64,000 bases of DNA, taken from positions 1 to 64,000 of the forward strand of contig JAWLHB010000021.1 in the NCBI GenBank assembly GCA_041690595.1, in the 5' to 3' direction. The notes under the pieces are model-generated. The model was not told the DNA's origin, made no database searches, and saw only the letters and a list, made by a program, of their open reading frames with translations. A program made the position numbers and the translations under genes. This document shows, one piece after another, positions 1 through 64,000 of this stretch. The number at the start of each line of letters is the position of its first letter. Positions within the stretch are counted from its first letter, which is position 1. The stretch comes from Lentisphaeria bacterium (lineage in GTDB: Bacteria; Verrucomicrobiota; Lentisphaeria; JABSQK01; JAWLHB01).

Positions 1-12
1 GCTCATCCTCAT
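1..12 (-). CDS. 5' end (MRMS...) of a gene running off the left edge of the window
   Basis: Minus strand reads ACAGGAGATC-ATG-AGG-ATG-AGC: an AGGAG Shine-Dalgarno before ATGs at 12 and 6; only 4 codons visible. Confidence 0.5.
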
Positions 13-172
13 GATCTCCTGTAGGGGGTTCAAGTCACAGGAGATACTGTGCGCACGAGCAAGCGAATATTCACCATGGGGTATTTTTGACGCTTACGCA
101 TCAGCGTGGGAGTCCCCATCCGGCCGTTGCCCGAACATTTTTCTTCATAAGTCAAAATCCATCGCCATCCCC

Positions 173-359
173 CCCGCGTGAGCTCAATTTCACGGAAACC
201 GGCGTCTCTTTTCGCCCCTTGCCCCAACGGGGCTGCGTCCCATAGCCCAGGGTTGCCCTTGAGGCTACCCTGGGTATACTGCCCGCTCATGCATCAACCC
301 CAAGCGGGGTTGCGTCCACGGCGTCACTCACCTCCCCGTGTGCGCTCAATTCCACGGGA
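173..359. repeat. Imperfect 25-bp direct repeat (173-197 and 335-359) flanking a palindrome cluster
   Basis: cccgcgtgagctcaatttcacggaa vs cccgtgtgcgctcaattccacggga, 21/25 identical; the second copy is itself an inverted repeat (cccgtg...cacggg). Confidence 0.7.
221..317. repeat. REP/BIME-like composite palindromic element
   Basis: gcccc-aac-ggggc (221-233), cccagggttgcc...ggctaccctggg (246-274), caacccc-aagc-ggggttg (295-312); first and last units are similar and both are followed by gcgtcc. Confidence 0.65.
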
Positions 360-540
360 CTTCGTAGTGAGACAGCCAGCACCCTGGTGCTGGCACGGCG
401 CATCCGCGCAGCATCGGCGCCAACGCCATCGTTTGGCGCGGCTTCGCTTACTGTAGACCGGTTCCCCGCTTTCCCGGCAGAGCCGCCGCCGATCGTTGAT
501 GTGCCCGAAGCTGCAAACCTCCGTAGGGCCTGACTCCCTG

Positions 541-2712
541 TCACGCCAAACCGGAGAGCTTGCGCAGGCTCCAGTAGGCGGCCAGCAGCAGCAGCAGAAG
601 AAGCCCCCACCACCACTGACTCCAGAGCATGAAGCGCACCTGCAGCGGCTCGCTCTCCGGCAGCAGGCGCACCTGGTCGACGACATCGCTCGCCCGCTGC
701 GCCGTCGCGAAGGCTCCCCCCGTGATCCGCGCCAGCTCCCGCAGGATCGCATGATTGGCCGGTTGCCCCGTCCGTTCACGCGCATAGGGGGTGATCTCGA
801 TCGTCGTGGCAAGCCGCCGATCGACCTCCGCCGCTTCCACGACAATGTCGTGAACGCCAGCCGCCTGTGCGTCGAAGCGACCCGTGTAGACCCCCCAACC
901 GCCGGGCTCCGGTTGCAGCAGCACCCGCGTCTGCCCACCTTCGCGAGCCGTGATGTCAGCACTCAAGCGCGCATTGCCCAGCGGGAATCCCGCCTGATCG
1001 AGCAGCGACGCGTGCAACATGACCGTCTCTCCCTGCCGCGGCATCTCCGGCGAAAAGACCAGGCGTATGCCCTCTTCCTGCGCCAGATGGCGCGGATGGG
1101 CCATCCAGCGGACCACCTGCCCCCAGAAGCGGTAGTGATAGACATCCTCCACCCCTTTCCGCCAGCGCCAGGCACTGTCCGTCCCCATGAATAGGACATT
1201 ACCCTGCCCATGCGCGCGGGTCACCAGCAGGGGCAGACGGCCCCACCGGTTGCGCATGACACTGTGGACAGCCAGCACCTGCGCGCCCGGACGCGTCCGC
1301 ACCACCGGCGCACACCAGTAGAAGCCCGGCAACTGCGACCAGAGGCGGCGGTTGATCGCGGGCGTCCGCGCCAACATTGTCAGAAGGTGGTCCGCGCCGT
1401 CGTTCGTCAGCTCCAGATTCGCCGCCAGCTCCGTCCCGAACCCCCGCGGATTCTTCTCGTCATAGAGGATCGGCAACAGCGGCCCCAGCGCACTATCCGC
1501 CAGTGTTAACTGGCGCCCCCGGCTGCCCGGCAGAAAGACCAGGCCGCTGCCCAACTGCTGAACCACCCCCGCCAGCAGCTCGGCCTGCCGCAATGTCAAT
1601 TCCCCCTCGCCGATCCCGATGTCGCCAAGAAATATCGTGTCGTAGCTGGCAAGCTGCTCGCGCCCCTCCGGAAAGCTCTGGATGTAATCGGCACCCTCGC
1701 CGGGCGGCAGCAGCGGATGGAGCAGCAGGCACTCCAGCTCGATTCCCGGATCCCGCGAAAGCGCATTCCGCAGGAAGCGATATTCCCACCGCGGCCGCGA
1801 CTCGACGATCAGCACCCGCAGCCGCTCCTGCCGCACCGTGAGGCGAAAAGCATGCTCGTTGTTCAGGGGGTCAATCTCCGATGGGTCGACCGGCAGCGTC
1901 ACCTTCAGCTCCTGCTCCCCCAGCCGCGCGGCGTGCCACAGGATCGCCCCCTGCGAGCTACCCCCCGGCGGAATCACCAGGTTCTTCCGCGTCGCCACGC
2001 GCCCTTCCTCCTGAACCAGCAGCTCCGTGCGCACCTCCCGCGGAAGCCGGTTCTGCACCCGATACGGTATCGAAACGTGCTCCCCAAGCAGGCTGTACGA
2101 CGGCGGCTTCACCTGGTCGAGAACCAGATCCGGAAGGTAATCGCTGCTGCCGATCCCGATCGTGAAGAGCCGAACCCCGTTCACCGCCAGCCGTGTTGCG
2201 GCCCCAGCCGGCGATTCTCCCGCATTCCAGTCCCCATCACTCAGCAGGATGACCGCCTCCAGGTTGTCGTAACGCTCCGGCAACTCCGCCAGCGGCGAGC
2301 TCAGGTCGGTGACCGCCGCATCCTCCGCAAAACGCTCCACGGTCAGTTGGTAGCGTGGCCGCAGAGGCGCGATGACATTGCTTTCCAGCACCTGATCGAT
2401 CCACTCCCCGCGCCCGACCAGCCCCTCCTGTTCGCCGGGCGCAACCTGATCCCTCGTCTCCATGCTGCGGCTCCCATCCGTCAGCACCACCACCCGCGGC
2501 TGGCGTTCGCGCTCATACGTCTGCACCCGCTCCGGGCGCATCAGCGTGACCAGGATGACGATCACGGCAAGCAGCCGCAAGATCTCCAACGCCAGAATGC
2601 GTCCGCGATTGGCGCTCCGATGCAGGTGGCGCCAGCCCAACCAGAGCAGCACCAGCGCCAGCGCCGCCCCCGGCCAGACCCACATGCCTCCCTGGAATTC
2701 CCAATGCGTCAT
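541..2712 (-). CDS. Membrane protein with a vWA domain and a class I glutamine-amidotransferase-like domain
   Basis: N-terminal TM helices, MIDAS-like DGSRSM, LLSDGDWN, RPRWEYRFLRNAL, DSAWRWR, C-terminal TM helix; 4-nt overlap with the upstream BatA gene. Confidence 0.85.
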   Translation of the reverse strand: MTHWEFQGGMWVWPGAALALVLLWLGWRHLHRSANRGRILALEILRLLAVIVILVTLMRPERVQTYERERQPRVVVLTDGSRSMETRDQVAPGEQEGLVGRGEWIDQVLESNVIAPLRPRYQLTVERFAEDAAVTDLSSPLAELPERYDNLEAVILLSDGDWNAGESPAGAATRLAVNGVRLFTIGIGSSDYLPDLVLDQVKPPSYSLLGEHVSIPYRVQNRLPREVRTELLVQEEGRVATRKNLVIPPGGSSQGAILWHAARLGEQELKVTLPVDPSEIDPLNNEHAFRLTVRQERLRVLIVESRPRWEYRFLRNALSRDPGIELECLLLHPLLPPGEGADYIQSFPEGREQLASYDTIFLGDIGIGEGELTLRQAELLAGVVQQLGSGLVFLPGSRGRQLTLADSALGPLLPILYDEKNPRGFGTELAANLELTNDGADHLLTMLARTPAINRRLWSQLPGFYWCAPVVRTRPGAQVLAVHSVMRNRWGRLPLLVTRAHGQGNVLFMGTDSAWRWRKGVEDVYHYRFWGQVVRWMAHPRHLAQEEGIRLVFSPEMPRQGETVMLHASLLDQAGFPLGNARLSADITAREGGQTRVLLQPEPGGWGVYTGRFDAQAAGVHDIVVEAAEVDRRLATTIEITPYARERTGQPANHAILRELARITGGAFATAQRASDVVDQVRLLPESEPLQVRFMLWSQWWWGLLLLLLLAAYWSLRKLSGLA

Positions 2713-4679
2713 GCCCCGCTCCGCCGTTGTGCGGTCCCTGGCAGCGTCAGCATGCTCTCCCCGACCAGCAGCAGCAGCATGACCATCAGAAAGCCCCGCC
2801 AGACCTCGCTCTGCAGCCCCTGGCCCCCCCCACCGCCATCGTCGAAGACCCGCGCCGACAACGTGCCGAAGTACGCCCGTGCCTCCGCCCCATCCAGCGT
2901 GTACCAGCTATCCTCCGCCGCGGGACGATTCACCGCCACCGTCATCTCCCCCGCCCGATAGATCCCGGCGTGCGTGCGTGGATCGCTTCCATCACCGGGC
3001 CTGTCGAGCGCTTGCCAGGGCCCCGCGTAAAGATCCGCTGTCCCCGGACCGGTTGCACCTTGCGCCACCTTCGCCTGGCGCTTGCTCCCTTCCGCCAGTA
3101 GCCGCTGCACCAGCGGCACCAGAACCGGCCCCCGACCGAGCGTCGACCACGCCTCGCTCGGGACCGTCGCGCCGGCAACGATCTGGCCAAGCTCATAAGA
3201 CCTTCGCATGAAAAGCGGGACCTCCTCATCGGCGAAAGCGGCCAGAACCTCCCCTTCCATGCCGATCCGGCAGCGACGCCATACCTCCAGTTCGTCCAGC
3301 GGAAGTGGCTCTCCCGAAGCGGCCGGCCGCAGCGGCCCCACCGCGCGCGCGGGTTGCCGGACCGCATACCCTTCCGCCGCCGTCGCTTCCTCGATATCGC
3401 CCCAGCTCACCAGATTGAGCACCGCACCCGTGTCGCTCTCGCCGGGAAAGGCCAGCATCGCCCCCCCGCTTTCCAGCCACTGCCGGATCATCTCCCCCTC
3501 CACTGCGTTCAGCGACACACCCTGCACGATCAGCAACGACGCACCTTCCAGATCGGCTGACGAAAGATCCGACGACTGCAGCCCCCGCGCCCGACGCAGG
3601 GGATCCTCCTTCAAAGGGGTGGCCGCCAGCTGAAGATGCGCCGCCGCCTGCTCATCCGTCGCCAGAATCAGCGTCTCGCGAACGCTCTCCGCCCCATAGG
3701 CGAACCACGCGCGGTTGTCCCGCTCATTCGTGTCCGCCGGCAGCGAGACGAAGCCCCAGCCGCCGTCACGACTCTCACCCAGCGGCAGCATCTCCTGCAC
3801 CGTAAGCTGCTTGCCGCTCGGCTCCAGCAGCAGCGTCGTATCACTGCCGTTGAGGCTGAGGCGCACCGGGATCTGTCGACCCGCCAGATCCTCACCCTGT
3901 AGCCGAATACCCAGGTTCAGGTAGCGATACCCGTCCTGCCATGAGGTGGTCGCGTCGGTGATCCGGATGGCCGCATTGCCGGGCGACGCCGAATCGAGCG
4001 CCAGCAGGCGAATGCGCGGCGGCTGTGGCAGATTGCCGAACCTGGCACGCAGCATCGACCAGCGCTCATCGCTGCCGCGCCAGTTGCTGAGCTGCAGGTC
4101 GCTCGCGATCCACAACTCCGTAAGGCCAGTCCGATTCTCCTGCATGTACTGCGCGGCAATCTCCAGCATGCCGGGAAGGTCCGCCGCCGTATCGCTCCCC
4201 TGCGTCAGCGGCGCCTCCGACAGTTGTGCCGGCGACGACAGCGCCTGGGCCTGCGAGGAAACATTGTCGATCAACACCCAACGCGCCCCCGGCGTCTGTC
4301 CCGCTGCCCGCACCAGCAGCCGGGACGCCCGTTCCAGACGCGACGGCCCCCCAGCTGTCGCCGAACCCGCCATGCTCGCCGAGCGATCGAGCAGCACAAT
4401 CACCGTCTCCGGCGCTCCCCCGACGCTCGCCCCTATCCACCCCCCCGCCAACGGACGGCTGAGCGCCAGGATCAGGCAGAGGATCGCAAGCACCCGCAGA
4501 CCGAGCAGGAGCCACTGCCGAAGACGCGAATGCCGTGTCGACTGGCGCGTCGCCCGACGCAGAAACGCCATCGCCCCCCAATCGACGCTCCGGTAGCGCA
4601 GACGATTGAGCAGGTGAATGACGATCGGCAGCAGGACCAGCGGCAGGCCCCACAGAATGAATGGTTGCAGGAAAATCAT
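2709..4679 (-). CDS. BatA (aerotolerance regulator N-terminal) and vWA domain protein
   Basis: MIFLQPFILWGLPLVLLPIVIHLLNR...WGAMAFL BatA signature; DRSASM MIDAS; C-terminal TM. Confidence 0.85.
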   Translation of the reverse strand: MIFLQPFILWGLPLVLLPIVIHLLNRLRYRSVDWGAMAFLRRATRQSTRHSRLRQWLLLGLRVLAILCLILALSRPLAGGWIGASVGGAPETVIVLLDRSASMAGSATAGGPSRLERASRLLVRAAGQTPGARWVLIDNVSSQAQALSSPAQLSEAPLTQGSDTAADLPGMLEIAAQYMQENRTGLTELWIASDLQLSNWRGSDERWSMLRARFGNLPQPPRIRLLALDSASPGNAAIRITDATTSWQDGYRYLNLGIRLQGEDLAGRQIPVRLSLNGSDTTLLLEPSGKQLTVQEMLPLGESRDGGWGFVSLPADTNERDNRAWFAYGAESVRETLILATDEQAAAHLQLAATPLKEDPLRRARGLQSSDLSSADLEGASLLIVQGVSLNAVEGEMIRQWLESGGAMLAFPGESDTGAVLNLVSWGDIEEATAAEGYAVRQPARAVGPLRPAASGEPLPLDELEVWRRCRIGMEGEVLAAFADEEVPLFMRRSYELGQIVAGATVPSEAWSTLGRGPVLVPLVQRLLAEGSKRQAKVAQGATGPGTADLYAGPWQALDRPGDGSDPRTHAGIYRAGEMTVAVNRPAAEDSWYTLDGAEARAYFGTLSARVFDDGGGGGQGLQSEVWRGFLMVMLLLLVGESMLTLPGTAQRRSGA

Positions 4680-4776
4680 GAACGACTGGCTGGCGCACCG
4701 CGAAAAGGGTGACGGAGTGTGCGAAAAGTACCCAAGCTATAGTAGCGCCAACTCCGCCGATCGAAAAGGCGCCACG

Positions 4777-6291
4777 TCAGGACTCCTCGTCCCCATCCTC
4801 GTCCTCTTCCTCCGCCGACTTCTTCTTGAGGCGTTTGTGGAGGGCCTGCCGCGAAATGCCGAGATAGCGCGCCGCGAGCGCCTGATTGCCGTCCGCCCGT
4901 TGCAGCGCCGCCTCCACCAGCAGGCCGGTGATCTGGCGAATCGTCGGCAGCGGACCGTCAGTCAGGTTGATGGAGTCGAACGGTGACGGCGCATCCTCCT
5001 CGAACGCCGTCGCATCCCGCGCCAGGATGGCACCCGTGGGCGCAAGCATGTCCAGAAACGATTCCGGCCGGATCGGCTCCACCGTCGAGCGGCTCACCAG
5101 ATCATGGCACAGCCCTTCCAACTCGCGAATGTTCCCCGGAAACTCGTAGCCCCGGAGCATGCGCTCCAGTTCCACGGGTATCGTTGGAGGCTCGATTCCC
5201 AGATTCTCCGCTGCCTGCTCCACAAAGTGGTGAAGCAACAGCGGGATGTCCTCGCTGCGCTGGTGCAGGGGGGGGACCTGCACGTGGTGCGTCTTGAGCC
5301 GATAATAGAGGTCGCTGCGGTAGTCCCCCTTCAGCACCTTCCCATCCAGATCGTGATGCGTCGCGCAGATCACCCGCGCATTCGTGAACTGCCGCACATC
5401 CGAGCCGAGCGCATAGAACTCCCGCTCCTGAAGCAGCCGCAGCAGCTTCACCTGCGACGATGCCGCCAGATCACCGATCTCATCCAGGAAAAGCGTCCCA
5501 TCTTCCGCGTCTCGCACCAGCCCCCGCCGCTCCTTCACCGCACCCGTGAACGCCCCCCGCTCATGCCCGAAAAGTGTATCCGCAAAAAGCGTGTCATCCA
5601 GCCCACCCACATTCACGACGACAAACTTGCCTTTCCGCGCGCTGGCATCGTGAATCGCCCGCGCCACCAGCTCCTTGCCCACCCCCGTGTCCCCGGTCAC
5701 CAGGACCGGCCGCGAGCTTGGCGCAATCGCTTCGATATAATGGAAGATCGCGTACATCTTCTGGCTGCGCGTGATCATTCGCCGGAACACCTCCGGATGC
5801 TCCAGCTTGCGCGAGAAGAAGCGCTCGCGAAGGTTCGAAACCTCCTCCAGCGCTTCGCTGATCTCCCGATCCTGGTTGCGCAGCTTGAGGTGGACCCGAA
5901 TCCGCGCCAGAAGCTCGTTTTCCCGTATCGGCTTGGGAACGTAGTCCGTCGCCCCCGCATCGAATATCCGGTCCAGCGCCTTACGATCATCCAGTATCGA
6001 CACACAGATGACCGGCAGATCTTCCAGCCTCGGATTGCTCCGGATCCAGCTCAGCGTTTTGAAGCCGCTCACCTGCGGCATCATGATGTCCAGAAGCACC
6101 AGGCTGGGCGTTTCCCGCTTGAGAAACTCGATCGCCTGCGAACCGTCGTTACACACATCCACCCGATACCCCTGCTTCCGCAGAAGGGCACTCATCAGCA
6201 TGACGGTGAACTGATCGTCTTCCACGATCAGAACACGGTCGCCCGTCGCTTCCGAATTCAGTGGGGGCAGAGAGGTCATGGAGTCAGGCAT
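4777..6291 (-). CDS. Sigma54-dependent response regulator, NtrC family (REC-AAA+-Fis HTH)
   Basis: REC (VEDD, LLDIMMP, KP), Walker A GDTGVGKE, GAFTGA, LFLDEIG, FPGNIREL, C-terminal HTH; start at 6291 or 6279 (track ORF extends to 6384). Confidence 0.93.
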   Translation of the reverse strand: MPDSMTSLPPLNSEATGDRVLIVEDDQFTVMLMSALLRKQGYRVDVCNDGSQAIEFLKRETPSLVLLDIMMPQVSGFKTLSWIRSNPRLEDLPVICVSILDDRKALDRIFDAGATDYVPKPIRENELLARIRVHLKLRNQDREISEALEEVSNLRERFFSRKLEHPEVFRRMITRSQKMYAIFHYIEAIAPSSRPVLVTGDTGVGKELVARAIHDASARKGKFVVVNVGGLDDTLFADTLFGHERGAFTGAVKERRGLVRDAEDGTLFLDEIGDLAASSQVKLLRLLQEREFYALGSDVRQFTNARVICATHHDLDGKVLKGDYRSDLYYRLKTHHVQVPPLHQRSEDIPLLLHHFVEQAAENLGIEPPTIPVELERMLRGYEFPGNIRELEGLCHDLVSRSTVEPIRPESFLDMLAPTGAILARDATAFEEDAPSPFDSINLTDGPLPTIRQITGLLVEAALQRADGNQALAARYLGISRQALHKRLKKKSAEEEDEDGDEES

Positions 6292-6451
6292 GCAAAAGGC
6301 GCTTTTGGTAAGGTAATCGCAAGGTTCCATCTCTAACCTACAGCCACACACCCGCCGATCAAGCATCTCTTGAAGAATGCTCACCTTTGTACCCCAATGC
6401 CCTCACCTCCGCCACCGGTTCAGCTCCGGCCGTTGCTCCCGACGGCCGGTC

Positions 6452-7519
6452 TCAACTCTGCAGCTGGCGGACTTGCCCGTGGCTGCCGCGTTCAATACCC
6501 TGCCGAATGCGTAAGGCCTCGCCGGCGGCATGACCGGCCGCGTGCGCATCGGGATCGATGCGGCTCCCCCGCTTCAGCAGCCGCACATTGGGATTGCGCT
6601 GCCGGAAGAAGGCCTTGAGATCGGGATCGCCTATCCACACCAGCGCTTTCTCGCTGGCAAGACGGCTCCTTTCCCCGCTCAGACGCGAATGAACCCCTGC
6701 ATAAAGCCCCCGCAGAAAAGAGAGTCGCTGCTGGTTGCCCTTCAGTCGCATGCTGCGCTTGTGCTGCTCCCATTGGCAATCCGCTTGCTGCAGCAGAAAA
6801 TAGTAGACATACTCCGCCATGTCGAGGTTGGCGGGCGTTCCGTACAGCTCGATCGCCCGGCGCGATCGGCCATCGTCACCCGTGTAAGGACGCGAAATGA
6901 AGTCCACGAAATAGAAGTCCGACAAGATGTTCGTGATGCTCCAGATGTAGATCGGCGTTCGCAGGTGCAGGGGCGCCACAAAGCGAAACGCATACGTGCC
7001 CGGCTTGCCACCGTCCATCTGATCCACGTTGTACTTGAGCATCAGCTCATGGGCCTTCGACAGCGCCGCTTCCGCCTCGTGACGATTGGGTGATTCGCTC
7101 AACGCCAGCAGTTTGTGGATGCGGCTGATCACCGGATGCGTGCCGTGGGGCGACCACGGAAGCTGTTGCTTGGCAATCGGATCGCACTCGATGAGCCGGC
7201 AGGCCTCCCGAAACGCTGGCCCGTGCGGAGGCTCACCAGCACCCCAGCCCAGATCGCTGACCATCTTGTGAGCCAACTCGTGCTTGAGGATCGCGACCAC
7301 CTGCTCCCAGACACACGTCTCGAAAAGACAGGCAGCAAGCGTGATGCGCCGCGACACAGGATCCCACGTGCCCAGCGTCGTCGAAAGCTCCGCGTCTATG
7401 CCGAAATGCGGCGGACGATAACGGGCAAGCGGCGGATATCGGTAGCGAAGCTTCTGGAATTCTTGCTGCAGGGCAAGCAGCCACGTATGATAGAGATCAT
7501 CCCGATAGGTGTGGTTCAT
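6452..7519 (-). CDS. SprT-like zincin domain plus DUF2786 domain protein
   Basis: HELAH zincin motif, HGPAFREAC; RIHKLLALSESPNRHEAEAALSKAHELMLKY matches DUF2786. Confidence 0.8.
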   Translation of the reverse strand: MNHTYRDDLYHTWLLALQQEFQKLRYRYPPLARYRPPHFGIDAELSTTLGTWDPVSRRITLAACLFETCVWEQVVAILKHELAHKMVSDLGWGAGEPPHGPAFREACRLIECDPIAKQQLPWSPHGTHPVISRIHKLLALSESPNRHEAEAALSKAHELMLKYNVDQMDGGKPGTYAFRFVAPLHLRTPIYIWSITNILSDFYFVDFISRPYTGDDGRSRRAIELYGTPANLDMAEYVYYFLLQQADCQWEQHKRSMRLKGNQQRLSFLRGLYAGVHSRLSGERSRLASEKALVWIGDPDLKAFFRQRNPNVRLLKRGSRIDPDAHAAGHAAGEALRIRQGIERGSHGQVRQLQS

Positions 7520-7670
7520 GAAGGCATGGCAAGTTGATTATGGATGGATCGGCGCGGCGGGCCAGTATCTATAATTCAAGCCCCCCTTGCATGCAAGCAG
7601 CCTACCCGATTATAGTACCCCCCAATTTCAGCGACATGCATCACCAGATTGATTACCAGAAGGGACCATC

Positions 7671-8216
7671 ATGGATATTGAAGCGCACTACCGCGAGATC
7701 ATCGGTCAAGTTGGAGAAGATGTCAACCGCGAAGGCCTCCTCGAGACCCCCGCCCGCGCAGCGCGAGCCATGCAGTTCCTTACCAAGGGCTACCATGAAA
7801 AGCTCGAGGACGTCGTCGGCAATGCCATCTTCACCACCGATACGGACGAGATGGTGATCGTCAAGAATATCGAACTCTACTCCCTGTGCGAGCATCACCT
7901 CCTCCCCTTTATCGGCAAAGTACATGTCGGTTACCTGCCCGATGGCAAGGTCATCGGCCTCTCCAAGATCGCACGTATCGTCGAAGTCTTCGCACGTCGT
8001 CTGCAGATACAGGAAGTCCTGACCAAGCAGATCGCCGAAGCCATCATGTCCATGACCGCCGCGCAAGGATGCGGCGTCGTTGTCGAAGCCCAGCACCTCT
8101 GCATGATGATGCGTGGCGTCGAAAAGCAGAACTCCCAGATGACCACATCCTGCATGCTCGGCCGCTTCCGACGCGATGAACGCACCCGCGCCGAGTTCCT
8201 TCACCTCATCAAGTGA
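7671..8216 (+). CDS. folE: GTP cyclohydrolase I
   Basis: [49 protein letters not shown] gaaggga. Confidence 0.97.
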
Positions 8217-8230
8217 CGGCGCCAGGTATC

Positions 8231-8611
8231 ATGTCCGACACGCCCATCATCGGCACCATTCATGTCACGGATCTGCAACTGTCCGCCATCATCGGGACCT
8301 ATCCCCATGAGCGCCTCGCCCCCCAGCCGCTCTTCCTCTCGCTCGAACTCAAGATAGACGCGGCAGGCGCCTGTCGGTCCGATGAGCTCGACGGTACCCT
8401 CGACTATGAGGCGCTGTGCAGCCAGATGCGCCGGCACGCGGCAGCCTCGCGGTGGCTGCTGATCGAACGGCTGGCGGCCGACCTGATGCAGGTGATCATG
8501 AGCAACCCGCGACTCCTCGCGTGCCGCCTCCGCTTGACGAAACCGGGCGCGATACCCCAAGCCGCGGCAATCGCCTTCGAACTGGCTGAAGAGCGACCTC
8601 AGGAAGAGTGA
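8231..8611 (+). CDS. folB: Dihydroneopterin aldolase
   Basis: IIGTYPHERLAPQPL, DELDGTLDY, LIERLA, LTKPGA; directly follows folE. Confidence 0.85.
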   Translation: MSDTPIIGTIHVTDLQLSAIIGTYPHERLAPQPLFLSLELKIDAAGACRSDELDGTLDYEALCSQMRRHAAASRWLLIERLAADLMQVIMSNPRLLACRLRLTKPGAIPQAAAIAFELAEERPQEE

Positions 8612-9543
8612 TCCCGCACCCACCACCGCGCCAGAAAACCGTCCGCATAGATCTGGCCGAGATGAAAGACGATCGCCGGCACGATGGCAAGCGGATACTC
8701 CGCCTTGAATGCCATCGTCCAGACCGCCACCGCCACCGGAATCGTCTTCTGCGAACAGACGATGCTCAGCGAACGTGCATGTGGAATCTCCGCCTTCAGC
8801 GGCCAGCGGCTGACGCCATAGGCGATGATCAACAGCACAAAATGCACACTCAACGCAGCGACCAGCAGCACCAGCGCGTTGCGCCAGCCAATCCCGCTCA
8901 GATGGTCAACCTGCTCGCTGATCGAGATATAGACCAGCAGCCCAAGAAAGTAGACCGGAAGCTGCGTGATCGCGCTCGCATGCCGTTGGCGCAAAGCCGG
9001 CCGCCAGGCCGAGAACACATGCCCGATCACCGCGGGTACAAGGATCAGAAGAAGCAGCTTGCGCAAAAGCTCCCACTGATCGATCGCCACACTGCCGCCC
9101 AACGTCCACCGAAGATTGAGCGGAATCAGCAGCACCGCCAGCAGATTGAGGACGATGGTCAGTATCATCGCGCTGGTGCGGTTGCCGCCGCCCTGCGCTG
9201 CAATCACCACCCCCGATACCAGCGTCGGCGCCATGCAAGACATCATGATCAGCCCCACCCGGCTGTCGCCATCCAACTGAAACACCAGCGCCCCGGCGCT
9301 ACCCGCCAATGGACCAAGCCCGTGTGCGACAATCGCTCCCCACAGCACCAAAGGCAGGTACATGCCGATTTGCCGCAGGTCCCGGCTCTCCACCGCGAAG
9401 CCCTGAAAAAAGAAAATCAGCATGATCAGCGGCGACGACACCGTCATCGTCTTCAGCCAGAGTCCTCCCTGGGGCCACTGCCACGCAAGAAGCAACGCCA
9501 AGGTAATGGCCAATACCAGCAGATTCTTTCTCACAAACTTCAC
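8599..9543 (-). CDS. Bile acid:sodium symporter (SBF-like) family transporter
   Basis: About 9-10 TM helices, MAPTLVSGVV..QGGGN, CSQKTIPVAV, FHLGQI. Confidence 0.85.
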   Translation of the reverse strand: MKFVRKNLLVLAITLALLLAWQWPQGGLWLKTMTVSSPLIMLIFFFQGFAVESRDLRQIGMYLPLVLWGAIVAHGLGPLAGSAGALVFQLDGDSRVGLIMMSCMAPTLVSGVVIAAQGGGNRTSAMILTIVLNLLAVLLIPLNLRWTLGGSVAIDQWELLRKLLLLILVPAVIGHVFSAWRPALRQRHASAITQLPVYFLGLLVYISISEQVDHLSGIGWRNALVLLVAALSVHFVLLIIAYGVSRWPLKAEIPHARSLSIVCSQKTIPVAVAVWTMAFKAEYPLAIVPAIVFHLGQIYADGFLARWWVRDHSS

Positions 9544-9891
9544 GTTCCAGCCCCGCTTTCTTCGTCATCCAGTCCGTTGAATTCTGCATCAGCACTCGCC
9601 CGCCTCCCAACGAAACACAAGCTTACACCCCAAATTTCGCTGTGCCAGCGGCTTAGTGCACTTTATCCAATCACGGGCGGGAATGCGCTCGGAGCGAGCC
9701 ATCTCCATCGGCCCTTTTTCAAGCCGTTTCGAATTGTATGTCACTGACTCTTCGTTATCTTATGTAATACTGGGCTACCATGCGGCCATCCTGTCTGCAC
9801 TCTCTTTTACAATTCTGCATGGTACCATACCTTACTTTACCTTGAAGACCCTGCGTAAAAGCTCTTTTTTTGAGACTTTTCGCGCGCTTCA

Positions 9892-9919
9892 TTGAAACAT
9901 GCAAAGAGATGAGTACAAT
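9892..9919 (+). promoter_or_regulatory. Putative sigma70 promoter of the HU/IHF gene
   Basis: TTGAAA-N16-TACAAT in an AT-rich intergenic region. Confidence 0.45.
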
Positions 9920-9960
9920 TATACACCACCTGCATCTCAATCAATCAAAGGATTACCATA

Positions 9961-10245
9961 ATGACCAAACGTGACCTGGTTTCGCGTATTGCGACCGAAA
10001 CCGACATCAATCAGCAGGACGTGAAAATGGTGGTGCAGCGGGTATTCGATCATATCATGAACGAGCTTGCGGCCGGCCGCGGCGTCGAGTTGCGTAGCTT
10101 CGGCATCTTCACGGTCAAGCAGAGACAGGACAGAATCGGCCGAAATCCCGCCAGCCCAGAGGATGAGGTCCCCATCCCAGGGCGCGCCGTGGTCAAGTTC
10201 AAACCCAGCAAGGCCATGCGCGAAAAAGTCGCCAAGCTGATTTGA
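9961..10245 (+). CDS. HU/IHF family nucleoid protein
   Basis: MTKRDLV, VELRSFGIF, RIGRNP, IPGRAVVKFKPSK. Confidence 0.95.
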   Translation: MTKRDLVSRIATETDINQQDVKMVVQRVFDHIMNELAAGRGVELRSFGIFTVKQRQDRIGRNPASPEDEVPIPGRAVVKFKPSKAMREKVAKLI

Positions 10246-10312
10246 AAGTTGCTGCGCCGGAAGTACGTTGCTCCCCTGAAGGGGTCATTCGCGTGCATTC
10301 CCCTTCCACTAT

Positions 10313-10338
10313 GCGGCCCTTTATCCGGCCGTTTTTTT
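10313..10338 (+). terminator. Putative intrinsic terminator after the HU gene
   Basis: gcggcc-ctttatcc-ggccgt followed by a T-tract. Confidence 0.55.
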
Positions 10339-10384
10339 CATTCTCCCCCACATCCACCACCTTTTGCCTCCCTTGGAGATAGCC

Positions 10385-11662
10385 GTGGAGACGCGTAGTT
10401 CCGAACCACTGCCGGGTACAAGCGATTTGTTCGCTGACGAATGTGCCGCATGGCGCCTCCTCGAAAACGCCGCTCACCACCTCTTTCCCCTCTACGGTTA
10501 CGGCGAACTGCGAACCCCCATTTTCGAGCGTACCGAAGTCTTCCTGCACAGCATCGGCGATGAAACCGATATCGTGCAGAAAGAAATGTACACCTTCGAA
10601 GACCGCGGCGGCCGCAGCCTCACCCTCCGCCCGGAAGGCACGGCAGGTGTGATGCGCGCCCTGGTCAATCAGGGCTTCTCGCAAGGTGAAGAAAAGCGCG
10701 TCTACTATCTGGGCCCCATGTTTCGCGGCGAACGCCCTGCAGCTGGCCGCAAACGCCAGTTCCATCAGGTCGGCACCGAATGCGTCGGCAAAATCGCGCC
10801 GGAGATCGATGTCGAGACCATCGCCATGCTCATCGCCTACCTGAGCGCCGTTGGCATCGGGCCGTCGCACACGCAACTGCGCATCAACAGCCGCGGCGTC
10901 GCCGAGGACAGGATACCGGTGGCTGAAGCCCTCCGCGAGCATTTCACCAACGTCACCTCCAGCCTGTGCGAAGATTGTCAGCGGCGATTGACCACTAACG
11001 TGTGGCGCATACTCGACTGCAAGATCGAGAGCTGTCAGCCCTTCATCAATGCCGCACCGTCGACTACCGAACTCCTGGGTCAGAGCAGCCGCGACTACTT
11101 CGCCGAAGTCTGCGCCGGGCTCGATGCACTCGGCATCGCCTACCACGTCGATCCCCGACTCGTACGCGGCCTTGACTATTATGCCCACACCGTCTTCGAG
11201 ATCGTCTTTGACGGAATCGGAGCGCAGAATTCCATCGCTGGCGGCGGCCGCTACCAGATCCTGCCTCCGGGTGCGACCACGCCGGTCGACGGCGTCGGCT
11301 TTGCGGCGGGGATGGAACGCCTGCTGCTCAGCCGGGATCAACTCGGCGCCGCTGCCTCCCCGGCCGAACAGGTCGATGTCTACCTCGTCAGCATGGGCAA
11401 GGCCGCCATGCGACAAAATTTGTGCCTGGCCGCGCAACTGCGCAGCCGCGGCGTCAGCGTCCTCATGGATCTCGAAGGGAGGGGCATGCGCGCCCAGATG
11501 CGCGCCGCCAACAAGGTCAACGCACCCTATACCATGATCCTGGGCGAAAGCGAGCTGCAGCAGGGAGTCATCCTCTGCAAAAACATGACCACCTCCGAGC
11601 AGGTGGAACTGCCCATCCCGGAGGCTCCCGCCAACCTGGCTGCCAGGCTCGGCCGGAGTTAA
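10385..11662 (+). CDS. hisS: Histidine--tRNA ligase
   Basis: KEMYTFEDRG, LRPEGTA, GPMFRGERP..GRKRQFHQVG, LVRGLDYY, GGGRY, anticodon-binding domain; GTG start after ggag. Confidence 0.97.
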   Translation: METRSSEPLPGTSDLFADECAAWRLLENAAHHLFPLYGYGELRTPIFERTEVFLHSIGDETDIVQKEMYTFEDRGGRSLTLRPEGTAGVMRALVNQGFSQGEEKRVYYLGPMFRGERPAAGRKRQFHQVGTECVGKIAPEIDVETIAMLIAYLSAVGIGPSHTQLRINSRGVAEDRIPVAEALREHFTNVTSSLCEDCQRRLTTNVWRILDCKIESCQPFINAAPSTTELLGQSSRDYFAEVCAGLDALGIAYHVDPRLVRGLDYYAHTVFEIVFDGIGAQNSIAGGGRYQILPPGATTPVDGVGFAAGMERLLLSRDQLGAAASPAEQVDVYLVSMGKAAMRQNLCLAAQLRSRGVSVLMDLEGRGMRAQMRAANKVNAPYTMILGESELQQGVILCKNMTTSEQVELPIPEAPANLAARLGRS

Positions 11663-11670
11663 TCGCGCCC

Positions 11671-12648
11671 ATGGCTGACCACGCGCCCCATTTCCGGACC
11701 CTGGTCAAGCCGGAAACACCGCCCCTCGCACTTCCGCTGGACACGCGCTTCCTCTTCATCGGCTCGTGTTTCAGTGAAGAAATCAGTGCCCGCTTTCGCA
11801 CTGCCGGCCTGCCCGCAGCGTCCAACCCCTTCGGTATCCTCTATCACCCCTTCGCCATCGCGCGGTGCCTCCAGCACCTTCGCAACGACCGCGCCTGGGA
11901 CCCTGAAGAGTTGGTGCGGCACGACGACATGTGGCACAGCCTCGATCACCATGGAAGCTTCTCCCGCCGAAGTCGCGAAGCATGTCTCCAGGCGCTGGCC
12001 GAATCCTTGCGGTGCGGCACGCACATGCTGCGCCAATGCCAGGTTCTGGTACTCACTCTGGGCAGCGGCTGGGTCTATCATCATCTCCAGCGGGATCAGC
12101 CCGTTGCCAATTGTCATCGCCTCCCCCCGGAATCCTTTGCCCGCCGCCTCACCCACGCCACCGCTATAGCCGATGTACTCGGCCGCGAAATCACCGCCCT
12201 CCACGAAACTCTGCCTGAGCTGCGTCAGATCGTCCTTACGGTAAGCCCGGTGCGCCATCTGCGCGATAGCCCCGCCGGAAATCAACTCGGCAAAGCGCAT
12301 CTCATCGCCGCGGCCGCTCTCCTGGTTGAGCAACTACCCCATACGCACTACTTCCCCGCATTCGAGATGATGATCGACGATCTGCGCGACTATCGCTTCT
12401 ATCGCGATGACAAGGTTCATCCTACCGATCTTGCCGTCGATTACATCTGGGGACATTTCCGCCGCTGGGCATATACCGGCGAGATCGAGACCTACTGCGA
12501 CCACCGTGAGCAGCTCATGCGCCGCCTCCAACACCGCCATCGTGAGCCGGATTCCGCTGCCGCACGCGCTTTCGATGACGCCACCCGCGAGGCCGTTGAC
12601 CACTTCCTCACCACCTATCCCTTCGCCGCCTTGCCCATCCGCAGTTGA
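11671..12648 (+). CDS. GSCFA domain protein (SGNH-like)
   Basis: IGSCFS, NPFGILYHP, VANCH, TVSPVRH, DDLRDYRFY..DKVHP. Confidence 0.9.
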   Translation: MADHAPHFRTLVKPETPPLALPLDTRFLFIGSCFSEEISARFRTAGLPAASNPFGILYHPFAIARCLQHLRNDRAWDPEELVRHDDMWHSLDHHGSFSRRSREACLQALAESLRCGTHMLRQCQVLVLTLGSGWVYHHLQRDQPVANCHRLPPESFARRLTHATAIADVLGREITALHETLPELRQIVLTVSPVRHLRDSPAGNQLGKAHLIAAAALLVEQLPHTHYFPAFEMMIDDLRDYRFYRDDKVHPTDLAVDYIWGHFRRWAYTGEIETYCDHREQLMRRLQHRHREPDSAAARAFDDATREAVDHFLTTYPFAALPIRS

Positions 12649-12673
12649 CAAGCGCCGGCCCGGCCGTCAGATT
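12645..12673 (+). promoter_or_regulatory. Putative sigma70 promoter
   Basis: TTGACA-N17-CAGATT upstream of ATG 12723. Confidence 0.4.
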
Positions 12674-12722
12674 ACTGCCATACCCCCACGCCCCAACCTT
12701 CTCCCATTCCCGGACCGGCGAC

Positions 12723-13667
12723 ATGATTCTCTCCATCTCGACACACTGGAATGCCGGCCGCCACGAAAGGGGAGAGAGCATTGTCGATGAAGTCTTGAAC
12801 CTCGGCTTCACGCGCATCGAACTTGGCTACAATCTTCACAGCTTTCACCTGCCCGGCATCCGCGACAAAGTGAAAGGCGGGGAGGTGCAGGTCACCAGCC
12901 TGCACAACTACTGCCCGGTGCCACGCGAGGCCGGCGTCGGTCACCCGGAATGGCACACGCTCGGCGATCCCCGCGAATCATCCCGGCGGAAGGCCATCGA
13001 ACATACCGCCAATACCATTCGTCTGGCCGGCGAACTTGGCGCACAGGTCGTCGTCATCCACTGCGGAAACATCCGTATGCGTGATTATTCCCGAAAGCTG
13101 CGTGTACTCTTTCGCGCCGGCAAACGCTACACGGAGAAATACGAGCGCATCAAGCTCAAGGCCGTTATGAAACGCGAGAAGAAGGTCAGGCAGCACTTGG
13201 CCCATGTACTGGACGGCCTCGCCCGCTTACTGCCCGTCCTGGAAAGCAGCAACGTCGTACTCGGCTACGAAATCCTGCCTACCTGGGAAGCGATCCCAAA
13301 CGAACTCGAAGTCAGCGCCATTGCCAAGCACTTCAGCAGCCGCCACATTCGCTATTGGCACGATACCGGCCACGGCCAGATCCGCGAGATCCTCGGCTTC
13401 AGCAATCACCTCAACTCCCTTGAACTGGCATCCCCATGGCTGTGCGGCATGCACGTGCATGATGTCACCCCTCCCGCTGAGGATCACGTCATGCCCCCCA
13501 ACGGGCTGATCGACTTCCAGCGCTTCGCCCGCCTCGCCAGACCTGAGCTGCCATGCGTTCTCGAACCGGCCCCATCTCTTGACGCCAACAGCGTCCTCGT
13601 CGGCGCCCGCCACATCGAGCAGGCATGGTTCCCCGCCGCTTCCGAAAGAACCGTCACCTCAACATAA
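12723..13667 (+). CDS. Sugar phosphate isomerase/epimerase (xylose isomerase-like TIM barrel)
   Basis: SLHNYCP, VVIHCG, YWHDTGHG, MHVHDV, DHVMP..GLIDF, VLEP. Confidence 0.85.
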   Translation: MILSISTHWNAGRHERGESIVDEVLNLGFTRIELGYNLHSFHLPGIRDKVKGGEVQVTSLHNYCPVPREAGVGHPEWHTLGDPRESSRRKAIEHTANTIRLAGELGAQVVVIHCGNIRMRDYSRKLRVLFRAGKRYTEKYERIKLKAVMKREKKVRQHLAHVLDGLARLLPVLESSNVVLGYEILPTWEAIPNELEVSAIAKHFSSRHIRYWHDTGHGQIREILGFSNHLNSLELASPWLCGMHVHDVTPPAEDHVMPPNGLIDFQRFARLARPELPCVLEPAPSLDANSVLVGARHIEQAWFPAASERTVTST

Positions 13668-13691
13668 TTACCGCAAATAGCGGAATTATGG

Positions 13692-13720
13692 TTGACAGCC
13701 TGATGCGGATGCGATAGATT
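13692..13720 (+). promoter_or_regulatory. Sigma70 promoter of the polysaccharide export locus
   Basis: TTGACA-N17-TAGATT, immediately preceded by an inverted repeat at 13663-13690. Confidence 0.65.
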
Positions 13721-13871
13721 GCAATCAGACAGTTGCTCTAATTTTTCAGGGTCGGACATGGATTCCGTCAAACCCTGATCACTGGTAGTTGAGACTTGTG
13801 GGCTATCCATAGCCTCTTTTGAAGCTGAAAAAGAACGCTTTGTTGGGAAATACCATAAAAGGAAGAGAATC

Positions 13872-14345
13872 ATGAGCAAGCTGAGTAGTCATATTCTGGT
13901 TGGTGTGCTGATGCTCGCCGCTCTGGGCGCGGCGGCGAAAACCGTGAGTGAAGCCGTCGATGGTTCCCTGATCGTCAAGTTCTTCGCGGCTAATAATGAT
14001 CTCTACCGGGTCGAAACCTCCACTCGCACTGGCGATACGGCTTTCGAAACCCTGATTACCGATGCCAACGGCACCATGCTTGGCAAGGTTGAGCGGGTGG
14101 CCATCAGCGTCATGCAAAACACGGACGGCACCACCACGTACGTCACCCGAAATACCAGAACCGATGCTCACGGCAACTATCTGCGTACGGACTACTCCAT
14201 CATTATTGCCGATGAAGATGGCAAATTGGCTCAGATTACCGATTTGGAAGGGCTCAGAGATGCTTCCGACCTGTCGGTAAGATCCTTGCTTGATGATCGC
14301 GATTTCACGCCGCTTACCGTTGGCGGCGATCTCAACGACAACTGA
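13872..14345 (+). CDS. Hypothetical secreted protein
   Basis: SD aaggaag; signal-peptide-like N-terminus ending AAA; Thr/Asp-rich mature part. Confidence 0.7.
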   Translation: MSKLSSHILVGVLMLAALGAAAKTVSEAVDGSLIVKFFAANNDLYRVETSTRTGDTAFETLITDANGTMLGKVERVAISVMQNTDGTTTYVTRNTRTDAHGNYLRTDYSIIIADEDGKLAQITDLEGLRDASDLSVRSLLDDRDFTPLTVGGDLNDN

Positions 14346-14398
14346 GTTGCCGTCCACTTTACGAGCGTACAGCAAGAACATTAAAGAGGGGCTTGATC

Positions 14399-15703
14399 AT
14401 GCGGGTATGTTGTTTATTGACCGGAATGCTGGTGATGCTTGGAGTGCCAGCACTAGCTCAGGAGTTGTCACTCGGGGGTATCGACATGCGGCGCGAGACC
14501 GACGTGTTGACGCCCGAAGAGCGGGACTACAACGTCATTATCGGCGACCTGTCGCTTGAACTCTGGTATGTCGGCGAACTCAAGTACGATGACAATGTCA
14601 ACCTCGCCTCTGGTATCGCTCCATTCGAAGAGGAAGATGCCACCGTTCTCAGCAACGGACTCAAAGTCGATGCCGATTACCCCGTCACCCCCTTCCTCCG
14701 CTTGTCCGGTGACATTTTCATCGAATGGCTGTGGGCACTTGACGGCGACCACCGCGACGGCATCTACCTCAGCAGCTCCGATCTCCTCGACGATCAGTAT
14801 GCCTCCATTGCTCTCGACCTGCTGATGACCGATCAGCACCTCCTCACCCTCGAAGAGAAGATCAGGCGCGAAAAGGATATGGTCGATCTGAGCCTGCACG
14901 ATACCAACGCCGATCTCGCCTACTGGGAGAACATCATCGGCCTCCAGTACGAGTATGCCATCACGCCCCTCGTCGAACTCGGCCTGCGCGTCGAGCGGGA
15001 AGATGTATGGGCCGACGACAAGCTCTTCGAGTTCCTCGACAGTACCACCTATCGCTACAGCGGTAAGATCTCGTACCAGGCAAACCGCAACTGGAAGATC
15101 GAACCCTTCTACAACTATGAAGATACAGAGTTCGACAACTGGTACTATCCAGAACAGCAGCAGAATGACCAGATCAACGGCAACAATGACTACGAGCAGC
15201 ATGAACTCGGTGTCTATACCGAATACAAGCTCTCGGACACCTTCATCATTTCCGGTAGCATTGGTTACGAATGGCTCGATTTTACCATCCGAAACAGCTG
15301 GGAAGCCACCGATGATTCCACTGATGGTGTCTTTGGCAGCATTGGCATTGCTCAGGAAGTATCAGACGTTTTTCGTCATTCCGCCACCTTTGCTGTCGAT
15401 CGCGATGGTTCCGTTCAGCCTGACGCCAATTACGCACTCGAATACGTGACCGTCTATTCCGCCGGCTGGCAGTTCGCCCCAGACTGGGTGCTCCAGGGAC
15501 GTGCCGCATGGACGCATCGCAATGAAAGCGACGAGGGCGAAGGGACTTCTGATCTTTTCCAGGAAGAGGTAGTTCTCAACTATCTACTTAACGCGCAAAC
15601 GACTGTGGCGGTTTGGTATCGCAGGGCGGATCGCGACTCCGACATACCAAATCGTGAGTACGAGCGGAACATGGTCGGGCTGCAGTGGATCTACAAGTTC
15701 TAG
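14399..15703 (+). CDS. Outer membrane beta-barrel protein associated with polysaccharide export
   Basis: Signal peptide, YDDNV motif, alternating aromatic strands, C-terminal VGLQWIYKF barrel signal; directly upstream of the OPX gene. Confidence 0.8.
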   Translation: MRVCCLLTGMLVMLGVPALAQELSLGGIDMRRETDVLTPEERDYNVIIGDLSLELWYVGELKYDDNVNLASGIAPFEEEDATVLSNGLKVDADYPVTPFLRLSGDIFIEWLWALDGDHRDGIYLSSSDLLDDQYASIALDLLMTDQHLLTLEEKIRREKDMVDLSLHDTNADLAYWENIIGLQYEYAITPLVELGLRVEREDVWADDKLFEFLDSTTYRYSGKISYQANRNWKIEPFYNYEDTEFDNWYYPEQQQNDQINGNNDYEQHELGVYTEYKLSDTFIISGSIGYEWLDFTIRNSWEATDDSTDGVFGSIGIAQEVSDVFRHSATFAVDRDGSVQPDANYALEYVTVYSAGWQFAPDWVLQGRAAWTHRNESDEGEGTSDLFQEEVVLNYLLNAQTTVAVWYRRADRDSDIPNREYERNMVGLQWIYKF

Positions 15704-15845
15704 AGTCAACGAGCAAAACCTCAGCCTGCTTCTCTTCGATACGGGTGTTACAACGGCCGCGTTGTCACATCCGTTCGTTGTCTACGTCCATCGAGATAAT
15801 CATCCCCATCCCCCCGGCAGGCTGTATTGCACCTGCCCGCGTACA

Positions 15846-16802
15846 GTGAGCCAAATACATACATCCTTCCCATACTCTCAGCGGCGCTTCGCGCCTCTTC
15901 TTACTCTCGTCACGCTTCTGATGCTTCAGGGTGCCTTCGCTCCTGCTCAAACGGCGGCAGAACCTCCGCCGTCCACCTATTCAGAGGCAGACCAACCCAT
16001 CAGCGCGGGTGACATTGTCGCCATTGCCCTTCAGGAAGACAACGATGTGCGCTACGAAGGCACCATCAACCAGTCCGGCGTGGTCAACCTCAAATACCTG
16101 GGTGATTTTCGCATCGCCGGCATGACCCCACGCGAAGTCGAGAAAGCGTTGAAGACACGGTTCGAAGAGGATCTTTATCAGAGGGCGACGCTATCCGTCC
16201 ACCTGGTCAGCCGTGCGCCAGGCAGTGTTTACGTTTATGGCGCGGTGCAGCGACCCGGCGCATTGGAACTGCCGCTCAACAGTCGTATCACCATCCTCCA
16301 GGCCCTCAGCAAGGCAGGCGGTATTACTGCCTGGGCAAACCCCAGAAACTGCACCGTCACCCGCGCCAACGCCGATGGCGTACGTGAGCAACTGCCCGTC
16401 GACCTCGAGCAGGCTTTCAAGGATATTGGTGGCCAAACCGACAGGGTGCTGCAGAGTGGTGACGTCGTCTTTGTGCCCGCGGCCAACCCTGAAACCATGC
16501 AAGTATTGACTACTGAGCCTTGCGAAGTCATCGTTGTTGGTGAAATCAACGCCCCGGGCATCATCCGCTTTGCCCCCGGTGAGAGTCGCACCATCATGCG
16601 AGCCATCTTCAAGGCAGGCAATTTCACCCGCTTTGCCAAGAAGAGCGAGGTGCGCCTGGTACGCTATTCCGATGGAAACCGCGATGTGCGCTTGGTCGAT
16701 GTCGGCAAGGTTGTCGACGAAGGTTTCATGCAGGACGATGTCGAACTGAAGCCCGGTGACATGATCATCGTGGATCAGAAGCTGTTCAGCTTCTCCAACT
16801 AG
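15846..16802 (+). CDS. Polysaccharide export protein (OPX/Wza family: Poly_export plus SLBB domains)
   Basis: ISAGDIV..INQSGVVNLKYLG..IAGMT, VYVYGAVQRPG, LQALSKAGG, LKPGDMIIV; start uncertain (GTG 15846 chosen). Confidence 0.88.
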   Translation: MSQIHTSFPYSQRRFAPLLTLVTLLMLQGAFAPAQTAAEPPPSTYSEADQPISAGDIVAIALQEDNDVRYEGTINQSGVVNLKYLGDFRIAGMTPREVEKALKTRFEEDLYQRATLSVHLVSRAPGSVYVYGAVQRPGALELPLNSRITILQALSKAGGITAWANPRNCTVTRANADGVREQLPVDLEQAFKDIGGQTDRVLQSGDVVFVPAANPETMQVLTTEPCEVIVVGEINAPGIIRFAPGESRTIMRAIFKAGNFTRFAKKSEVRLVRYSDGNRDVRLVDVGKVVDEGFMQDDVELKPGDMIIVDQKLFSFSN

Positions 16803-16866
16803 ATCCACCACTTTGAACGATTAACGATCCGTTTCACCTCGATCGGTGGAACTGGGACTGAGTCAT

Positions 16867-19191
16867 ATGCAGATTGCCAAGAGTAGCGACAGCATGGATA
16901 CGACGCAACCGGTCACTGCCGGGGCCGCACCCAGGAATCGGGAAAACCAGCCACCTCAGGCTCCCGACCAGTTCGATATTCTGCTTTACCTCAGGGTTCT
17001 GCTGGCCCATTGGTGGGTGGTCCTGCCGATCACCATCGCCGGCACCGCCATCGGCTACCTCATCTGGGCCAACACCCCGCCAATCTACCGCGCAACCTGC
17101 CGCCTCGAAATCCTGCCCAACTTCAAGTGGGGCACCACAGCCGACCTCGTCACCACCAGTTACCGACAGCAATTCCTCGGACGACAGCAGGTCTTGCTGC
17201 AAAGCGACAAGCTGCACGGCGTCGTCACGGAACGTCTCCGCCCTGTATGGGAGTCGAAGCGTCCGCCAAAGGGCAAGAATCCCGAACTCACCATCGCCCG
17301 TGTCGGAGAGGCCTCCACCGCCATGCTGCGCCTCTCAATCGACTCCTTCAGTGCCCAGTATTCAAAGGAATATCTCGACCTGCTTCTGGAAGAATTCGCC
17401 CGATTCCGCTATGAAGAGGCTGCCTCCATGAGCGAGAGCACCCTCAGTGGATTGCGCTCCGAGCAGGCCAACTACGCGAGGCAGGTGCGCGAAAAGAACG
17501 ACGAGTTGGTCGCCTTCGAGGGCGAACATAACCTCTTGTTCGAAGAAAAGAAGGCAAACTCGCATCAGACGCTTCTGGCCTCCATCATCAATCAACAGGC
17601 CCGACTCGCCGCCCAGCGACGCATGATCGAATATCAGTTCTCCTTCCTGAAGGATGCCGACCAGAATCCCGCCATCCTCAATGAAGTCCTCAATTTCGTC
17701 CTCCAGAACGCAGGATTTGGCAGCGACTCCGTCAGCAATATCGAGAGTGATTCCGACAAAAGCGGCTCCGATGCCTCCCCCATTGTCATCAACACCCCAA
17801 GCGCCGCCAGCGAAGGCGTCTCCTCAAGCGATTTTGCCGAATGGCGCGAAAGCGAAGCCCTGATCCTCCGCCTGCAGCATGAGTATGATCACATGCTCAA
17901 GACCTACAAGCCAAGACACCCCAAGATGGTGCTCCTCGAGGAGCGCATCGGAGAGGCACAGCGCAATCTGCAGATCTCCGCCCAGCTCACCCTGAAGCGG
18001 CTTCAGTCCAGATACGAAGCGCTCAAATTGCAGGAGGCGGCCATGGGCGCTGCCGCCGAAGAACTGCGGCAGCATTTCAATCCTAATACCAAGCTCCGCT
18101 CTCAGTACGAAAACCTGCGGGCCGATGCCGAGCGACTCGCCTTCACCAAGTCTGAAATCGACCGACGTATCATGGACTTGCGCTCTTCCGCCGTGGACAA
18201 GGCCCTCACCCACGTCTCCGAGGAACCCCACGCGTTGCGGAGACCGATCTGGCCCATCAAGAGCAAGATCATGACTGCCACTACCGCCGGCGGCGCGGGC
18301 CTCGGCATCGTCCTGGTTCTCAGCCTCTTCTTCCTCAAGTCTCGCTTGTACGACTTTGACACCCTCGAACAGTCCCTCGGCATCGAGTGCCTGGCGGGTA
18401 TCCAGAAGATCTCGCTCGCTCGCAGTAACAAATTGAGTGGTACGCCGATCGTGGTAACCCGCGAACGCAGCAGCATCTTCAGCGAGAGCTTCCGTAATCT
18501 GCGGACAACGATCGAGCACAGCATGGGCAAGGAAGGCAAAATCCTCCTCCTCACCAGCCCTGAGCCTGCCGAAGGTAAGACCTTACTGGCCCTGAATACC
18601 GCCACCGTCTTCTCCTGGAATCATGCTCGCGTCCTGATCATTGACGGAGACTTCCGAAAACTAAGCCTGCGCAAGACCTTCCGGGATGCCCACTCCAAGG
18701 GACTCACCGACGCCCTCAATTCCCCGGATATCTCTATCGAAGAGTGCATCGTCAAATCCCCGCTCCCCGAACTGGCCCCCAATCTGGATTATCTACCGGC
18801 AGGACATCGCAAGGAGACCACGACTGAACTCCTGACCACATCTTCCGTCGGCGAGATCATGCAGAAGCTCCGCGATATGTATGACTTCATCGTCATCGAC
18901 TCCGCGCCGGTCAATCGGGTGGTCGATACCATCCTCCTGGCAAACTATGCCGATGCGGTGCTTCTGGTGGCGCGCTCTGGGCGGACCACGGTCCCGGCCA
19001 TGCGCTATTGCTACAGCCGCATCAGCTCCAATAACGTCCTCGGCTATGTGCTGAACGGCCTGGACCGCTCCTCGTCCCGCTATGGTTATTATTCGTCCGG
19101 CTACTATGGCCAGGCACGATACTACTACCACTCGTATGCCTACAAGGGGTATTACGGCGGATCTTCCACGGACAATAACGCAGACAGCTGA
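16867..19191 (+). CDS. wzc: Wzc/GumC-type polysaccharide co-polymerase with a BY tyrosine kinase domain
   Basis: Two TMs flanking a coiled coil; ESFRNLRT, SPEPAEGKT, IIDGDFRK, VIDSAP, Tyr-rich tail YGYYSSGYYGQARYYYHSYAYKGYY. Confidence 0.92.
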   Translation: MQIAKSSDSMDTTQPVTAGAAPRNRENQPPQAPDQFDILLYLRVLLAHWWVVLPITIAGTAIGYLIWANTPPIYRATCRLEILPNFKWGTTADLVTTSYRQQFLGRQQVLLQSDKLHGVVTERLRPVWESKRPPKGKNPELTIARVGEASTAMLRLSIDSFSAQYSKEYLDLLLEEFARFRYEEAASMSESTLSGLRSEQANYARQVREKNDELVAFEGEHNLLFEEKKANSHQTLLASIINQQARLAAQRRMIEYQFSFLKDADQNPAILNEVLNFVLQNAGFGSDSVSNIESDSDKSGSDASPIVINTPSAASEGVSSSDFAEWRESEALILRLQHEYDHMLKTYKPRHPKMVLLEERIGEAQRNLQISAQLTLKRLQSRYEALKLQEAAMGAAAEELRQHFNPNTKLRSQYENLRADAERLAFTKSEIDRRIMDLRSSAVDKALTHVSEEPHALRRPIWPIKSKIMTATTAGGAGLGIVLVLSLFFLKSRLYDFDTLEQSLGIECLAGIQKISLARSNKLSGTPIVVTRERSSIFSESFRNLRTTIEHSMGKEGKILLLTSPEPAEGKTLLALNTATVFSWNHARVLIIDGDFRKLSLRKTFRDAHSKGLTDALNSPDISIEECIVKSPLPELAPNLDYLPAGHRKETTTELLTTSSVGEIMQKLRDMYDFIVIDSAPVNRVVDTILLANYADAVLLVARSGRTTVPAMRYCYSRISSNNVLGYVLNGLDRSSSRYGYYSSGYYGQARYYYHSYAYKGYYGGSSTDNNADS

Positions 19192-20999
19192 TGAGTATTT
19201 TGCTGGTTCTGGCGGCTGTACTGACCGTGCTCGGTGTGGCAGCCGCGGGAATCGCGCCAGGCACCACCTATCTGGTGGGCTTGGTGTTAGCGATTGTATA
19301 CGCGTTTGTGGCCCTGCGGCAGCGTCATCTGACCGCCCGTGTCAGGCGCTTTCCGTGGGTTCCGGTTGCCGCCGTCGCCCTGATCGTCTGGATGGCTTTC
19401 CTTGCTCTACCGCTACCGGACAGCATGCGCGATGTGGCCGGCTTTCGACGCGCGATGCAGAGCGCCCGCGCCGGCCACGCGGTCGAGGAAGCGGCCAACC
19501 TTGGTATCATCGATCAGGCTCCCTCGGCGACCGTCAGCCTCTCCCGCAACAGGGCGGGAACCTGGCGCACGATCGTCCTGGTCATCTGCCTCCTTCTGGC
19601 CGCGGGTCTCACTGCCCGAATCCCGGAGGAATGCCGGGAGTGGCTTTTCGATTTCCTGGTCATCTTCCTCACGGCATATGCGGTGTTGGGTTTCGCCAGC
19701 CAGTGGATCGTCCCTCAGGGCAAAGCTATCTGGTGGGTCTATAAGGCCGACTTTGGCAGTCCGGTCGGCAGCTTCGTGAACCGCAATCATTTTGCTGGCT
19801 TCATTGCCCTCGGTGCTCCCTTGGCCATGGGCAGAGGCTTGGATGCGCTGGCCCACTTCAGAACCGGCACCGCTCTCTGGCGGTTGGCCTGCTTCGCCCT
19901 GATGAGTATCGCAGTCGTCTCCTCCCTCTCGCGCGGCGCGTTTCTCGCCTACTTGGTTGGTATCCTTCTCTTTGCCTTCATCTATGCGGCAAGGCGCCAT
20001 CATCGGCTCGCCATCATCGGCTCGGGCGTGATTGTGCTGCTGATCGCCGCCGGCATTGTGCTGCTGCCGAATGAGCAGGTGACAGCCCGGCTCAGCACCC
20101 TCCTGCACCTCCCGAGTACCAGCAGTGCGGTCGTCCGCGCCGTCTCCTGGCGAAACAGCTTCGACCTGTGGGCCGATTACCCCCTCGTCGGCGTTGGCCC
20201 CGAAGGTTTCCGCACGGTCTTCGGTATCTACAAGACCAGTGTGATTCGCGAAACCTTCTACAGCGCCGAGAATGAGTATGTACAGTTGCTGACCGACATG
20301 GGGCTGGTCGGCGTTGCTTTCATGGTGCTCCTCGGCTGCCTTTATGGCTGCAGCGTCTACCGTGGTCGCCACATGGTCCTGTACGATTCGGGCACCTGGG
20401 TGGGAGTGCTGGCAGGAGTGGCCGTAGCTGCCGCGCATGCGCTTGTCGACTTTGCCGTACGCATTCCCCTCTATGCGATTCTGCTTGGCATTCTTTTCGG
20501 CGCCTTGCTGACCTCGCCCGGACAGCAGGAGGAAGAGATGCAGCAAAGCACTTCATGGCACGTCGACTGGCGACGCTGGTCAGGCACCGCCATAGGCGTC
20601 GCCAGCTTCGTGATTATCCTCCTGATGATGTTCGTTTTCGGCAAGTCGATCTACCGATTCGACACCAATCCCGGCTTGAAGCACGCCGATACCAACACCG
20701 TCGCAACAGCCCTGATCTGGGCCCCCACCCACAGTCAGGCATGGTTTGTCCTCGGACAGCATGGCGCCCGGCTCGAGACTCCACAAGGACGGCAGTTTGC
20801 CGAAGCGTGCCTTACCGAAGCCGCCAGGTACAGTCGAAACGACTATGGCATCTGGGAGGATCTCGCCTTTCTGCGACAACAACTCGGCGACTCCATGGGC
20901 GCCGGCCTCGCCCTGCAGCAACTCTTTCGCTTGCGCCCGCACAAGGTCCTTCATTATGCCAGGTTGCAGGCGGAAGCCGGCGAGGAAAGCGAACCATGA
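19191..20999 (+). CDS. O-antigen ligase/Wzy_C family membrane protein with a C-terminal TPR-like segment
   Basis: GSFVNRNHFAGF, SLSRGA, PLVGVGPEGF, AENEYVQLL.DMGLVG, HALVDF. Confidence 0.88.
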   Translation: MSILLVLAAVLTVLGVAAAGIAPGTTYLVGLVLAIVYAFVALRQRHLTARVRRFPWVPVAAVALIVWMAFLALPLPDSMRDVAGFRRAMQSARAGHAVEEAANLGIIDQAPSATVSLSRNRAGTWRTIVLVICLLLAAGLTARIPEECREWLFDFLVIFLTAYAVLGFASQWIVPQGKAIWWVYKADFGSPVGSFVNRNHFAGFIALGAPLAMGRGLDALAHFRTGTALWRLACFALMSIAVVSSLSRGAFLAYLVGILLFAFIYAARRHHRLAIIGSGVIVLLIAAGIVLLPNEQVTARLSTLLHLPSTSSAVVRAVSWRNSFDLWADYPLVGVGPEGFRTVFGIYKTSVIRETFYSAENEYVQLLTDMGLVGVAFMVLLGCLYGCSVYRGRHMVLYDSGTWVGVLAGVAVAAAHALVDFAVRIPLYAILLGILFGALLTSPGQQEEEMQQSTSWHVDWRRWSGTAIGVASFVIILLMMFVFGKSIYRFDTNPGLKHADTNTVATALIWAPTHSQAWFVLGQHGARLETPQGRQFAEACLTEAARYSRNDYGIWEDLAFLRQQLGDSMGAGLALQQLFRLRPHKVLHYARLQAEAGEESEP

Positions 21000-21076
21000 T
21001 GTCTTGCGCCTCCCCCACGCCCGGCTATAGTAGCCGCTTACAGGTTCTACACGACATCGCCAGGTTGAGCTGACAC

Positions 21077-22534
21077 GTGAAAAAGCATTGGGTAAAGGTA
21101 TTCGTCTCCTGTCTCCTGGACAGTCTACTCTTTTCAGGCGCGTTCATTGCGGCCATCATGCTCATTCATGATGAAGAAGCGCGCGACTACTTTCCCAAGA
21201 TCTGGTCCGGTGTGCTCGTGGGATCGATCTCCATCGCCTGCGCCTGCTATACCGCCGGCATGTATGCCCGGCAACACCTGCATTTCCGCACCGCGACTCG
21301 TGAAGTGCTCAACGTCATCATGGTCGTGACCCTCTGCCACGGCCTCAGCGTACTCCTTCTCGTCATACAGTTCTACATCAATTTCTCCACCCGTATCGGG
21401 CGTGGCACCATGTTGATGGGCGCTACCCTCGCGTGGCTGCTGCTCGTCCTTCACCATCTCTACCTTCGACGTGCGTGGGGCCTGGGGACCGCCGAGAAGA
21501 TCGCTTTGGTGGTGACCGGACGCAACGACGAGATCGAGGCAGGGCTGCTGCGCACCCTCAATCCCCGCTACTTTCAGGTCGCCGGCTTCTTCCACACCCC
21601 TCTCTACAGTTCAACCCTCAGGATGCCGCTCCTCGGAACGACAGAAGTGATGGCTGACGTCTGTGAGGAAGAGGGCATTGACCGCGTCATCTGTACGGAC
21701 GGTGGACTCAATGTCGAATCGCTGCGCAGGCAGATCTGTCTGCTCCGCTACAAGGGCGTGTCCGTGCTCTCCCTGCTGCAGCTCTGCGAGGAAGAGTACC
21801 AGTGCACCCCAATTGCGCTGGTCACCCCCCAATGGTTGCTCAGCGCCAGCGAAGCTCCGCAGGTTCAGTATATCAGGAAGATCAAGCGCGGCTTCGATAT
21901 CGCCTGCTCCCTGGCTGGTCTGCTCTTTCTTTCCCCGCTCTTGGCGCTGGCCATGCTGGCCGTGCGACTGACCTCGCGCGGCCCCGTCATCTATCGTCAG
22001 GAGCGAGTAGGACGGTTTGGTCACCGATTCCAGTTGCTGAAGCTACGTACCATGTGCGAGAATGCCGAGAGCGACGGCGCCGTATGGTGCCGAAGCAACG
22101 ATTCCCGCGTTACCCCCGTCGGAAGGTTCCTGCGCAAGTATCGCATCGACGAGATTCCCCAGTTGGTCAATGTCCTCCGTGGAGAGATGTCCTTCGTCGG
22201 TCCACGCCCCGAGCGCCCGGAGTTTGTCGACATGCTGGCCAATGAAATCCCCTTCTTCGGCGAACGCCTGATGATTCATCCCGGCGTCACCGGCTGGGCT
22301 CAGGTCAACTTTCCCTATGGCAGCAGCGTGGCCGATGCCAGACGCAAGCTGGAGTACGACCTCTATTACCTGAAGCACATGGGCCTTTTTCTCGACCTCT
22401 TCATCCTGCTGGACACCGTACGCACCGTCATCCGCGGCACCCTCTGGCAGTCGCAGAAGCAGGACGTCAGCGCCATGCTGGGCCCCATTGAACCGGAAGT
22501 GCTCGAAAAGGTCGCTGTCGATTCCATCGAATGA
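21077..22534 (+). CDS. Priming undecaprenyl-phosphate sugar phosphotransferase (WcaJ/WbaP family)
   Basis: IKRGFDI, KLRTM, DSRVTPVGRFLRKYRIDEIPQ, GEMSFVGPRPERP, PGVTGWAQV. Confidence 0.95.
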   Translation: MKKHWVKVFVSCLLDSLLFSGAFIAAIMLIHDEEARDYFPKIWSGVLVGSISIACACYTAGMYARQHLHFRTATREVLNVIMVVTLCHGLSVLLLVIQFYINFSTRIGRGTMLMGATLAWLLLVLHHLYLRRAWGLGTAEKIALVVTGRNDEIEAGLLRTLNPRYFQVAGFFHTPLYSSTLRMPLLGTTEVMADVCEEEGIDRVICTDGGLNVESLRRQICLLRYKGVSVLSLLQLCEEEYQCTPIALVTPQWLLSASEAPQVQYIRKIKRGFDIACSLAGLLFLSPLLALAMLAVRLTSRGPVIYRQERVGRFGHRFQLLKLRTMCENAESDGAVWCRSNDSRVTPVGRFLRKYRIDEIPQLVNVLRGEMSFVGPRPERPEFVDMLANEIPFFGERLMIHPGVTGWAQVNFPYGSSVADARRKLEYDLYYLKHMGLFLDLFILLDTVRTVIRGTLWQSQKQDVSAMLGPIEPEVLEKVAVDSIE

Positions 22535-22543
22535 CCTCTGCGG

Positions 22544-22573
22544 TTGACAACGTCGGCGGCTCGCATGTATGGT
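22544..22573 (+). promoter_or_regulatory. Putative sigma70 promoter of the DUF438 gene
   Basis: TTGACA-N18-TATGGT. Confidence 0.45.
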
Positions 22574-22609
22574 GGGGGATTATAACCACTTGCCCAAAGG
22601 GACCATGCC

Positions 22610-24067
22610 ATGGAGAGACTGTCCGGTAAGACTTCGCTGAGCGAGATGATGGGCGAGTACCCCTTTCTCGAAGAGTACCTCATCGCCCTCAACCCCCGAT
22701 TCAAGGTACTCAGGAACAAGGCCATGCGCATGACCATCGGGCGAGTAGCCACGTTGGCACGCGTCGCCGCGGTCGGAGGCATGGAACTCAGCGAGCTGCT
22801 CGAAAAGCTCGCCGACAGGATCGCTGCTCAAACCGGCAGCCGCCCCCTCGTTGACGATACTCCACCGGCTGCCGAAATCGAGCGCATCGATGAACTCAAG
22901 GAGATCATCCGAGAGCTGCACCGGGGCACCCCCGTCCTCGAACTGCGCGAACGCTTTGGCGCCCTCCTGGCTGATGTGGACCCGCACGAGATCGCCGCCA
23001 TGGAAGAACGCCTGATGCAGGAGGGCATGCCGGTTACCGAGGTGCAGCGCCTCTGCGACCTGCACGTCGAGGTCTTCTCCGAGTCACTCGAGGCGCACGA
23101 GGAGCTCTCCCCGCCACCCGGCCACCCGATCCACACCAGCATGGCCGAGAACCTCATCATCACCAGCATGGCCAATCGCTTCGATGCCGCACTGAAAAAG
23201 CTCGGGCAGCCTCCCCGGGAGGAACGGCTCGACGAACTACGCCCTGAACTCGATGCCCTGCTCGATGAACTGGACCTGCTCGATAACCACTACGTGCGCA
23301 AGGAAAACGAATTCTTTCCCCGCCTGGAAAAGCATGGCATAACGGGGCCGACCCAGGTGATGTGGGGGGTGCACGACGATATCCGCCGCGAGCTGAAAGC
23401 CGTACGTCATGCCCTGGAGGCCGGCTTTGCCGAGCCGTTCTTGCGACAGGGCACCGCCCTTGTTCGCATGATCGTCGAAATGGTCTTCAAGGAAAACCGA
23501 ATCCTCTTCCCCATGTGCATGCAGTCATTCGAAGAGGCCGAATGGACCGAGGTGCGCCGCGGCGAAGACGAGTATGGCTACGCTTTTGCGCAACCCGCGG
23601 CACCATGGCCAAACGTCCCACAGCCGCCACCCCGCGAAGTCCCCGCCACCTTCCGCGACGGCCTGATCCCGCTGCGCACCGGCCAACTCACCATCGATCA
23701 ATTAACCCAACTCCTCCGCCATCTGCCCGTCGAGATCTCCTTTGTCGATGCCGATGGCTACGTGCGCTTCTACAGCGACCAGCCCCACCGCCTCTTCCCC
23801 CGCATGCCCGGCGTTATCGGGCGCCACGTCGAGAAATGCCATCCGCCCAAGAGTGTCGAGATGGTGAAGGCAATACTCGCCGCCTTCAGCGCCGGCGAGC
23901 GCGATCAGGCTCGCTTCTGGATCCAGATGCAGGGGCGCTTCATCGTCATCAGCTACTATGCGGTGCGCGATGACGACGGCCTCTACCTCGGCTGCCTGGA
24001 AGTGACGCAGGACGCTACCGAGGTGCGCAACCTCCAAGGCGAACGGCGATTGCTGGAATGGGAATGA
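22610..24067 (+). CDS. DUF438 family protein (DUF1858 + DUF438 + hemerythrin-like + PAS)
   Basis: RLCDLHVEVF, PGHPIHT..AEN, HYVRKEN..FP, VMWGVHDDIR, KENRILFP, FPRMPGVIGRHVEKCHPPKS. Confidence 0.9.
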   Translation: MERLSGKTSLSEMMGEYPFLEEYLIALNPRFKVLRNKAMRMTIGRVATLARVAAVGGMELSELLEKLADRIAAQTGSRPLVDDTPPAAEIERIDELKEIIRELHRGTPVLELRERFGALLADVDPHEIAAMEERLMQEGMPVTEVQRLCDLHVEVFSESLEAHEELSPPPGHPIHTSMAENLIITSMANRFDAALKKLGQPPREERLDELRPELDALLDELDLLDNHYVRKENEFFPRLEKHGITGPTQVMWGVHDDIRRELKAVRHALEAGFAEPFLRQGTALVRMIVEMVFKENRILFPMCMQSFEEAEWTEVRRGEDEYGYAFAQPAAPWPNVPQPPPREVPATFRDGLIPLRTGQLTIDQLTQLLRHLPVEISFVDADGYVRFYSDQPHRLFPRMPGVIGRHVEKCHPPKSVEMVKAILAAFSAGERDQARFWIQMQGRFIVISYYAVRDDDGLYLGCLEVTQDATEVRNLQGERRLLEWE

Positions 24068-24154
24068 GTTCGCCATCCAGCACGTGTGCAATGACGCAAG
24101 CAGGGGGTATAGTCTGGAAAGTCAGCCGATTTTAGCAACAGGGAGATCGCGATC

Positions 24155-25579
24155 ATGGTCGAGGGAGTCGTTTGCGTCATTCCGTCATGTCTGGGTGTTG
24201 GTGAGCTGTTCTCACTTCAGGTCAAGGTTCTGGGGGCGATCCGTTTGCTGCCCCCGGCGGGTGCCTGGAACACGCCCAAGCCCTCGCTGCACGGCCCCTT
24301 TAACGAGAACATTCAGCGCGGTATCCGCTATCATGACGACTGCCTCCCCGAGTGGAAGGGGAGCATCCAGATCGTGCAGGCTCCAGCCCTCGAGGGGCCG
24401 TCCAGCCTTCCTTTCGACGGCACCGCTCAGGGCGTCTTCCCCGGCGATACCCGCCCCATTAGCACCTTTTCCGGCTTCTCCTTCCGGGAGCCTGGTTTCC
24501 ATTTCATCGGACTGCGCGAGCCCACCTCCGGCCTTACTGCATGGTCCAACCCCGTTTGGGTGACGCCGGAGTTGCCGAGTGAACGGCTCTATTGGGGCGA
24601 TCCCCACTGGCAGACCTACTTCAGCGATGGCATCCGCTGTCCCGAGGAACTCTATGCCTTTGCACGCGACGAGGCCTTCCTCGACTTCGGCGCCATTACT
24701 GACCACATGGAAGCTGTAACCGATCGCCAATGGGATTACTTCCAACTGGTCACCAACGACTTCAATGAGCCCGGCCGCTTCGTCACCCTCATCGGCCAGG
24801 AATGGACGCACCACACCTGCGGCCACCGCAATCTCTATACCTTCGGCGACAACGCACCCCCTGTGCGATCGATCGACCCGCGCTTCAACAACCTCGAAAA
24901 GCTGTGGGCGGAACTCGACACCTGGACGGATCCCATCGCCGTCCCGCATCACCCCTCCAACGTCATAATGGGCTGTGACTGGTCGCAGGGATGGAATCCT
25001 CGCTACGAGAAGGCCATCGAGATTTATTCCGTCTGGGGCAGCAGCGAAATGCCGGCTGATGCCGGCAATACTCGCCCGCTGCGCCACTGTGGCGGCGAGC
25101 AGAAGGGAAGGCATGTGCGCGATGCCCTGGCCGCGGGGTACCAAGTAGGCTTCGTGGGCGGAGGCGACATTCACGATGGCCGCCCGGGACAATGCCTCTC
25201 CTACCTTGCCGGCCCTGCCGCCGGGCAAGTCTATCCACAGGGGCTCACCGGCGTGTGGCTCCCCGAACTGACCCGCGGCGCTCTGGGCGAAGCGATCAAA
25301 ACGCGACGCACCTGCGCCACCTCAGCTTGCCGGGCCTATCTCGATTGCGACTGGCAGCCCGGCGGTGTCACGGTCAAGGCGGCCGCCGAGGATGGTGTGG
25401 CGCGCGTCGAACTCATCCGCGACGGCGAGATTGCCGCCACCCTCGTGCCATCCGAAACAGAACCTCGCGTCATCATCCAGCAGGTGGAAATGCCCCGCGG
25501 GGCCGACATGTACGCCTATTTCCGGCTGACCACGCAGACCGGCAATCTGGCCTGGAGCAGCCCCCATTATCCATCCTGA
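24155..25579 (+). CDS. PHP-fold metallohydrolase (CehA/McbA or DUF3604-like)
   Basis: WGDPHWQT.FSDG, LDFGAITDH, GQEWT, GHRN, PHH, EIYSVWG, GGGDIHDG, AWSSP. Confidence 0.8.
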   Translation: MVEGVVCVIPSCLGVGELFSLQVKVLGAIRLLPPAGAWNTPKPSLHGPFNENIQRGIRYHDDCLPEWKGSIQIVQAPALEGPSSLPFDGTAQGVFPGDTRPISTFSGFSFREPGFHFIGLREPTSGLTAWSNPVWVTPELPSERLYWGDPHWQTYFSDGIRCPEELYAFARDEAFLDFGAITDHMEAVTDRQWDYFQLVTNDFNEPGRFVTLIGQEWTHHTCGHRNLYTFGDNAPPVRSIDPRFNNLEKLWAELDTWTDPIAVPHHPSNVIMGCDWSQGWNPRYEKAIEIYSVWGSSEMPADAGNTRPLRHCGGEQKGRHVRDALAAGYQVGFVGGGDIHDGRPGQCLSYLAGPAAGQVYPQGLTGVWLPELTRGALGEAIKTRRTCATSACRAYLDCDWQPGGVTVKAAAEDGVARVELIRDGEIAATLVPSETEPRVIIQQVEMPRGADMYAYFRLTTQTGNLAWSSPHYPS

Positions 25580-25596
25580 CCGCAAGGACGCGCCTG

Positions 25597-26088
25597 ATGC
25601 AGATGCAATGGATCCTGATGGTGATGATCGTGTGCGCACTGCTCTTTCTCCTCTGCCTCGTCGCCGCACTTCAGAAAATGCTGCGTAAGCGTCACGACAA
25701 TCGCGAACGCCGCTTCAAGGAACTGACGCGCCGCTTCGAATCCATGGAAGATTCTGCCTTCCTGCAGGCACTGAACATTCCCGCCGAGGATCATGAAGCC
25801 GCGCTCGAGGCTCGGCGCCGAATCAGTCAGTGGGCAGGCTTGCCGCGACGCCGGATTCATCCCGATCTGGAGCTGCAGGAGCTGGCCGAGATTGGCCTCA
25901 CCGGCCAAGCGCCCGAGCTGCTGGTGCTCGACCTGGAGCGAAGCTTCGCCCCCGATGCTCCATGCGAAGAGCCCCCTCAGCTCACCACCGTGCGAGAGGC
26001 GGTCCTCCATACGATCGCGCAAGCGAAGCGGGATCATGAATCCGCGTCGCCCATGCCGGATCCCGGAGCGGGTTCAGCGGGCCCTTGA
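25597..26088 (+). CDS. Hypothetical protein: N-terminal TM helix and ACP-like C-terminal domain
   Basis: SD aagga; hydrophobic N-terminus; IHPDLELQEL..IG...ELLVLDLERSF...LTTVREAV resembles the ACP helix pattern. Confidence 0.6.
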   Translation: MQMQWILMVMIVCALLFLLCLVAALQKMLRKRHDNRERRFKELTRRFESMEDSAFLQALNIPAEDHEAALEARRRISQWAGLPRRRIHPDLELQELAEIGLTGQAPELLVLDLERSFAPDAPCEEPPQLTTVREAVLHTIAQAKRDHESASPMPDPGAGSAGP

Positions 26089-27011
26089 GGAAGTGCCGGC
26101 GCCGCACGGCGATACTGGCCGGGCGAGGCACCCACAAGCTGGCGAAAGCGCCGGTTGAAGTAGGAGAGATCGTTGAAGCCACACTCCAGCGCGATGCTCA
26201 TGATCTTCTCGTCCGTGTTGCGCAGGCGAAGCATCGCCGCCTGAATGCGCCGGTGAAGCAGATACTCGAAGAGCGTCTTCCCCGTGTAACGCTTGAACGC
26301 GCGACAGAGGTAGACGCTGCTCACCCCTGCCCGAGCTGCCAGCCCCTCCAGCGTATGCTCCGCCGCGAAATGCGTCTCCAGATGACGCCGCAGGCGCTCC
26401 ACCCACGGCGTATGCCCAACCGCCAGCGGCTGCTCCAGCGGAATGCCGTTGCGCTTCGCCTGCCGGCAGAGCTGAATCAGGAAAAGACTGAACTGGTGCT
26501 GCCTCGCTTCCCGATGGCCGGGCGCCTGCTCCTCCTGCTCGCGCAGGATCGCCCGCAGATACGTCGCGGCCCGCTCCGGCTCGTCCAGCTCGAGACGCAC
26601 CATGCGGTTAAGGCGGTTCTGAAAGCACGGATGCAGCGGCAGAATCTCCGGTAAAATCTCCGCCAGCTCATCAGGCAGCCGCGGCAATGGCTGATGCTCA
26701 GGATCGACGAAGACGTTGTAAATCTCCATCCCCGCTTCGTCCGTGATTACGTCGTGCAACTGCCCGTAGTGGGTGATGCCGACCGACCCGCCATGCTCCT
26801 CGTAAACGTCATCCCCGAGGACATGCCAGCCGTGCCCCCTCGCAATGAAGCTCAGCAGGACAAGCCGGGGATTGTGCAGCCGCACATCCCGGTTGACGTA
26901 TCTTGGGTAGTGAGCTATCGCCACCCCGGATTCCACCAGATGATGCGACACATTCTCCCAATAGCTTGAGCTGCCCTTGGCCGCTGGAATGGGCAATATC
27001 GTCTTAGGCAT
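26034..27011 (-). CDS. AraC family transcriptional regulator
   Basis: Cupin-like N-terminus; YLCRAFKRYTG, IALECGFNDLSYFNRRFRQLVGASPGQYR. Confidence 0.93.
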   Translation of the reverse strand: MPKTILPIPAAKGSSSYWENVSHHLVESGVAIAHYPRYVNRDVRLHNPRLVLLSFIARGHGWHVLGDDVYEEHGGSVGITHYGQLHDVITDEAGMEIYNVFVDPEHQPLPRLPDELAEILPEILPLHPCFQNRLNRMVRLELDEPERAATYLRAILREQEEQAPGHREARQHQFSLFLIQLCRQAKRNGIPLEQPLAVGHTPWVERLRRHLETHFAAEHTLEGLAARAGVSSVYLCRAFKRYTGKTLFEYLLHRRIQAAMLRLRNTDEKIMSIALECGFNDLSYFNRRFRQLVGASPGQYRRAAPALPQGPAEPAPGSGMGDADS

Positions 27012-27108
27012 AGGTTAAAATACTCCAAGTATCCTTGAAAGTAAGATGTAAATTATCCTTCAAGAGCAGAAAACCCGCACTTCACCTTCATCGGCCCGGA
27101 GAACGCTC

Positions 27109-27918
27109 ATGCGCACCTCACTCAGCCCCGACCAGATCGAGAGCTATCGTCGCGACGGCTTCATCATGATCGAAGACTTTCTCTCACCCCGTGAACTGAC
27201 CGAGCTGCGCCTGGCGGTGGACACGGCCGTTGCCCAGCTCGGTGACAGCCTCATCTGCGACGAAGAACGGCAGGACATGAAGCGCGATGGCTACTACGCC
27301 AGGATCTTCACCCAGCGCATCAACCTGCACCGGATCAACGAGACGATTAAACGCTTCTTTCTGGCCCCCGATCTCGGGCGGATGATGGCGGCTCTCGAAG
27401 GAGTCGATGGCTACCGAGTCTGGCACGATCAGGCCCTCATCAAGGAACCGTGGGGAAACCCCACCGCCTGGCACCTCGACAATCCCTACTGGTCCTTCCA
27501 CTCCCGGCACGCGATCAGCATCTGGGTCGCCCTCGACGATGCCACCATGCAGAACGGCTGCCTCTATTTCATGCCCGGCACCCACAGCGAAGCCGTGCAC
27601 GAGCGCAATGTCGGCATCACCCAGGAACTCGACGACCTCTTCAACAAGAATCCCGAATGGCGAGACAGGCAACCCGTCCCGGCACCCATGCGGGCTGGCA
27701 GCTGTTCCTTTCATAACGGCTTGACTGCACACGGTGCCGGCGCCAATATGAGTCCGGGACGGCGCCGCGCCATGACCTGCGCCTACATGCCCGTCGGCAG
27801 TACCTTCAACGGCATCACCAACATTCTGCCGCCAAGCTACATGGAGAGCTTGAAGATCGGCGACATTCTGGACAACGAGAAGCAAAATCCACTGGTATGG
27901 CAAGAATCCACCAATTGA
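27109..27918 (+). CDS. Phytanoyl-CoA dioxygenase (PhyH) family Fe(II)/2OG dioxygenase
   Basis: YRRDGF, TAWHLDNPYW, WVALDDAT..NGCL.FMPGTH, FHNGLTAHGAGAN...RRA. Confidence 0.92.
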   Translation: MRTSLSPDQIESYRRDGFIMIEDFLSPRELTELRLAVDTAVAQLGDSLICDEERQDMKRDGYYARIFTQRINLHRINETIKRFFLAPDLGRMMAALEGVDGYRVWHDQALIKEPWGNPTAWHLDNPYWSFHSRHAISIWVALDDATMQNGCLYFMPGTHSEAVHERNVGITQELDDLFNKNPEWRDRQPVPAPMRAGSCSFHNGLTAHGAGANMSPGRRRAMTCAYMPVGSTFNGITNILPPSYMESLKIGDILDNEKQNPLVWQESTN

Positions 27919-27946
27919 GCGAGGCAGAGTGATGGGGAAAGTGGGG

Positions 27947-28951
27947 ATGACGACACGCGAACGCTTCCACGCCGTGATGAACTTCCAACCTTTCGACCGG
28001 CTACCCATCGTCGAGTGGGCCGGATGGTGGACGGAGACGCTCGCCCGCTGGCACGCCGAGAAGCTTCCCCCGGAGTTGACCGATCGCTATGAGATCCTGA
28101 AGCACTTCGGCCTCGACATCTACAAGCAGGAATGGTTCTCGCCGCGCAGCGCCAAGGGTTTCCCGAAACCGGCCCATCACGGCGCCGGTGTCATCACCAG
28201 CGAGGCCGACTACGAGAAGCTGCTGCCATGCCTCTACCCCACCGACGTGGATGGTGCCAGATGGGAGCGCTGGGCCGCCGAACAGGCCCGCGGCGACACG
28301 GTTCTCTGGTTCACCTTCGACGGCCCCTTCTGGTACCCACGTACCCTGTTGGGCATCGAACGCCACCTCTACGCCTTCTATGACCAGCCCGACCTCATGC
28401 AGCGCATGAACAATGACCTCGCCGAATGGGCGCTGAAGATGATCGACAGGATCTGTTCCTTCTGCACCCCCGATTACATGACCTTTGGCGAAGACATGAG
28501 CTACAACAACGGCCCCATGCTCGGCAAAGAGCAGTTCGATACCTTCCTCCTCCCCTTCTATCGCAAGGTCGTGCCCCTCCTCCGCGAACGCGGCATCCTC
28601 ACCATCATCGATTCCGATGGCGACATTACCCGCGCCGCCACCTGGTTCGAAGAGGCCGGCCTCGAAGGCATTCTCCCACTCGAACGGCAGGCAGGCGTCG
28701 ATGTCGCCCTGCTGCGTCGACGTCACCCGCGCATGCGTTTCATCGGCTGCTACGACAAGATGTGCATGAACAAGGGGGAGGCTGCGATGCGCGCCGAGTT
28801 CGAACGCCTCCTGCCGGTCGCCGCGGGCGGCGGCCTGATCGTCAGTTGCGATCATCAGACACCCCCCGGCGTGAGCTACGACCAGTACCAGCTCTATCTC
28901 CAGCTCTTCCGCGAGTATGCGGAGATAGCTGGCGACCTCTCGCGCGCCTGA
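27947..28951 (+). CDS. Uroporphyrinogen decarboxylase (URO-D)-like family protein
   Basis: MTTRERF, FGEDMSYNNGPML, IIDSDGD, PLERQAGVD, GGLIVSCDHQTPP. Confidence 0.85.
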   Translation: MTTRERFHAVMNFQPFDRLPIVEWAGWWTETLARWHAEKLPPELTDRYEILKHFGLDIYKQEWFSPRSAKGFPKPAHHGAGVITSEADYEKLLPCLYPTDVDGARWERWAAEQARGDTVLWFTFDGPFWYPRTLLGIERHLYAFYDQPDLMQRMNNDLAEWALKMIDRICSFCTPDYMTFGEDMSYNNGPMLGKEQFDTFLLPFYRKVVPLLRERGILTIIDSDGDITRAATWFEEAGLEGILPLERQAGVDVALLRRRHPRMRFIGCYDKMCMNKGEAAMRAEFERLLPVAAGGGLIVSCDHQTPPGVSYDQYQLYLQLFREYAEIAGDLSRA

Positions 28952-29056
28952 CACTCCCCCCCGCACAGGATTCACCCTCCATACGCGACCTTGCAATTCG
29001 TGGCGATGGCTGGACATTACACCAAGTCCATTTCTTGAATTGCGGGAGAACCGGTG

Positions 29057-32000
29057 ATGACTCCAGGTCGGAAGCGTTTTGGCGGGCTGCGGTCGCGCTT
29101 TGTGCGGCTCGTTATCCTTATCTATCTGGTCAGCGGAGTGTTGTCGCTATGGGCTTTCTACCTCGTAGTGCGTCAGACCACGACCACCCTGGCTGAAAAA
29201 TTCGCCATGCAATATGCCATGCGCGAAAAATACCGCATCTCACAGCCGATCGAACGGGAAATCGCCCTGTGCCGCAAGCTGGCAACCACCCCCCTCCTGA
29301 TCGACTGGACGCGTGACGAATTCGACCCGGAGCTGCGTCAGGAAGCGCTCGAGGAGCTCGAATCCTATCGTCAATTGTTTGCTGATCGAAGCTTCTTCTT
29401 CGCCATCGCTGCATCCGGCAACTACTACTACAACGATGCGGCAGCGACCTATACGGGAAAGGAACTCTTCCGCACCCTCGATCCCGATCTCGAACGCGAC
29501 GCCTGGTACTATGCAACCCTCAAACTGCCCAGCGACTATGCCGTCAACGTGGACTATGATCCCGAAGATGTCCAGTCAACCCGGCTGTGGATGAACTTCC
29601 TCGTGCGCGATGGGCAGGATACCGTTGCCCTCGCCGGCACCGGGCTGACCCTCGGCCCCTTCATCGACCAGATGCTCCTCGAAGGCAAGGACGGCGTAAC
29701 CACCATGCTGCTGGACCGCAGTGGCGCTATCCAGGCCCATCGCAATCCAGAGTACATCGATGTCGATACGATCCTCAAGGATGTTGCCGAGCGCAGCCGC
29801 GTCTTTCGTTTCCTCAGCGACGAAGTCGAGCAGCAGCGGCTGCGCGGGATCCTCACCGCGCTCGGAGAAGGGGAGGAGGAGGTGGCGATGATGCCACTTC
29901 ACTTCGACGGCAAGGATCATCTGGCCGCCGTCGCTTTCGTCCCCAGCCTCGACTGGTATGTGCTCGTGCTGGTCGACCCCACCCAGGCTCTCAGCGCCTC
30001 ACGATTCCTCCCCTTCGCCCTGTTGCTCACGATCTCACTTCTCGCCATGGTTCTGGTGATTGTCCTCCTCCTCAACCGGCTTGTGATGCGCCCCCTCGAC
30101 GAGATGACCAACGCCGTCCACGTCATCGAAAGCGGCGACCACGAGCGCCGGCTCTCCACTGAGCATCCCGATGAGTTTGGCGAGCTGGCCAGTGGCTTCA
30201 ACGCCATGCTGGATACCATCGCTCGCTATACCGGCGAGCTGCAGAAATCTCGCGATACCCTCGAAGAGCGGGTCACGGAACGCACCGCCGAGCTGCGGCA
30301 CGAGATCGTCGAGCGCAAGCGAGCAGAGGCCGAGGCAAGATCCGCGGCCGAGACGAAAAGTCAGTTCCTCGCCAACATGAGCCACGAGATCCGCACCCCC
30401 CTCAATGCCATCGTCGGTCTCACCTACCTGGCGCGACAGGGAGAGTTGACGCCCAGGTTGAGAGACTACCTCCGCAAGATTCACTCCGCTTCCAATGCCC
30501 TCCTGGGCGTGATCAACGATATCCTCGACTTCTCCAGGATCGAGGCTGGGCGCCTGCAGATGGAAGTGGCACCATTCAATCTCGAGGAAGTGCTCAGCAA
30601 CGTCTCCGATGTCGTGATCCCGCGCGCCGAGGAGAAAGGCCTCGAACTGGTTATTCACATCGAACCGAACGTCCCCCTCGACCTCGAGGGCGATTCCCTC
30701 CGCCTCAGCCAGGTCCTGATCAACCTCATCAACAACGCCATCAAGTTCACTGAACATGGCGATGTCCTGACCCGCGTCGCACTCCTTCACAGCGGCGAAG
30801 CGGATGTTCGGCTCCAGTTCAGCGTGCGCGATACCGGTATCGGCATGAATGCCGAGCAGAAGGCAAAGCTCTTTCAGGCCTTTACCCAGGCAGATGCATC
30901 GACCACCAGGCGCTATGGCGGCAGCGGTCTCGGGCTCTCCATCAGTAAACGCCTCATCGAGATGATGGACGGAGATATCGACGTCGAAAGCACCCCCGGC
31001 GAAGGCAGCACCTTTGTCTTCTCCGCCCTCTTCAGGACATGCGATACCAAGCCGCGACACCAGATGCTCCCGGCACCCGACCTGCGCGGCCTCCATGTTC
31101 TGGTCGTCGACGACAACGCTACGGCCCGCGACGCGCTCTCCGCCATGCTCCAGAGCTTCTCCTTCGTCGTCACAACCGCCTCCTCCGGCCAGGAGGCTCT
31201 CGATCTGCTGCGACAGCATTCTTACGATATGGTCCTGATGGATTGGAAGATGCCGGACATGGATGGATTGACGACAACCCGCCGCATCCACGGTGAGACG
31301 AACCTGCCTGCGCCGACTGTCATCATGGTCTCGGCCTTCAGTCGGGAAGAGGTGATGAAAGAAGCGGCCGGTGCGGGTGTGGGTGCCTACCTGCTCAAGC
31401 CGGTCAACCAGTCGATCCTCTTTGACACGATCATGGAGTTGTTTGGCCACAAGGCCACGCGGTCGCTCTTGGTGGAGGCGCAGGGGCTGCGAGGCAGCGC
31501 CGAGTTGCGCGCCCGCGCCGGCGCCAGAGTACTGGTGGCCGAAGACAACAACATCAATCAGCAGGTGGCCCGCGAGCTGCTCGAGCAGGCAGGCATAAAA
31601 GTGACCCTGGTGGGCAACGGCCTGGAAGCCGTGGCCGCGGTTCGCTCACAACCATGGGATCTTGTCATCCTCGACATTCAGATGCCTGAAATGGATGGTT
31701 TCGATGCCGCCAGGGCTATTCGGGCCGATGGCCGGTTCGCCCAACTCCCGCTGATCGCCATGACCGCCCATGCCATGACCGGCGACCGCGAGAACAGCTT
31801 GAAGGCCGGCATGAACGACCACCTCACCAAGCCCATCGACCCCGAACAGCTCTACGCCGCGCTCATTCGCTGGATTCAACCTACGCGCCGCGAAGAGACC
31901 GCCGACACGCCAAGCCCCACGCAGATACCCGTCGCCGCCAATGCACTGCCTCCCGCCCTTCCGGGCATCGACATCGAACAGGCCCTGCGCTCCGTCGGCG

Positions 32001-32560
32001 GCAATCGCAACCTCCTTGTCAGGCTCCTGCGTGACTTTCGCAATGACTATCGCGACTGCGACGAACGCTTGCGCGAAGCCGTCACGAAGGGAGATCTCCA
32101 GTTTGTCCAACGGACCGCCCATACCCTGAAAGGCGTGGCCGGAAATCTTGGCGCGCGGGCTCTGCAGGATTCTGCCGATTGTCTGGAAAGGCTGACCCAG
32201 ATGCCGGATTCACTAAGCCCTGATGCATGCCGGCCATTCGTGGAGGCGATACGGGAAGTTGTCCAGGGGCTTGAGGCCCTGCCGGAACCCGCCCCAACCG
32301 CACCACCATCCCCCTCACCCGACGATTCGAGCAACCGCGATCTGCCGGCAATCGCGCACCGTCTTCACAACATGCTGAATGCCGGCGACCCCGAATCCGC
32401 CGACCTCCTGGAACAGCTTCATCCCTTGGTCGACTCGGTCGAGGATGAAGGGACCTATCGCGAAATAGAGCGCATGATCGCCGCTTTCGATCTGGAAGAT
32501 GCCGCCGATCTCCTCGAGAGCTGGCTCAAGGCGCACAACCTGGAACTGCATCATGAGTGA
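29057..32560 (+). CDS. Hybrid sensor histidine kinase (TM, periplasmic sensor, TM, HAMP, HisKA, HATPase, REC, REC, Hpt)
   Basis: FLANMSHEIRTPLNAI, NNAIKFT, DTGIG, FTQAD.STTRRYGGSGLGL, two REC domains, AHTLKGVAGNLG. Confidence 0.96.
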   Translation: MTPGRKRFGGLRSRFVRLVILIYLVSGVLSLWAFYLVVRQTTTTLAEKFAMQYAMREKYRISQPIEREIALCRKLATTPLLIDWTRDEFDPELRQEALEELESYRQLFADRSFFFAIAASGNYYYNDAAATYTGKELFRTLDPDLERDAWYYATLKLPSDYAVNVDYDPEDVQSTRLWMNFLVRDGQDTVALAGTGLTLGPFIDQMLLEGKDGVTTMLLDRSGAIQAHRNPEYIDVDTILKDVAERSRVFRFLSDEVEQQRLRGILTALGEGEEEVAMMPLHFDGKDHLAAVAFVPSLDWYVLVLVDPTQALSASRFLPFALLLTISLLAMVLVIVLLLNRLVMRPLDEMTNAVHVIESGDHERRLSTEHPDEFGELASGFNAMLDTIARYTGELQKSRDTLEERVTERTAELRHEIVERKRAEAEARSAAETKSQFLANMSHEIRTPLNAIVGLTYLARQGELTPRLRDYLRKIHSASNALLGVINDILDFSRIEAGRLQMEVAPFNLEEVLSNVSDVVIPRAEEKGLELVIHIEPNVPLDLEGDSLRLSQVLINLINNAIKFTEHGDVLTRVALLHSGEADVRLQFSVRDTGIGMNAEQKAKLFQAFTQADASTTRRYGGSGLGLSISKRLIEMMDGDIDVESTPGEGSTFVFSALFRTCDTKPRHQMLPAPDLRGLHVLVVDDNATARDALSAMLQSFSFVVTTASSGQEALDLLRQHSYDMVLMDWKMPDMDGLTTTRRIHGETNLPAPTVIMVSAFSREEVMKEAAGAGVGAYLLKPVNQSILFDTIMELFGHKATRSLLVEAQGLRGSAELRARAGARVLVAEDNNINQQVARELLEQAGIKVTLVGNGLEAVAAVRSQPWDLVILDIQMPEMDGFDAARAIRADGRFAQLPLIAMTAHAMTGDRENSLKAGMNDHLTKPIDPEQLYAALIRWIQPTRREETADTPSPTQIPVAANALPPALPGIDIEQALRSVGGNRNLLVRLLRDFRNDYRDCDERLREAVTKGDLQFVQRTAHTLKGVAGNLGARALQDSADCLERLTQMPDSLSPDACRPFVEAIREVVQGLEALPEPAPTAPPSPSPDDSSNRDLPAIAHRLHNMLNAGDPESADLLEQLHPLVDSVEDEGTYREIERMIAAFDLEDAADLLESWLKAHNLELHHE

Positions 32561-34178
32561 AGATAAACCACGCATCCTGATTGTCGACGATGAGCGCTTC
32601 GATATTGCTCTCATCCTCGAAGCCCTCGAAGGCATCTGCAAGCCGATTGTTGCCAAGACCGGCGAACAGGCACTTCGTCTCGCCGCCAGCGAACCGCCGC
32701 CCAATCTTATTCTCCTCGATGTCACCATGCCCGACATCAGCGGCTACGAGGTCTGCCGACGCCTCAAGGACAACCCCAGGACCGCGGGCATCCCGATTCT
32801 CTTTGTCACCGGCCTGCAGGAGGAATCCGCCATCCTCCAGGGCATCCGCTCCGGCGCTCTCGACGTTATCGCCAAACCGCTCAATCCGCGGCTCCTTCGC
32901 GCCCGCATATTCAACCTGCTCCAGCTATTGCGCAGCCAGTTCGATCTCCTGCATGCCTACACGACAACTCCCCAGGAGAAGTGGATTGAGCAACTGGATC
33001 ACATGGACGACGATCTCGATCACCTGCGCGGCAAACCCACCATCCTGATCGTCGACGACGAGCCATTCCTCCAGACCATCCTCGATGAGGCCCTTCACGA
33101 CGAGTTCACCATTGTCACCGCAAGTTCTGGGGAGGAGGCGCTCGATCGGGTCCACCAGGAGCCCCGCCCGGAGCTGATTCTGCTCGACGTAGTCATGCCC
33201 GGAATGGATGGCTACACCGTCTGCCGGAAGCTCAAGGCCAATCCCCATACGCAGGACATCTCCATCATCTTCGTGACCGTGATGGGACACGACACCAACG
33301 AGTACAAGGGCTTGCAGATGGGCGCGATCGACTACCTGGTCAAGCCGATCAACCCGGTTATTGTCAAGACCAGAGTGCGCAATCACCTGCGCTTGCGCCA
33401 GGCCATCGGTGATCTCCGCTGGCGTTCACGTCAGCTCGAAATTGCCAACAACGATCTTCGGCGTGCCTTCGGCAACGTCAAGGAATTGAGCGAACACCAG
33501 CGCTTCTTTCTCGGCACGGCTGCTCACGACCTTCGCAGCCCCCTGACCTCCATTCACAGCTTTGCCCAGACTCTGCGAGATTCCGAGGAACGTGGCGATC
33601 CCCTCCTGCCGGCTGAACGACTCGATATGGCCCGTCACCTCGAAAAGGTGAGCGAGCACATGCTCGATGTCGTCGACAACCTGCTGACTACCGATTCCGT
33701 CGACAGCGGTCTGCTCGAACTCGATCGCGTCGAGGCCGATCTGACGGTACTGGTCCAGCCCGTCATCGATATCAACCAGAAGCGCGCACGTGAGAAGGAA
33801 CTGCAGCTCCTTTACGAACCTCACCGGCCCGCCGAGGCGTGGGTCGATTCCACCCGCATTCGCGAAGTCGTTGACAACCTGATCGGCAATGCCATAAAGT
33901 TCTCACCGCCGGGTACCTGCATCCGCGTCAAAGTATGGCAGGAAGCGAGCGATGCCCGCATTGAGATACGTGACGAAGGCCCCGGCTTGACGGCGGACGA
34001 TCGCGCCAGGCTGTTCGGCCGCTTCACGCGCCTCTCCGCCAAACCGACCGGCGGCGAAAAGTCCACCGGCCTGGGACTCTACCTCTCCCGCCGCCTGGTC
34101 GATCTGCATGGCGGTAAGATCCTGGTGGAGAGTGCCCCCGGAGAAGGCGCCACCTTCACGGTCGTCCTGCCGCGCTGA
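32553..34178 (+). CDS. Cytoplasmic hybrid kinase (REC, REC, HisKA, HATPase)
   Basis: Two ILIVDDE/LLDV.MP receiver domains, AAHDLRSPL, NAIKFS, DEGPG, STGLGL. Confidence 0.93.
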   Translation: MSEDKPRILIVDDERFDIALILEALEGICKPIVAKTGEQALRLAASEPPPNLILLDVTMPDISGYEVCRRLKDNPRTAGIPILFVTGLQEESAILQGIRSGALDVIAKPLNPRLLRARIFNLLQLLRSQFDLLHAYTTTPQEKWIEQLDHMDDDLDHLRGKPTILIVDDEPFLQTILDEALHDEFTIVTASSGEEALDRVHQEPRPELILLDVVMPGMDGYTVCRKLKANPHTQDISIIFVTVMGHDTNEYKGLQMGAIDYLVKPINPVIVKTRVRNHLRLRQAIGDLRWRSRQLEIANNDLRRAFGNVKELSEHQRFFLGTAAHDLRSPLTSIHSFAQTLRDSEERGDPLLPAERLDMARHLEKVSEHMLDVVDNLLTTDSVDSGLLELDRVEADLTVLVQPVIDINQKRAREKELQLLYEPHRPAEAWVDSTRIREVVDNLIGNAIKFSPPGTCIRVKVWQEASDARIEIRDEGPGLTADDRARLFGRFTRLSAKPTGGEKSTGLGLYLSRRLVDLHGGKILVESAPGEGATFTVVLPR

Positions 34179-34203
34179 CAGCTACGTCAGCCGTACGAAT
34201 GCC

Positions 34204-35796
34204 TCAGTCTGCCTGCTTCTTCTCCCCGAGTCGCTGGAAGGTCTGACGCAGGAAGGTGGTCCCGACGACGAAGAAAGCTCCGCAGCTGATCAACGTCATG
34301 CTGTCACCCGAAACCGCATATATCTGGCCAATCAGGCTCACGAACGTGGTGAAGAGGAGCCAGCTTCCCACAATGATAGCCATGCCGAAGTTCCGCTCGA
34401 AGCAGAGCGAAGACCAGCCGCCCAGACTCATCCCCGCATAGGTGGCGGTGACATAGTAGGCAACCACGTACACGACCTCCTCCGCAAAGAAATCATCCAC
34501 GGCATCTTTCAGCAGAACCACACTGGCAAGACCAATCAGGCCAAGCACCAGATACGGGAGCCCCGCCAGCAGCAACGCTCCATACTTCCCGAAGATGATC
34601 TCCCGCAGCTTCAGATCCGAGTTGACCAGCAAATCCAGCGTGCGCGACTTCTTCTCCTGGCTGAACATCCGCGATCCCCCGCTGAACAGATACCCCGGAA
34701 AAAGTGCCAGTCCGAATACCGCTACGGCGTACGTGGCGCTTTCGACAAAGAAGCCATCGGAGACCAGCAGCTCAAAAAAATCCTCCAAGCTCCTGCTGCC
34801 GGAGAAGTAGCCATCCGTAATCATCGTGGTCAGCAGCGGCAGGCAGGCGATCAGGCAGCAAAAGATCACGGCTCGCCGCCAGGTCCTCACGATCCCGCCA
34901 CTCTCCTTATGAAACACCTGCCAGAACAACGGATTGCCGGCGATCGGCGGCGCCTTCCGGTCGGCGCGCAGCAGCTTCCGCTTCTGCAGCCGCTGGCGAA
35001 GACGAAGCAGCAGCGAGGGACTCTCGTAGTTGCGCACCATCCATGGAAGCAGGAAGCGCGTCACCCCCAGCAAGACGCTGCCGAACACCACATTGAAGAG
35101 GGGGTTCCACCATACGGACGATCCGGGAACGCCGGAGAAGATCAGCTCCGCCGCCGCAAAGCTGGATACGATCTGCATCACGCCCCACGACCTTATCGGC
35201 GAGGTTGCACCCGAATACATGTGCATCGTGAGGAGGAACGGCAGGAAGAGGTAGAGCAGAAGCAGGGTGATGGAGAGTAGGATACGCATCTGCCGGTCGT
35301 TCTGCCCGATCGTTCCACAGCACAATCCCAGGCTCGTCCCGAAAAAAGTGAGTGCCCCCAGCAGCGCCGTCAACTGGAGCACCTGCGAGGTGCTGATACC
35401 CCCGAACGACATGCCCAGCATCAGCAGGGGAAGGATCAGCAGCACAATGCTGTAAGCGAGCAGCAGGTCGGCCACCAGGCGGCCGATCAGGATGCCGGAG
35501 GAGGACATATCCGTCAGCCACAAGACAGGCAGGGTACGCTGCTCCTTCTCCGTGATCATGTCGCTCGCAGCAAGATAAGGTGCCGCGATGGCAAGCAGCA
35601 CGATCAGCATATGCCCGGCGCTCTTCGCGATCAACAAGCCGAGAGTCGAACGATTGATCCCCCTCCAGGCCATCGCCAGAATGAGCGTAATGACTGCCAC
35701 CACGGCCGCCAGCAGCAGGACGCGCCGCACATAGAACAACCGATGCCGCGGGCGCGCCATCAGCTCTCGACCGATTATCGTCAACAACGCCTGCAT
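34204..35796 (-). CDS. ABC-2 type transporter permease-like membrane protein with two repeated halves
   Basis: EKEQRTLPVLWLTDM...ILIGR and EKKSRTLDLLVNSDL..REIIFGK; many TMs; alternative start at 35817. Confidence 0.78.
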   Translation of the reverse strand: MQALLTIIGRELMARPRHRLFYVRRVLLLAAVVAVITLILAMAWRGINRSTLGLLIAKSAGHMLIVLLAIAAPYLAASDMITEKEQRTLPVLWLTDMSSSGILIGRLVADLLLAYSIVLLILPLLMLGMSFGGISTSQVLQLTALLGALTFFGTSLGLCCGTIGQNDRQMRILLSITLLLLYLFLPFLLTMHMYSGATSPIRSWGVMQIVSSFAAAELIFSGVPGSSVWWNPLFNVVFGSVLLGVTRFLLPWMVRNYESPSLLLRLRQRLQKRKLLRADRKAPPIAGNPLFWQVFHKESGGIVRTWRRAVIFCCLIACLPLLTTMITDGYFSGSRSLEDFFELLVSDGFFVESATYAVAVFGLALFPGYLFSGGSRMFSQEKKSRTLDLLVNSDLKLREIIFGKYGALLLAGLPYLVLGLIGLASVVLLKDAVDDFFAEEVVYVVAYYVTATYAGMSLGGWSSLCFERNFGMAIIVGSWLLFTTFVSLIGQIYAVSGDSMTLISCGAFFVVGTTFLRQTFQRLGEKKQAD

Positions 35797-35897
35797 GAGC
35801 GACTCCAGAGATACCATTACACTATCTCATATCAATAGCCGCCATCAGCCGGATTGCGAACCAGCTTCCCACTATTGGGTAGTGAGGAATGAGGTGT

Positions 35898-35946
35898 TGC
35901 GGCGCGGCCTCCCAGCGGGGGCGGGGGCCGCGCCCCCGGGACCGCA
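35898..35946. repeat. GC-rich palindromic (REP-like) element
   Basis: gcgcggcctcc...gggggccgcgc stem, alternative cgggggcg/cgcccccg stem, outer tgcgg/ccgca. Confidence 0.5.
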
Positions 35947-36076
35947 TCCAAGCCCCTTTTACTATAATTGAAAATAAACTCCTTGCACACCTTGCCCCTG
36001 CCTTACCAACCCGTTATCTTTCTGTGTCTTGCCTATCGGATCATTAGAACTGCTGACATGAGGGCATTGAGGAGAT

Positions 36077-36715
36077 ATGTCAAGAACTCTGGTTCAACAT
36101 GCGTGTGCTGTCATGGCAACCGTGGTGTCGATCGTGGTCTGTCAGTCGCTGTATGGTGAAGATATCGGGGAGTTGCGGGATGTTGTGGTTGAAAAGACTG
36201 ATGATCGGATGGTGGTCTCTTTTGTCATCAAAGAGGGTCAGTGCATCCTTCTTGGGATGTTGGAGGGTGATCATTCGTCCATTCGACCAATGAGTGGAAC
36301 CGTCTTCGATATTGTTGCTTCGCCAGAAACTGGAGACATCATTCGGTTGAAATTCCAGATCATGTCTCCAGAACGCAAGGATCCAGAGCGAAGATGGTCC
36401 TTCGGCTGGGGGCATGACGTGGGACGATGGTGGTTGTCTTACAGGTGGCACAGAAGTATCAGCGAAAGCGAAGTGAGTGAAGTTGGTGGCATTATCTCCT
36501 TACCCGGAATGAACGCAGATAATGCCATTCATCTTTTCCCCTTCCGTAGATTGGCGGATTCCACTGTGGACTGTGTAGTCCTTCTTGTTGCACCTGACAC
36601 TGAAACACTGAAGAGCCTCAGCACGTTCAAGGAGCATCCATACTTTGGTTGGGAGAAGAGCTTTCGGAAGATGAGTACGGGATTCCCTCTGGATATAATG
36701 AGTGGTGAGGAATGA
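36077..36715 (+). CDS. Hypothetical exported protein with lower GC than its neighbours
   Basis: SD gaggag; signal-like N-terminus; many A/T-ending codons. Confidence 0.65.
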   Translation: MSRTLVQHACAVMATVVSIVVCQSLYGEDIGELRDVVVEKTDDRMVVSFVIKEGQCILLGMLEGDHSSIRPMSGTVFDIVASPETGDIIRLKFQIMSPERKDPERRWSFGWGHDVGRWWLSYRWHRSISESEVSEVGGIISLPGMNADNAIHLFPFRRLADSTVDCVVLLVAPDTETLKSLSTFKEHPYFGWEKSFRKMSTGFPLDIMSGEE

Positions 36716-36796
36716 AGTGCCGCGGCGCGGAAGTCGAACCACTCGAGTAATCCATGCGCCCAGTACCATCTTCATGATTCGCCGCCGGTCGAGACG

Positions 36797-38131
36797 TCAG
36801 CGGGGGGTGGTGACGGGTGCAGCCGCGGGATGCATCGCGATGGAGGTGGGGCGCCAGAGGGCGTCCAGCTTGGTGAGGGCATCCTCGAGGGCGGCGTCGA
36901 TGCCTGGGGCCAGCGGGGCAGGCCAGTGATATTCCCAGTAGCTGTCCACTTCGTAACCATGCTCGGCAAGCTGGCGATCGACGGGCAGGTAGATCTGGCA
37001 ACCATTGGAGTAGCCGAGGGGCATGGTGACGCCGTCATCCCGGTAGTGGTCGAGGATGAGCAGCCCGATCTCGGCAACGGGTTCTGCCTCCAGCGCGATC
37101 ATGCGCAGGTTGGCGCCAAGCCGGATGCCGTGCAGGGTGATGGGCGCCGCTGCCGGCAAGGTGCCGTCGAGCGCCAGCCGTTTCAGCATATCGCGCGCCC
37201 ATCGCGCCTTGTCGTTGGCGTCGGTCTGAAGCTCCTGGAGAATGGCAGGGTCGGTGGCGTCGCCCAGAGGGAACTCGATCTCGAACATGATGGTATGCAG
37301 GCTCGGTTTGACGGGTTTCCAGGCAGTGTCGGGAAGCGCGGCAACGGCGTCGGCTAGCTCCTTCCCGGCTTCCTGCATGGATTCCCAATTGCCCGGCACC
37401 CAGCGATCGGCACCGGCTACCTGACGCGGCTTGGTGTCGCCCGCGGCTCCCTGAAGATAGATGGCCCCCTGCGTGTCGTAGAGGCGATTCAGTTCCCGCA
37501 CCGCAACCCCGGGAAACTCCGCCGATACTTCGCTCAGATAGATGATCGACGGATGGCATGAGGCCGAGATGACGATGCTCTTCACGCTGCCGTCCATACG
37601 ACGGAAAAGCGTGGCCGGCAGATGGTTGCAGACGGGGCCGTCGGGATCCGGTGCCCACTGCGCCTGGCCCGCCGCATCGATTCGGCGGCGGGAGACGGGC
37701 AGCCGGGTCTCCGTTGCCGCGGTGCTGCAGGTGACCGGCTCGAGGTTGCCGATCGCCGCTATGGTTGCCTCCAGGATGCGGCTCTCGACCACCTTCAGCC
37801 ACGCTGGGTCGGGTGCCCCCGAATAATGCCATTCACTCGTCCGCGGGCCGGCATGGGTATGACTGAAGTTGAGGAGAATCTGACGCGGACAGAGCCCGGT
37901 GCGCCTGCCGACCGCACCGACCAGCCGATCGCTCACGGCCCGATCGAAAAAGAGCAGATCGAGGGCCAGGATCAGGAGCCGTTCGCCATCCTGTTGGAGA
38001 AAGAGGGTGCGGACGTACAGGTCGTCATGAATGGCCTCGATGCCACCCTTCTGCAGGAGCCCTTCCATCTGCATGCCAAGGGGGGGCGTGATAACCCGAC
38101 GATCGAATCCAAGCTGCAATGGGCATGACAT
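36797..38131 (-). CDS. Neutral/alkaline ceramidase-like family hydrolase
   Basis: ITPPLG, IHDDLYVR, SHTHAGP, SCHPS, SAEFPG, QGAAGD, GYSNG...YLP, GYE. Confidence 0.8.
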   Translation of the reverse strand: MSCPLQLGFDRRVITPPLGMQMEGLLQKGGIEAIHDDLYVRTLFLQQDGERLLILALDLLFFDRAVSDRLVGAVGRRTGLCPRQILLNFSHTHAGPRTSEWHYSGAPDPAWLKVVESRILEATIAAIGNLEPVTCSTAATETRLPVSRRRIDAAGQAQWAPDPDGPVCNHLPATLFRRMDGSVKSIVISASCHPSIIYLSEVSAEFPGVAVRELNRLYDTQGAIYLQGAAGDTKPRQVAGADRWVPGNWESMQEAGKELADAVAALPDTAWKPVKPSLHTIMFEIEFPLGDATDPAILQELQTDANDKARWARDMLKRLALDGTLPAAAPITLHGIRLGANLRMIALEAEPVAEIGLLILDHYRDDGVTMPLGYSNGCQIYLPVDRQLAEHGYEVDSYWEYHWPAPLAPGIDAALEDALTKLDALWRPTSIAMHPAAAPVTTPR

Positions 38132-38407
38132 GAGCGATCTCCTCTTCCCGATGTAGTAGGCTCAAAGGGCACGCCGCTCGCCGGCGAGCAACAGAGTGAA
38201 CACGCCGGAATGGACGCATCCTGCTACACTATATCCCCGTTCCCCGCGCCGTCACCAGCCCAGCTGCATATCCGTCATCTCAGGGCCTCGATCTAACCGG
38301 TTTGGCATCGGCCCCGTTGGGGTGGAAAAGGGCAAAAAGCAGGGATATAGTATGGATTCTCCCGGGGAAGTATCTTTTACGATTTCTTATGTGAGGATGA
38401 TTGAGCG

Positions 38408-38776
38408 GTGATGATCAACCTGTTGAGCGGCAAAATCCACAAGGCGCGGCTCACGGAGTGCGTTCTGCACTACGAGGGCAGCATGGCGATCGATCTGGAT
38501 CTGCTGGACAAGGCAGGAATCCTGCCCTACGAGCGCATCCTGATCGTCAACATCACCAATGGTGAACGCCTGGAGACCTATGCGATTCCGGCGGCTCGTG
38601 GTTCGCGCGCCTTCATCCTCAACGGGGCCGCCGCCCGTCGCGGCCAGGTGCGCGATGTCGTCACCGTCATGAGCTTCCGCCAATTCACCGCTGATGAAGC
38701 GGCCAGTCACCAGCCGCGCATCCTGATCCTCGATGAGCGCAACGAGATCGAGCAAACCAAGGGGCCGGTACCATGA
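38408..38776 (+). CDS. panD: Aspartate 1-decarboxylase
   Basis: KIHKA, YEG/SMAID autocleavage site, NGERLETYAI, LNGAAAR. Confidence 0.95.
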   Translation: MMINLLSGKIHKARLTECVLHYEGSMAIDLDLLDKAGILPYERILIVNITNGERLETYAIPAARGSRAFILNGAAARRGQVRDVVTVMSFRQFTADEAASHQPRILILDERNEIEQTKGPVP

Positions 38777-39840
38777 GTCTTGCAGCCGATACCCTCTATG
38801 CGGAAATGAAGCGCAAGCTGGCCAAGATCGTGCCCGACTTCGAGCTGCGCTACAAGGCCGAGCTTGCCGCCGAGATCAACGAGCTGAAGAAAGAGCGCAA
38901 CGCGATCATTCTCGGCCATAACTATATGGAGCCCGCCCTCTTCAACAGCGTCCCGGACTTCAAGGGCGACTCGCTGGAGTTGAGCCGTATCGCGGCCACC
39001 ACGGACAAGGATATCATTGTCTTCTGCGGTGTCCGCTTCATGGCCGAAACGGCGAAGATCCTCAGCCCGGAGAAGACCGTACTGCTGCCCGCCAAGCGTG
39101 CCGGCTGCTCCCTCGCCGCCAGCATCACCGCTGAGGATGTGCGCGAGCTGAAGCGGCGCTTCCCGGGTGTCCCGGTGGTCACCTATATCAATACCTATGC
39201 CGACGTCAAGGCCGAGACCGATGTCTGTTGCACCTCCAGCAACGCCAGCGCCGTCATCGAAGCACTCGGCACCGATACCGTCATCTTCCTCCCCGACGAG
39301 TACCTCGCCAAGAACGTGGCGCGGGAGACCGGCAAGCACATCATCTTCCCCAGCAAGATGCCGAAGGTCGGCGATGAACTCGACTATCAGTTGATCGGCT
39401 GGCACGGCCGCTGCGAAGTGCACGAGCGCTTCACGGTTGAAGACATCGAAAACGCGCGCCGCCAGTTTCCGGACATTGTGGTGCTGGCTCATCCGGAGTG
39501 CCCACCCGACGTGGTCGAGGCCTCTGATTTCTCCGGCAGTACCTCGGGGATGATCCGGTATGTTCAGGAAACGAAGGCACCTCGCTACCTGCTCCTCACC
39601 GAATGCAGCATGGGCGACAACATCATCGCCGAGAATCCGGACAAGGAGCTGGTGCGCCTCTGCAGCATGACCTGCCCGCACATGAAAGAGATCACTCTGG
39701 AAGAAACGCGTGACGCGCTGTTGAAAACGCAGTATGTTATTGACGTACCGGAAGAGATTCGCGTCCGGGCGAGGCGCTCCCTGGAGCGCATGCTGGAGAT
39801 TGCTCCGGCGCCCAAGAATCGCCTTCCCGCCAATAACTGA
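38773..39840 (+). CDS. nadA: Quinolinate synthase
   Basis: ILGHNY, GDSLEL, FCGVRFMAETAK, AGCSLA, YINT, CEVHE, AHPEC, CPHMK. Confidence 0.96.
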   Translation: MSLAADTLYAEMKRKLAKIVPDFELRYKAELAAEINELKKERNAIILGHNYMEPALFNSVPDFKGDSLELSRIAATTDKDIIVFCGVRFMAETAKILSPEKTVLLPAKRAGCSLAASITAEDVRELKRRFPGVPVVTYINTYADVKAETDVCCTSSNASAVIEALGTDTVIFLPDEYLAKNVARETGKHIIFPSKMPKVGDELDYQLIGWHGRCEVHERFTVEDIENARRQFPDIVVLAHPECPPDVVEASDFSGSTSGMIRYVQETKAPRYLLLTECSMGDNIIAENPDKELVRLCSMTCPHMKEITLEETRDALLKTQYVIDVPEEIRVRARRSLERMLEIAPAPKNRLPANN

Positions 39841-39866
39841 ACGTCTTCACCAAAGCGGGGCCTGCA

Positions 39867-40586
39867 ATGTTTCGACGAATCGCGGGTGCGATTGTGTGCG
39901 TAACGGTGCTGTTCGGCATCAGCAGTTGTCAGAACTTCAACATGCAGGATGCCATCAGTGTGCTCGATGGCCAACGCGAGTTGACACCGGAAACCATTGC
40001 CTCCGGCCTCAAGGAGGCAATCCGCATCGGTGCCGAGCGCGCCAGCACCAGCGCCGCCGCCGATGGCGCTTACACCGGTGACACCGCCCTGCACATCCCC
40101 CTGCCCGAGCAACTGCAGACGGTCGCCTCCACCCTTCGCAAGGTCGGCCTTGGCGGACAGGTCGATCTCTTCGAGCGCAAGATGAACGAGGCCGCCGAAC
40201 AGGCCGCCCTCACCGCCGCTCCCGTCTTTGCCGACGCGGTGCGCGATCTCACCTTTACCGATGTGAAGGAGATCTGGCAGGGCGGCCCCACCGCCGCCAC
40301 CGATTACTTTCGCGAGAAGACCACGCCACGCCTGACGGCGCTCTACCAGCCGATCGTCGAGCGGAAGCTCGTCGAAGTCGGCGCCGTGCGTACCTACGAT
40401 ACCCTGATGCAGCGCTACCGGCAGATACCCCTCGTGCCGCAACCGCAATTCTCGTTGACCGACTACGCCACCACCGAGTCCCTGAACGGACTCTTCTCCC
40501 TGCTGGCACAGGAAGAGGCGCGGATCCGCCAGGATCCCGCCGCCAGGAGCACCGAGCTGCTGCGCCGCGTCTTCGGCAGCCGCTGA
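39867..40586 (+). CDS. DUF4197 family lipoprotein
   Basis: Lipobox ISSC, GLKEAI.IG, MNEAAEQA, AATDYFRE, EEARIRQDPAARSTELLRRVFG. Confidence 0.9.
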   Translation: MFRRIAGAIVCVTVLFGISSCQNFNMQDAISVLDGQRELTPETIASGLKEAIRIGAERASTSAAADGAYTGDTALHIPLPEQLQTVASTLRKVGLGGQVDLFERKMNEAAEQAALTAAPVFADAVRDLTFTDVKEIWQGGPTAATDYFREKTTPRLTALYQPIVERKLVEVGAVRTYDTLMQRYRQIPLVPQPQFSLTDYATTESLNGLFSLLAQEEARIRQDPAARSTELLRRVFGSR

Positions 40587-40616
40587 ACGATCGCCGCGCT
40601 TCCCCCGGCGATAAGG

Positions 40617-40656
40617 CAAGAAAGAACCCCCGGCGCGATTGCCGCACCGGGGGTTC
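40617..40656 (-). terminator. Intrinsic terminator of fba
   Basis: Minus strand gaacccccggtgcg-gcaat-cgcgccgggggttc followed by tttcttg. Confidence 0.8.
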
Positions 40657-40686
40657 CAGGATTCCAAACAGCAGTAGCGCGATCGC

Positions 40687-41709
40687 TTACTTGCTGTAGA
40701 AGGTGACCAGGTCCTTGCAGGACCGAATCTTGATCTTGTCCGCCTTACCGGCCTGGCCGAAGGCTTCCATGCGGATCTTGCACTCTTCGTACATGGCCTG
40801 ACGAGCAGGACCGAGGTACTTGCGCGGATCGAACTCGTCCGGCTTCTGCGAGAAGATCTTGCGGATGGCACCCGTCATGGCAAGACGATTGTCGGTGTCG
40901 ACATTGATCTTGCGGACGCCGTGCTTGATGCCGCGCTGAATCTCTTCCAGCGGCACACCGTAGGCCGGCTTCAGTTGACCGCCGAACTCGTTGATGATGT
41001 CGCGGAGCCGTTGCGGCAGGCTGGAGGAGCCGTGCATGACGATGTGCGCGTTGGGCAGGCGACGGTGAATCTCTTCGATCACGTCCATGCGCAACACTTC
41101 GCCGGTCGGCTTCTTCTTGAACTTGTAGGCGCCGTGGCTGGTGCCGATGGCGACTGCCAGGGCATCCACGCCCGTGCGGTTGACGAAGTCTTCCGCCTGG
41201 ACCGGATCCGTCAGGTGGGCAGCGGCTTCTTCTTCGCTCAGGCCGGCACCATGACCGTCTTCGATACCACCGAGGCAGCCGAGTTCGGCTTCGACCGTGA
41301 TGCCACGGGCATGCGCCGCGGCCACGACTTTCTTCGTCACATCGACGTTGTACTCATAGGAAGCCGGCGTCTTGCCGTCAGCCTGCAGGGAGCCGTCCAT
41401 CATCACGGAGGTGAAGCCGTTCTCGATGGCGCTCATGCAGGTTTCGAAGCTGTTGCCGTGATCCAGATGCATGCAGAGCGGAATGTGCGGGTAAAGCTCG
41501 GAAGCGGCAATCATCAGGTGACGCAGATAATTGTCGTTGGTGTAGTCGCGTGCTCCCCGGGACGCCTGGATGATCACCGGCGAGTTCGTCTCGTCGGCAG
41601 CCTGCATGATCGCCTGAATCTGCTCCATGTTATTCACGTTCAGGGCGGCGATACCATAGTCATTTTCCGCAGCGTGATCCAACAGGATGCGCATGGGTAC
41701 GAGTGGCAT
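40687..41709 (-). CDS. fba: Fructose-bisphosphate aldolase class II
   Basis: NVNNMEQ, HLDHG, GFTSVMMDGS, AIGTSHGAYKF, VMHGSS, KINVDTD, FDPRKYL; SD aaggag. Confidence 0.97.
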   Translation of the reverse strand: MPLVPMRILLDHAAENDYGIAALNVNNMEQIQAIMQAADETNSPVIIQASRGARDYTNDNYLRHLMIAASELYPHIPLCMHLDHGNSFETCMSAIENGFTSVMMDGSLQADGKTPASYEYNVDVTKKVVAAAHARGITVEAELGCLGGIEDGHGAGLSEEEAAAHLTDPVQAEDFVNRTGVDALAVAIGTSHGAYKFKKKPTGEVLRMDVIEEIHRRLPNAHIVMHGSSSLPQRLRDIINEFGGQLKPAYGVPLEEIQRGIKHGVRKINVDTDNRLAMTGAIRKIFSQKPDEFDPRKYLGPARQAMYEECKIRMEAFGQAGKADKIKIRSCKDLVTFYSK

Positions 41710-41768
41710 GTTCGAACTCCTTTGTTTTGGTTGTGTCCCCTGCCTCCCCAGAACAAGGTCGACAAGAA

Positions 41769-42878
41769 TTATCCACCGACGCGGCGCGTGGCCAGCGTCA
41801 ACTCCTGTAGTCGTTTGGGGTCCACCGCCCTGCCAAGGCAAGGCTGGCGAGCAGGTAGTATACTACCTGGCGACGACATTTCCAGTTCAGGCTCCGCCAT
41901 AACGAAATCGTAGTACCGCCGCGAGAGGAGATTGGCGCTGGGCAGCGTCACGCCGGGCAGCGTCGAAAGCGCAAGGTTGATGGCCGCACCGACTTCCGAC
42001 TCCAGCATGCTGCCCACCCAGAGATCGACGCCTCCCGCCACGCAGAGGTCGCGTATGGCCAGGCACTCCTGGAGGCCACCGACCCTCCCGGGCTTCAGAC
42101 AGATCGCCCGGCAGGCGCCGAGACGGATGGCAGCCTCGGCATCGCGCCGACAGGTGATGCTTTCATCCAGGCAGATGGGGGTGCGCAGACGCCGCTGCAG
42201 GATCGCATGATCGGCGAGATCGCGCCAGTGCAGCGGCTGCTCTATCAGGGAGAGGCCCAGCTCGTCAATCGCCTCGAACAGGGGGATGTCCGCCAGCGTA
42301 TACGCGCCGTTGCAGTCCACCTGCAGGGGAGCGGCGGGAAAAGCGCCGCGCACCTCGCGAAGCATTTTCAGATCCCAGCCCGGCGCCATCTTCAGCTTGA
42401 TGCGGGAAAATCCAGCCGCCAAAGCCGCCCCGATACGGTCGAGAACTCCCGACATCGGCGGCGAAACGCCGACAGCTTCGCCGAGCCGGACCGGACGCTC
42501 GTCGCCGCCCAGCAGCAGGTGCAGCGGCTGCTCGCGGCGAACGGCTTCCAGCGACCACCAGAGCATCTCGACCGCCGCCTTCGCAAAGCTGTTGCCGCGG
42601 TAGGGCGTCAGCAGGTCGTTGACCGCCGCCGCATCGTCCAGCTGCCGGCCCACGACCAGAGGCGCAAAGAGTTGCTCGATCAGCAGCGCGCACGTGGCCG
42701 CGGTATCCGGCAGATAGAGGGGCAGACCATGCGGGCAGCTCTCGACCCACGCTTCCGCGTCGCCGGCGCGCCCGTGAAGATAAACCGTCTCGACCGCGTC
42801 GATGATGCCCGCCGAGGTGCGCCACGGCTCACGGAGCGGCAGCCGGAGATGATGGATGTCCAGTCGATCGATGCGCAT
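41769..42878 (-). CDS. o-Succinylbenzoate synthase / N-acylamino acid racemase (enolase superfamily)
   Basis: RIKLKMAPG, VDCNGAY, IEQP, ICLDESI, KPGRVGG, GSMLES; physiological role (menC vs racemase) unresolved. Confidence 0.85.
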   Translation of the reverse strand: MRIDRLDIHHLRLPLREPWRTSAGIIDAVETVYLHGRAGDAEAWVESCPHGLPLYLPDTAATCALLIEQLFAPLVVGRQLDDAAAVNDLLTPYRGNSFAKAAVEMLWWSLEAVRREQPLHLLLGGDERPVRLGEAVGVSPPMSGVLDRIGAALAAGFSRIKLKMAPGWDLKMLREVRGAFPAAPLQVDCNGAYTLADIPLFEAIDELGLSLIEQPLHWRDLADHAILQRRLRTPICLDESITCRRDAEAAIRLGACRAICLKPGRVGGLQECLAIRDLCVAGGVDLWVGSMLESEVGAAINLALSTLPGVTLPSANLLSRRYYDFVMAEPELEMSSPGSILPARQPCLGRAVDPKRLQELTLATRRVGG

Positions 42879-42942
42879 GTACCTTTTCCGGTTTGATGTA
42901 GGGTAGCCGAGGCGGCGCCAAATGCAACCGCCCACGACAGGG

Positions 42943-44640
42943 TCATTCCAAGACGAGCGACTCGACAATGGCCAGCTCGCCGCCGATCATCTGATGGTTG
43001 GGGGCGCCCGGCGGCACCATCGGATAGACCTTCTCCATCACCTCGATGGGCGCGTGGATCAGGCAGGGGCCACTGCTGCCGAGGGCATAGTCGAGCACCG
43101 CCTCGGGATTGGCCGCACCGCCCAGATCATGGCTTTCCATGCCGCAGGCACGCGCCAGCGCACAGAAGTCGGGCGTATGCTGGAAGTCGCTGGCGAAGAG
43201 GCGGTTCTCGTAGAAGAGTTCCTGCTGCTGGTGCACCAGCCCAAGCGAACGGTTGTTCATGAGCACGATCTTGAGATTGCAGTTCTCCTCCACCGCGGTG
43301 ATCAGCTCCTGGAGGTTCATGAGGAGGCTGCCGTCGCCGGTGAAGCAGACCACCTGGCGCTCCGGGAAGGCAAGCGCGGCGCCGATGGCGGCCGGGAGAC
43401 CGAAGCCCATGGTGCCGAGCCCACCGCTGGTCAGCCACTGGCGGGACCGGCGGAAGGGATAGGTTTGGGCGGTCCACATCTGGTGCTGGCCCACGTCGGT
43501 GGCGATGATCGCTTCATCGCCCACGCCCTCCGCCACCCGGCGAATGAGGCCACAGGGGGTGCGGGGATCGTCGCCACCGGGAAGGAGGAGCGGATGCGCC
43601 GCCTTGAGCCTGGCGATGCGCTGGAGCCACGCTCTCCGAGGCCGCGGATGCAGGCGCGGCAGGAGCGCCTCGATCACCTGTCCGAGGTCGCCGGAGATGC
43701 CCACATGAGCCCGGCGGATCTTGTTGATCTCCCCCGGATCGATGTCGATGTGGATGATGTCGGCGTCGGGGCAGAAGGCGTTGGCCTGGCCGATGGCGCG
43801 ATCGTCGAAGCGGGAGCCGGCAGCGATCAGCAGGTCGCATTCCTGAAGCGCAAGGTTGGTGTAGCGGGCGCCATGCATGCCGAGCATGCCCAGAGAGAGC
43901 GGATGGTCCATCGGCATCGCGCCGAGCCCCATCAAGGTCATCGTCGTCGGCAGGCTGCACATTTCGGCCAGGCGCGTGGCCAGCTCGCCCGCACCCGAGG
44001 CGATGGCGCCGCCGCCGAGATAGAGGATCGGCCGTGCCGCGGCATCGATCATCGCCGCCGCGCGTGCGATGGCAGTCGGATCGAGTTCGGGAAGCGGCTC
44101 CGGTTCACCGGGTTCCGGCCAGGCCGCGACGTCGATGCTCTGCAGTTGCACATCCTTGGGCACGTCGATGAGCACCGGTCCCGGCCGACCGCTGGCGGCG
44201 AGTCGAAAGGCCATGGGGATGAGGGTCAGCAGCTCCGCGGCGGACTTCGCCATGAAGGCTCCTTTGGTGAAGGAAGCGCAGATGTCGCAGGTATTCACCT
44301 CCTGGAAGGCCATGGTACCGAGCAACGATGTCGGCACCTGCCCCGTGATGCAGATGATGGGAATGGAATCGAGCCAGGCATCGGCGATGGCCGTGAGCGT
44401 ATTGGTGGCGCCTGGGCCGCTGGTGGCAAAGCAGATGGCCGGCCGCCCCGTGGCGCGGGCCATGCCCTGGGCCATGAAGGCTGCCCCCTGTTCATGGCGG
44501 GCGAGGATATGGCGAATCCGGCGACTCTGGCCAAGGGCGTCGTAGAGCGGCAGATTCGCCCCACCCGGAATGCCGGGAATGAGCCGAATGCCCTGCCGCT
44601 CGAGCAGGTGGATGATGATCTGGGCGCCTGTGTATCGCAT
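42943..44640 (-). CDS. ilvB: Acetolactate synthase large subunit (AHAS I type)
   Basis: GIPGGANLPLYDAL, RHEQGA, SGPGATN, GMLGMHG, DVGQHQMW, GDGSL.MN, KVYPMVPPGA; SD aaggag. Confidence 0.96.
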   Translation of the reverse strand: MRYTGAQIIIHLLERQGIRLIPGIPGGANLPLYDALGQSRRIRHILARHEQGAAFMAQGMARATGRPAICFATSGPGATNTLTAIADAWLDSIPIICITGQVPTSLLGTMAFQEVNTCDICASFTKGAFMAKSAAELLTLIPMAFRLAASGRPGPVLIDVPKDVQLQSIDVAAWPEPGEPEPLPELDPTAIARAAAMIDAAARPILYLGGGAIASGAGELATRLAEMCSLPTTMTLMGLGAMPMDHPLSLGMLGMHGARYTNLALQECDLLIAAGSRFDDRAIGQANAFCPDADIIHIDIDPGEINKIRRAHVGISGDLGQVIEALLPRLHPRPRRAWLQRIARLKAAHPLLLPGGDDPRTPCGLIRRVAEGVGDEAIIATDVGQHQMWTAQTYPFRRSRQWLTSGGLGTMGFGLPAAIGAALAFPERQVVCFTGDGSLLMNLQELITAVEENCNLKIVLMNNRSLGLVHQQQELFYENRLFASDFQHTPDFCALARACGMESHDLGGAANPEAVLDYALGSSGPCLIHAPIEVMEKVYPMVPPGAPNHQMIGGELAIVESLVLE

Positions 44641-44778
44641 GGTCTCTCCTTGTTGGTTGGTGGCGGAGAAACCGGCGGAGCGCTGCTGAGTCCAAGATCC
44701 GGACATAGACCAACCCCGCCGGCCGCTCGCGCCGTCGGGGTGCATCGCTTGAAAAGCGTCCCGCTACGGCGCGAGGCC
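44641..44778 (-). promoter_or_regulatory. Attenuator RNA structures of the ilvB leader
   Basis: Hairpin 44712-44741 competes with the antiterminator arm 44760-44778; anti-SD hairpin 44641-44673. Confidence 0.8.
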
Positions 44779-44859
44779 GATAACGACCACGACAGCCAGC
44801 AGCAGGCTCCGAACCTGGCGGTTCGACGCATTTCCACATTTACTGGTCGTCGTCATCAT
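44764..44859 (-). CDS. ilvB leader peptide MMTTTSKCGNASNRQVRSLLLAVVVVIGLAP
   Basis: 31 codons with Leu3, Val4 and Ile control codons; C-terminus resembles E. coli IvbL (...VVVVVGNAP); SD-like aagga. Confidence 0.85.
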   Translation of the reverse strand: MMTTTSKCGNASNRQVRSLLLAVVVVIGLAP

Positions 44860-44894
44860 GGGGCGGGTTCCTTCAGAGCGGTTGTTAAGTGCGT

Positions 44895-44923
44895 AGTATA
44901 GCCAATTCGTGCCGCCTCTGCAA
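44895..44923 (-). promoter_or_regulatory. Sigma70 promoter of the ilvB leader
   Basis: TTGCAG-N17-TATACT on the minus strand. Confidence 0.6.
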
Positions 44924-44999
44924 ATGCCGGCGGCAGGAATTTCCGCATCGAGTGGGAAAAAAGAGGTCGGCAAGGCATGGCGTGACCACGGCGGGTTCG

Positions 45000-45016
45000 C
45001 TGGCATGAGCTTTGCG
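45000..45016 (+). promoter_or_regulatory. Sigma54 (-24/-12) promoter of the flagellar operon
   Basis: CTGGCATGAGCTTTGCG matches TGGCAC-N5-TTGC; about 50 nt upstream of flgD. Confidence 0.75.
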
Positions 45017-45063
45017 AGTAGGGTCAGCAACAGCAGTTTTCGACACCCACCGGAGAGATACAC

Positions 45064-45543
45064 ATGGATGTGCAGGCCACCACGACCGACGGCGCTTACA
45101 ACGGCTACGCGCCACTGCAATCGCAGATGATCGACAAAAGCGATTTTCTGCGCCTCCTGGTCAATCAGGTACAGCACCAGGATCCGCTGAACCCCATGAG
45201 CAATGAAGAGTTCGTGGGCCAGTTGACGCAGTTCAGCATCCTGGAGCAGAACCAGAATCTCAACTCGACGGTGCAGGCCCTCATGCAGCGGGGCGACATG
45301 CAGTACGCCGCATCGCTGGTGGGGCGGCATGTCGTCACCATGAGTGGCGAAACGACGATTTCGGGCCGCGTGGAATCCATCACCTTTGTGGATGGCGCTG
45401 AACCGCGGCTGACGATCAACGGGCAGCAGGTGCCACTCTCGGCAGTGATCGAGGTCACCGCCACAACGACCGAGCCGGCCACCGAGGAACCCGTTGTCGA
45501 TGAGCCAACAAGTACGCAACCATCTGAGGAGACTGAGCTATGA
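45064..45543 (+). CDS. flgD: Flagellar hook capping protein
   Basis: DFLRLLVNQVQHQDPLNPMSNEEFVGQLTQFS.LEQ..NLN; AASLVGR. Confidence 0.95.
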   Translation: MDVQATTTDGAYNGYAPLQSQMIDKSDFLRLLVNQVQHQDPLNPMSNEEFVGQLTQFSILEQNQNLNSTVQALMQRGDMQYAASLVGRHVVTMSGETTISGRVESITFVDGAEPRLTINGQQVPLSAVIEVTATTTEPATEEPVVDEPTSTQPSEETEL

Positions 45544-46358
45544 GCACGAATGCAATTCTGGTCGGCCGCGATGCCATGTTGGCGCAGACCCTGAAACTCA
45601 ACGTGATTGGCGATAATATCGCCAACAGCAACACGGTCGGCTACAAAGGGCGACGCGTTGTCTTTGCGGATCGCCTTGGCTTCTACACCGGCTCCACCTG
45701 GGCAAACGGTCTCCGGTCAAGTACCGGTCGGGGCGTCATGATCGGCGGCGGCACGACCGACTGGACGAGCGGCGTCATTGGCGACACGGGCGCTGCCACG
45801 CATCTGGCCATCTCCGGCGAAGGGATGCTGCCGGTCCAGTTGAACGGCACCACCTACTACACCCGTACCGGGGACTTCACCATGGTCGAGACCGGCCCCA
45901 ACACCGGCGAGTACCAGCTGATGCGCGCCGACGGCTCCGTCCTGATGGGAGGAACCGCCGATGCCAATGGTGTCGTGACCTTGAGCGGCCCCGTCACCAT
46001 TACCGGCAATCCTTCCGATCTGCGCTTCACGCAGGATGGGCTGGTGAGTGCCACCGGCGCGACGGTCACCAATGGTGAGATCGGCATTCAGCGTTTTGCC
46101 AATCCGGATGCCCTGACCCGCCGCGGCATGGGGCTCTACGAGACCACGGAATTGAGCGGCCCCGCCGGCCAGAATCCCGTTAAACCCGGTTCGGACGGTG
46201 GGGGTACTCTGGTGCAGGGCGCTCTGGAACAGTCCAACGTCGATCTCGTGAACGAGTTTTCGGAGCTGATCATTACGCAGCGCGCCTACCAGGCAAACTC
46301 GCGCACGATCACCACGGCTAACGAGATGCTGCAGGAAGTCCTGAACATCAAGCGCTGA
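45540..46358 (+). CDS. flgE: Flagellar hook protein, short form
   Basis: VIGDNIANSNTVGYK, YTRTGDF, GALEQSNVDLVNEFSELIITQRAYQANSRTITT; follows flgD. Confidence 0.85.
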   Translation: MSTNAILVGRDAMLAQTLKLNVIGDNIANSNTVGYKGRRVVFADRLGFYTGSTWANGLRSSTGRGVMIGGGTTDWTSGVIGDTGAATHLAISGEGMLPVQLNGTTYYTRTGDFTMVETGPNTGEYQLMRADGSVLMGGTADANGVVTLSGPVTITGNPSDLRFTQDGLVSATGATVTNGEIGIQRFANPDALTRRGMGLYETTELSGPAGQNPVKPGSDGGGTLVQGALEQSNVDLVNEFSELIITQRAYQANSRTITTANEMLQEVLNIKR

Positions 46359-46421
46359 CGCCACGGGCACGACCGCGGCAAGGGTCGCAGCCGTAAGCGG
46401 CGGAAGCAGAGAGAACCAACC

Positions 46422-46670
46422 ATGATATTAGTCACTGACATATCCGGATCGCGCATCTACCTCAACTCGGATCTGATCGAGCGGGTAGAGTGTGTGCCGG
46501 ACACCATCATCTTCCTGGCCAACGGTCATCGCTACATCATCCGGGAATCGCCGGCGGACGTGGTTCGGCTGATCGAGGGCCACAAGCGGCGCAGCACCTT
46601 AAGTCACCACCAACAGCATACGCAACGGGCGCGATACAGACTGCATTCGACGGCAGCCTGCCGCCCATAG
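46422..46670 (+). CDS. flbD: Flagellar FlbD (SwrD) family protein
   Basis: MILVT..SG..IYLNSDLIERVECVPDTIIFLANG..YIIRES. Confidence 0.92.
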   Translation: MILVTDISGSRIYLNSDLIERVECVPDTIIFLANGHRYIIRESPADVVRLIEGHKRRSTLSHHQQHTQRARYRLHSTAACRP

Positions 46671-46679
46671 GATATTTCC

Positions 46680-47444
46680 ATGGACATCGGTACACTCGTT
46701 GGCGTTCTGCTTGGCTTGAGCATGATCCTTGGCTCGATCCTGCTCGGGGGCGGAGCCTCCGCCTTCATCCACATTCCTTCCATGGCGATCACGCTCGGCG
46801 GGACCGCCGCCGCCCTGCTGATCACCTATCCGCTGGCAAAAGTGAAGGCTGTTTTCGCGGTAACCAAGAAGATTCTGAACGCGGGAAACCTCGACATGAC
46901 GCCGTGGTACCAGACCTTGACGGGAATGGCTACCGTAGCCAGGCGGGATGGTTTGCTCGCCCTTGAAGCGGAAGTCGAGAAGATCGAAGACGAGTTTCTT
47001 CGCAAGGGAATCCAGATGATGATCGATGGCAGCTCCCCCGAAGTGCTCCAAGCGGTACTCGAGCAGGAGATCGTCAATCTCGAAGAACGCCATTCCATCG
47101 GCCACGGAATCTACAAGAGCATGGGCACCTACGCGCCCGCTTTCGGCATGATCGGCACCCTCATGGGGCTGGTGCAGATGCTGCGCAACCTCAACGACCC
47201 GAGCCAGATCGGTGGCGGCATGGCCGTGGCGCTGCTGACGACCTTCTATGGGGCCTTCTTCGCCAACCTCTTCTGCATTCCCATTCAGGGGAAGCTCGAG
47301 CAGCGGACCAATGAGGAAGTCGCCCTGAAGCGAATGCTCCTCTGCGGCATCCTCTCCATTCACGCCGGGGACAGCCCGCGCGTGGTGGGCGACAAGCTCC
47401 TCGTCTTCTTCGGCCCCGCCGATCGCGTCAACCTTACCAAGTAG
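46680..47444 (+). CDS. motA: Flagellar stator subunit A (PomA/MotP-like)
   Basis: ARRDGLLALE, DEFLRKGIQMMIDG, APAFGMIGTLMGLVQML, MAVALLTTFYG. Confidence 0.96.
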   Translation: MDIGTLVGVLLGLSMILGSILLGGGASAFIHIPSMAITLGGTAAALLITYPLAKVKAVFAVTKKILNAGNLDMTPWYQTLTGMATVARRDGLLALEAEVEKIEDEFLRKGIQMMIDGSSPEVLQAVLEQEIVNLEERHSIGHGIYKSMGTYAPAFGMIGTLMGLVQMLRNLNDPSQIGGGMAVALLTTFYGAFFANLFCIPIQGKLEQRTNEEVALKRMLLCGILSIHAGDSPRVVGDKLLVFFGPADRVNLTK

Positions 47445-47453
47445 GAGCCGTAC

Positions 47454-48227
47454 ATGGGCAAGAGCAGCGGCGAACCCACCTGCCCAACGTGGATGGTCAC
47501 CCTCGGCGACTGCATGTCGCTCCTGGTGACCTTTTTTGTTCTGCTCCTCACCTTCTCCACCGTGAAGGAAGATCAGTTGATGGAACTGCTCGGCGTCATC
47601 AACGGTGCGCTGAATACGGTCGACGACATGCGCATGCGGGATCCCGAGAACAAGCAGAGCCTGGAGGGACGCCGCGAGTTGAGCGAAGAGACCGCCAGCC
47701 GCGGGCGGTGGGATGCAAACTACGTCGATCAGCACAAGGTCGCGCCGATGAGTGTTCGCGAAGCGGTCATCCAGCAGCGCTACAACCTGATGAGTTCACG
47801 CCTGCAGAGTCTTGGCTTCGGCAAGAACCTGACTTTGGTGCAACTCGCCGAGGGTCTGTCGCTTCAGGTGAGGCTGGACTCCGTCTTCATGCCCGATGGC
47901 AAGAACCTCAAACCGGAAGCGTACGCCATCCTGGCGGCCTTTGCCGACCTGGCGCTGGAGGTCTCGAACGAGGTCCGCATCTCGCTGCTGGTGGGGACCG
48001 GCGACGGCGCTGGTGGTCAGAGTGACAGCCAGCTCCTGCCACAGGCTCTGACCGTCGGAGCAGTCCTCTCACGCCGCTTCAAAATCGTGCCTACACGCAT
48101 GTCCTATGGTCTTGGGCGTAACCCACAAGACGGCCAGGACCGGCTGGAATTGATGCTGATGGACGCCATCCGCGCTCACGACGTGGCCATGCGTGATGTC
48201 GTACGTAACAACACCGATGTCTGGTAA
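47454..48227 (+). CDS. motB: Flagellar stator subunit B, paralog 1 (Asp retained, degenerate OmpA-like domain)
   Basis: PTWMVTLGDCMSLLVTFFVLL; periplasmic domain lacks the GHTD and RA motifs. Confidence 0.88.
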   Translation: MGKSSGEPTCPTWMVTLGDCMSLLVTFFVLLLTFSTVKEDQLMELLGVINGALNTVDDMRMRDPENKQSLEGRRELSEETASRGRWDANYVDQHKVAPMSVREAVIQQRYNLMSSRLQSLGFGKNLTLVQLAEGLSLQVRLDSVFMPDGKNLKPEAYAILAAFADLALEVSNEVRISLLVGTGDGAGGQSDSQLLPQALTVGAVLSRRFKIVPTRMSYGLGRNPQDGQDRLELMLMDAIRAHDVAMRDVVRNNTDVW

Positions 48228-48236
48228 CACAACACC

Positions 48237-48956
48237 ATGCCTACACCGAAAAAGAAGAAAGTCGAGGACGGGGCGCCTGCCTACTTCGGGCTCTTCTGCA
48301 GTCTGATGACCGTGCTGTTGGCCTTCTTCATCCTGATGACCGCCATGGCCGACGAGCAGGAGAGTGGCTTTCACAAGGGGATCGGGGACATCCGCAACGC
48401 CTTTGGCATCCGCGGCGGTTTCGGGCTCTTCACCTATGCGCATCTGGTGCGGGGGAACATGAGCCATCGAACCCCCGAAGAATTCTCCGTGGACGATGGC
48501 CTCGACGCCCTGCACGAAGATATGGTCGCCGGCAAGGGCGGCGGGGGCAATACCGACGTCAATACAACGAGTACAAGCGACGCGCGCTATCTGCGGGTGA
48601 GAATTCCCCACCCCTATCCGACCAGTGAACACTTGGCGGCCAGCGAGCTGGGAAACTTCCTGCAGATCGCTGGCACGGCGCTTGCGTTACTCGAGTACGA
48701 GATCACCATCAAGGCGTACAACATGGACCAGGCAACCGAAGCGGAGAACTGCAAAGTGGCCTTCGAGCGGGCAGTAGCTGTCACCAGATACATCAACACG
48801 CGCTGTCGGGTGCCTCATGCGCGCCTGAAAGCAGTGGGCTACACGACGCTGCCCAGCCAGGGATTGCCCGAAGGGTGCAGCCCCGACGAACCGGCCTTGT
48901 GGATCGACATCTATCGGCCGCCGCAAACCGAAGTGCCTCCGCGGGACGCCCGCTGA
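48237..48956 (+). CDS. MotB-like protein, paralog 2 (Ser at the conserved Asp position)
   Basis: Basic N-terminus, PAYFGLFCSLMTVLLAFFILM TM, plug-like helix, OmpA-like ENCKVAFERAVAV...RLKAVGY. Confidence 0.8.
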   Translation: MPTPKKKKVEDGAPAYFGLFCSLMTVLLAFFILMTAMADEQESGFHKGIGDIRNAFGIRGGFGLFTYAHLVRGNMSHRTPEEFSVDDGLDALHEDMVAGKGGGGNTDVNTTSTSDARYLRVRIPHPYPTSEHLAASELGNFLQIAGTALALLEYEITIKAYNMDQATEAENCKVAFERAVAVTRYINTRCRVPHARLKAVGYTTLPSQGLPEGCSPDEPALWIDIYRPPQTEVPPRDAR

Positions 48957-48996
48957 TCGCACCACCTTTTTTCAGGATAACCAGGAGGATTCGAAG

Positions 48997-49524
48997 ATGG
49001 CGGAAGAAGGCACCAGGTCAGGAGACGATGTGGGTGCGGCCACCGGCAAGAAGCCGAGCAAAGGACGAAGCACCATCACCCTGCTCGTCGTGGTCTCGGC
49101 GGTAGTGATGATCCTTACCCCGCTGATCACCATCCTTGTGGTCCGTTCGCTGAGCCAGAAGAAGGCGCAGACGGTGCAGAAGCTCGATACCGTCGAACTG
49201 CCGCTCCCGAAGGTTCAGGTGAACGTGGCGGAGACGAATGGCACCCGCTATGCGCAGATCGATGTCGTCGTGGAGTTGAGCGGCAGTGATGTGCTCCCCT
49301 ACTTCGAGAACCAGACCGCGCAGAACACCCACGGCCAGCTGCGCCGGATGATGTCGAGCATCATCTCCATCATCTCCAGCAAGGAACTCGATGGACTGCT
49401 GACCAGCGAAGCGAAGGAGACGCTGGCGGCCGAGATCCGCGAGGCGCTCAACGAGCACCTGCGATCGGTCGAAGCGCGCGGTCTGGTCACTGATGTCTAT
49501 TTCTGCGGTTTTCTCATCCAGTAA
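48997..49524 (+). CDS. fliL: Flagellar basal body-associated protein
   Basis: Single N-terminal TM, VNVAETNGTRY, AKETLAAEIREALN, VTDVYFCGFLIQ. Confidence 0.92.
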   Translation: MAEEGTRSGDDVGAATGKKPSKGRSTITLLVVVSAVVMILTPLITILVVRSLSQKKAQTVQKLDTVELPLPKVQVNVAETNGTRYAQIDVVVELSGSDVLPYFENQTAQNTHGQLRRMMSSIISIISSKELDGLLTSEAKETLAAEIREALNEHLRSVEARGLVTDVYFCGFLIQ

Positions 49525-49542
49525 TCGAGCAGGCGGTACAAG

Positions 49543-50547
49543 ATGGCGGGTATCCTTTCACAAGATGAAGTCGATGCACTGTTGCAGGCAGTGGAAGACG
49601 GCGATGTCGAGCTGGGCGCCGGCCAGGCCATGGGAGGCACCGTCGGCGATTTCGAGGTTACGGAGTACAGCTTCCGTCGTCCCAACCTGTTGACGCGTGA
49701 CCAGCTGCGCCTCTTCAATACGCTTCACGACCACTTCACGGGCGAAGCCCAGTCACGCCTCTCACTGAGCCTGCGAACAACCAGCGAGATGCGTCTCGTC
49801 GCCTCGGACCAGTTGCAGTACGGCGAATTCATCCTTTCCCTTCCGGATGTGACCCATCTGCTGGTCCTCTCCCTGGATCCGGGGCCCGGCTACATCATTC
49901 TGGAGGTCGGCCTGCCCTTCATCTTCACGATTGTCGACGTGATCCTGGGGGGAACCGGGACCACGCCGATGGAGCATCGTGGCCTCACCGATATGGAGTC
50001 GGCAATCGCGGAACCGATTCTCGATGAGTTGGTGACTGAGCTGGAGCGCTGCCTTGCCCATATCACCGAATGCAAGCTGACCCGTCAGCGCGTCGAAAGC
50101 AGCCCGCAATATGTGCAGGCAGTGCCCGCGGACACCGCCTCGATGGTGATGACCTTCGAGGTGCGCGTCGGCGAAGGTGCCGGCGTCATCAACGTCTGCT
50201 ACCCCATACCCGTGGTCGAGCGACTCCTGGTCAACGTGCATGGACGCGGAGGCGAAGGCGATCTCTTTCGCGAGGAAGTCGACACCAAGCAGCAGGGCGA
50301 TCGGCCGCACATCGGCATCGATGATATTCCGGTTACCTTGACGGCGATCCTGGGAGGAGCGCGCATCACCGTAAGGGATCTGGTAAACCTGCGCCAGGGC
50401 GATGTTCTGGTCATCGACTCTCCGATCACCGCCCTGACACGTGTCGACGCGGAAGGAGTCCCACAGTTCTTCGGGCGCCCAGGCAATCGCCATGGCAAGC
50501 TCGTCGTCAAAGTCACCGGTTATTGTTCGAAAAAACAGCGGTTCTAG
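49543..50547 (+). CDS. fliM: Flagellar motor switch protein
   Basis: ILSQDEVDALL CheY-binding motif, YSFRRP, LTDME, C-terminal SpoA domain. Confidence 0.95.
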   Translation: MAGILSQDEVDALLQAVEDGDVELGAGQAMGGTVGDFEVTEYSFRRPNLLTRDQLRLFNTLHDHFTGEAQSRLSLSLRTTSEMRLVASDQLQYGEFILSLPDVTHLLVLSLDPGPGYIILEVGLPFIFTIVDVILGGTGTTPMEHRGLTDMESAIAEPILDELVTELERCLAHITECKLTRQRVESSPQYVQAVPADTASMVMTFEVRVGEGAGVINVCYPIPVVERLLVNVHGRGGEGDLFREEVDTKQQGDRPHIGIDDIPVTLTAILGGARITVRDLVNLRQGDVLVIDSPITALTRVDAEGVPQFFGRPGNRHGKLVVKVTGYCSKKQRF

Positions 50548-50565
50548 CCGCGGAGGAATAGAGAG

Positions 50566-51030
50566 ATGGCTGACGATCCCCTTGATGCATTTGGCGGCGC
50601 TGATTTCAAAGGAATCAGCGAGGACGAACTGGCTGCGGCAGGCTTCGGTACGGAACCATGCAGCGATGACAGCTTCAGCGACGACAGCGCCGACTTTGGC
50701 GACGATATCGCGGCTGCCGGCTTTGGCAATGTCTTCGACCCCGAGGTCGGTAAGAGCTCCGGCGGCAATACCAATCTGGAGATGGTCTTCGAGATTCCTG
50801 TCCGGTTGTGCGCCGAGCTTGGCGACACGACCATTTCGATCAAGGATCTGATGTCCTTCGGGCCAGGCTCCGTCATCGAGCTGCAGCGTCTGGCGGGTGA
50901 GCCCGCGAACTTGATGGTGAATGGGGTGCTGGTCGGTAAAGGGGATGTGGTGGTGGTAAACGAAAATTATGGTTTGCGCATCACGGAACTGATCAGTGCC
51001 GAAGAGCGGGTGCGGCAGCTGGCGCAGTGA
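50566..51030 (+). CDS. fliN: Flagellar motor switch protein
   Basis: EIPVRLCAELG, GSVIELQRLAGEP, GDVVVVNENYGLRITE. Confidence 0.95.
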   Translation: MADDPLDAFGGADFKGISEDELAAAGFGTEPCSDDSFSDDSADFGDDIAAAGFGNVFDPEVGKSSGGNTNLEMVFEIPVRLCAELGDTTISIKDLMSFGPGSVIELQRLAGEPANLMVNGVLVGKGDVVVVNENYGLRITELISAEERVRQLAQ

Positions 51031-51043
51031 TGTGGAGGTCACG

Positions 51044-51634
51044 GTGAAAGAGTGGGTGAATCTTCACGCATGGCTCAACTGCGTGATAGCGCTGGCAGCC
51101 ATAACGGGCGCATGCCTGATCTGCTATCAGTTTCGCAGCCTGCCGGCCATCTATCTTGCCGGCGTCTGGATGGTGGCATGCTTCTTCGGTGTCCTGAACG
51201 CATTCTGCAACCATGGCACGAGCCGCCCGGTGCTCTCTCTCAGTTGGTCCCTCCTGCTTGTATACAGCCTGCCCCTGCTCCTGCTGCAGGCTGAGTATTC
51301 GGTGATGGATGCCATACTCGCCGGCGCCGCCGTGGCGGCACTTGTCTCCCTTTTCGGCCCGAGTCTTTGCGGCATCACCATGCTGGCGGGCACCGTGCAG
51401 AGCATCGCCTTTTACTGGTATATTCTGGGTGAGCAGCTCTCGCTCGATGATCTCGACTGGCAACTTGCCATGTCCAACGCCTTGTTGCTCGTTATTGCTG
51501 CCCTTGTCTGTCGCGCCCTCTTCTGCTGGCTGATCAGAAGCCGCGGGGGCCAACCCCGGGGGCACGAGCCGGCAGCCGTAACCGCCATCGACTCATCGGA
51601 CGAAGGTAGTGTGCCCCCGGAGGTGACCGCATGA
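51044..51634 (+). CDS. Hypothetical polytopic membrane protein (about 6 TM)
   Basis: SD ggagg before GTG 51044; several hydrophobic segments; ATGA overlap with the next gene. Confidence 0.65.
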   Translation: MKEWVNLHAWLNCVIALAAITGACLICYQFRSLPAIYLAGVWMVACFFGVLNAFCNHGTSRPVLSLSWSLLLVYSLPLLLLQAEYSVMDAILAGAAVAALVSLFGPSLCGITMLAGTVQSIAFYWYILGEQLSLDDLDWQLAMSNALLLVIAALVCRALFCWLIRSRGGQPRGHEPAAVTAIDSSDEGSVPPEVTA

Positions 51635-52335
51635 TCCATCAGCCTGTTGCTGCCCCTGCCTTCCTCGAACTTCCTCGGCTGAGCCAGGTGATCCGTCACC
51701 GATTGCGCAATTTCAGTGGCGGCGCCGGCATGGCGCTGCATTATCTCGAGAGTTGCTGCTCGAAGGAGGACGCGCTTGCCGGGGATTTTCTGGCTGCGAT
51801 GCAGGGTTCGGTCGAAGAGCTTTGCCGCTTCAGCGAACGCCTCGACCTGCTGGTCGACGTGCTGCCCGCCCCTCAGCCGGAGTATCTGGGCACTTGCCTC
51901 GATCAGCTACGCCTGCGCCAGGAGCGGCAGTGGCCCTACGCACATCTTGCGATTCACGGCGACATGCCGGAGCTGACGGTGCGCTGTGGCTCCTGGCTGG
52001 TGATCGTCCTTCAGGAGCTTGTCTCCAACGCCTTCGAGGCACAGCCGCGGGATGGCTCCCTGCAGATCGAGATCACGGCCATCGAGCCGCTCTGCATCAG
52101 CCTGATGAATCCTCCCGGAGATGCCGTTGGTCTGCCGCCTCTGCAGGCAGGCCCTTTCACCCATGCGCGGGGTGGGCATGACGGCATGGGACTCGCCCTT
52201 GCCAAGCGCCTGTGCCACGCCGTCGCCGGTGACCTCGCCACCGACTGGACGGACACACGCCACATCTGCGTCACCCTGCGCTGGCCGGAGCTGCCTAAAG
52301 GTGAAAGATCTTGCCCAGATCCACGACTTTGCTGA
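51631..52335 (+). CDS. Sensorless histidine kinase-like protein (degenerate HisKA plus HATPase_c)
   Basis: IRHRLRN H-box-like, QELVSNAFEA N-box, GPFTHARGGHDGMGLALAKRL F/G2 box; no DxG G1 box. Confidence 0.7.
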   Translation: MIHQPVAAPAFLELPRLSQVIRHRLRNFSGGAGMALHYLESCCSKEDALAGDFLAAMQGSVEELCRFSERLDLLVDVLPAPQPEYLGTCLDQLRLRQERQWPYAHLAIHGDMPELTVRCGSWLVIVLQELVSNAFEAQPRDGSLQIEITAIEPLCISLMNPPGDAVGLPPLQAGPFTHARGGHDGMGLALAKRLCHAVAGDLATDWTDTRHICVTLRWPELPKGERSCPDPRLC

Positions 52336-53002
52336 GCCGGTAGTGCACATACAGGAGAAAAAGGGCCGGGGGCACCAGCGAGCCAAGGACCGGCAGTGAC
52401 CAGGTGGGTAAAGGCGCACCATGCAACTGTAAGCTGACGATCAGGTTCAGCACAAAGCAGAAGATCCCGATCCCCAGCAGGATCAGCGCCGTGATATTTG
52501 CCCAACTGGTGCGCACAAAGCAGGCAATCCAGATCACCCCCGCGATCACCAGCGACAAGGTCATCATGATGGGCAGGGCAAGGGGAAAGAACCAGTTGAA
52601 GCCGCCGGCCACAACATCGACACCAGCCAGCAGCAGCGTCGTTGTCAGCATACCGCCCCCGAGCAGCCAGGCGGGACGGTTGGTCATGAAGAGAATCAAC
52701 CACGCATACCACCAGCCTGCTGCCAGCGCCGGCGCGCAGTAGGCCGCCCAGGTGAGTCTGTCATTCATGAGGTAATCGATGGCCAGCACCCCGAACAGCG
52801 TCCCGAACATCAACACGGTCAGGACCTCGATCATCAGGACGCGAATTCGCCGGCCGGGGATGCGCAGTTGCGGCGGCGGGTCGGGCTCCATCGGGTAGGG
52901 CGATTTGAGCACGGGTTCAGTCGTCTGCAGGTGGCCACGGCACAGAGGACAGCGCTCCAGTCGCGCCTCCACTTCCACTCCACAGCTGCTGCAGTATACC
53001 AT
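52295..53002 (-). CDS. Zinc-ribbon membrane protein (DUF6320-like)
   Basis: YCSSCGVE...CPLC N-terminus followed by about 6-7 TMs. Confidence 0.75.
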   Translation of the reverse strand: MVYCSSCGVEVEARLERCPLCRGHLQTTEPVLKSPYPMEPDPPPQLRIPGRRIRVLMIEVLTVLMFGTLFGVLAIDYLMNDRLTWAAYCAPALAAGWWYAWLILFMTNRPAWLLGGGMLTTTLLLAGVDVVAGGFNWFFPLALPIMMTLSLVIAGVIWIACFVRTSWANITALILLGIGIFCFVLNLIVSLQLHGAPLPTWSLPVLGSLVPPALFLLYVHYRLSKVVDLGKIFHL

Positions 53003-53014
53003 TGATATCAGCCT

Positions 53015-54313
53015 TTATCGGAATTGATTGCTTTCGATGCGGACCGCCATGCCCTGAGCCGCGAGCAGGCGGAAGAAGTGAGCTTCCAGCAGGGGATCCT
53101 GCATGGTGCGGCCAAAGGTAATATAAAGATTGTCGCCAAAACTGACGACCCCGCACGATACCCGCCGTGCCGTCGGCGGCGGAGGGATGAACTCGAAGCG
53201 CTCCACATGCTCTTCCAATGGCGACGGCAGCGTCACCCGGCCAAGATTCGACAGGCCGCTGCTGGTCCGCCCCTGGGCCATCACGTCATAGACGACCGAC
53301 AGAGCCCAGTCCTTGATCACAAGTGGCACAACCCGGATCAGCGGGTTGATCTCCGCCCGCACGTTGCGCCCCATCTGCTGCTTGAGGTACTTGTCGTCGA
53401 TCTCACTGCGCATGTAGTGATGCACGCGGCGCAGGATCTCCGCAAAGGAGTAATCTCCCAGTCGGGGATCGATCGAGGGGAGGACGGGAAGAAAGAAGTT
53501 ACGCATGGTGCGGGAGGGGAAGTGCTGGCGCAGGTTCACGGGAACGTCGATGCGTATCGGGCGTTGCAGACGGCTCCTGACCCGGGGCGGCAGTGCCTGG
53601 ATCACCTCCTGAAACGCGTGCAGATAGTCCGCGATGAGCAACTCCCCCATCGACACGCCTTCAGCCCGGGACAGATCGCGCATCTTCTGGACGGATACAA
53701 TACCGGTGGTGACGTGATAGACCCCCTTGGGCTCCAGAGGATGCGGCAGGTGAAACGCGGGCGTCTCTCGGCGGGGAGGCGGAATACCGGGCTGCCAGTA
53801 ACGGCGAAAGGCATCCTCGAATTCCTCTGGATGCAGCTCATCGCCCGGCCGCATGAGGTCATTCGGTTCCTGGGGCACGACCCCGAGTCGCCGCAGGTAC
53901 TCCGCCACCAACGCCCGCAGGAAGGCCAGCGCTCCCGTGCCGTCCGTCACCGCATGCGCAAATTCCACCGCGATGCGTCGATGGTAGACCCGCACGCGGA
54001 ACGGATAGGTTCCCCGCTTCTTCAGTTCGTAGTCCATGCAGGGAAAACGCCGATCCTCCACCACCTGTGGTGACGCTCGATTCATAGCCAGGTGGTACCA
54101 GAAGAAACCGGGACGCAGATGCACCGCAAAGTAGGGAAAACGGGGCATCAGCGCTTCCAGCGCCGCCTGCAGTTCAGCCACCCGCACCGGCCTTTTCAGC
54201 GTGCAGGAGAGCCGGAACAAGGTCGTGATGCGCCGGGTGCTGATCGACGAGAAGATCTTGCCCGCGTTGTCGAGACGGAACCACGGATCATGTTGCGCAA
54301 CAAGTTCTGGCAT
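53015..54313 (-). CDS. Alcohol acetyltransferase / condensation-domain-like acyltransferase
   Basis: WFRLDNAGKIF, GFFWY, HAVTDG (HxxxDG), PVNLRQHFPSRTMRNF, SNLG. Confidence 0.85.
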   Translation of the reverse strand: MPELVAQHDPWFRLDNAGKIFSSISTRRITTLFRLSCTLKRPVRVAELQAALEALMPRFPYFAVHLRPGFFWYHLAMNRASPQVVEDRRFPCMDYELKKRGTYPFRVRVYHRRIAVEFAHAVTDGTGALAFLRALVAEYLRRLGVVPQEPNDLMRPGDELHPEEFEDAFRRYWQPGIPPPRRETPAFHLPHPLEPKGVYHVTTGIVSVQKMRDLSRAEGVSMGELLIADYLHAFQEVIQALPPRVRSRLQRPIRIDVPVNLRQHFPSRTMRNFFLPVLPSIDPRLGDYSFAEILRRVHHYMRSEIDDKYLKQQMGRNVRAEINPLIRVVPLVIKDWALSVVYDVMAQGRTSSGLSNLGRVTLPSPLEEHVERFEFIPPPPTARRVSCGVVSFGDNLYITFGRTMQDPLLEAHFFRLLAAQGMAVRIESNQFR

Positions 54314-54415
54314 GCACGGCTAAGGCTGGATGTGATCCGTACGGAAGGGTGATACACATTAGTATAGGGTACTCCTTGCGGGTATCAAGTAGCCCAGCCT
54401 GAGGCCGCCTCGCCC

Positions 54416-55054
54416 TCAAGAGCTGGCGCCCATCGCCATCTGGCCGGCGCGGCGACTGGTTCGCGCGCTCTGCCGATACTTCAGCGACTTCACTGAACGG
54501 TAGCCCTTGCCCGTATTCAGGTAACGGTAAAGCCGCAGATACGTGTTGCCTTCCACCAGCATCATCAGCGGCTGTGGCACCTGATCAATGCACGCCATCG
54601 CCGCCTTCACCTGCGAATCCCAAAGTGGATGCAGCTTGTCCAGATCTCCGCCGGAGATCCGCTGACGACATTTGTCGGAACCGCATTCGCACGCCATGCT
54701 GTACTCCATGTTGAACATGCCATAGTCGTCGGTGACCTGTTCACCTGCCTGGATATCGCGGATGGCGATCTCGAAGCCATAGCCGGTGCTCAGGGTGTTC
54801 GGCTCGCACGAATGATTCTCGAATCGGGCCAGGTCCCAGCTCATGATCAGCTGCCCCTGCGGATCGCGATACGAATAGCGCTCGATTATCGGCCCATAGA
54901 TTGGATGCTTCACCCGCTCGTCATCCGCCGCGAAGACCAGCTCCAGCTCGTCCTTGACGTAGACGAGCGTGCCGCGCGGAATAAAGGAGGTCGCAAACAA
55001 GCCGTTGCCGACGGTATCGCTGATATGACGCAGCTCCGTGTGGGGATGAATCAT
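54416..55054 (-). CDS. SET domain protein with a post-SET Cys cluster
   Basis: GNGLFAT..IPRG, ARFENHSCEPN, AIRDIQAGEQVTDDYG, CECGSDKCR. Confidence 0.92.
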   Translation of the reverse strand: MIHPHTELRHISDTVGNGLFATSFIPRGTLVYVKDELELVFAADDERVKHPIYGPIIERYSYRDPQGQLIMSWDLARFENHSCEPNTLSTGYGFEIAIRDIQAGEQVTDDYGMFNMEYSMACECGSDKCRQRISGGDLDKLHPLWDSQVKAAMACIDQVPQPLMMLVEGNTYLRLYRYLNTGKGYRSVKSLKYRQSARTSRRAGQMAMGASS

Positions 55055-55127
55055 CGGGCATATCCTCAGGATGGTTGGGAACAGTGAGGTGGCGTTTGTC
55101 GGCCCCCGCATTCCCCTCCATCAGCCA

Positions 55128-55295
55128 CACAGGATCTGGTGATCCGTCCTGTGCTCATCCGGGGTGGCATGACTGCGCGAGCAATGGATCGCTCCATTTG
55201 CCGACACACACAATGCAGTTTACAGGCGTTGCCGCGGCAACCTTGCCGCGTATCCCGCCAGGGGTTGACCAGGCCCGGATGAGAACGGTCGGAAA
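55128..55295 (-). ncRNA. Candidate structured cis-regulatory RNA upstream of the SET gene
   Basis: 10-bp closing stem 55274-55283/55154-55163, GCGA-tetraloop hairpin, further internal stems and a competing hairpin at 55128-55153; no known family recognised. Confidence 0.45.
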
Positions 55296-55428
55296 ACCTG
55301 ATGGTTTACGAATTGCCATACTATAGCGCCAGCGTTAACGCCGTCGCGTTCTTTTTTCGGTCACAGGCAATAATTTCTTTGGCCGGTTTTCCGTCGATGG
55401 CCAAGTCACTGCTCCACCAGCCAGCAGA

Positions 55429-55743
55429 TCAGCTCATGTAGGAACAGCAATAATCGGTTACCGCGCGCACCCGGAGCTCGAACTTCGAATGCCCGGGCAC
55501 CTCGAAGCACTGCCCGCCGGCAACGGTTTGCCATTCCGCCACACCGGGCAGAAGAACATCCAGATCGCCCCCCAGGATCTCCATGATTTCCGCCGTATCC
55601 GTCCCAAACGAATACTCGCCTGGCAGCATGATGCCCAGCGTCTTCCGCGAGCCATCCGCAAAAAGTATCGAGCGGCTCGTCACCTTGCCATCAAAGTAGA
55701 CATTGGCCTTCTTCACTACCGTCACGCCCTTGAACTCATCCAT
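55429..55743 (-). CDS. ppnP: Pyrimidine/purine nucleoside phosphorylase (YaiE/DUF1255)
   Basis: [49 protein letters not shown]. Confidence 0.95.
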
Positions 55744-55954
55744 GGCTTCTTCCTTCGTGATTGTGTCGATCGTTTCGTTGCAAGAAGCTAATGATCGATC
55801 CTCCCTGATTCAAACTCCCCACAATGATTTTCAGCTCCCGACAGCGGCCAACGACAGTAACGCGCTTGTCGCCGGCATTCTTCGGCGATAAGCTACCCCT
55901 CTTGGTTTTGGTCCCGCTGCCTTGGTAACCACATTTCACGAGAGGAGAGGCCGC

Positions 55955-56506
55955 ATGTCCCGCATTCTGTTGCTTGGTGATTCGATCCGTTTGAGCTATC
56001 GGGAGCGTGTGAAGGCGTTGCTTGACGGAGAGGCTGAGATCCACGGACCCGATGACAACTGCCGCTTCTGCACCTACACCCTCTTCAGCCTCGAGCCCTG
56101 GCTCGGTGAAGGCCAGTACGATGTCATCCAGTGGAACAATGGCCAGTGGGATACCTGCTACATGCCCGATGGCAGGATCTTCATTCCGCTCGACAGTTAT
56201 CTCGAACAGGAGCAGCGCATCGCGACCATTCTGCAGGCGCGAACAAAACGGCTGATCTTCGCCACCACCACGCCCGTTGGCGGCGATATGTTCGCCGCCA
56301 ATCGCCCCCGTCCACGAACCAATGCCGACATAGCCGACTACAATGCCGCCGTCAGCAAGATGCTTGAAGGCATGGGCGTCGAGACTATCGACCTGCACAC
56401 GCCGGTGCTCGCCGACCTGCGTAACTGCATTGGCGACGACATGGTGCACCTCACGCCCGCCGGCGTCGAACTCTGCGCCGGTCTGGTGGCCGATAATCTC
56501 CGGTAG
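55955..56506 (+). CDS. SGNH/GDSL hydrolase
   Basis: LLGDSI, WNNGQWD, ATTTP, DMVHL; SD gaggag. Confidence 0.9.
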   Translation: MSRILLLGDSIRLSYRERVKALLDGEAEIHGPDDNCRFCTYTLFSLEPWLGEGQYDVIQWNNGQWDTCYMPDGRIFIPLDSYLEQEQRIATILQARTKRLIFATTTPVGGDMFAANRPRPRTNADIADYNAAVSKMLEGMGVETIDLHTPVLADLRNCIGDDMVHLTPAGVELCAGLVADNLR

Positions 56507-56579
56507 ATGAGACGCAACAGCGCTGGATCCAATGAAGATTCCAGCGCTGTTGACTGAGGGAGCTGAGCTGTTATACGCC

Positions 56580-56813
56580 TTAATCGGGGGTCGGAGCGTC
56601 TTCCATCTCGGTCTCGGTCTCGGGCACGGTGGCCGCATCAGGAGCAGGGGCCGTCTCGGTGGTTCCGGGAGCAGGAGCGGTCAGTTCCCGTTCTTCTGCC
56701 TGGATGCTGTCGGTCTCGGGCATGTCACCTTCGTCTGTCTGTTCCACGTTGCAACTGGTGACGCCTAAGGCGAGCGCGAGCGTGCTCATGAGTACGAGTA
56801 ATCGCTTCAACAT
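56580..56813 (-). CDS. Small acidic, Pro/Thr-rich lipoprotein
   Basis: SD aggag; MLKRLLVLMSTLALALGVTSC lipobox; low-complexity acidic mature part. Confidence 0.75.
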   Translation of the reverse strand: MLKRLLVLMSTLALALGVTSCNVEQTDEGDMPETDSIQAEERELTAPAPGTTETAPAPDAATVPETETEMEDAPTPD

Positions 56814-56982
56814 GATAGATTCTCCTGGTTTCTGGTTACGGGGCCATTGACTGCCCTTAACTTGACCCGGGAGTATAGCATATCGCGGGCCAAACCAACC
56901 ATTCTGAGGCGGAATCGCACCGTTCCGCAACATCGGCACGCATGGTACCGCATGCAGGCTGTAAAGAATCCCTGACACTTTT

Positions 56983-58569
56983 TCAGTGGGCGCCGACCCG
57001 CTGCCTCCACTCTTCATAGAGTGTGGCCAGCCGCTCCGCGACGTCGGCATGCCGGTCGATCAGGTTGTTCAATTCGACCCGATCATGCTCGATCTCATAC
57101 AACTCCCAGGCGCGATCGTCATTGCGTCGGTCGCTCACCAGTTTCCAATTGCCCAGCCGAATGGCACGGTTGGTGTAGTGTTCCCAGCAGAACATGCGCT
57201 CGGGCGGATAATCTCCTTCACCCGTGAGGAGTGGCATCAGGCTGGTTCCTTCGCACGGCTGAATCTCCCGGCCGCCGAAGCATTGCGGATACTCGATCCC
57301 GGCCGCTTCGAGGAAGGTCGGCATGAAGTCGATCAGGTGCGCCGGCTGATGGCAGATCCCGGTCCGCCGCAGCCGCTCCGGCCATGACACAATCATCGGC
57401 GTTGCAATTCCCCCCTCGTGTGCCCACGACTTGTAGAGGCGGAACGGCGAGTTCGACGCGTTGGCCCACGGCAGATCGTAGCTCATGAAGGTGTGCATGC
57501 CGCCCGGCGTGCGCCGTCGCGAGTTGCCGACCGCGACTGGTCGCCCATCCGTCGCGGCCACGCTGTAGAACTCGGGCCATCTGCCGGTCTCCCCGTCCTC
57601 GCGCAGAAACTCCGCGCAGCCGCCGTTGTCCGAGAGGAAGACGATGAGCGTATTATCGAAGACCTGATGGTGCTCCAGCCGCTCCACAAGGCGGCCGATA
57701 TTCTGGTCCATGCGGTCTATTTGGGCTGCATAGGTGGCCATGCGCAGATCCTCCCACTCATGGTCGGGCGCATCCTGCCAAGCGGTGGCATCCGGATCTC
57801 GGGGCGAGAGGGGCCAGCGATCTTCCAGTATGCCCTCTTCCCGTAGTCGATAGTGACGCCGATGCCGGATCTCGTCCCACCCGCAACCATAGCGGCGCCG
57901 ATACCGCTCGATATCCGCCGGAAAAGCATGCAAAGGCCAGTGTGGCGCCGTATACGCGAGATAGAGGAAGAAGGGCTTCTCCTCTCCCACGGCGCGGTCC
58001 ACCTCCCGAATGGCATGATCGGTGACCGCATCCGTGAAGTAGTACTCCTCCTCATCTGGCGGCACGAAGCGATCGTCGTGCATCAGCGTAGGCGGATTGT
58101 AATAACTGCCCGCGCCGCAGAGCATCCCGTAGTAGCGCTCGAAACCGCGCTGCGTCGGCAGGGGATGCCCCTCGGTTCCCGCATCTCGCCGCCACTGCTG
58201 GGGATCGGGAATCGAATACTCCCCGCCCACATGCCATTTCCCCGACAGGATCGTCCGGTATCCGCCTGCCTGCAGCAGCTCGGCAATGGTCACCGCGTCG
58301 CTCCGCAGATACCCCTGATAAGCCGGACTCCCGCCGTTGCCGACCATGCCGCCGATGCCCGCCTGGTGTGGATACAACCCGGTCAGCAGGGTGGCCCTGC
58401 TCGGACAACAGCGGGCGCAGTTATACATCTGGCTGAAGCGCAGCCCCCGGGACGAAAGGCGGTCGAGAGCGGGCGTCGCAATCTCGCTGCCGAAGCAGCC
58501 GATGTCCGAGAAGCCCATATCATCCGCGAGGACCACGACGATGTTCGGGCGCCTGGCGGCGGCGTTCAT
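56983..58569 (-). CDS. Arylsulfatase (Cys-type, formylglycine-dependent)
   Basis: ADDMGFSD, CCPSRATLLTG, GKWHVG, APHWPLH, SDNG. Confidence 0.95.
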   Translation of the reverse strand: MNAAARRPNIVVVLADDMGFSDIGCFGSEIATPALDRLSSRGLRFSQMYNCARCCPSRATLLTGLYPHQAGIGGMVGNGGSPAYQGYLRSDAVTIAELLQAGGYRTILSGKWHVGGEYSIPDPQQWRRDAGTEGHPLPTQRGFERYYGMLCGAGSYYNPPTLMHDDRFVPPDEEEYYFTDAVTDHAIREVDRAVGEEKPFFLYLAYTAPHWPLHAFPADIERYRRRYGCGWDEIRHRRHYRLREEGILEDRWPLSPRDPDATAWQDAPDHEWEDLRMATYAAQIDRMDQNIGRLVERLEHHQVFDNTLIVFLSDNGGCAEFLREDGETGRWPEFYSVAATDGRPVAVGNSRRRTPGGMHTFMSYDLPWANASNSPFRLYKSWAHEGGIATPMIVSWPERLRRTGICHQPAHLIDFMPTFLEAAGIEYPQCFGGREIQPCEGTSLMPLLTGEGDYPPERMFCWEHYTNRAIRLGNWKLVSDRRNDDRAWELYEIEHDRVELNNLIDRHADVAERLATLYEEWRQRVGAH

Positions 58570-59552
58570 GCTTCCCCCTCATCGGTCAGGGTAGTCCAGT
58601 CGAAGAGGGTAAAGAGCTCGCTGGTGCGATGATGCAGATGATCCTGATAGGCAGCCTGGGCATCATGAGGATCGACCAGGCGCCAGTGTCCCTCCACCTG
58701 CAGCCGCCCTTCCGCCAGCCACTCCAGGGCCGTGGCGAAGTTGCCGAAGATGGAGCAGGGCGCGAAGTCGGAACGCTGTCGAGGCAGTTCCCATTCCCAG
58801 CCGCTGCGCAGGACGACGTACTTGTGAAAGACGAGGTGCAGCAGTTCATGGGCGGTGGCCGTCGTCTGGGGCTGCCAGGGCACGCCCACCAGCACCACCT
58901 CCCCACGCCGGCGCACGACCTGACACGCATCCAGCACCGCGGCTTCATGACCCGAACACTCCACCACCAGCGCCACGTCCCCCTGCAGATCCGGATCCTT
59001 CACCGGTATCCGGGGATAAACCTCCGTGATGCCACAGGCCGGCAGCAGTTCCCGCCGCCGGATGTCCGGCTCTACCCCCATCACCGCATAGCCCGACAGA
59101 TGAAAGATCTGAGCCGCAAGAAAGCCGACTGGCCCAAGGCCGGTGACAATGATCCGCTCACCCGGGCGCGCGGTCGTCGTCATCAGGGTGGTCATGGAGA
59201 CCCCCATGAGCCGCGCCAGTGGCGCGACCTCCGGCGCCAGTTCCGGCGGCACGATGACGGCTTCCTGCGCCGCCACGCATTGCCACGTGCGATGCGCGCC
59301 CATGCAGAAGAGGATCTCTCCCGGCTGCAGTTCCTCGACCCCCGCGCCCACCTCCGTCACTTCAAAGACGGCGGCATAGCCGGGATAGCCGGGAAAGGTG
59401 CGGCCATGGTAGAACCACGCCAGCTCCGTTCCCGGGCTCATCAGGGAATACAGGGTGCGGCCGACCACCTGGCCCGGCCCTGGCACGGGTGGTGGATCGA
59501 TCTCGACCAGGTCGGCCTGTTCATAGGCAGTCACGGCAATGGCGGCGTTCAC
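58566..59552 (-). CDS. Medium-chain (Zn-type) dehydrogenase family protein
   Basis: SPGTE, PGYAAV, GLGPVG Rossmann motif, VVECSG. Confidence 0.85.
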   Translation of the reverse strand: MNAAIAVTAYEQADLVEIDPPPVPGPGQVVGRTLYSLMSPGTELAWFYHGRTFPGYPGYAAVFEVTEVGAGVEELQPGEILFCMGAHRTWQCVAAQEAVIVPPELAPEVAPLARLMGVSMTTLMTTTARPGERIIVTGLGPVGFLAAQIFHLSGYAVMGVEPDIRRRELLPACGITEVYPRIPVKDPDLQGDVALVVECSGHEAAVLDACQVVRRRGEVVLVGVPWQPQTTATAHELLHLVFHKYVVLRSGWEWELPRQRSDFAPCSIFGNFATALEWLAEGRLQVEGHWRLVDPHDAQAAYQDHLHHRTSELFTLFDWTTLTDEGEA

Positions 59553-60385
59553 AGTTGCACTCCTTCGCGTCGTGCCACCGAGCGAATGTGCTCCGCGGCC
59601 AGGTGATATTCCGTTTCGTTCGGCAGATGCTCCAGCATGAGCGGCACATCCGGGCTCAGCTTCGACAACTCCCGCAGATAGAGCCCGTAGTCCAGCGTGC
59701 CCAGCCCCGGCCGCACTTCATCCAGGTGCACCGTCAGGTGATTCTGCAGCCGGATGTCCTTGGCATGGCAGGACTTGATCAAAGGGCCCAGCTTCTCGAA
59801 GCACTCCCGCAGCAGCTCGCCGTTGCGGAAACAGCGCCCCGGCGAGTTGATCAGGTTCACGGGATCCAGATGAACCGCCACCTGTGGCCGATCGATCGCC
59901 TTGAGCAGGGCCAGATACGAATCGGCGGAATCCGGGTACATCCACGGCATGGTCTCGAGGGTGTAGAAGCTTCGCTTCGGCTTCACGTCGTCAACGATCC
60001 CACGGATGCTCTCGACAACCGCATCGAACGCTTCGGTAGTCAGATCCTCTGGGCAGGGGCCATCCCATTTTTCCCCAAGCGAACCCACGATGTTGACGCA
60101 GCAACCGGCCCCGATTCGCTCCGCCAGATCCAGGCAGGCGCGGCACTTCGCCTTGGCCGCTTCCCGAATGGCGGGATCACGGCTCAGCGGATTGCTCCAG
60201 GCCCCCACCTCCGCAATGAGGATATCGGCGCGCTCCGCGGCCGCGCGAAATTCCGCCACGCACGTCGCGTCCGCCTCTGTCGTGACCGGACAATACGCCG
60301 CTCGATATCCGGCAGCCCTCACCGCGGCCACCCAACTCTCCGCATCGTTCTCGCGTGATGCACGAACTGGTCCACCCAAACGCAT
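59549..60385 (-). CDS. Sugar phosphate isomerase/epimerase (TIM barrel)
   Basis: AEVGAWSNP, LETMPW, HLDPVN, CHAKD, PGLGTLDY, LEH; SD ggagg. Confidence 0.88.
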   Translation of the reverse strand: MRLGGPVRASRENDAESWVAAVRAAGYRAAYCPVTTEADATCVAEFRAAAERADILIAEVGAWSNPLSRDPAIREAAKAKCRACLDLAERIGAGCCVNIVGSLGEKWDGPCPEDLTTEAFDAVVESIRGIVDDVKPKRSFYTLETMPWMYPDSADSYLALLKAIDRPQVAVHLDPVNLINSPGRCFRNGELLRECFEKLGPLIKSCHAKDIRLQNHLTVHLDEVRPGLGTLDYGLYLRELSKLSPDVPLMLEHLPNETEYHLAAEHIRSVARREGVQL

Positions 60386-60586
60386 AAGCACCTCCCTTTC
60401 CGGCTAAGCTGTTTTTACTACCACCGCAATGTAGCGCATCCACGCCGCGGGTGCAGCAAATTCCCCTCACAAAATTGAAATCCCCGGAAACGATTTCTTG
60501 GAATCGAGACATGAGCGCGTCATAGTCTTTGATCATCCCGGTTCAACCATCGACCGCTTGATCACAACCAGCAGGAGCCATCCTTC

Positions 60587-61732
60587 ATGCCGCGCGTACG
60601 ACTTGTCAGCCAGGGAGTCGCCTTCATGGGCGAGGCGGGGAGCCCGACCTCCAGTGCCTGCTTTGCCAGCTGCCATGTCACCGCGAGTGGCCGCTGGCTG
60701 GTGGCGCTTCGTGTGGCGCCGCGCAAGACGGATACTCGCCCCGAGCGGATTCTCATCACCTGGAGCGATGACGAAGGTAGCAGCTGGGCACCTCCTGCCG
60801 CGCCTTTCTCCGCCCCCGTCCATAACGACAGGCAAGGTACCTTTCGGCTGGCGAATCTGGGCGACCTCGGCAACGGCGTTGTGGGTGCCTCCCTGCTCTG
60901 GGTCGACGATTCGAATCCCGCGTTGCCATTCTTCAACGAAACGACCGAAGGGCTTCTCCTCTGCCGCCCCTTTCTCGCCATCTCGCGCGACGATGGCGCA
61001 TCCTGGGAGGGGCCGCGGTATCTCGATCCCGCTCCGTTCAGCATGCCAACGCCAATCACCGGGCCGGTCCTCGTCAACCGTGCAGGCGAATGGCTTCTGC
61101 AGTTCGAGACGCAGAAGCCCTACGACGATGCCGCCCCCTGGATTCAGAGCGCGGTCATGATGCGCTCCACCGACGGTGGCCGTACCTGGCCGGCCTGCAC
61201 GCGCGTCGCCCACGATCCCTCAGGACGCCTCTTCCACTGGGACATGCGCGCTCGGGTGCTGCCGGATGGGCGGATCCTGGCCACCTTCTGGATGTTCGAC
61301 CGCGAGAGCGCGGCTTACCGCAACATTCACATCGCCGAATCCCGGGACGGTGGTCACACCTGGTCACCTCCCTGGGACAGCGGCCTGCCCGGCCAGCCCG
61401 CGGCCATCACGCAGCTCAACGGCGGCGAACTCGCTTTGGTCCACGTCGATCGCGAATCCCTCCCCTGCATCAAGATGCGCCTGAGCAGCGACGGTGGCCG
61501 AAGCTGGCCCGAGGAGAGCGAGTTCGTCATTGCCCGGGCGGAGATCACGCAACAAGGCGCGAAGGGCTCCATGCAGGATGCGTGGACCGAGATGCAGAGC
61601 TTCAGCCTCGGCCTCCCGCAGACGTCCCCGCTGCCCGATGGCGACCTTCTTGTCACCTGGTATCAGGGGCAGACTACCGATCATACCGCCATTCACTGGG
61701 CTCGACTCCGCCGCCACCAGGCACGCGGTTGA
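60587..61732 (+). CDS. Sialidase-like BNR/Asp-box beta-propeller protein
   Basis: Five Asp-boxes: SDDEGSSW, SRDDGASW, STDGGRTW, SRDGGHTW, SSDGGRSW. Confidence 0.88.
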   Translation: MPRVRLVSQGVAFMGEAGSPTSSACFASCHVTASGRWLVALRVAPRKTDTRPERILITWSDDEGSSWAPPAAPFSAPVHNDRQGTFRLANLGDLGNGVVGASLLWVDDSNPALPFFNETTEGLLLCRPFLAISRDDGASWEGPRYLDPAPFSMPTPITGPVLVNRAGEWLLQFETQKPYDDAAPWIQSAVMMRSTDGGRTWPACTRVAHDPSGRLFHWDMRARVLPDGRILATFWMFDRESAAYRNIHIAESRDGGHTWSPPWDSGLPGQPAAITQLNGGELALVHVDRESLPCIKMRLSSDGGRSWPEESEFVIARAEITQQGAKGSMQDAWTEMQSFSLGLPQTSPLPDGDLLVTWYQGQTTDHTAIHWARLRRHQARG

Positions 61733-61735
61733 AGA

Positions 61736-62764
61736 TCATGCGGTGCCCAGCGCCGTCAGCTCGGCCGCCTCGCGGAAAACCCGCATGTTTCTATCCGAGG
61801 TACCCGGGGTGATTTCACAGCCAGCTGAGACGATGAGGCGCTCGTTGGCCTGCATCCAACAATCGGCGACATCCGCGGCAATGCGCGCCGGGGTGCCATC
61901 CTGGATAATGCTTACGGGATCAGTCTTGCCGCACAGGCGCTGACCAGGCCCCAGCAGCGGCGCAAATGGGGCCATCGAAGGGACCAGGTGATCCACATCG
62001 ACGATATCGGCACCGGTCGCGATCATGCCCTCCAGGATGGGTTTCGTGTTGCCGCAGATATGCAGCTTGGCGATCGCACCCAGGCTGTGAATGTGGTCCA
62101 CCATCTGCTTCTCACGCTCGAAGGCAAGCTGGCGATAGAGCCCCGGCCCAATCTGCGAGCAGAAGGCGTCGCCAATGCCGATGCAATGGGCGCCGGCTTC
62201 CACCTGCAGGGTGATGAACTCAAGGGCCGTGGTGACAATCGCATCCATCGCCTGGCTAACCGTTTCCGGATCGTCGAGGAAATCCATGGCGGCAGCCGTC
62301 GCGCCCCGCAGGTCGGCATATTCCGCCACGGGCCCCTCGACCCAGCCGACGATGAAATACCGATCGCCCACCCGCCGCTTGAACTCGGCAACCTCGGCGA
62401 TGCGGTTTACGCAGCGGGCATGCTCAAGCGGCTTGATCGGGGTCAGGCGTCGCACCGCCTCCAGGTCCGGCAAGTGCCCGCCCACGTCGAGAGGAAGCGC
62501 GTTCTCGGGGTATTCGATCTCAAGGCCGAATCCCGACGCTTCGCAGTAGGCATCGGACATCACGGTGACCCAGTCGAGATCGAAGTCATCCGCGCAGGTG
62601 ATCATTCCTTCACACTTGGCGCGATAGTCGGTGCAGAAGTCCCGATACTGGATTCCCGCATACTGGGCCGCCCACCGCATGATGATGGGGTGAAAGGGCA
62701 GACGATCCACCGGCTTGCCGGCGAGGAAGTTCAGGCTCCGTTGCAGTCCATTCATGCGCTCCAT
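61736..62764 (-). CDS. URO-D / MtaA-CmuA (MT2) methyltransferase family protein
   Basis: DAYCEA..FG, VEGP.AE..DLRG, IGIGDA, LHICGN, GKTDPV, AGCEI. Confidence 0.88.
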   Translation of the reverse strand: MERMNGLQRSLNFLAGKPVDRLPFHPIIMRWAAQYAGIQYRDFCTDYRAKCEGMITCADDFDLDWVTVMSDAYCEASGFGLEIEYPENALPLDVGGHLPDLEAVRRLTPIKPLEHARCVNRIAEVAEFKRRVGDRYFIVGWVEGPVAEYADLRGATAAAMDFLDDPETVSQAMDAIVTTALEFITLQVEAGAHCIGIGDAFCSQIGPGLYRQLAFEREKQMVDHIHSLGAIAKLHICGNTKPILEGMIATGADIVDVDHLVPSMAPFAPLLGPGQRLCGKTDPVSIIQDGTPARIAADVADCWMQANERLIVSAGCEITPGTSDRNMRVFREAAELTALGTA

Positions 62765-62852
62765 GTATCACCTCCGGAATCGGCCGTTGATATCGATTGA
62801 TGGTCGTCTTTCAGGCAAAATAGCTGTCCGGCAAGGGAATGCAATGACGCAG

Positions 62853-64000
62853 CTACTCCACAGGCGCCACGGGGTGGACCAGCAGGCGCCCCTCGCCGGG
62901 CTTCAGCTCGATCGTCTCGCCGCTCCAGTCGAGGCCGGGCAACGCCATGGTCCGGGTCAGACTGGTGGTGACCGGCTTGTCGGTCGGGTTGTTGACCGAA
63001 ACATGCCACAGTGGCGGCGCCTGGCCTTCGGCATCGCTCAGGCAGACCACTTCGATGAATAGCTCGCTGCCCGCCTCGTCGGCGATGACGGGCTGGCCGG
63101 CGACGAGGTGATGCAGCGCCGCCTGGCCGGTATGTATCGGGAAGTAGATGCGTCCGTCGAAGTCGGTGGCAAGGGAGCGGAAGCGATTCTGAGGTTTGCC
63201 GTAGCGGCCCGCGCCGACGTAGCCGTCCTTCTGCCAGAGGATGGCGCTCCAGCGTGGATTGAAGCCGCTGACACGGAAGGGCAGGTTGGCGTCGAGGTTG
63301 TCCCGCGAGCGGGGTACCTTGATCTCGACGGCGCCGTTGTCGGCGCTCAACTCGACGACGCCCGGCGGGGCGGCGATCCGCGCTCCGCGCAGCAGTTCCA
63401 GGCCATCGGGCTGCTCGAAGTAGCGGATCCAGCGCCGCAATTCCTCCGTCCCGGCAATCGGCCGATCCATGGGCCAGGCCGTCTGGAACCACTCGATGGT
63501 ACGGCTCTCTCCTGCCTTGACGGCCAGGCCGCCCGCGGGCAGTTCCTCGGTCAACCCCGTTCTTTCAGGCGAAACGGAGAGGATCAGCGGCACGCCGCGG
63601 TTCACCCACAGCAGGGAGTTGGATTCATTGGGCGAGATGGCCGCAACCCAGTCGCCGGTGTCGATGCGCCAGTTCACCGCGCCGGGTGCGACGCGCGGCG
63701 AGACATCGCGGGCATTGATCAGCGTGTCGCTCCGGCCGTGTACGAGCATGACATTCACCGGCAGCGCTCTGCGCCACTCGTAGCCGAGCATGGCAAGATT
63801 CAGGTCAAGATCCTGCTTGAAGGTGTTGATCTGGGTATAGAGAGTGGCGGTCGGCCCCAGAGAGCGGCCCATCGGTCCCCAGCCAACGGCGGTGCCGTCC
63901 TGATACTGAGCCCAGAGAGTGAAGATCCCTTCCATGTCCACCAGCTCGATGGGCGCAATCGGTCCGAAACCGCTCCAGGGATTGCGGTGCGGTGAACCAG
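62853..64000 (-). CDS. C-terminal part of a large hypothetical protein (5' end outside the window)
   Basis: Frame stays open from 62853 to the window edge; GC-biased codon usage; no family recognised. Confidence 0.75.
   Translation of the reverse strand, partial: GSPHRNPWSGFGPIAPIELVDMEGIFTLWAQYQDGTAVGWGPMGRSLGPTATLYTQINTFKQDLDLNLAMLGYEWRRALPVNVMLVHGRSDTLINARDVSPRVAPGAVNWRIDTGDWVAAISPNESNSLLWVNRGVPLILSVSPERTGLTEELPAGGLAVKAGESRTIEWFQTAWPMDRPIAGTEELRRWIRYFEQPDGLELLRGARIAAPPGVVELSADNGAVEIKVPRSRDNLDANLPFRVSGFNPRWSAILWQKDGYVGAGRYGKPQNRFRSLATDFDGRIYFPIHTGQAALHHLVAGQPVIADEAGSELFIEVVCLSDAEGQAPPLWHVSVNNPTDKPVTTSLTRTMALPGLDWSGETIELKPGEGRLLVHPVAPVE

What the first reader, a model, noticed from the sequence alone, without database searches (positions are those of the whole stretch)
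47454..48956. Two complementary MotB paralogs: candidate heterodimeric flagellar stator
Seen: one motA is followed by two tandem motB-like genes. Their TM segments align without gaps (PTWMVTLG-D-CMSLLVTFFVLL vs PAYFGLFC-S-LMTVLLAFFILM). Paralog 1 keeps Asp19 (GAC, 47508-47510); paralog 2 has Ser22 (AGT, 48300-48302) at that position. Conversely, paralog 1 has lost the OmpA-type peptidoglycan-binding signature (ISLLVGTG and SQLLPQALTV where GHTD and LS..RA are expected), while paralog 2 keeps N.....ERA.AV and RL.AVGY. Established: stators are MotA5:MotB2 complexes, and the TM Asp (E. coli MotB D32, Vibrio PomB D24) is essential for ion conduction. Inference: the two B subunits may split labour (ion conduction vs anchoring) in an asymmetric stator with a single Asp, or paralog 2 may act as a brake or assembly factor. 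Both ORFs are full length, which argues against simple decay.
Basis: partly seen in the sequence, partly recalled or inferred. Interest (0 to 1): 0.85.

Follow-up and report, generated by a model that had tools for sequence, protein, structure and literature searches.

The report
Flagellar stator with an aspartate-less second MotB
One motA gene is followed by two different motB genes, one of which has lost the ion-binding aspartate; the pair is conserved in many bacteria, so these flagellar motors may run on a mixed MotB pair with one ion-binding site.

Summary
In a flagellar operon (flgD-flgE-flbD-motA-B1-B2-fliL-fliM-fliN), motA is followed by two ORFs that both pass Pfam MotB_plug. B1 keeps the transmembrane Asp (D19). 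B2 has Ser22 at the residue that aligns with Vibrio PomB D24. They are the only two MotB_plug genes in this 8.1-Mb genome.

It is not a one-genome oddity. In 301 genomes of the same class, B2 was found in 19, B1 in 18 and both in 17. Of 34 public loci with an Asp-less MotB, 29 have an Asp-bearing MotB next to it, 3 are cut by a contig end and 2 have it unlinked. These loci also come from Myxococcota, Desulfobacterales, SAR324, Zetaproteobacteria, alphaproteobacterial, Sumerlaeota and Planctomycetota MAGs. No B2 ortholog has Asp or Glu at the site. A tree with the Asp-less proteins as one family is not rejected. Both genes are under purifying selection, and B2's transmembrane helix is as conserved as B1's.

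The "reciprocal loss" of peptidoglycan-binding motifs is only partly right: both C-terminal domains keep the OmpA-like fold.

Best reading (about 50%): a MotA5:B1:B2 stator with a single Asp. Main rival (about 35%): B2 is a separate accessory or ion-dead unit. Eight literature searches found no description of such a paralog.

The parts
45064..45543 (+). flgD (hook cap), first gene of the operon
   Evidence: Pfam FlgD 68.6 bits and FLgD_tudor
45540..46358 (+). short FlgE/FlgG-like hook or rod protein (272 aa)
   Evidence: Pfam Flg_bb_rod, LlgE_F_G_D1 and Flg_bbr_C
46422..46670 (+). flbD
   Evidence: Pfam FlbD 74.2 bits
46680..47444 (+). motA, the only motA in the locus; closest to the PomA/MotP type
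   Evidence: Pfam MotA_ExbB 112 bits. Best NCBIfam matches are MotP and PomA, all below their equivalog cut-offs. It is the best of 12 MotA_ExbB matches in the genome.
47454..48227 (+). B1: MotB paralog with the TM Asp, a predicted plug helix, and an OmpA-like fold with degenerate peptidoglycan-binding residues
   Evidence: MotB_plug 41.4 bits and no OmpA hit. Aligned to PomB. AF2 model: helices 12-36 and 39-53; C-domain pLDDT about 90. Foldseek top hit is Salmonella MotB_C 2zov, E 1e-7. Gly and Gln lie at the GHTD-Asp and RA-Arg columns.
47508..47510 (+). GAC codon for Asp19 of B1, the ion-binding site
   Evidence: Sequence. Invariant D19 in 29 of 29 Asp-bearing partners.
48237..48956 (+). 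B2: Asp-less MotB paralog with a MotB-type TM helix, a Gly-rich segment where a plug helix would be expected, a disordered linker and an OmpA-like domain with a conserved Arg
   Evidence: MotB_plug 26.4 bits; OmpA 19.8 bits, below cut-off. Aligned to PomB. AF2 model: TM 15-37, residues 42-114 with pLDDT below 50, C-domain about 90. Foldseek top hit is the OprF peptidoglycan-binding domain 5u1h, E 3e-7. R178 is invariant in 9 of 9 orthologs and nearly invariant in 33.
48300..48302 (+). AGT codon for Ser22 of B2, at the position of the MotB/PomB Asp
   Evidence: Sequence. phmmer alignment to PomB. The same column holds S, A, G, I or Q in 34 loci.
48997..49524 (+). fliL
   Evidence: Pfam FliL 61.7 bits
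49543..50547 (+). fliM
   Evidence: Pfam FliM 131.7 bits and FliMN_C
50566..51030 (+). fliN
   Evidence: Pfam FliMN_C 82 bits

Best explanation
B2 belongs to a conserved family of MotB paralogs that have lost the ion-binding Asp. These proteins never stand alone: an Asp-bearing MotB (here B1) accompanies each, and the locus holds a single motA, inside a flagellar operon.

Most likely mechanism (inferred, not shown): one B1 and one B2 insert their TM helices together into the MotA pentamer, giving a MotA5:B1:B2 stator. B1 supplies the only Asp and the plug helix. B2 supplies a permanently neutral second axle helix (Ser, Ala, Gly, Ile, Val or Gln at the site) and the better preserved cell-wall-binding domain.

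In the 5:2 rotary model a neutral residue resembles a protonated Asp. The B2 half-step could therefore pass without an ion, and ion-driven strokes would come only from B1.

Shown: the anatomy, the conservation, the co-occurrence and the purifying selection. Inferred: co-assembly, the 1:1 ratio and the single-Asp working cycle.
For: 1. Both proteins carry a MotB-type TM signature, and B2's site residue aligns to PomB's Asp.
2. They are the only MotB_plug genes in a 97%-complete genome. That genome also has flagellins, FliG and FlhA. So the only Asp-bearing MotB is the one with the degenerate peptidoglycan motif.
3. Co-occurrence in 301 genomes of the class: B2 in 19, B1 in 18, both in 17. The two B2-only cases are an 86%-complete MAG (G031) and G276, whose contig ends about 60 bases upstream of B2. 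The one B1-only case is a 90-aa remnant.
4. Of 34 of 79 public loci with an Asp-less MotB, 29 have an Asp-bearing MotB adjacent, 3 are cut by the contig or locus end, and 2 have motA directly abutting B2. For one of those two, an Asp-bearing B1 ortholog lies unlinked, with no motA beside it.
5. The site is never acidic: S15, A13, I3, G2, Q1 in the 34 loci. Of the 133 among the top 150 50%-identity representatives of the profile that have a MotB-type TM match, 108 are non-acidic there.
6. A tree with all 35 Asp-less rows as one group is not rejected and has the higher likelihood (p-AU 0.98). The B1 and B2 subtrees show the same three PVC groups.
7. Purifying selection on both: dN/dS 0.02-0.31 for B2 and 0.08-0.25 for B1.
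8. In 10 PVC loci, B2's TM helix is 73% identical pairwise against 31% for the rest of the protein. B1 gives 77% against 27%; the FliL TM control gives 43% against 34%. This is expected for a helix packed inside MotA, not for a plain membrane anchor.
9. Which partner keeps the canonical D+R peptidoglycan residues varies among 13 non-PVC pairs: only the Asp-less one in 3, only the Asp-bearing one in 5, both in 2, neither in 3. This fits redundancy within one complex.
10. Periplasmic domains B1 95-245 plus B2 112-232 gave weak support. Score 0.58, best of 3 controls 0.02. The mark was reached by 116 of 157 solved complexes and 2 of 215 mismatched pairs, but at 0.60 or under by only 18 of those 157 and by both mismatches that passed. 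Runs agree in at least 72% of contacts; partner pLDDT is at least 74. MotB_C homodimers are solved, so this pass may come from likeness.
11. Precedent: a heterodimeric AglQ/AglS axle inside an AglR pentamer is predicted for the Myxococcus gliding motor (PMC11761067, passages read).
Against: - No direct evidence that B1 and B2 sit in the same MotA pentamer. The full 5:1:1 complex could not be modelled here: 7 chains and more than 1000 residues.
- The complex test was weak and did not compare the heterodimer with either homodimer.
- In 5 of 13 non-PVC pairs the Asp-bearing partner is the only one of the pair with both canonical peptidoglycan residues. One such partner scores 136 bits to Clostridium MotB 6ysf. 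It could work alone, so B2 need not be an obligate axle half.
- B2 has no predicted plug helix and a long disordered linker. It may behave differently from a stator B subunit.
- Recalled, not checked here: E. coli MotB D32 substitutions are dominant-negative. This suggests that mixed wild-type/neutral dimers, or mixed motors, work poorly in that system.
- All comparative data come from MAGs or draft genomes. No expression data were found.
Confidence: 0.5

Rival explanations
1. Two kinds of unit. MotA5:B1(2) is the only torque generator. B2 either forms ion-dead MotA5:B2(2) units or stands alone as a membrane-anchored, cell-wall-binding accessory. In that role it would be a scaffold or placeholder around the rotor, a brake, or an assembly factor, comparable in role to MotY/T-ring or FliL scaffolds.
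For: - B2 lacks Asp and any other TM acidic residue, so it cannot conduct ions by the known route.
- It has no predicted plug helix.
- It keeps an OmpA-like domain with an invariant Arg.
- In several non-PVC lineages the Asp-bearing partner looks like a complete canonical MotB.
- Recalled: neutral MotB D32 mutants are dominant-negative in E. coli.
Against: - B2's TM helix keeps the MotB signature and is as conserved as B1's. A plain anchor would not need that.
- In the PVC group B1 has lost the GHTD Asp in 16 of 16 and has a Pfam OmpA hit in only 3 of 16. A B1-only stator would therefore need another anchor.
- B2 lies in the operon between B1 and fliL, with 0-9 nt gaps or overlaps in most loci. 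That suggests fixed co-expression, not conditional braking.
Confidence: 0.35
2. Alternative B subunits for different conditions, as proposed for other organisms with several stator sets. MotA would pair with a B1 homodimer or a B2 homodimer, and both would be active stators.
For: One motA followed by two motB genes is known in Aquifex aeolicus, where each MotB TM region worked with MotA in chimeras (PMC4525482, passages read).
Against: In Aquifex the two TM regions are 97% identical, differing only at residue 20 (Gly/Ser). Here B2 has no acidic TM residue in any of 34 loci, and neither does MotA TM3/TM4 (translation). A B2 homodimer has no known ion-binding site.
Confidence: 0.05
3. B2 is a decaying duplicate with no function.
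For: It has lost the essential Asp. Its Pfam OmpA score is below threshold.
Against: - The ORF is full length, orthologs occur across several phyla and it forms one family.
- dN/dS is 0.02-0.31.
- There are invariant residues and a highly conserved TM helix.
- 108 Asp-less cluster representatives are among the top 150 hits.
Confidence: 0.02

Closest known systems
Canonical MotA5MotB2 / PomA5PomB2 flagellar stator (solved: 6ysf, 6ysl, 8brd, 8zyv)
   Same: One A-type gene with B-type partners in a flagellar operon. MotB-type TM and plug region. OmpA-like C-terminal fold. B1 keeps the Asp.
   Different: There are two different B genes. B2 has Ser in place of the Asp. B1's peptidoglycan-binding residues are degenerate. 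B2 has no predicted plug helix.
Aquifex aeolicus motA/motB1/motB2 operon (PMC4525482)
   Same: One motA followed by two tandem motB genes whose periplasmic regions differ strongly.
   Different: The two Aquifex TM/N-terminal regions are 97% identical (one Gly/Ser difference), and each worked with MotA in chimeras. Here the TM regions differ and B2 lacks Asp.
Myxococcus AglR-AglQ-AglS gliding motor (PMC11761067)
   Same: A 5:2-type motor with one A-type subunit and two different B-type (TolR-like) subunits. An AglQS heterodimer is predicted inside the AglR pentamer.
   Different: It is not flagellar and belongs to the TolQR branch. Whether one of its subunits lacks the Asp was not checked here. 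That heterodimer is itself a prediction.
Accessory peptidoglycan-binding stator scaffolds (Vibrio MotY/T-ring; recalled)
   Same: An OmpA-like domain protein that helps hold stators at the motor. This is the role B2 would have under the rival reading.
   Different: As recalled, MotY is a soluble periplasmic protein without a MotB-type TM helix. B2 has a strongly conserved MotB-type TM.

Membership tests
MotB/PomB stator B subunit: B1 | N-terminal single TM helix matching Pfam MotB_plug | tested here: met
   41.4 bits against a cut-off of 24. phmmer to PomB, E 2e-5.
MotB/PomB stator B subunit: B1 | Conserved TM Asp (E. coli D32 / Vibrio D24) | tested here: met
   D19 aligns with PomB's Asp. Invariant in 29 of 29 partners.
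MotB/PomB stator B subunit: B1 | OmpA-like peptidoglycan-binding domain with the canonical Asp/Arg motif | tested here: inconclusive
   The fold is present: Foldseek to MotB_C 2zov, E 1e-7. There is no Pfam OmpA hit, and Gly and Gln lie at the two key columns. Binding was not testable.
MotB/PomB stator B subunit: B2 | N-terminal single TM helix matching Pfam MotB_plug | tested here: met
   26.4 bits against a cut-off of 24. phmmer to PomB 8brd, E 6e-4.
MotB/PomB stator B subunit: B2 | Conserved TM Asp | tested here: not met
   Ser22 lies at the aligned position. 0 of 34 related loci have Asp or Glu there.
MotB/PomB stator B subunit: B2 | Amphipathic plug helix after the TM | tested here: inconclusive
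   The AF2 model has no helix and pLDDT below 50 over residues 42-114. A conserved Gly-rich segment sits there.
MotB/PomB stator B subunit: B2 | OmpA-like peptidoglycan-binding domain | tested here: inconclusive
   The fold is present: Foldseek to OprF 5u1h, E 3e-7. Pfam OmpA gives 19.8 bits against a cut-off of 27.2. The Arg is conserved. The acidic residue is shifted by one position.
Heterodimeric B-subunit 5:2 motor (AglRQS-like) | Two different B-type subunits encoded with one A-type subunit | tested here: met
   motA-B1-B2 synteny in the window and in 29 of 34 loci.
Heterodimeric B-subunit 5:2 motor (AglRQS-like) | Both B-type helices inside one A pentamer, at 1:1 | not testable with these tools
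   The full complex exceeds the limits of complex prediction. Only the periplasmic domains were tested, with weak support: 0.58 against a best control of 0.02.
Aquifex-type motA/motB1/motB2 | Both MotB copies share a near-identical TM region | tested here: not met
   BLASTP finds no significant similarity between B1 and B2. B2 has Ser at the site. In Aquifex the TM regions are 97% identical.

The most novel reading that the evidence does not exclude
Many flagellated bacteria (Lentisphaeria, Kiritimatiellae, Planctomycetota, several deltaproteobacteria-like lineages, Zetaproteobacteria, some alphaproteobacterial MAGs) use an obligately heteromeric MotA5:B1:B2 stator with only one ion-binding Asp per unit. 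The Asp-less subunit would act as a permanently neutral half of the axle and share or take over cell-wall anchoring. If so, the 5:2 rotary cycle does not need two alternating Asp residues, and ion use per revolution may be halved.
Probability: 0.45. Interest if true: 0.85.

Novelty: new variant of a known kind. Interest (0 to 1): 0.72.

Why it matters
Current models of the MotA5MotB2 stator have the two MotB Asp residues take turns binding ions as the MotA ring turns. A natural, widespread stator with only one Asp per unit would test that model directly. It would show whether one site suffices, what a permanently neutral second site does to stepping and direction, and how ion cost per turn can be tuned.

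Under the rival reading the result is still useful. It would define a large, unnamed family of MotB-derived, ion-dead accessory proteins, which databases currently label simply as MotB.

It also bears on annotation. In these genomes two genes called "MotB" do not mean two stator systems.

Tried and rejected
- BLASTP of B1 against B2 found no significant similarity. The relationship needed profiles.
- The look-up of sequencing runs listed no RNA holder, only four sediment-metagenome DNA runs with small shares.
- Fused B1-B2 proteins as a sign of 1:1 pairing: one 506-aa in-frame ORF exists in G300:C45. A true fusion would put B2's C-domain in the cytoplasm, and no other fusion was among the 150 top representatives. 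It is treated as a lost stop or an assembly error.
- The search for homologous proteins and the ESM Atlas gave only generic names: "chemotaxis protein MotB", "OmpA/MotB family", "hypothetical".
- 3khn (Desulfovibrio DVU_2228, "putative MotB-like") as a possible solved Asp-less member: only the periplasmic domain is deposited. It matches both partners of a Desulfobacterales pair about equally (48 and 58 bits), so no assignment was made.
- Literature: eight full-text searches plus passages of PMC12505986 and PMC12890895. None describes a natural Asp-less MotB paralog or a heterodimeric flagellar MotB. Subscription-only papers are outside the library.
- A TonB/TolA-like role for B2 was rejected because its TM is MotB-type, not TonB/TolA-type. 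The TonB/TolA motif is recalled, not tested.
- A compensating acidic residue in B2's TM or in MotA TM3/TM4: none is seen in the translations.
Full report
**Observation**

The window carries a compact flagellar operon on the + strand:
- flgD 45064-45543
- a short flgE-like gene 45540-46358
- flbD 46422-46670
- motA 46680-47444
- B1 47454-48227
- B2 48237-48956
- fliL 48997-49524
- fliM 49543-50547
- fliN 50566-51030

Both B1 (257 aa) and B2 (239 aa) pass Pfam MotB_plug: 41.4 and 26.4 bits against a cut-off of 24.

phmmer against solved Vibrio PomB chains aligns both N-termini to PomB without gaps. B1 D19 and B2 S22 both fall on PomB's Asp. Direct BLASTP between B1 and B2 finds nothing significant, so they are old paralogs.

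In the whole 8.1-Mb assembly (97% complete) these are the only two MotB_plug matches. motA is the best of 12 MotA_ExbB matches. With no other MotB_plug gene in the genome, the other 11 are presumably of the ExbB/TolQ type (inference). The genome also holds three flagellin genes, fliG and flhA. A working flagellum is therefore plausible, and this locus is its only stator locus.

**Relatives**

- *First sample.* Among 40 relatives in the same order or class, 8 had a B2 ortholog. In six of them the order is motA-B1-B2, followed by fliL-fliM where the fetched stretch reaches them. In two (one genus) motA abuts B2 directly.
- *Unlinked B1.* For one of those two, an Asp-bearing B1 ortholog lies on another contig, next to a hybrid histidine kinase and with no motA beside it. 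The other is an 86%-complete MAG.
- *Class survey.* In an even sample of 301 genomes of the class, B2 was found in 19, B1 in 18 and both in 17. The B2-only cases are that 86%-complete MAG and a genome whose contig ends about 60 bases upstream of B2. The B1-only case is a 90-aa remnant in a 2.0-Mb genome.
- *Taxonomy.* Record titles from a scan of one genome per species place the close relatives in Lentisphaeria/Victivallales/Lentisphaerales, Kiritimatiellae and other Verrucomicrobiota MAGs.

**Wider spread**

I classified all MotB-like ORFs in the 79 loci with small profiles.
- 34 loci have an Asp-less MotB-like ORF: 19 of PVC type and 15 from other lineages. The others are Myxococcales-like and other proteobacterial MAGs, SAR324, Desulfobacterales, Zetaproteobacteria, Rickettsiales and alphaproteobacterial MAGs, Sumerlaeota, Nitrospirota and Planctomycetota.
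- 44 loci have only an Asp-bearing MotB, and 1 is undetermined.
- Of the 34, 29 have an Asp-bearing MotB directly adjacent, 3 are cut by a contig or locus end, and 2 are the unlinked case above.
- Each locus shows one motA.
- Gene order is motA-B1(Asp)-B2 in the PVC group and in the Planctomycetota locus. It is reversed (motA, Asp-less, Asp) in the others.
- The site residue is S in 15, A in 13, I in 3, G in 2 and Q in 1. It is never D or E. The extra loci add V, A, S and G.

A profile of 33 Asp-less proteins searched against 1.84 billion cluster representatives gave 816 hits at E<=1e-30. Of the top 150, 133 have a MotB-type TM match. Of those, 108 are non-acidic at the site, 23 have Asp and 2 are gapped. 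The family is therefore large. Databases name its members only "MotB", "OmpA/MotB family" or "hypothetical".

**Phylogeny and selection**

A quick maximum-likelihood tree was built from 87 MotB-like proteins. Of the 26 near-identical Nitrospinota-type loci, 6 rows were kept in the tree (every fourth row).
- All 52 Asp-bearing rows, plus one long-branched Planctomycetota Asp-less row, fall in a group with SH-aLRT 93.
- PVC B2 is a clade with support 100.
- PVC B1 lies within a group of Asp-bearing partners of Asp-less proteins (support 92).
- The same three PVC subgroups appear in both subtrees.
- Holding all 35 Asp-less rows together gives a tree with log-likelihood 59 higher than the free quick search, with p-AU 0.98. 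One origin is not rejected. The group was defined by a residue, but it was tested only after the tree had been seen.
- Whether the spread across phyla is ancient descent or transfer of whole operons was not resolved.

Pairwise dN/dS (NG86), where dS could be computed, is 0.02-0.31 for B2, 0.08-0.25 for B1 and 0.02-0.23 for MotA. Many dS values are near saturation.

In 10 PVC loci, mean pairwise identity is as follows:

| Protein | TM helix | Rest of protein |
|---|---|---|
| B2 | 0.73 | 0.31 |
| B1 | 0.77 | 0.27 |
| FliL (control) | 0.43 | 0.34 |

**Periplasmic domains**

AF2 models give confident C-terminal domains for both proteins, with pLDDT about 90. Foldseek places both among OmpA-like and MotB_C structures.
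- *B1 model.* It has a predicted helix at 39-53, where the plug is expected.
- *B2 model.* It has none. Residues 42-114 have low confidence and include a conserved Gly-rich segment.

Pfam OmpA hits at E<=0.01 occur in 26 of 33 Asp-less proteins. They occur in 15 of 29 Asp-bearing partners: 3 of 16 PVC B1 and 12 of 13 non-PVC.

I examined the two columns that correspond to the canonical GHTD Asp and LS..RA Arg.
- PVC B1 has no Asp in 16 of 16, and has Arg in 12 of 16. The window's B1 has Gly and Gln.
- PVC B2 has Arg in 19 of 19. It has Asp at the aligned column in 1 of 19, and an acidic residue one position later in 14 of 19.
- In 13 non-PVC pairs, the full D+R pair is kept by the Asp-less partner only in 3, by the Asp-bearing partner only in 5, by both in 2 and by neither in 3.

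The broader pattern is a mosaic in which one or the other partner keeps the canonical residues.

**Mechanism**

Shown:
- Two distinct MotB-type proteins, one without any acidic TM residue, are conserved together with a single motA locus.
- Both are under constraint.
- B2's TM helix is constrained as strongly as that of a true stator subunit.

Inferred: the two helices share one MotA pentamer. Four points favour this.
- B2's MotB-type TM signature has been kept across phyla.
- An Asp-bearing partner is always present.
- The motA-B2 operon with an unlinked, motA-less B1 in one genus implies that both B proteins use the same MotA.
- PVC B1, the only Asp-bearing MotB in this genome, has degenerate wall-binding residues.

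The only direct computation possible here was the pair of periplasmic domains, which gave weak support: ipSAE 0.58, best of 3 controls 0.02. The mark was reached by 116 of 157 solved complexes and 2 of 215 mismatches, but at 0.60 or under by only 18 of the 157 and by both mismatches that passed. Runs agree in at least 72% of contacts, and partner pLDDT is at least 74. Solved MotB_C homodimers could explain the pass by likeness, and homodimers were not compared.

The main rival is that B2 forms ion-dead units or acts as a separate anchored scaffold or regulator. That reading is favoured by the canonical look of the Asp-bearing partner in several non-PVC lineages. It is also favoured by the recalled dominant-negative behaviour of neutral D32 mutants in E. 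coli.

**Comparison with what is known**

- Aquifex aeolicus has motA/motB1/motB2, but its two TM regions are 97% identical and each works with MotA in chimeras (PMC4525482, passages).
- A heterodimeric TolR-like axle (AglQ/AglS) in an AglR pentamer has been predicted for Myxococcus gliding (PMC11761067, passages).
- A 2026 preprint on Borrelia notes that the two chemically identical MotB Asp sites sit in different environments in situ (10.64898/2026.10.14.759253, passages).
- The 2025 survey of MotAB evolution has no occurrence of "aspartate", "D32" or "heterodimer" in its main text (PMC12505986, term search only). Its supplements were not seen.
- Eight full-text searches found no description of a natural Asp-less MotB paralog.

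I therefore rate this a new variant of a known kind.

**Verdict**

The heterodimer interpretation is plausible but unproven: about 0.5, against about 0.35 for an accessory or ion-dead role. Interest is 0.72.

Noticed in passing
L105 (G300:C45) 2044-3564, minus strand: A single 506-aa ORF holds a B1-type part (Asp) and a B2-type part (Val at the site) in one frame, with no stop between them and an internal ATG before the B2 part. A true fusion would put B2's C-domain in the cytoplasm. This is probably a lost stop or an assembly error. The same genome has 3-4 B1/B2 pairs.
   Followed up: partly
L110 (G004:C1) 4687-4959, minus strand: A 2.0-Mb, 95%-complete relative has only a 90-aa remnant of B1 (TM region, Gly-Asp changed to Arg-Asp) and no B2. 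It looks like a relic of a lost flagellar system.
   Followed up: no
L021 (G040:C112) 877-1680, minus strand: In the genus where motA abuts B2, the B1 ortholog is unlinked. It sits directly downstream of a 487-aa response-regulator/histidine-kinase hybrid, which hints at separate regulation of the Asp-bearing subunit.
   Followed up: partly
window 48237-48956 (B2 residues 44-63 and 97-107): B2 has a conserved Gly-rich segment after the TM (G44, G48, G50, G61, G63 invariant in 9 orthologs). It also has a KG.GGGGNT[DE] motif in the linker, conserved in Lentisphaeria but not in Kiritimatiellae. Function unknown.
   Followed up: no
window 48140-48224 (B1 C-terminal tail): PVC B1 proteins share a conserved tail beyond the OmpA-like fold (pattern E.xLxE..G...VS...LL). 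It is predicted helical with low confidence.
   Followed up: no
proteins P0154 and P0195: Two cluster representatives have the B2-like N-terminal signature (G.PAYM...) but keep Asp at the site. They may be intermediates between canonical MotB and the Asp-less family.
   Followed up: no
window 45540-46358: The hook-type protein after flgD is only 272 aa (rod N-terminus, D1 domain, C-terminus). This appears short for a FlgE (typical length recalled, not checked here).
   Followed up: no
window 50996-52335: After fliN come a 212-aa multi-pass membrane ORF with no Pfam match and, overlapping it by 4 nt, a 234-aa ORF with only an HATPase_c domain. Together they may be a split sensor kinase attached to the flagellar operon.
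   Followed up: no
L111 (G265:C36) 2221-3007, minus strand: B1 is split into 94-aa and 180-aa ORFs in a 78%-complete MAG. This is either a frameshift or an assembly error.
   Followed up: no

Follow-up and report, generated by a model that had tools for sequence, protein, structure and literature searches.

The mRNA of a SET-domain methyltransferase gene of a Lentisphaeria bacterium likely carries a 5' leader of about 258 nt that is predicted to fold around a long closing stem. We propose, as a reading that comes close to an even call, that this is a lineage-specific folded leader which dampens or times translation initiation of the SET mRNA. An earlier, sequence-only reading of the window (the whole stretch of DNA analyzed here, 64,000 nt) had placed a candidate riboswitch-like structured RNA at this position; what holds of that proposal is a long, folded leader upstream of the SET gene that is neither a member of an Rfam family nor a repeat, whereas its interpretation as a riboswitch is unsupported.

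The SET gene and a ppnP-like gene both lie on the minus strand with 374 nt between them, and all elements of the leader fall within this gap or at the start of the SET gene, as follows (coordinates of the window).

55429 to 55743, minus strand: ppnP-like nucleoside phosphorylase gene (PF06865, E 1.2e-38), upstream of the SET gene
55320 to 55325, minus strand: predicted -10 element TATAGT with a poor -35 region, the best site in the gap
55055 to 55313, minus strand: predicted 5' leader of the SET mRNA, about 258 nt, its start site inferred from the -10 element
55284 to 55293, minus strand: imperfect extension of closing stem P1, pairing with 55143-55153 in 94% of 1,000 sampled folds of the leader plus first codons
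55274 to 55283, minus strand: 5' arm of P1, pairing with 55154-55163 at probability 0.99
55225 to 55259, minus strand: domain A, a GGCG/CGCC helix (0.79), an internal loop, and a 7-bp hairpin with an AGGU loop (0.96)
55228 to 55241, no strand: perfect 14-bp palindrome overlapping domain A, single copy in the genome, probably incidental
55172 to 55216, minus strand: domain B, a bulged hairpin with a GCGA tetraloop, upper helices at 0.77 to 0.82 and a less defined lower stem at 0.68
55154 to 55163, minus strand: 3' arm of P1, pairing probability 0.99
55128 to 55153, minus strand: alternative hairpin, mutually exclusive with the P1 extension
55125 to 55140, minus strand: strand freed by the P1 extension and predicted to pair with codons 4 to 9 (55028-55043) in the minimum-energy fold of 55025-55313
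55070 to 55122, minus strand: long hairpin ending right before the Shine-Dalgarno sequence, helices at 0.74 to 0.91, base helix in 97.5% of samples
55063 to 55067, minus strand: Shine-Dalgarno sequence GAGGA, separated from the start codon by 8 nt, with 3% of sampled folds leaving it fully open
54416 to 55054, minus strand: SET-domain methyltransferase gene, 212 aa (PF00856, E 1.2e-12), start at 55054

The SET gene is probably transcribed alone, since a near-consensus promoter (54388-54361, minus strand) follows it immediately; the genes served by that promoter encode a 432-aa protein with no Pfam or NCBIfam match and a DUF6320-like membrane protein. No second SET gene was found in the genome, and the proteins closest to the SET protein of the window share 50 to 57% identity with it. 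The window holds no tRNA or tmRNA, and a six-frame search of the gap against the genome for a coding remnant gave E 0.019 as its best other match. Within the leader, a 43-codon frame without an evident ribosome binding site of its own (55197-55066, minus strand) ends in a stop codon that overlaps the SET Shine-Dalgarno sequence.

The length of the leader follows from its promoter: a leader of about 258 nt is likely because TATAGT is the commonest -10-type hexamer of this genome and the only good site in the gap. Among 2,696 regions upstream of genes it is the most frequent TAnnnT hexamer (196 occurrences, versus 99 on the other strand), and its frequency there is 93-fold that in coding DNA of this genome. 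A genome-trained matrix gives the site a score of 7.5 and the next site in the gap -2.5; the median of upstream regions is higher, at 8.6, and 5 to 10% of coding stretches score as high as 7.5. An Escherichia coli-type promoter scan missed the site. It lies about 265 nt ahead of the SET start codon, with no rival nearer the gene, in agreement with the leader of about 260 nt that had been proposed from the TATAGT motif. Leaders of at least 250 nt make up 3.9% of the 1,724 predicted in the genome. With the predicted -10 element upstream of the fold, the fold would be located, as in a riboswitch, in the 5' leader of the gene to be regulated. The single RNA run available covers part of the SET coding region of a relative and not the leader, in contigs that cannot mark a start. 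On the plus strand, a terminator-like hairpin and T run (55337-55357 of the window) overlaps the upstream part of the SET promoter.

The computed fold of this leader is dominated by P1, which is formed in 99.9% of sampled folds of the leader plus first codons without any ligand. The perfect 10-bp stem, the 14-bp palindrome, and the hairpin that excludes the P1 extension had all been described before, and each was recovered where it had been placed; that hairpin and the P1 extension are treated as rival states in the forced-fold comparison below. Of the two domains said to be enclosed by P1, the GGCG/CGCC domain and the GCGA hairpin are reproduced, and the ACUGC/GCAGU helix assigned to the base of the latter is not among the minus-strand helices with a probability above 0.1; the ensemble instead favors UGUGU/GCGCA (0.68) as the lower stem. 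In domain A, one 8-mer occurs twice and flanks its own complement. The GCGA loop exists as such in one orientation, as the sequence-only reading had pointed out, and is, with the promoter and the gene, among the few features that choose the minus strand.

How far such a fold departs from chance depends on the comparison made. Dinucleotide shuffles of the region contain a perfect stem of at least 10 bp in 11 of 300 cases, and a palindrome of at least 14 bp arises in 47 of 2,000. The core (55143-55293) is more stable than shuffled sequence, with a z score of -3.12 on the minus strand and -3.26 on the plus strand and with 0 to 1 of 200 shuffles equally stable, and the whole leader gives -2.02 and -2.33, respectively. 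Since these values are nearly equal on both strands, the choice of strand is made by the promoter, the gene, and the GCGA loop only and not by folding. Against the rest of the genome, for which genes were called with a crude codon model (5,607 genes), the best 150-nt window of the leader (z -2.6) can be set beside 183 co-directional gaps of 300 to 500 nt, terminators and unannotated RNAs included, of which 45 reach -2.5 or below. Among 81 predicted leaders of 180 to 330 nt, 20 shuffles give it a z score of -1.3 and rank 21, its value from 200 shuffles would put it at about rank 11, and z scores of -2 or below occur in 6% of 459 predicted leaders of at least 60 nt, mostly shorter ones. In all, 14 to 26% of comparable noncoding stretches in the genome fold equally well, and the fold is above average for this genome and not exceptional. 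One of the three strongest folds among the 81 long leaders (z -3.7) belongs to the predicted leader, about 248 nt in length, of a minus-strand gene whose start is at 44640; it folds more strongly than the SET leader, and the window has no Rfam match.

Comparison with one close relative gives weak signs that the leader may be under purifying selection. Run X1 yielded short, low-depth contigs about 96% identical to the locus. Over 55109-55259, the contig of this run carries 3 differences in 151 leader bases; in the flanking coding contigs there are 11 in 247 and 5 in 151 positions. Nine of the 11 coding changes that could be placed are synonymous, that is, at least 9 over about 94 synonymous sites. 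Fisher's test of leader against synonymous changes gives a p value between 0.024 (8 changes) and 0.006 (10 changes), for a leader contig of 151 nt that has a depth of 4 and possibly stems from another strain than the flanking contigs. The sole leader change that was placed, at 55229, breaks the palindrome and adds a G-C pair to domain A, which goes from -21.2 to -24.8 kcal/mol. With strong caveats, this change favors an RNA fold over a DNA palindrome, and the palindrome, broken in the one relative read, looks incidental. Run X4 likewise shows little change in the neighboring gap 54294-54445, with 1 substitution and 2 gap columns. The comparison covers four of seven listed runs; X4 and X5 look like one data set.

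Homologs of the leader were sought at several distances, from a source genome that stands alone in its family among the genomes examined. BLAST of 60 relative genomes returned a single 23-nt match, and BLAST of 350 genomes of the phylum returned three matches of 27 to 32 nt that show no further likeness. A one-sequence covariance model, of low sensitivity and run without a positive control, found no member in 150 genomes of the class and 150 of the phylum, two samples that overlap. Applied to SET loci, the model found none in 64 of 169 loci nor in a set of 11, and another 12 gave only generic long stems. Local alignment to 152 and to 11 SET upstream regions reached z scores of 3.3 and 3.8 at best, both on short or gappy alignments, and the 163 distinct upstream regions taken from 183 SET loci include none that resembles the leader. 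The gap upstream of the speA-containing run was rejected as a paralog: its z score of 4.0 ranks only 7th against 1,580 other regions, on a gappy alignment. Searches of this kind have a limited reach for a diverged RNA, and as none of them returned a homolog, no covariation is available. The SET gene is itself patchy, being present in 3 of 351 genomes of the class, 12 of 401 of the phylum, and 10 of 301 in the class of genome G062, and its two homologs within the class are without a long leader.

Leaders of other kinds precede several SET homologs, mostly in the class of G062, as long stretches after a clear -10 site, and their motifs are common within pairs of loci and not between them; Bacteroidota SET homologs are mostly without such a leader. 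Upstream of their SET genes, two Phycisphaerae genomes share a leader with a three-way junction and, after it, a hairpin and U run (L041:2845-2985 and L045:2838-2985). All 30 modeled pairs of this leader are kept, and 3 of them carry changes in both partners, which does not exceed what the shuffle control gives (67 of 500); it has no Rfam match, a search of 150 genomes of its order yielded no additional member, and its model, tried as a relative of the leader in the window, does not match. A second pair, L199:2089-2325 (minus strand) and L201:1275-1500 (plus strand), has in common a SET leader of some 220 nt. It contains a long 5' hairpin, and a Shine-Dalgarno sequence and ATG open a short upstream frame containing LPFQ in both loci; it likewise has no Rfam match. 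L200 and L202 share a GC-rich leader motif about 100 nt before the SET start, and these two, L203, L214, and other homologs have a CGCGC-type run after the -10 site, which we take to resemble a GC-rich discriminator. Rfam searches of three sets of SET loci (8, 1, and 7 loci) gave nothing meaningful. The median predicted leader of SET homologs is 121 nt (n = 9) versus 64 nt (n = 1,681), the former from the 9 loci, out of 21 picked by hand, with a promoter above the cutoff, among them the window itself and kin, and the latter from one control genome. Tandem pairs of SET genes occur in L031:3001-4223, L111, and L169, with the second gene of L111 inferred from spacing.

The neighbors of SET homologs are mostly unrelated genes across the 183 loci, with one recurring association. 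In 8 of the 183, from three lineages, the SET gene lies inside a run of polyamine genes: after arginine decarboxylase (speA) in L223 and L224, between aminobutyraldehyde dehydrogenase and a PotA-type ATPase in L031, L043, L110, and L111, and between agmatinase and a deoxyhypusine-synthase-like gene in L068 and L141. As queries were drawn from those loci, the count is no unbiased test of enrichment. Given these neighborhoods, the SET family may methylate a polyamine, an activity that may have been proposed for bacterial SET enzymes before. The genes adjoining the SET gene of the window are not polyamine genes, and no spermidine synthase was found in its genome. No paper linking bacterial SET enzymes to polyamine methylation surfaced in our searches, the consulted text of PMC6356823 included. 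According to the portion of PMC12542666 consulted, SET enzymes can act on small molecules, as BurB does; together with the polyamine runs, this precedent makes the list of conceivable ligands wider than SAM and SAH, which as ligands would be suggested only by the cofactor of the SET enzyme.

The folded leader could be linked to expression of the SET gene through a translational gate. Transcription would start near 55313, and a stable closing stem would then hold the two hairpin domains. With P1 extended, the strand 55125-55140 would be free to pair with codons 4 to 9 and the ribosome binding site would be shut in a loop; with the hairpin at 55128-55153 formed instead, the site would open somewhat. 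This balance could conceivably be tipped by a protein, a metabolite, temperature, or the kinetics of cotranscriptional folding, and protection of the mRNA from decay may be a further role of the closing stem. In the forced-fold comparison, imposing the 55128-55153 hairpin removes the codon pairing at a cost of 5 kcal/mol in ensemble energy (-116.4 versus -121.4), and full opening of the Shine-Dalgarno sequence rises threefold, from 0.035 to 0.114. No terminator-like site was found between 54200 and 56000 on the minus strand, which makes translational control, if there is any control, the likelier kind. In these models, the translational gate appears plausible but weak. The aptamer plus expression platform that had been proposed is not supported: no homolog shows conserved ligand-contact bases or covariation that would define an aptamer, and as an expression platform the leader offers no terminator-like site on its own strand and only this modest shift at the Shine-Dalgarno sequence.

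The main competitor of a folded, translation-dampening leader is that the gap is ordinary long, GC-rich untranslated or spacer DNA, with stems that are the tail of a chance distribution and partly small local inversions, and with no selected function. We regard this as rather unlikely, while giving it real weight. It accounts well for a leader that is not exceptional among the gaps and leaders of its genome, that folds about as well on either strand, and that has no homolog, ahead of a patchy gene whose two homologs in the class do without a long leader; it fits less well with a core z score of about -3.1 that at most 1 of 200 shuffles equals, with the low divergence and the structure-friendly change in one relative, and with a leader length in the top 4%. 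A different kind of chance is invoked if the element is an independent small RNA, encoded on either strand and situated between ppnP and the SET gene by coincidence, which we judge improbable. The 150-nt fold is self-contained and closed by a long stem, it is slightly more stable on the plus strand, and a terminator-like site on that strand (55337-55350) lies just past it; however, one such site is what shuffles lead one to expect (mean, 1.1), plus-strand -10 sites upstream of the fold reach a score of 1.3 at most, the minus strand has no terminator between fold and gene, and the SET gene would be left without a promoter of its own. Least probable of all is that a small mobile element, bounded by imperfect terminal inverted repeats, came in with a horizontally acquired SET gene and left the structure as its scar. 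Imperfect inverted repeats of about 20 bp do bracket 150 bp, and the SET gene is sporadic in the class, yet the element is single copy with no target-site duplication seen, plasmid and phage records gave nothing better than E 0.3, and no meaningful viral match was obtained.

It could also be speculated that the leader represents an undescribed riboswitch class, in which the P1-closed two-domain fold binds a metabolite that stabilizes the P1 extension and turns translation off; this we consider doubtful, and the choice of SAM, SAH, methionine, or a polyamine-related compound as its ligand is just as speculative. The architecture is aptamer-like, with internal loops and a GNRA-type loop, and the mutually exclusive pairings are predicted to extend to the start region. 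SET homologs lie within polyamine gene runs, and BurB shows that a small molecule can be methylated by a SET enzyme (described in the consulted part of PMC12542666). Rare riboswitch variants are on record, among them the spermidine class with 13 examples (as given in the portion of PMC10853860 used here). On the other side, there is no second example and no Rfam match except an unrelated snoRNA at E 7, P1 is present in 99.9% of folds without ligand so that little is left to switch, no copy stands before metK or elsewhere in the genome, the genome has no spermidine synthase that could be found, and SET homologs have no common leader. An extension of this idea, equally improbable, is that the leader belongs to a rare, undescribed riboswitch class of which no other member has been sampled, and that this class controls how much is made of a SET enzyme with a small-molecule substrate of the polyamine or methionine type; more broadly, the SET family would repeatedly gain unrelated structured leaders across lineages because expression must track such a metabolite. 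A leader that senses a metabolite would found a new riboswitch class, whose ligand would hint at what this widespread family of SET methyltransferases in bacteria acts on. At present there is a single unlisted structured leader, which lacks the homologs that would make it a strong candidate. Easier to test is the finding that the SET family lies inside polyamine runs in three lineages, from which an assay of the enzyme on polyamines would follow.

Placing the folded SET leader among known systems begins with families and repeats. An Rfam scan, which had been recommended as a check, gives nothing at gathering score in the window, and within 54900-55500 at E values up to 10 it lists one unrelated snoRNA (E 7). 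Nor is the leader a dispersed repeat, a possibility that had also been raised: BLAST, nhmmer, a covariance model, and a pattern search of the genome found no paralog. Searches of plasmid and phage records gave best E values of 0.8 and 0.3, and three exact patterns matched viral contigs 0, 1, and 0 times, the one match being limited to 19 bases. With a single copy and no target-site duplication seen in the sequence at its ends, the element does not look like a dispersed repeat or miniature mobile element.

Among riboswitches, the SAM-I clan (RF00162, RF01725, and SAM-IV) with its spermidine variant invites comparison, as the leader precedes the gene of a SAM-using enzyme. The J1/2 and P3 pocket of SAM-I is marked by the words AUC-N-AGAG, GCAAC(C/U), and G(G/A)UGC(C/U), and all three are missing from the leader, in line with the earlier remark that SAM-I core motifs are absent. 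AUC/GAU pairs in P1, with A-U/U-A next to the junction, are likewise typical of SAM-I. P1 of the leader contains AUC/GAU, and a GGCAAC word occurs at 55233, but three further G-C pairs stand between AUC/GAU and the junction. Members of the clan and the spermidine variant are built on a four-stem junction, P1 to P4 (portion of PMC10853860 used here), whereas the leader is predicted to form a three-way junction of closing stem and two arms. The clan architecture also includes at least one pseudoknot (per the consulted part of PMC6890682), which is unmatched in the leader, where positions unpaired in the minimum-energy fold contain no complementary run of 4 or more. A search of the genome with RF00162 gave no match and was positive in 3 of 14 controls; the same with RF01725 gave no match either and was positive in no control, so it shows little. 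The region upstream of metK in this genome is unrelated to the leader. The core of the c-di-GMP-I (GEMM) riboswitch consists of GGCAAA, a GNRA hairpin, and GACGCAAA. The leader has GGCAAA and, after it, a hairpin whose loop is of the GNRA type (55202-55180), but the downstream GACGCAAA word is absent, its GCAA is paired, and Rfam gives no match.

Two further systems can be set beside the leader. The smtA motif ("Soda Lake RNA") of Thioalkalivibrio is a genus-restricted structured RNA of unknown function upstream of a SAM-dependent methyltransferase gene (consulted text of PMC11109978). Compared by description and not by sequence, that motif exceeds 350 nt, precedes a class I enzyme, and shows strong covariation, while the leader described here spans about 150 to 260 nt, precedes a SET enzyme, and is one example (same text of PMC11109978). 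SET domains are unmentioned in the motif surveys of PMC11109978 (main text, to which a supplement may add one) and PMC8632094 (main text and one supplement), and our literature search for SET domains together with riboswitches surfaced no relevant paper. The leader is unlisted in Rfam and in the literature searched. The rpoS mRNA of E. coli has a long, self-inhibitory leader. There is no sequence likeness between the two, and the SET leader has no known trans-acting small RNA or protein partner; what it may share with the rpoS type is the arrangement itself, in which a distant strand of the leader is predicted to pair across the translation start region.
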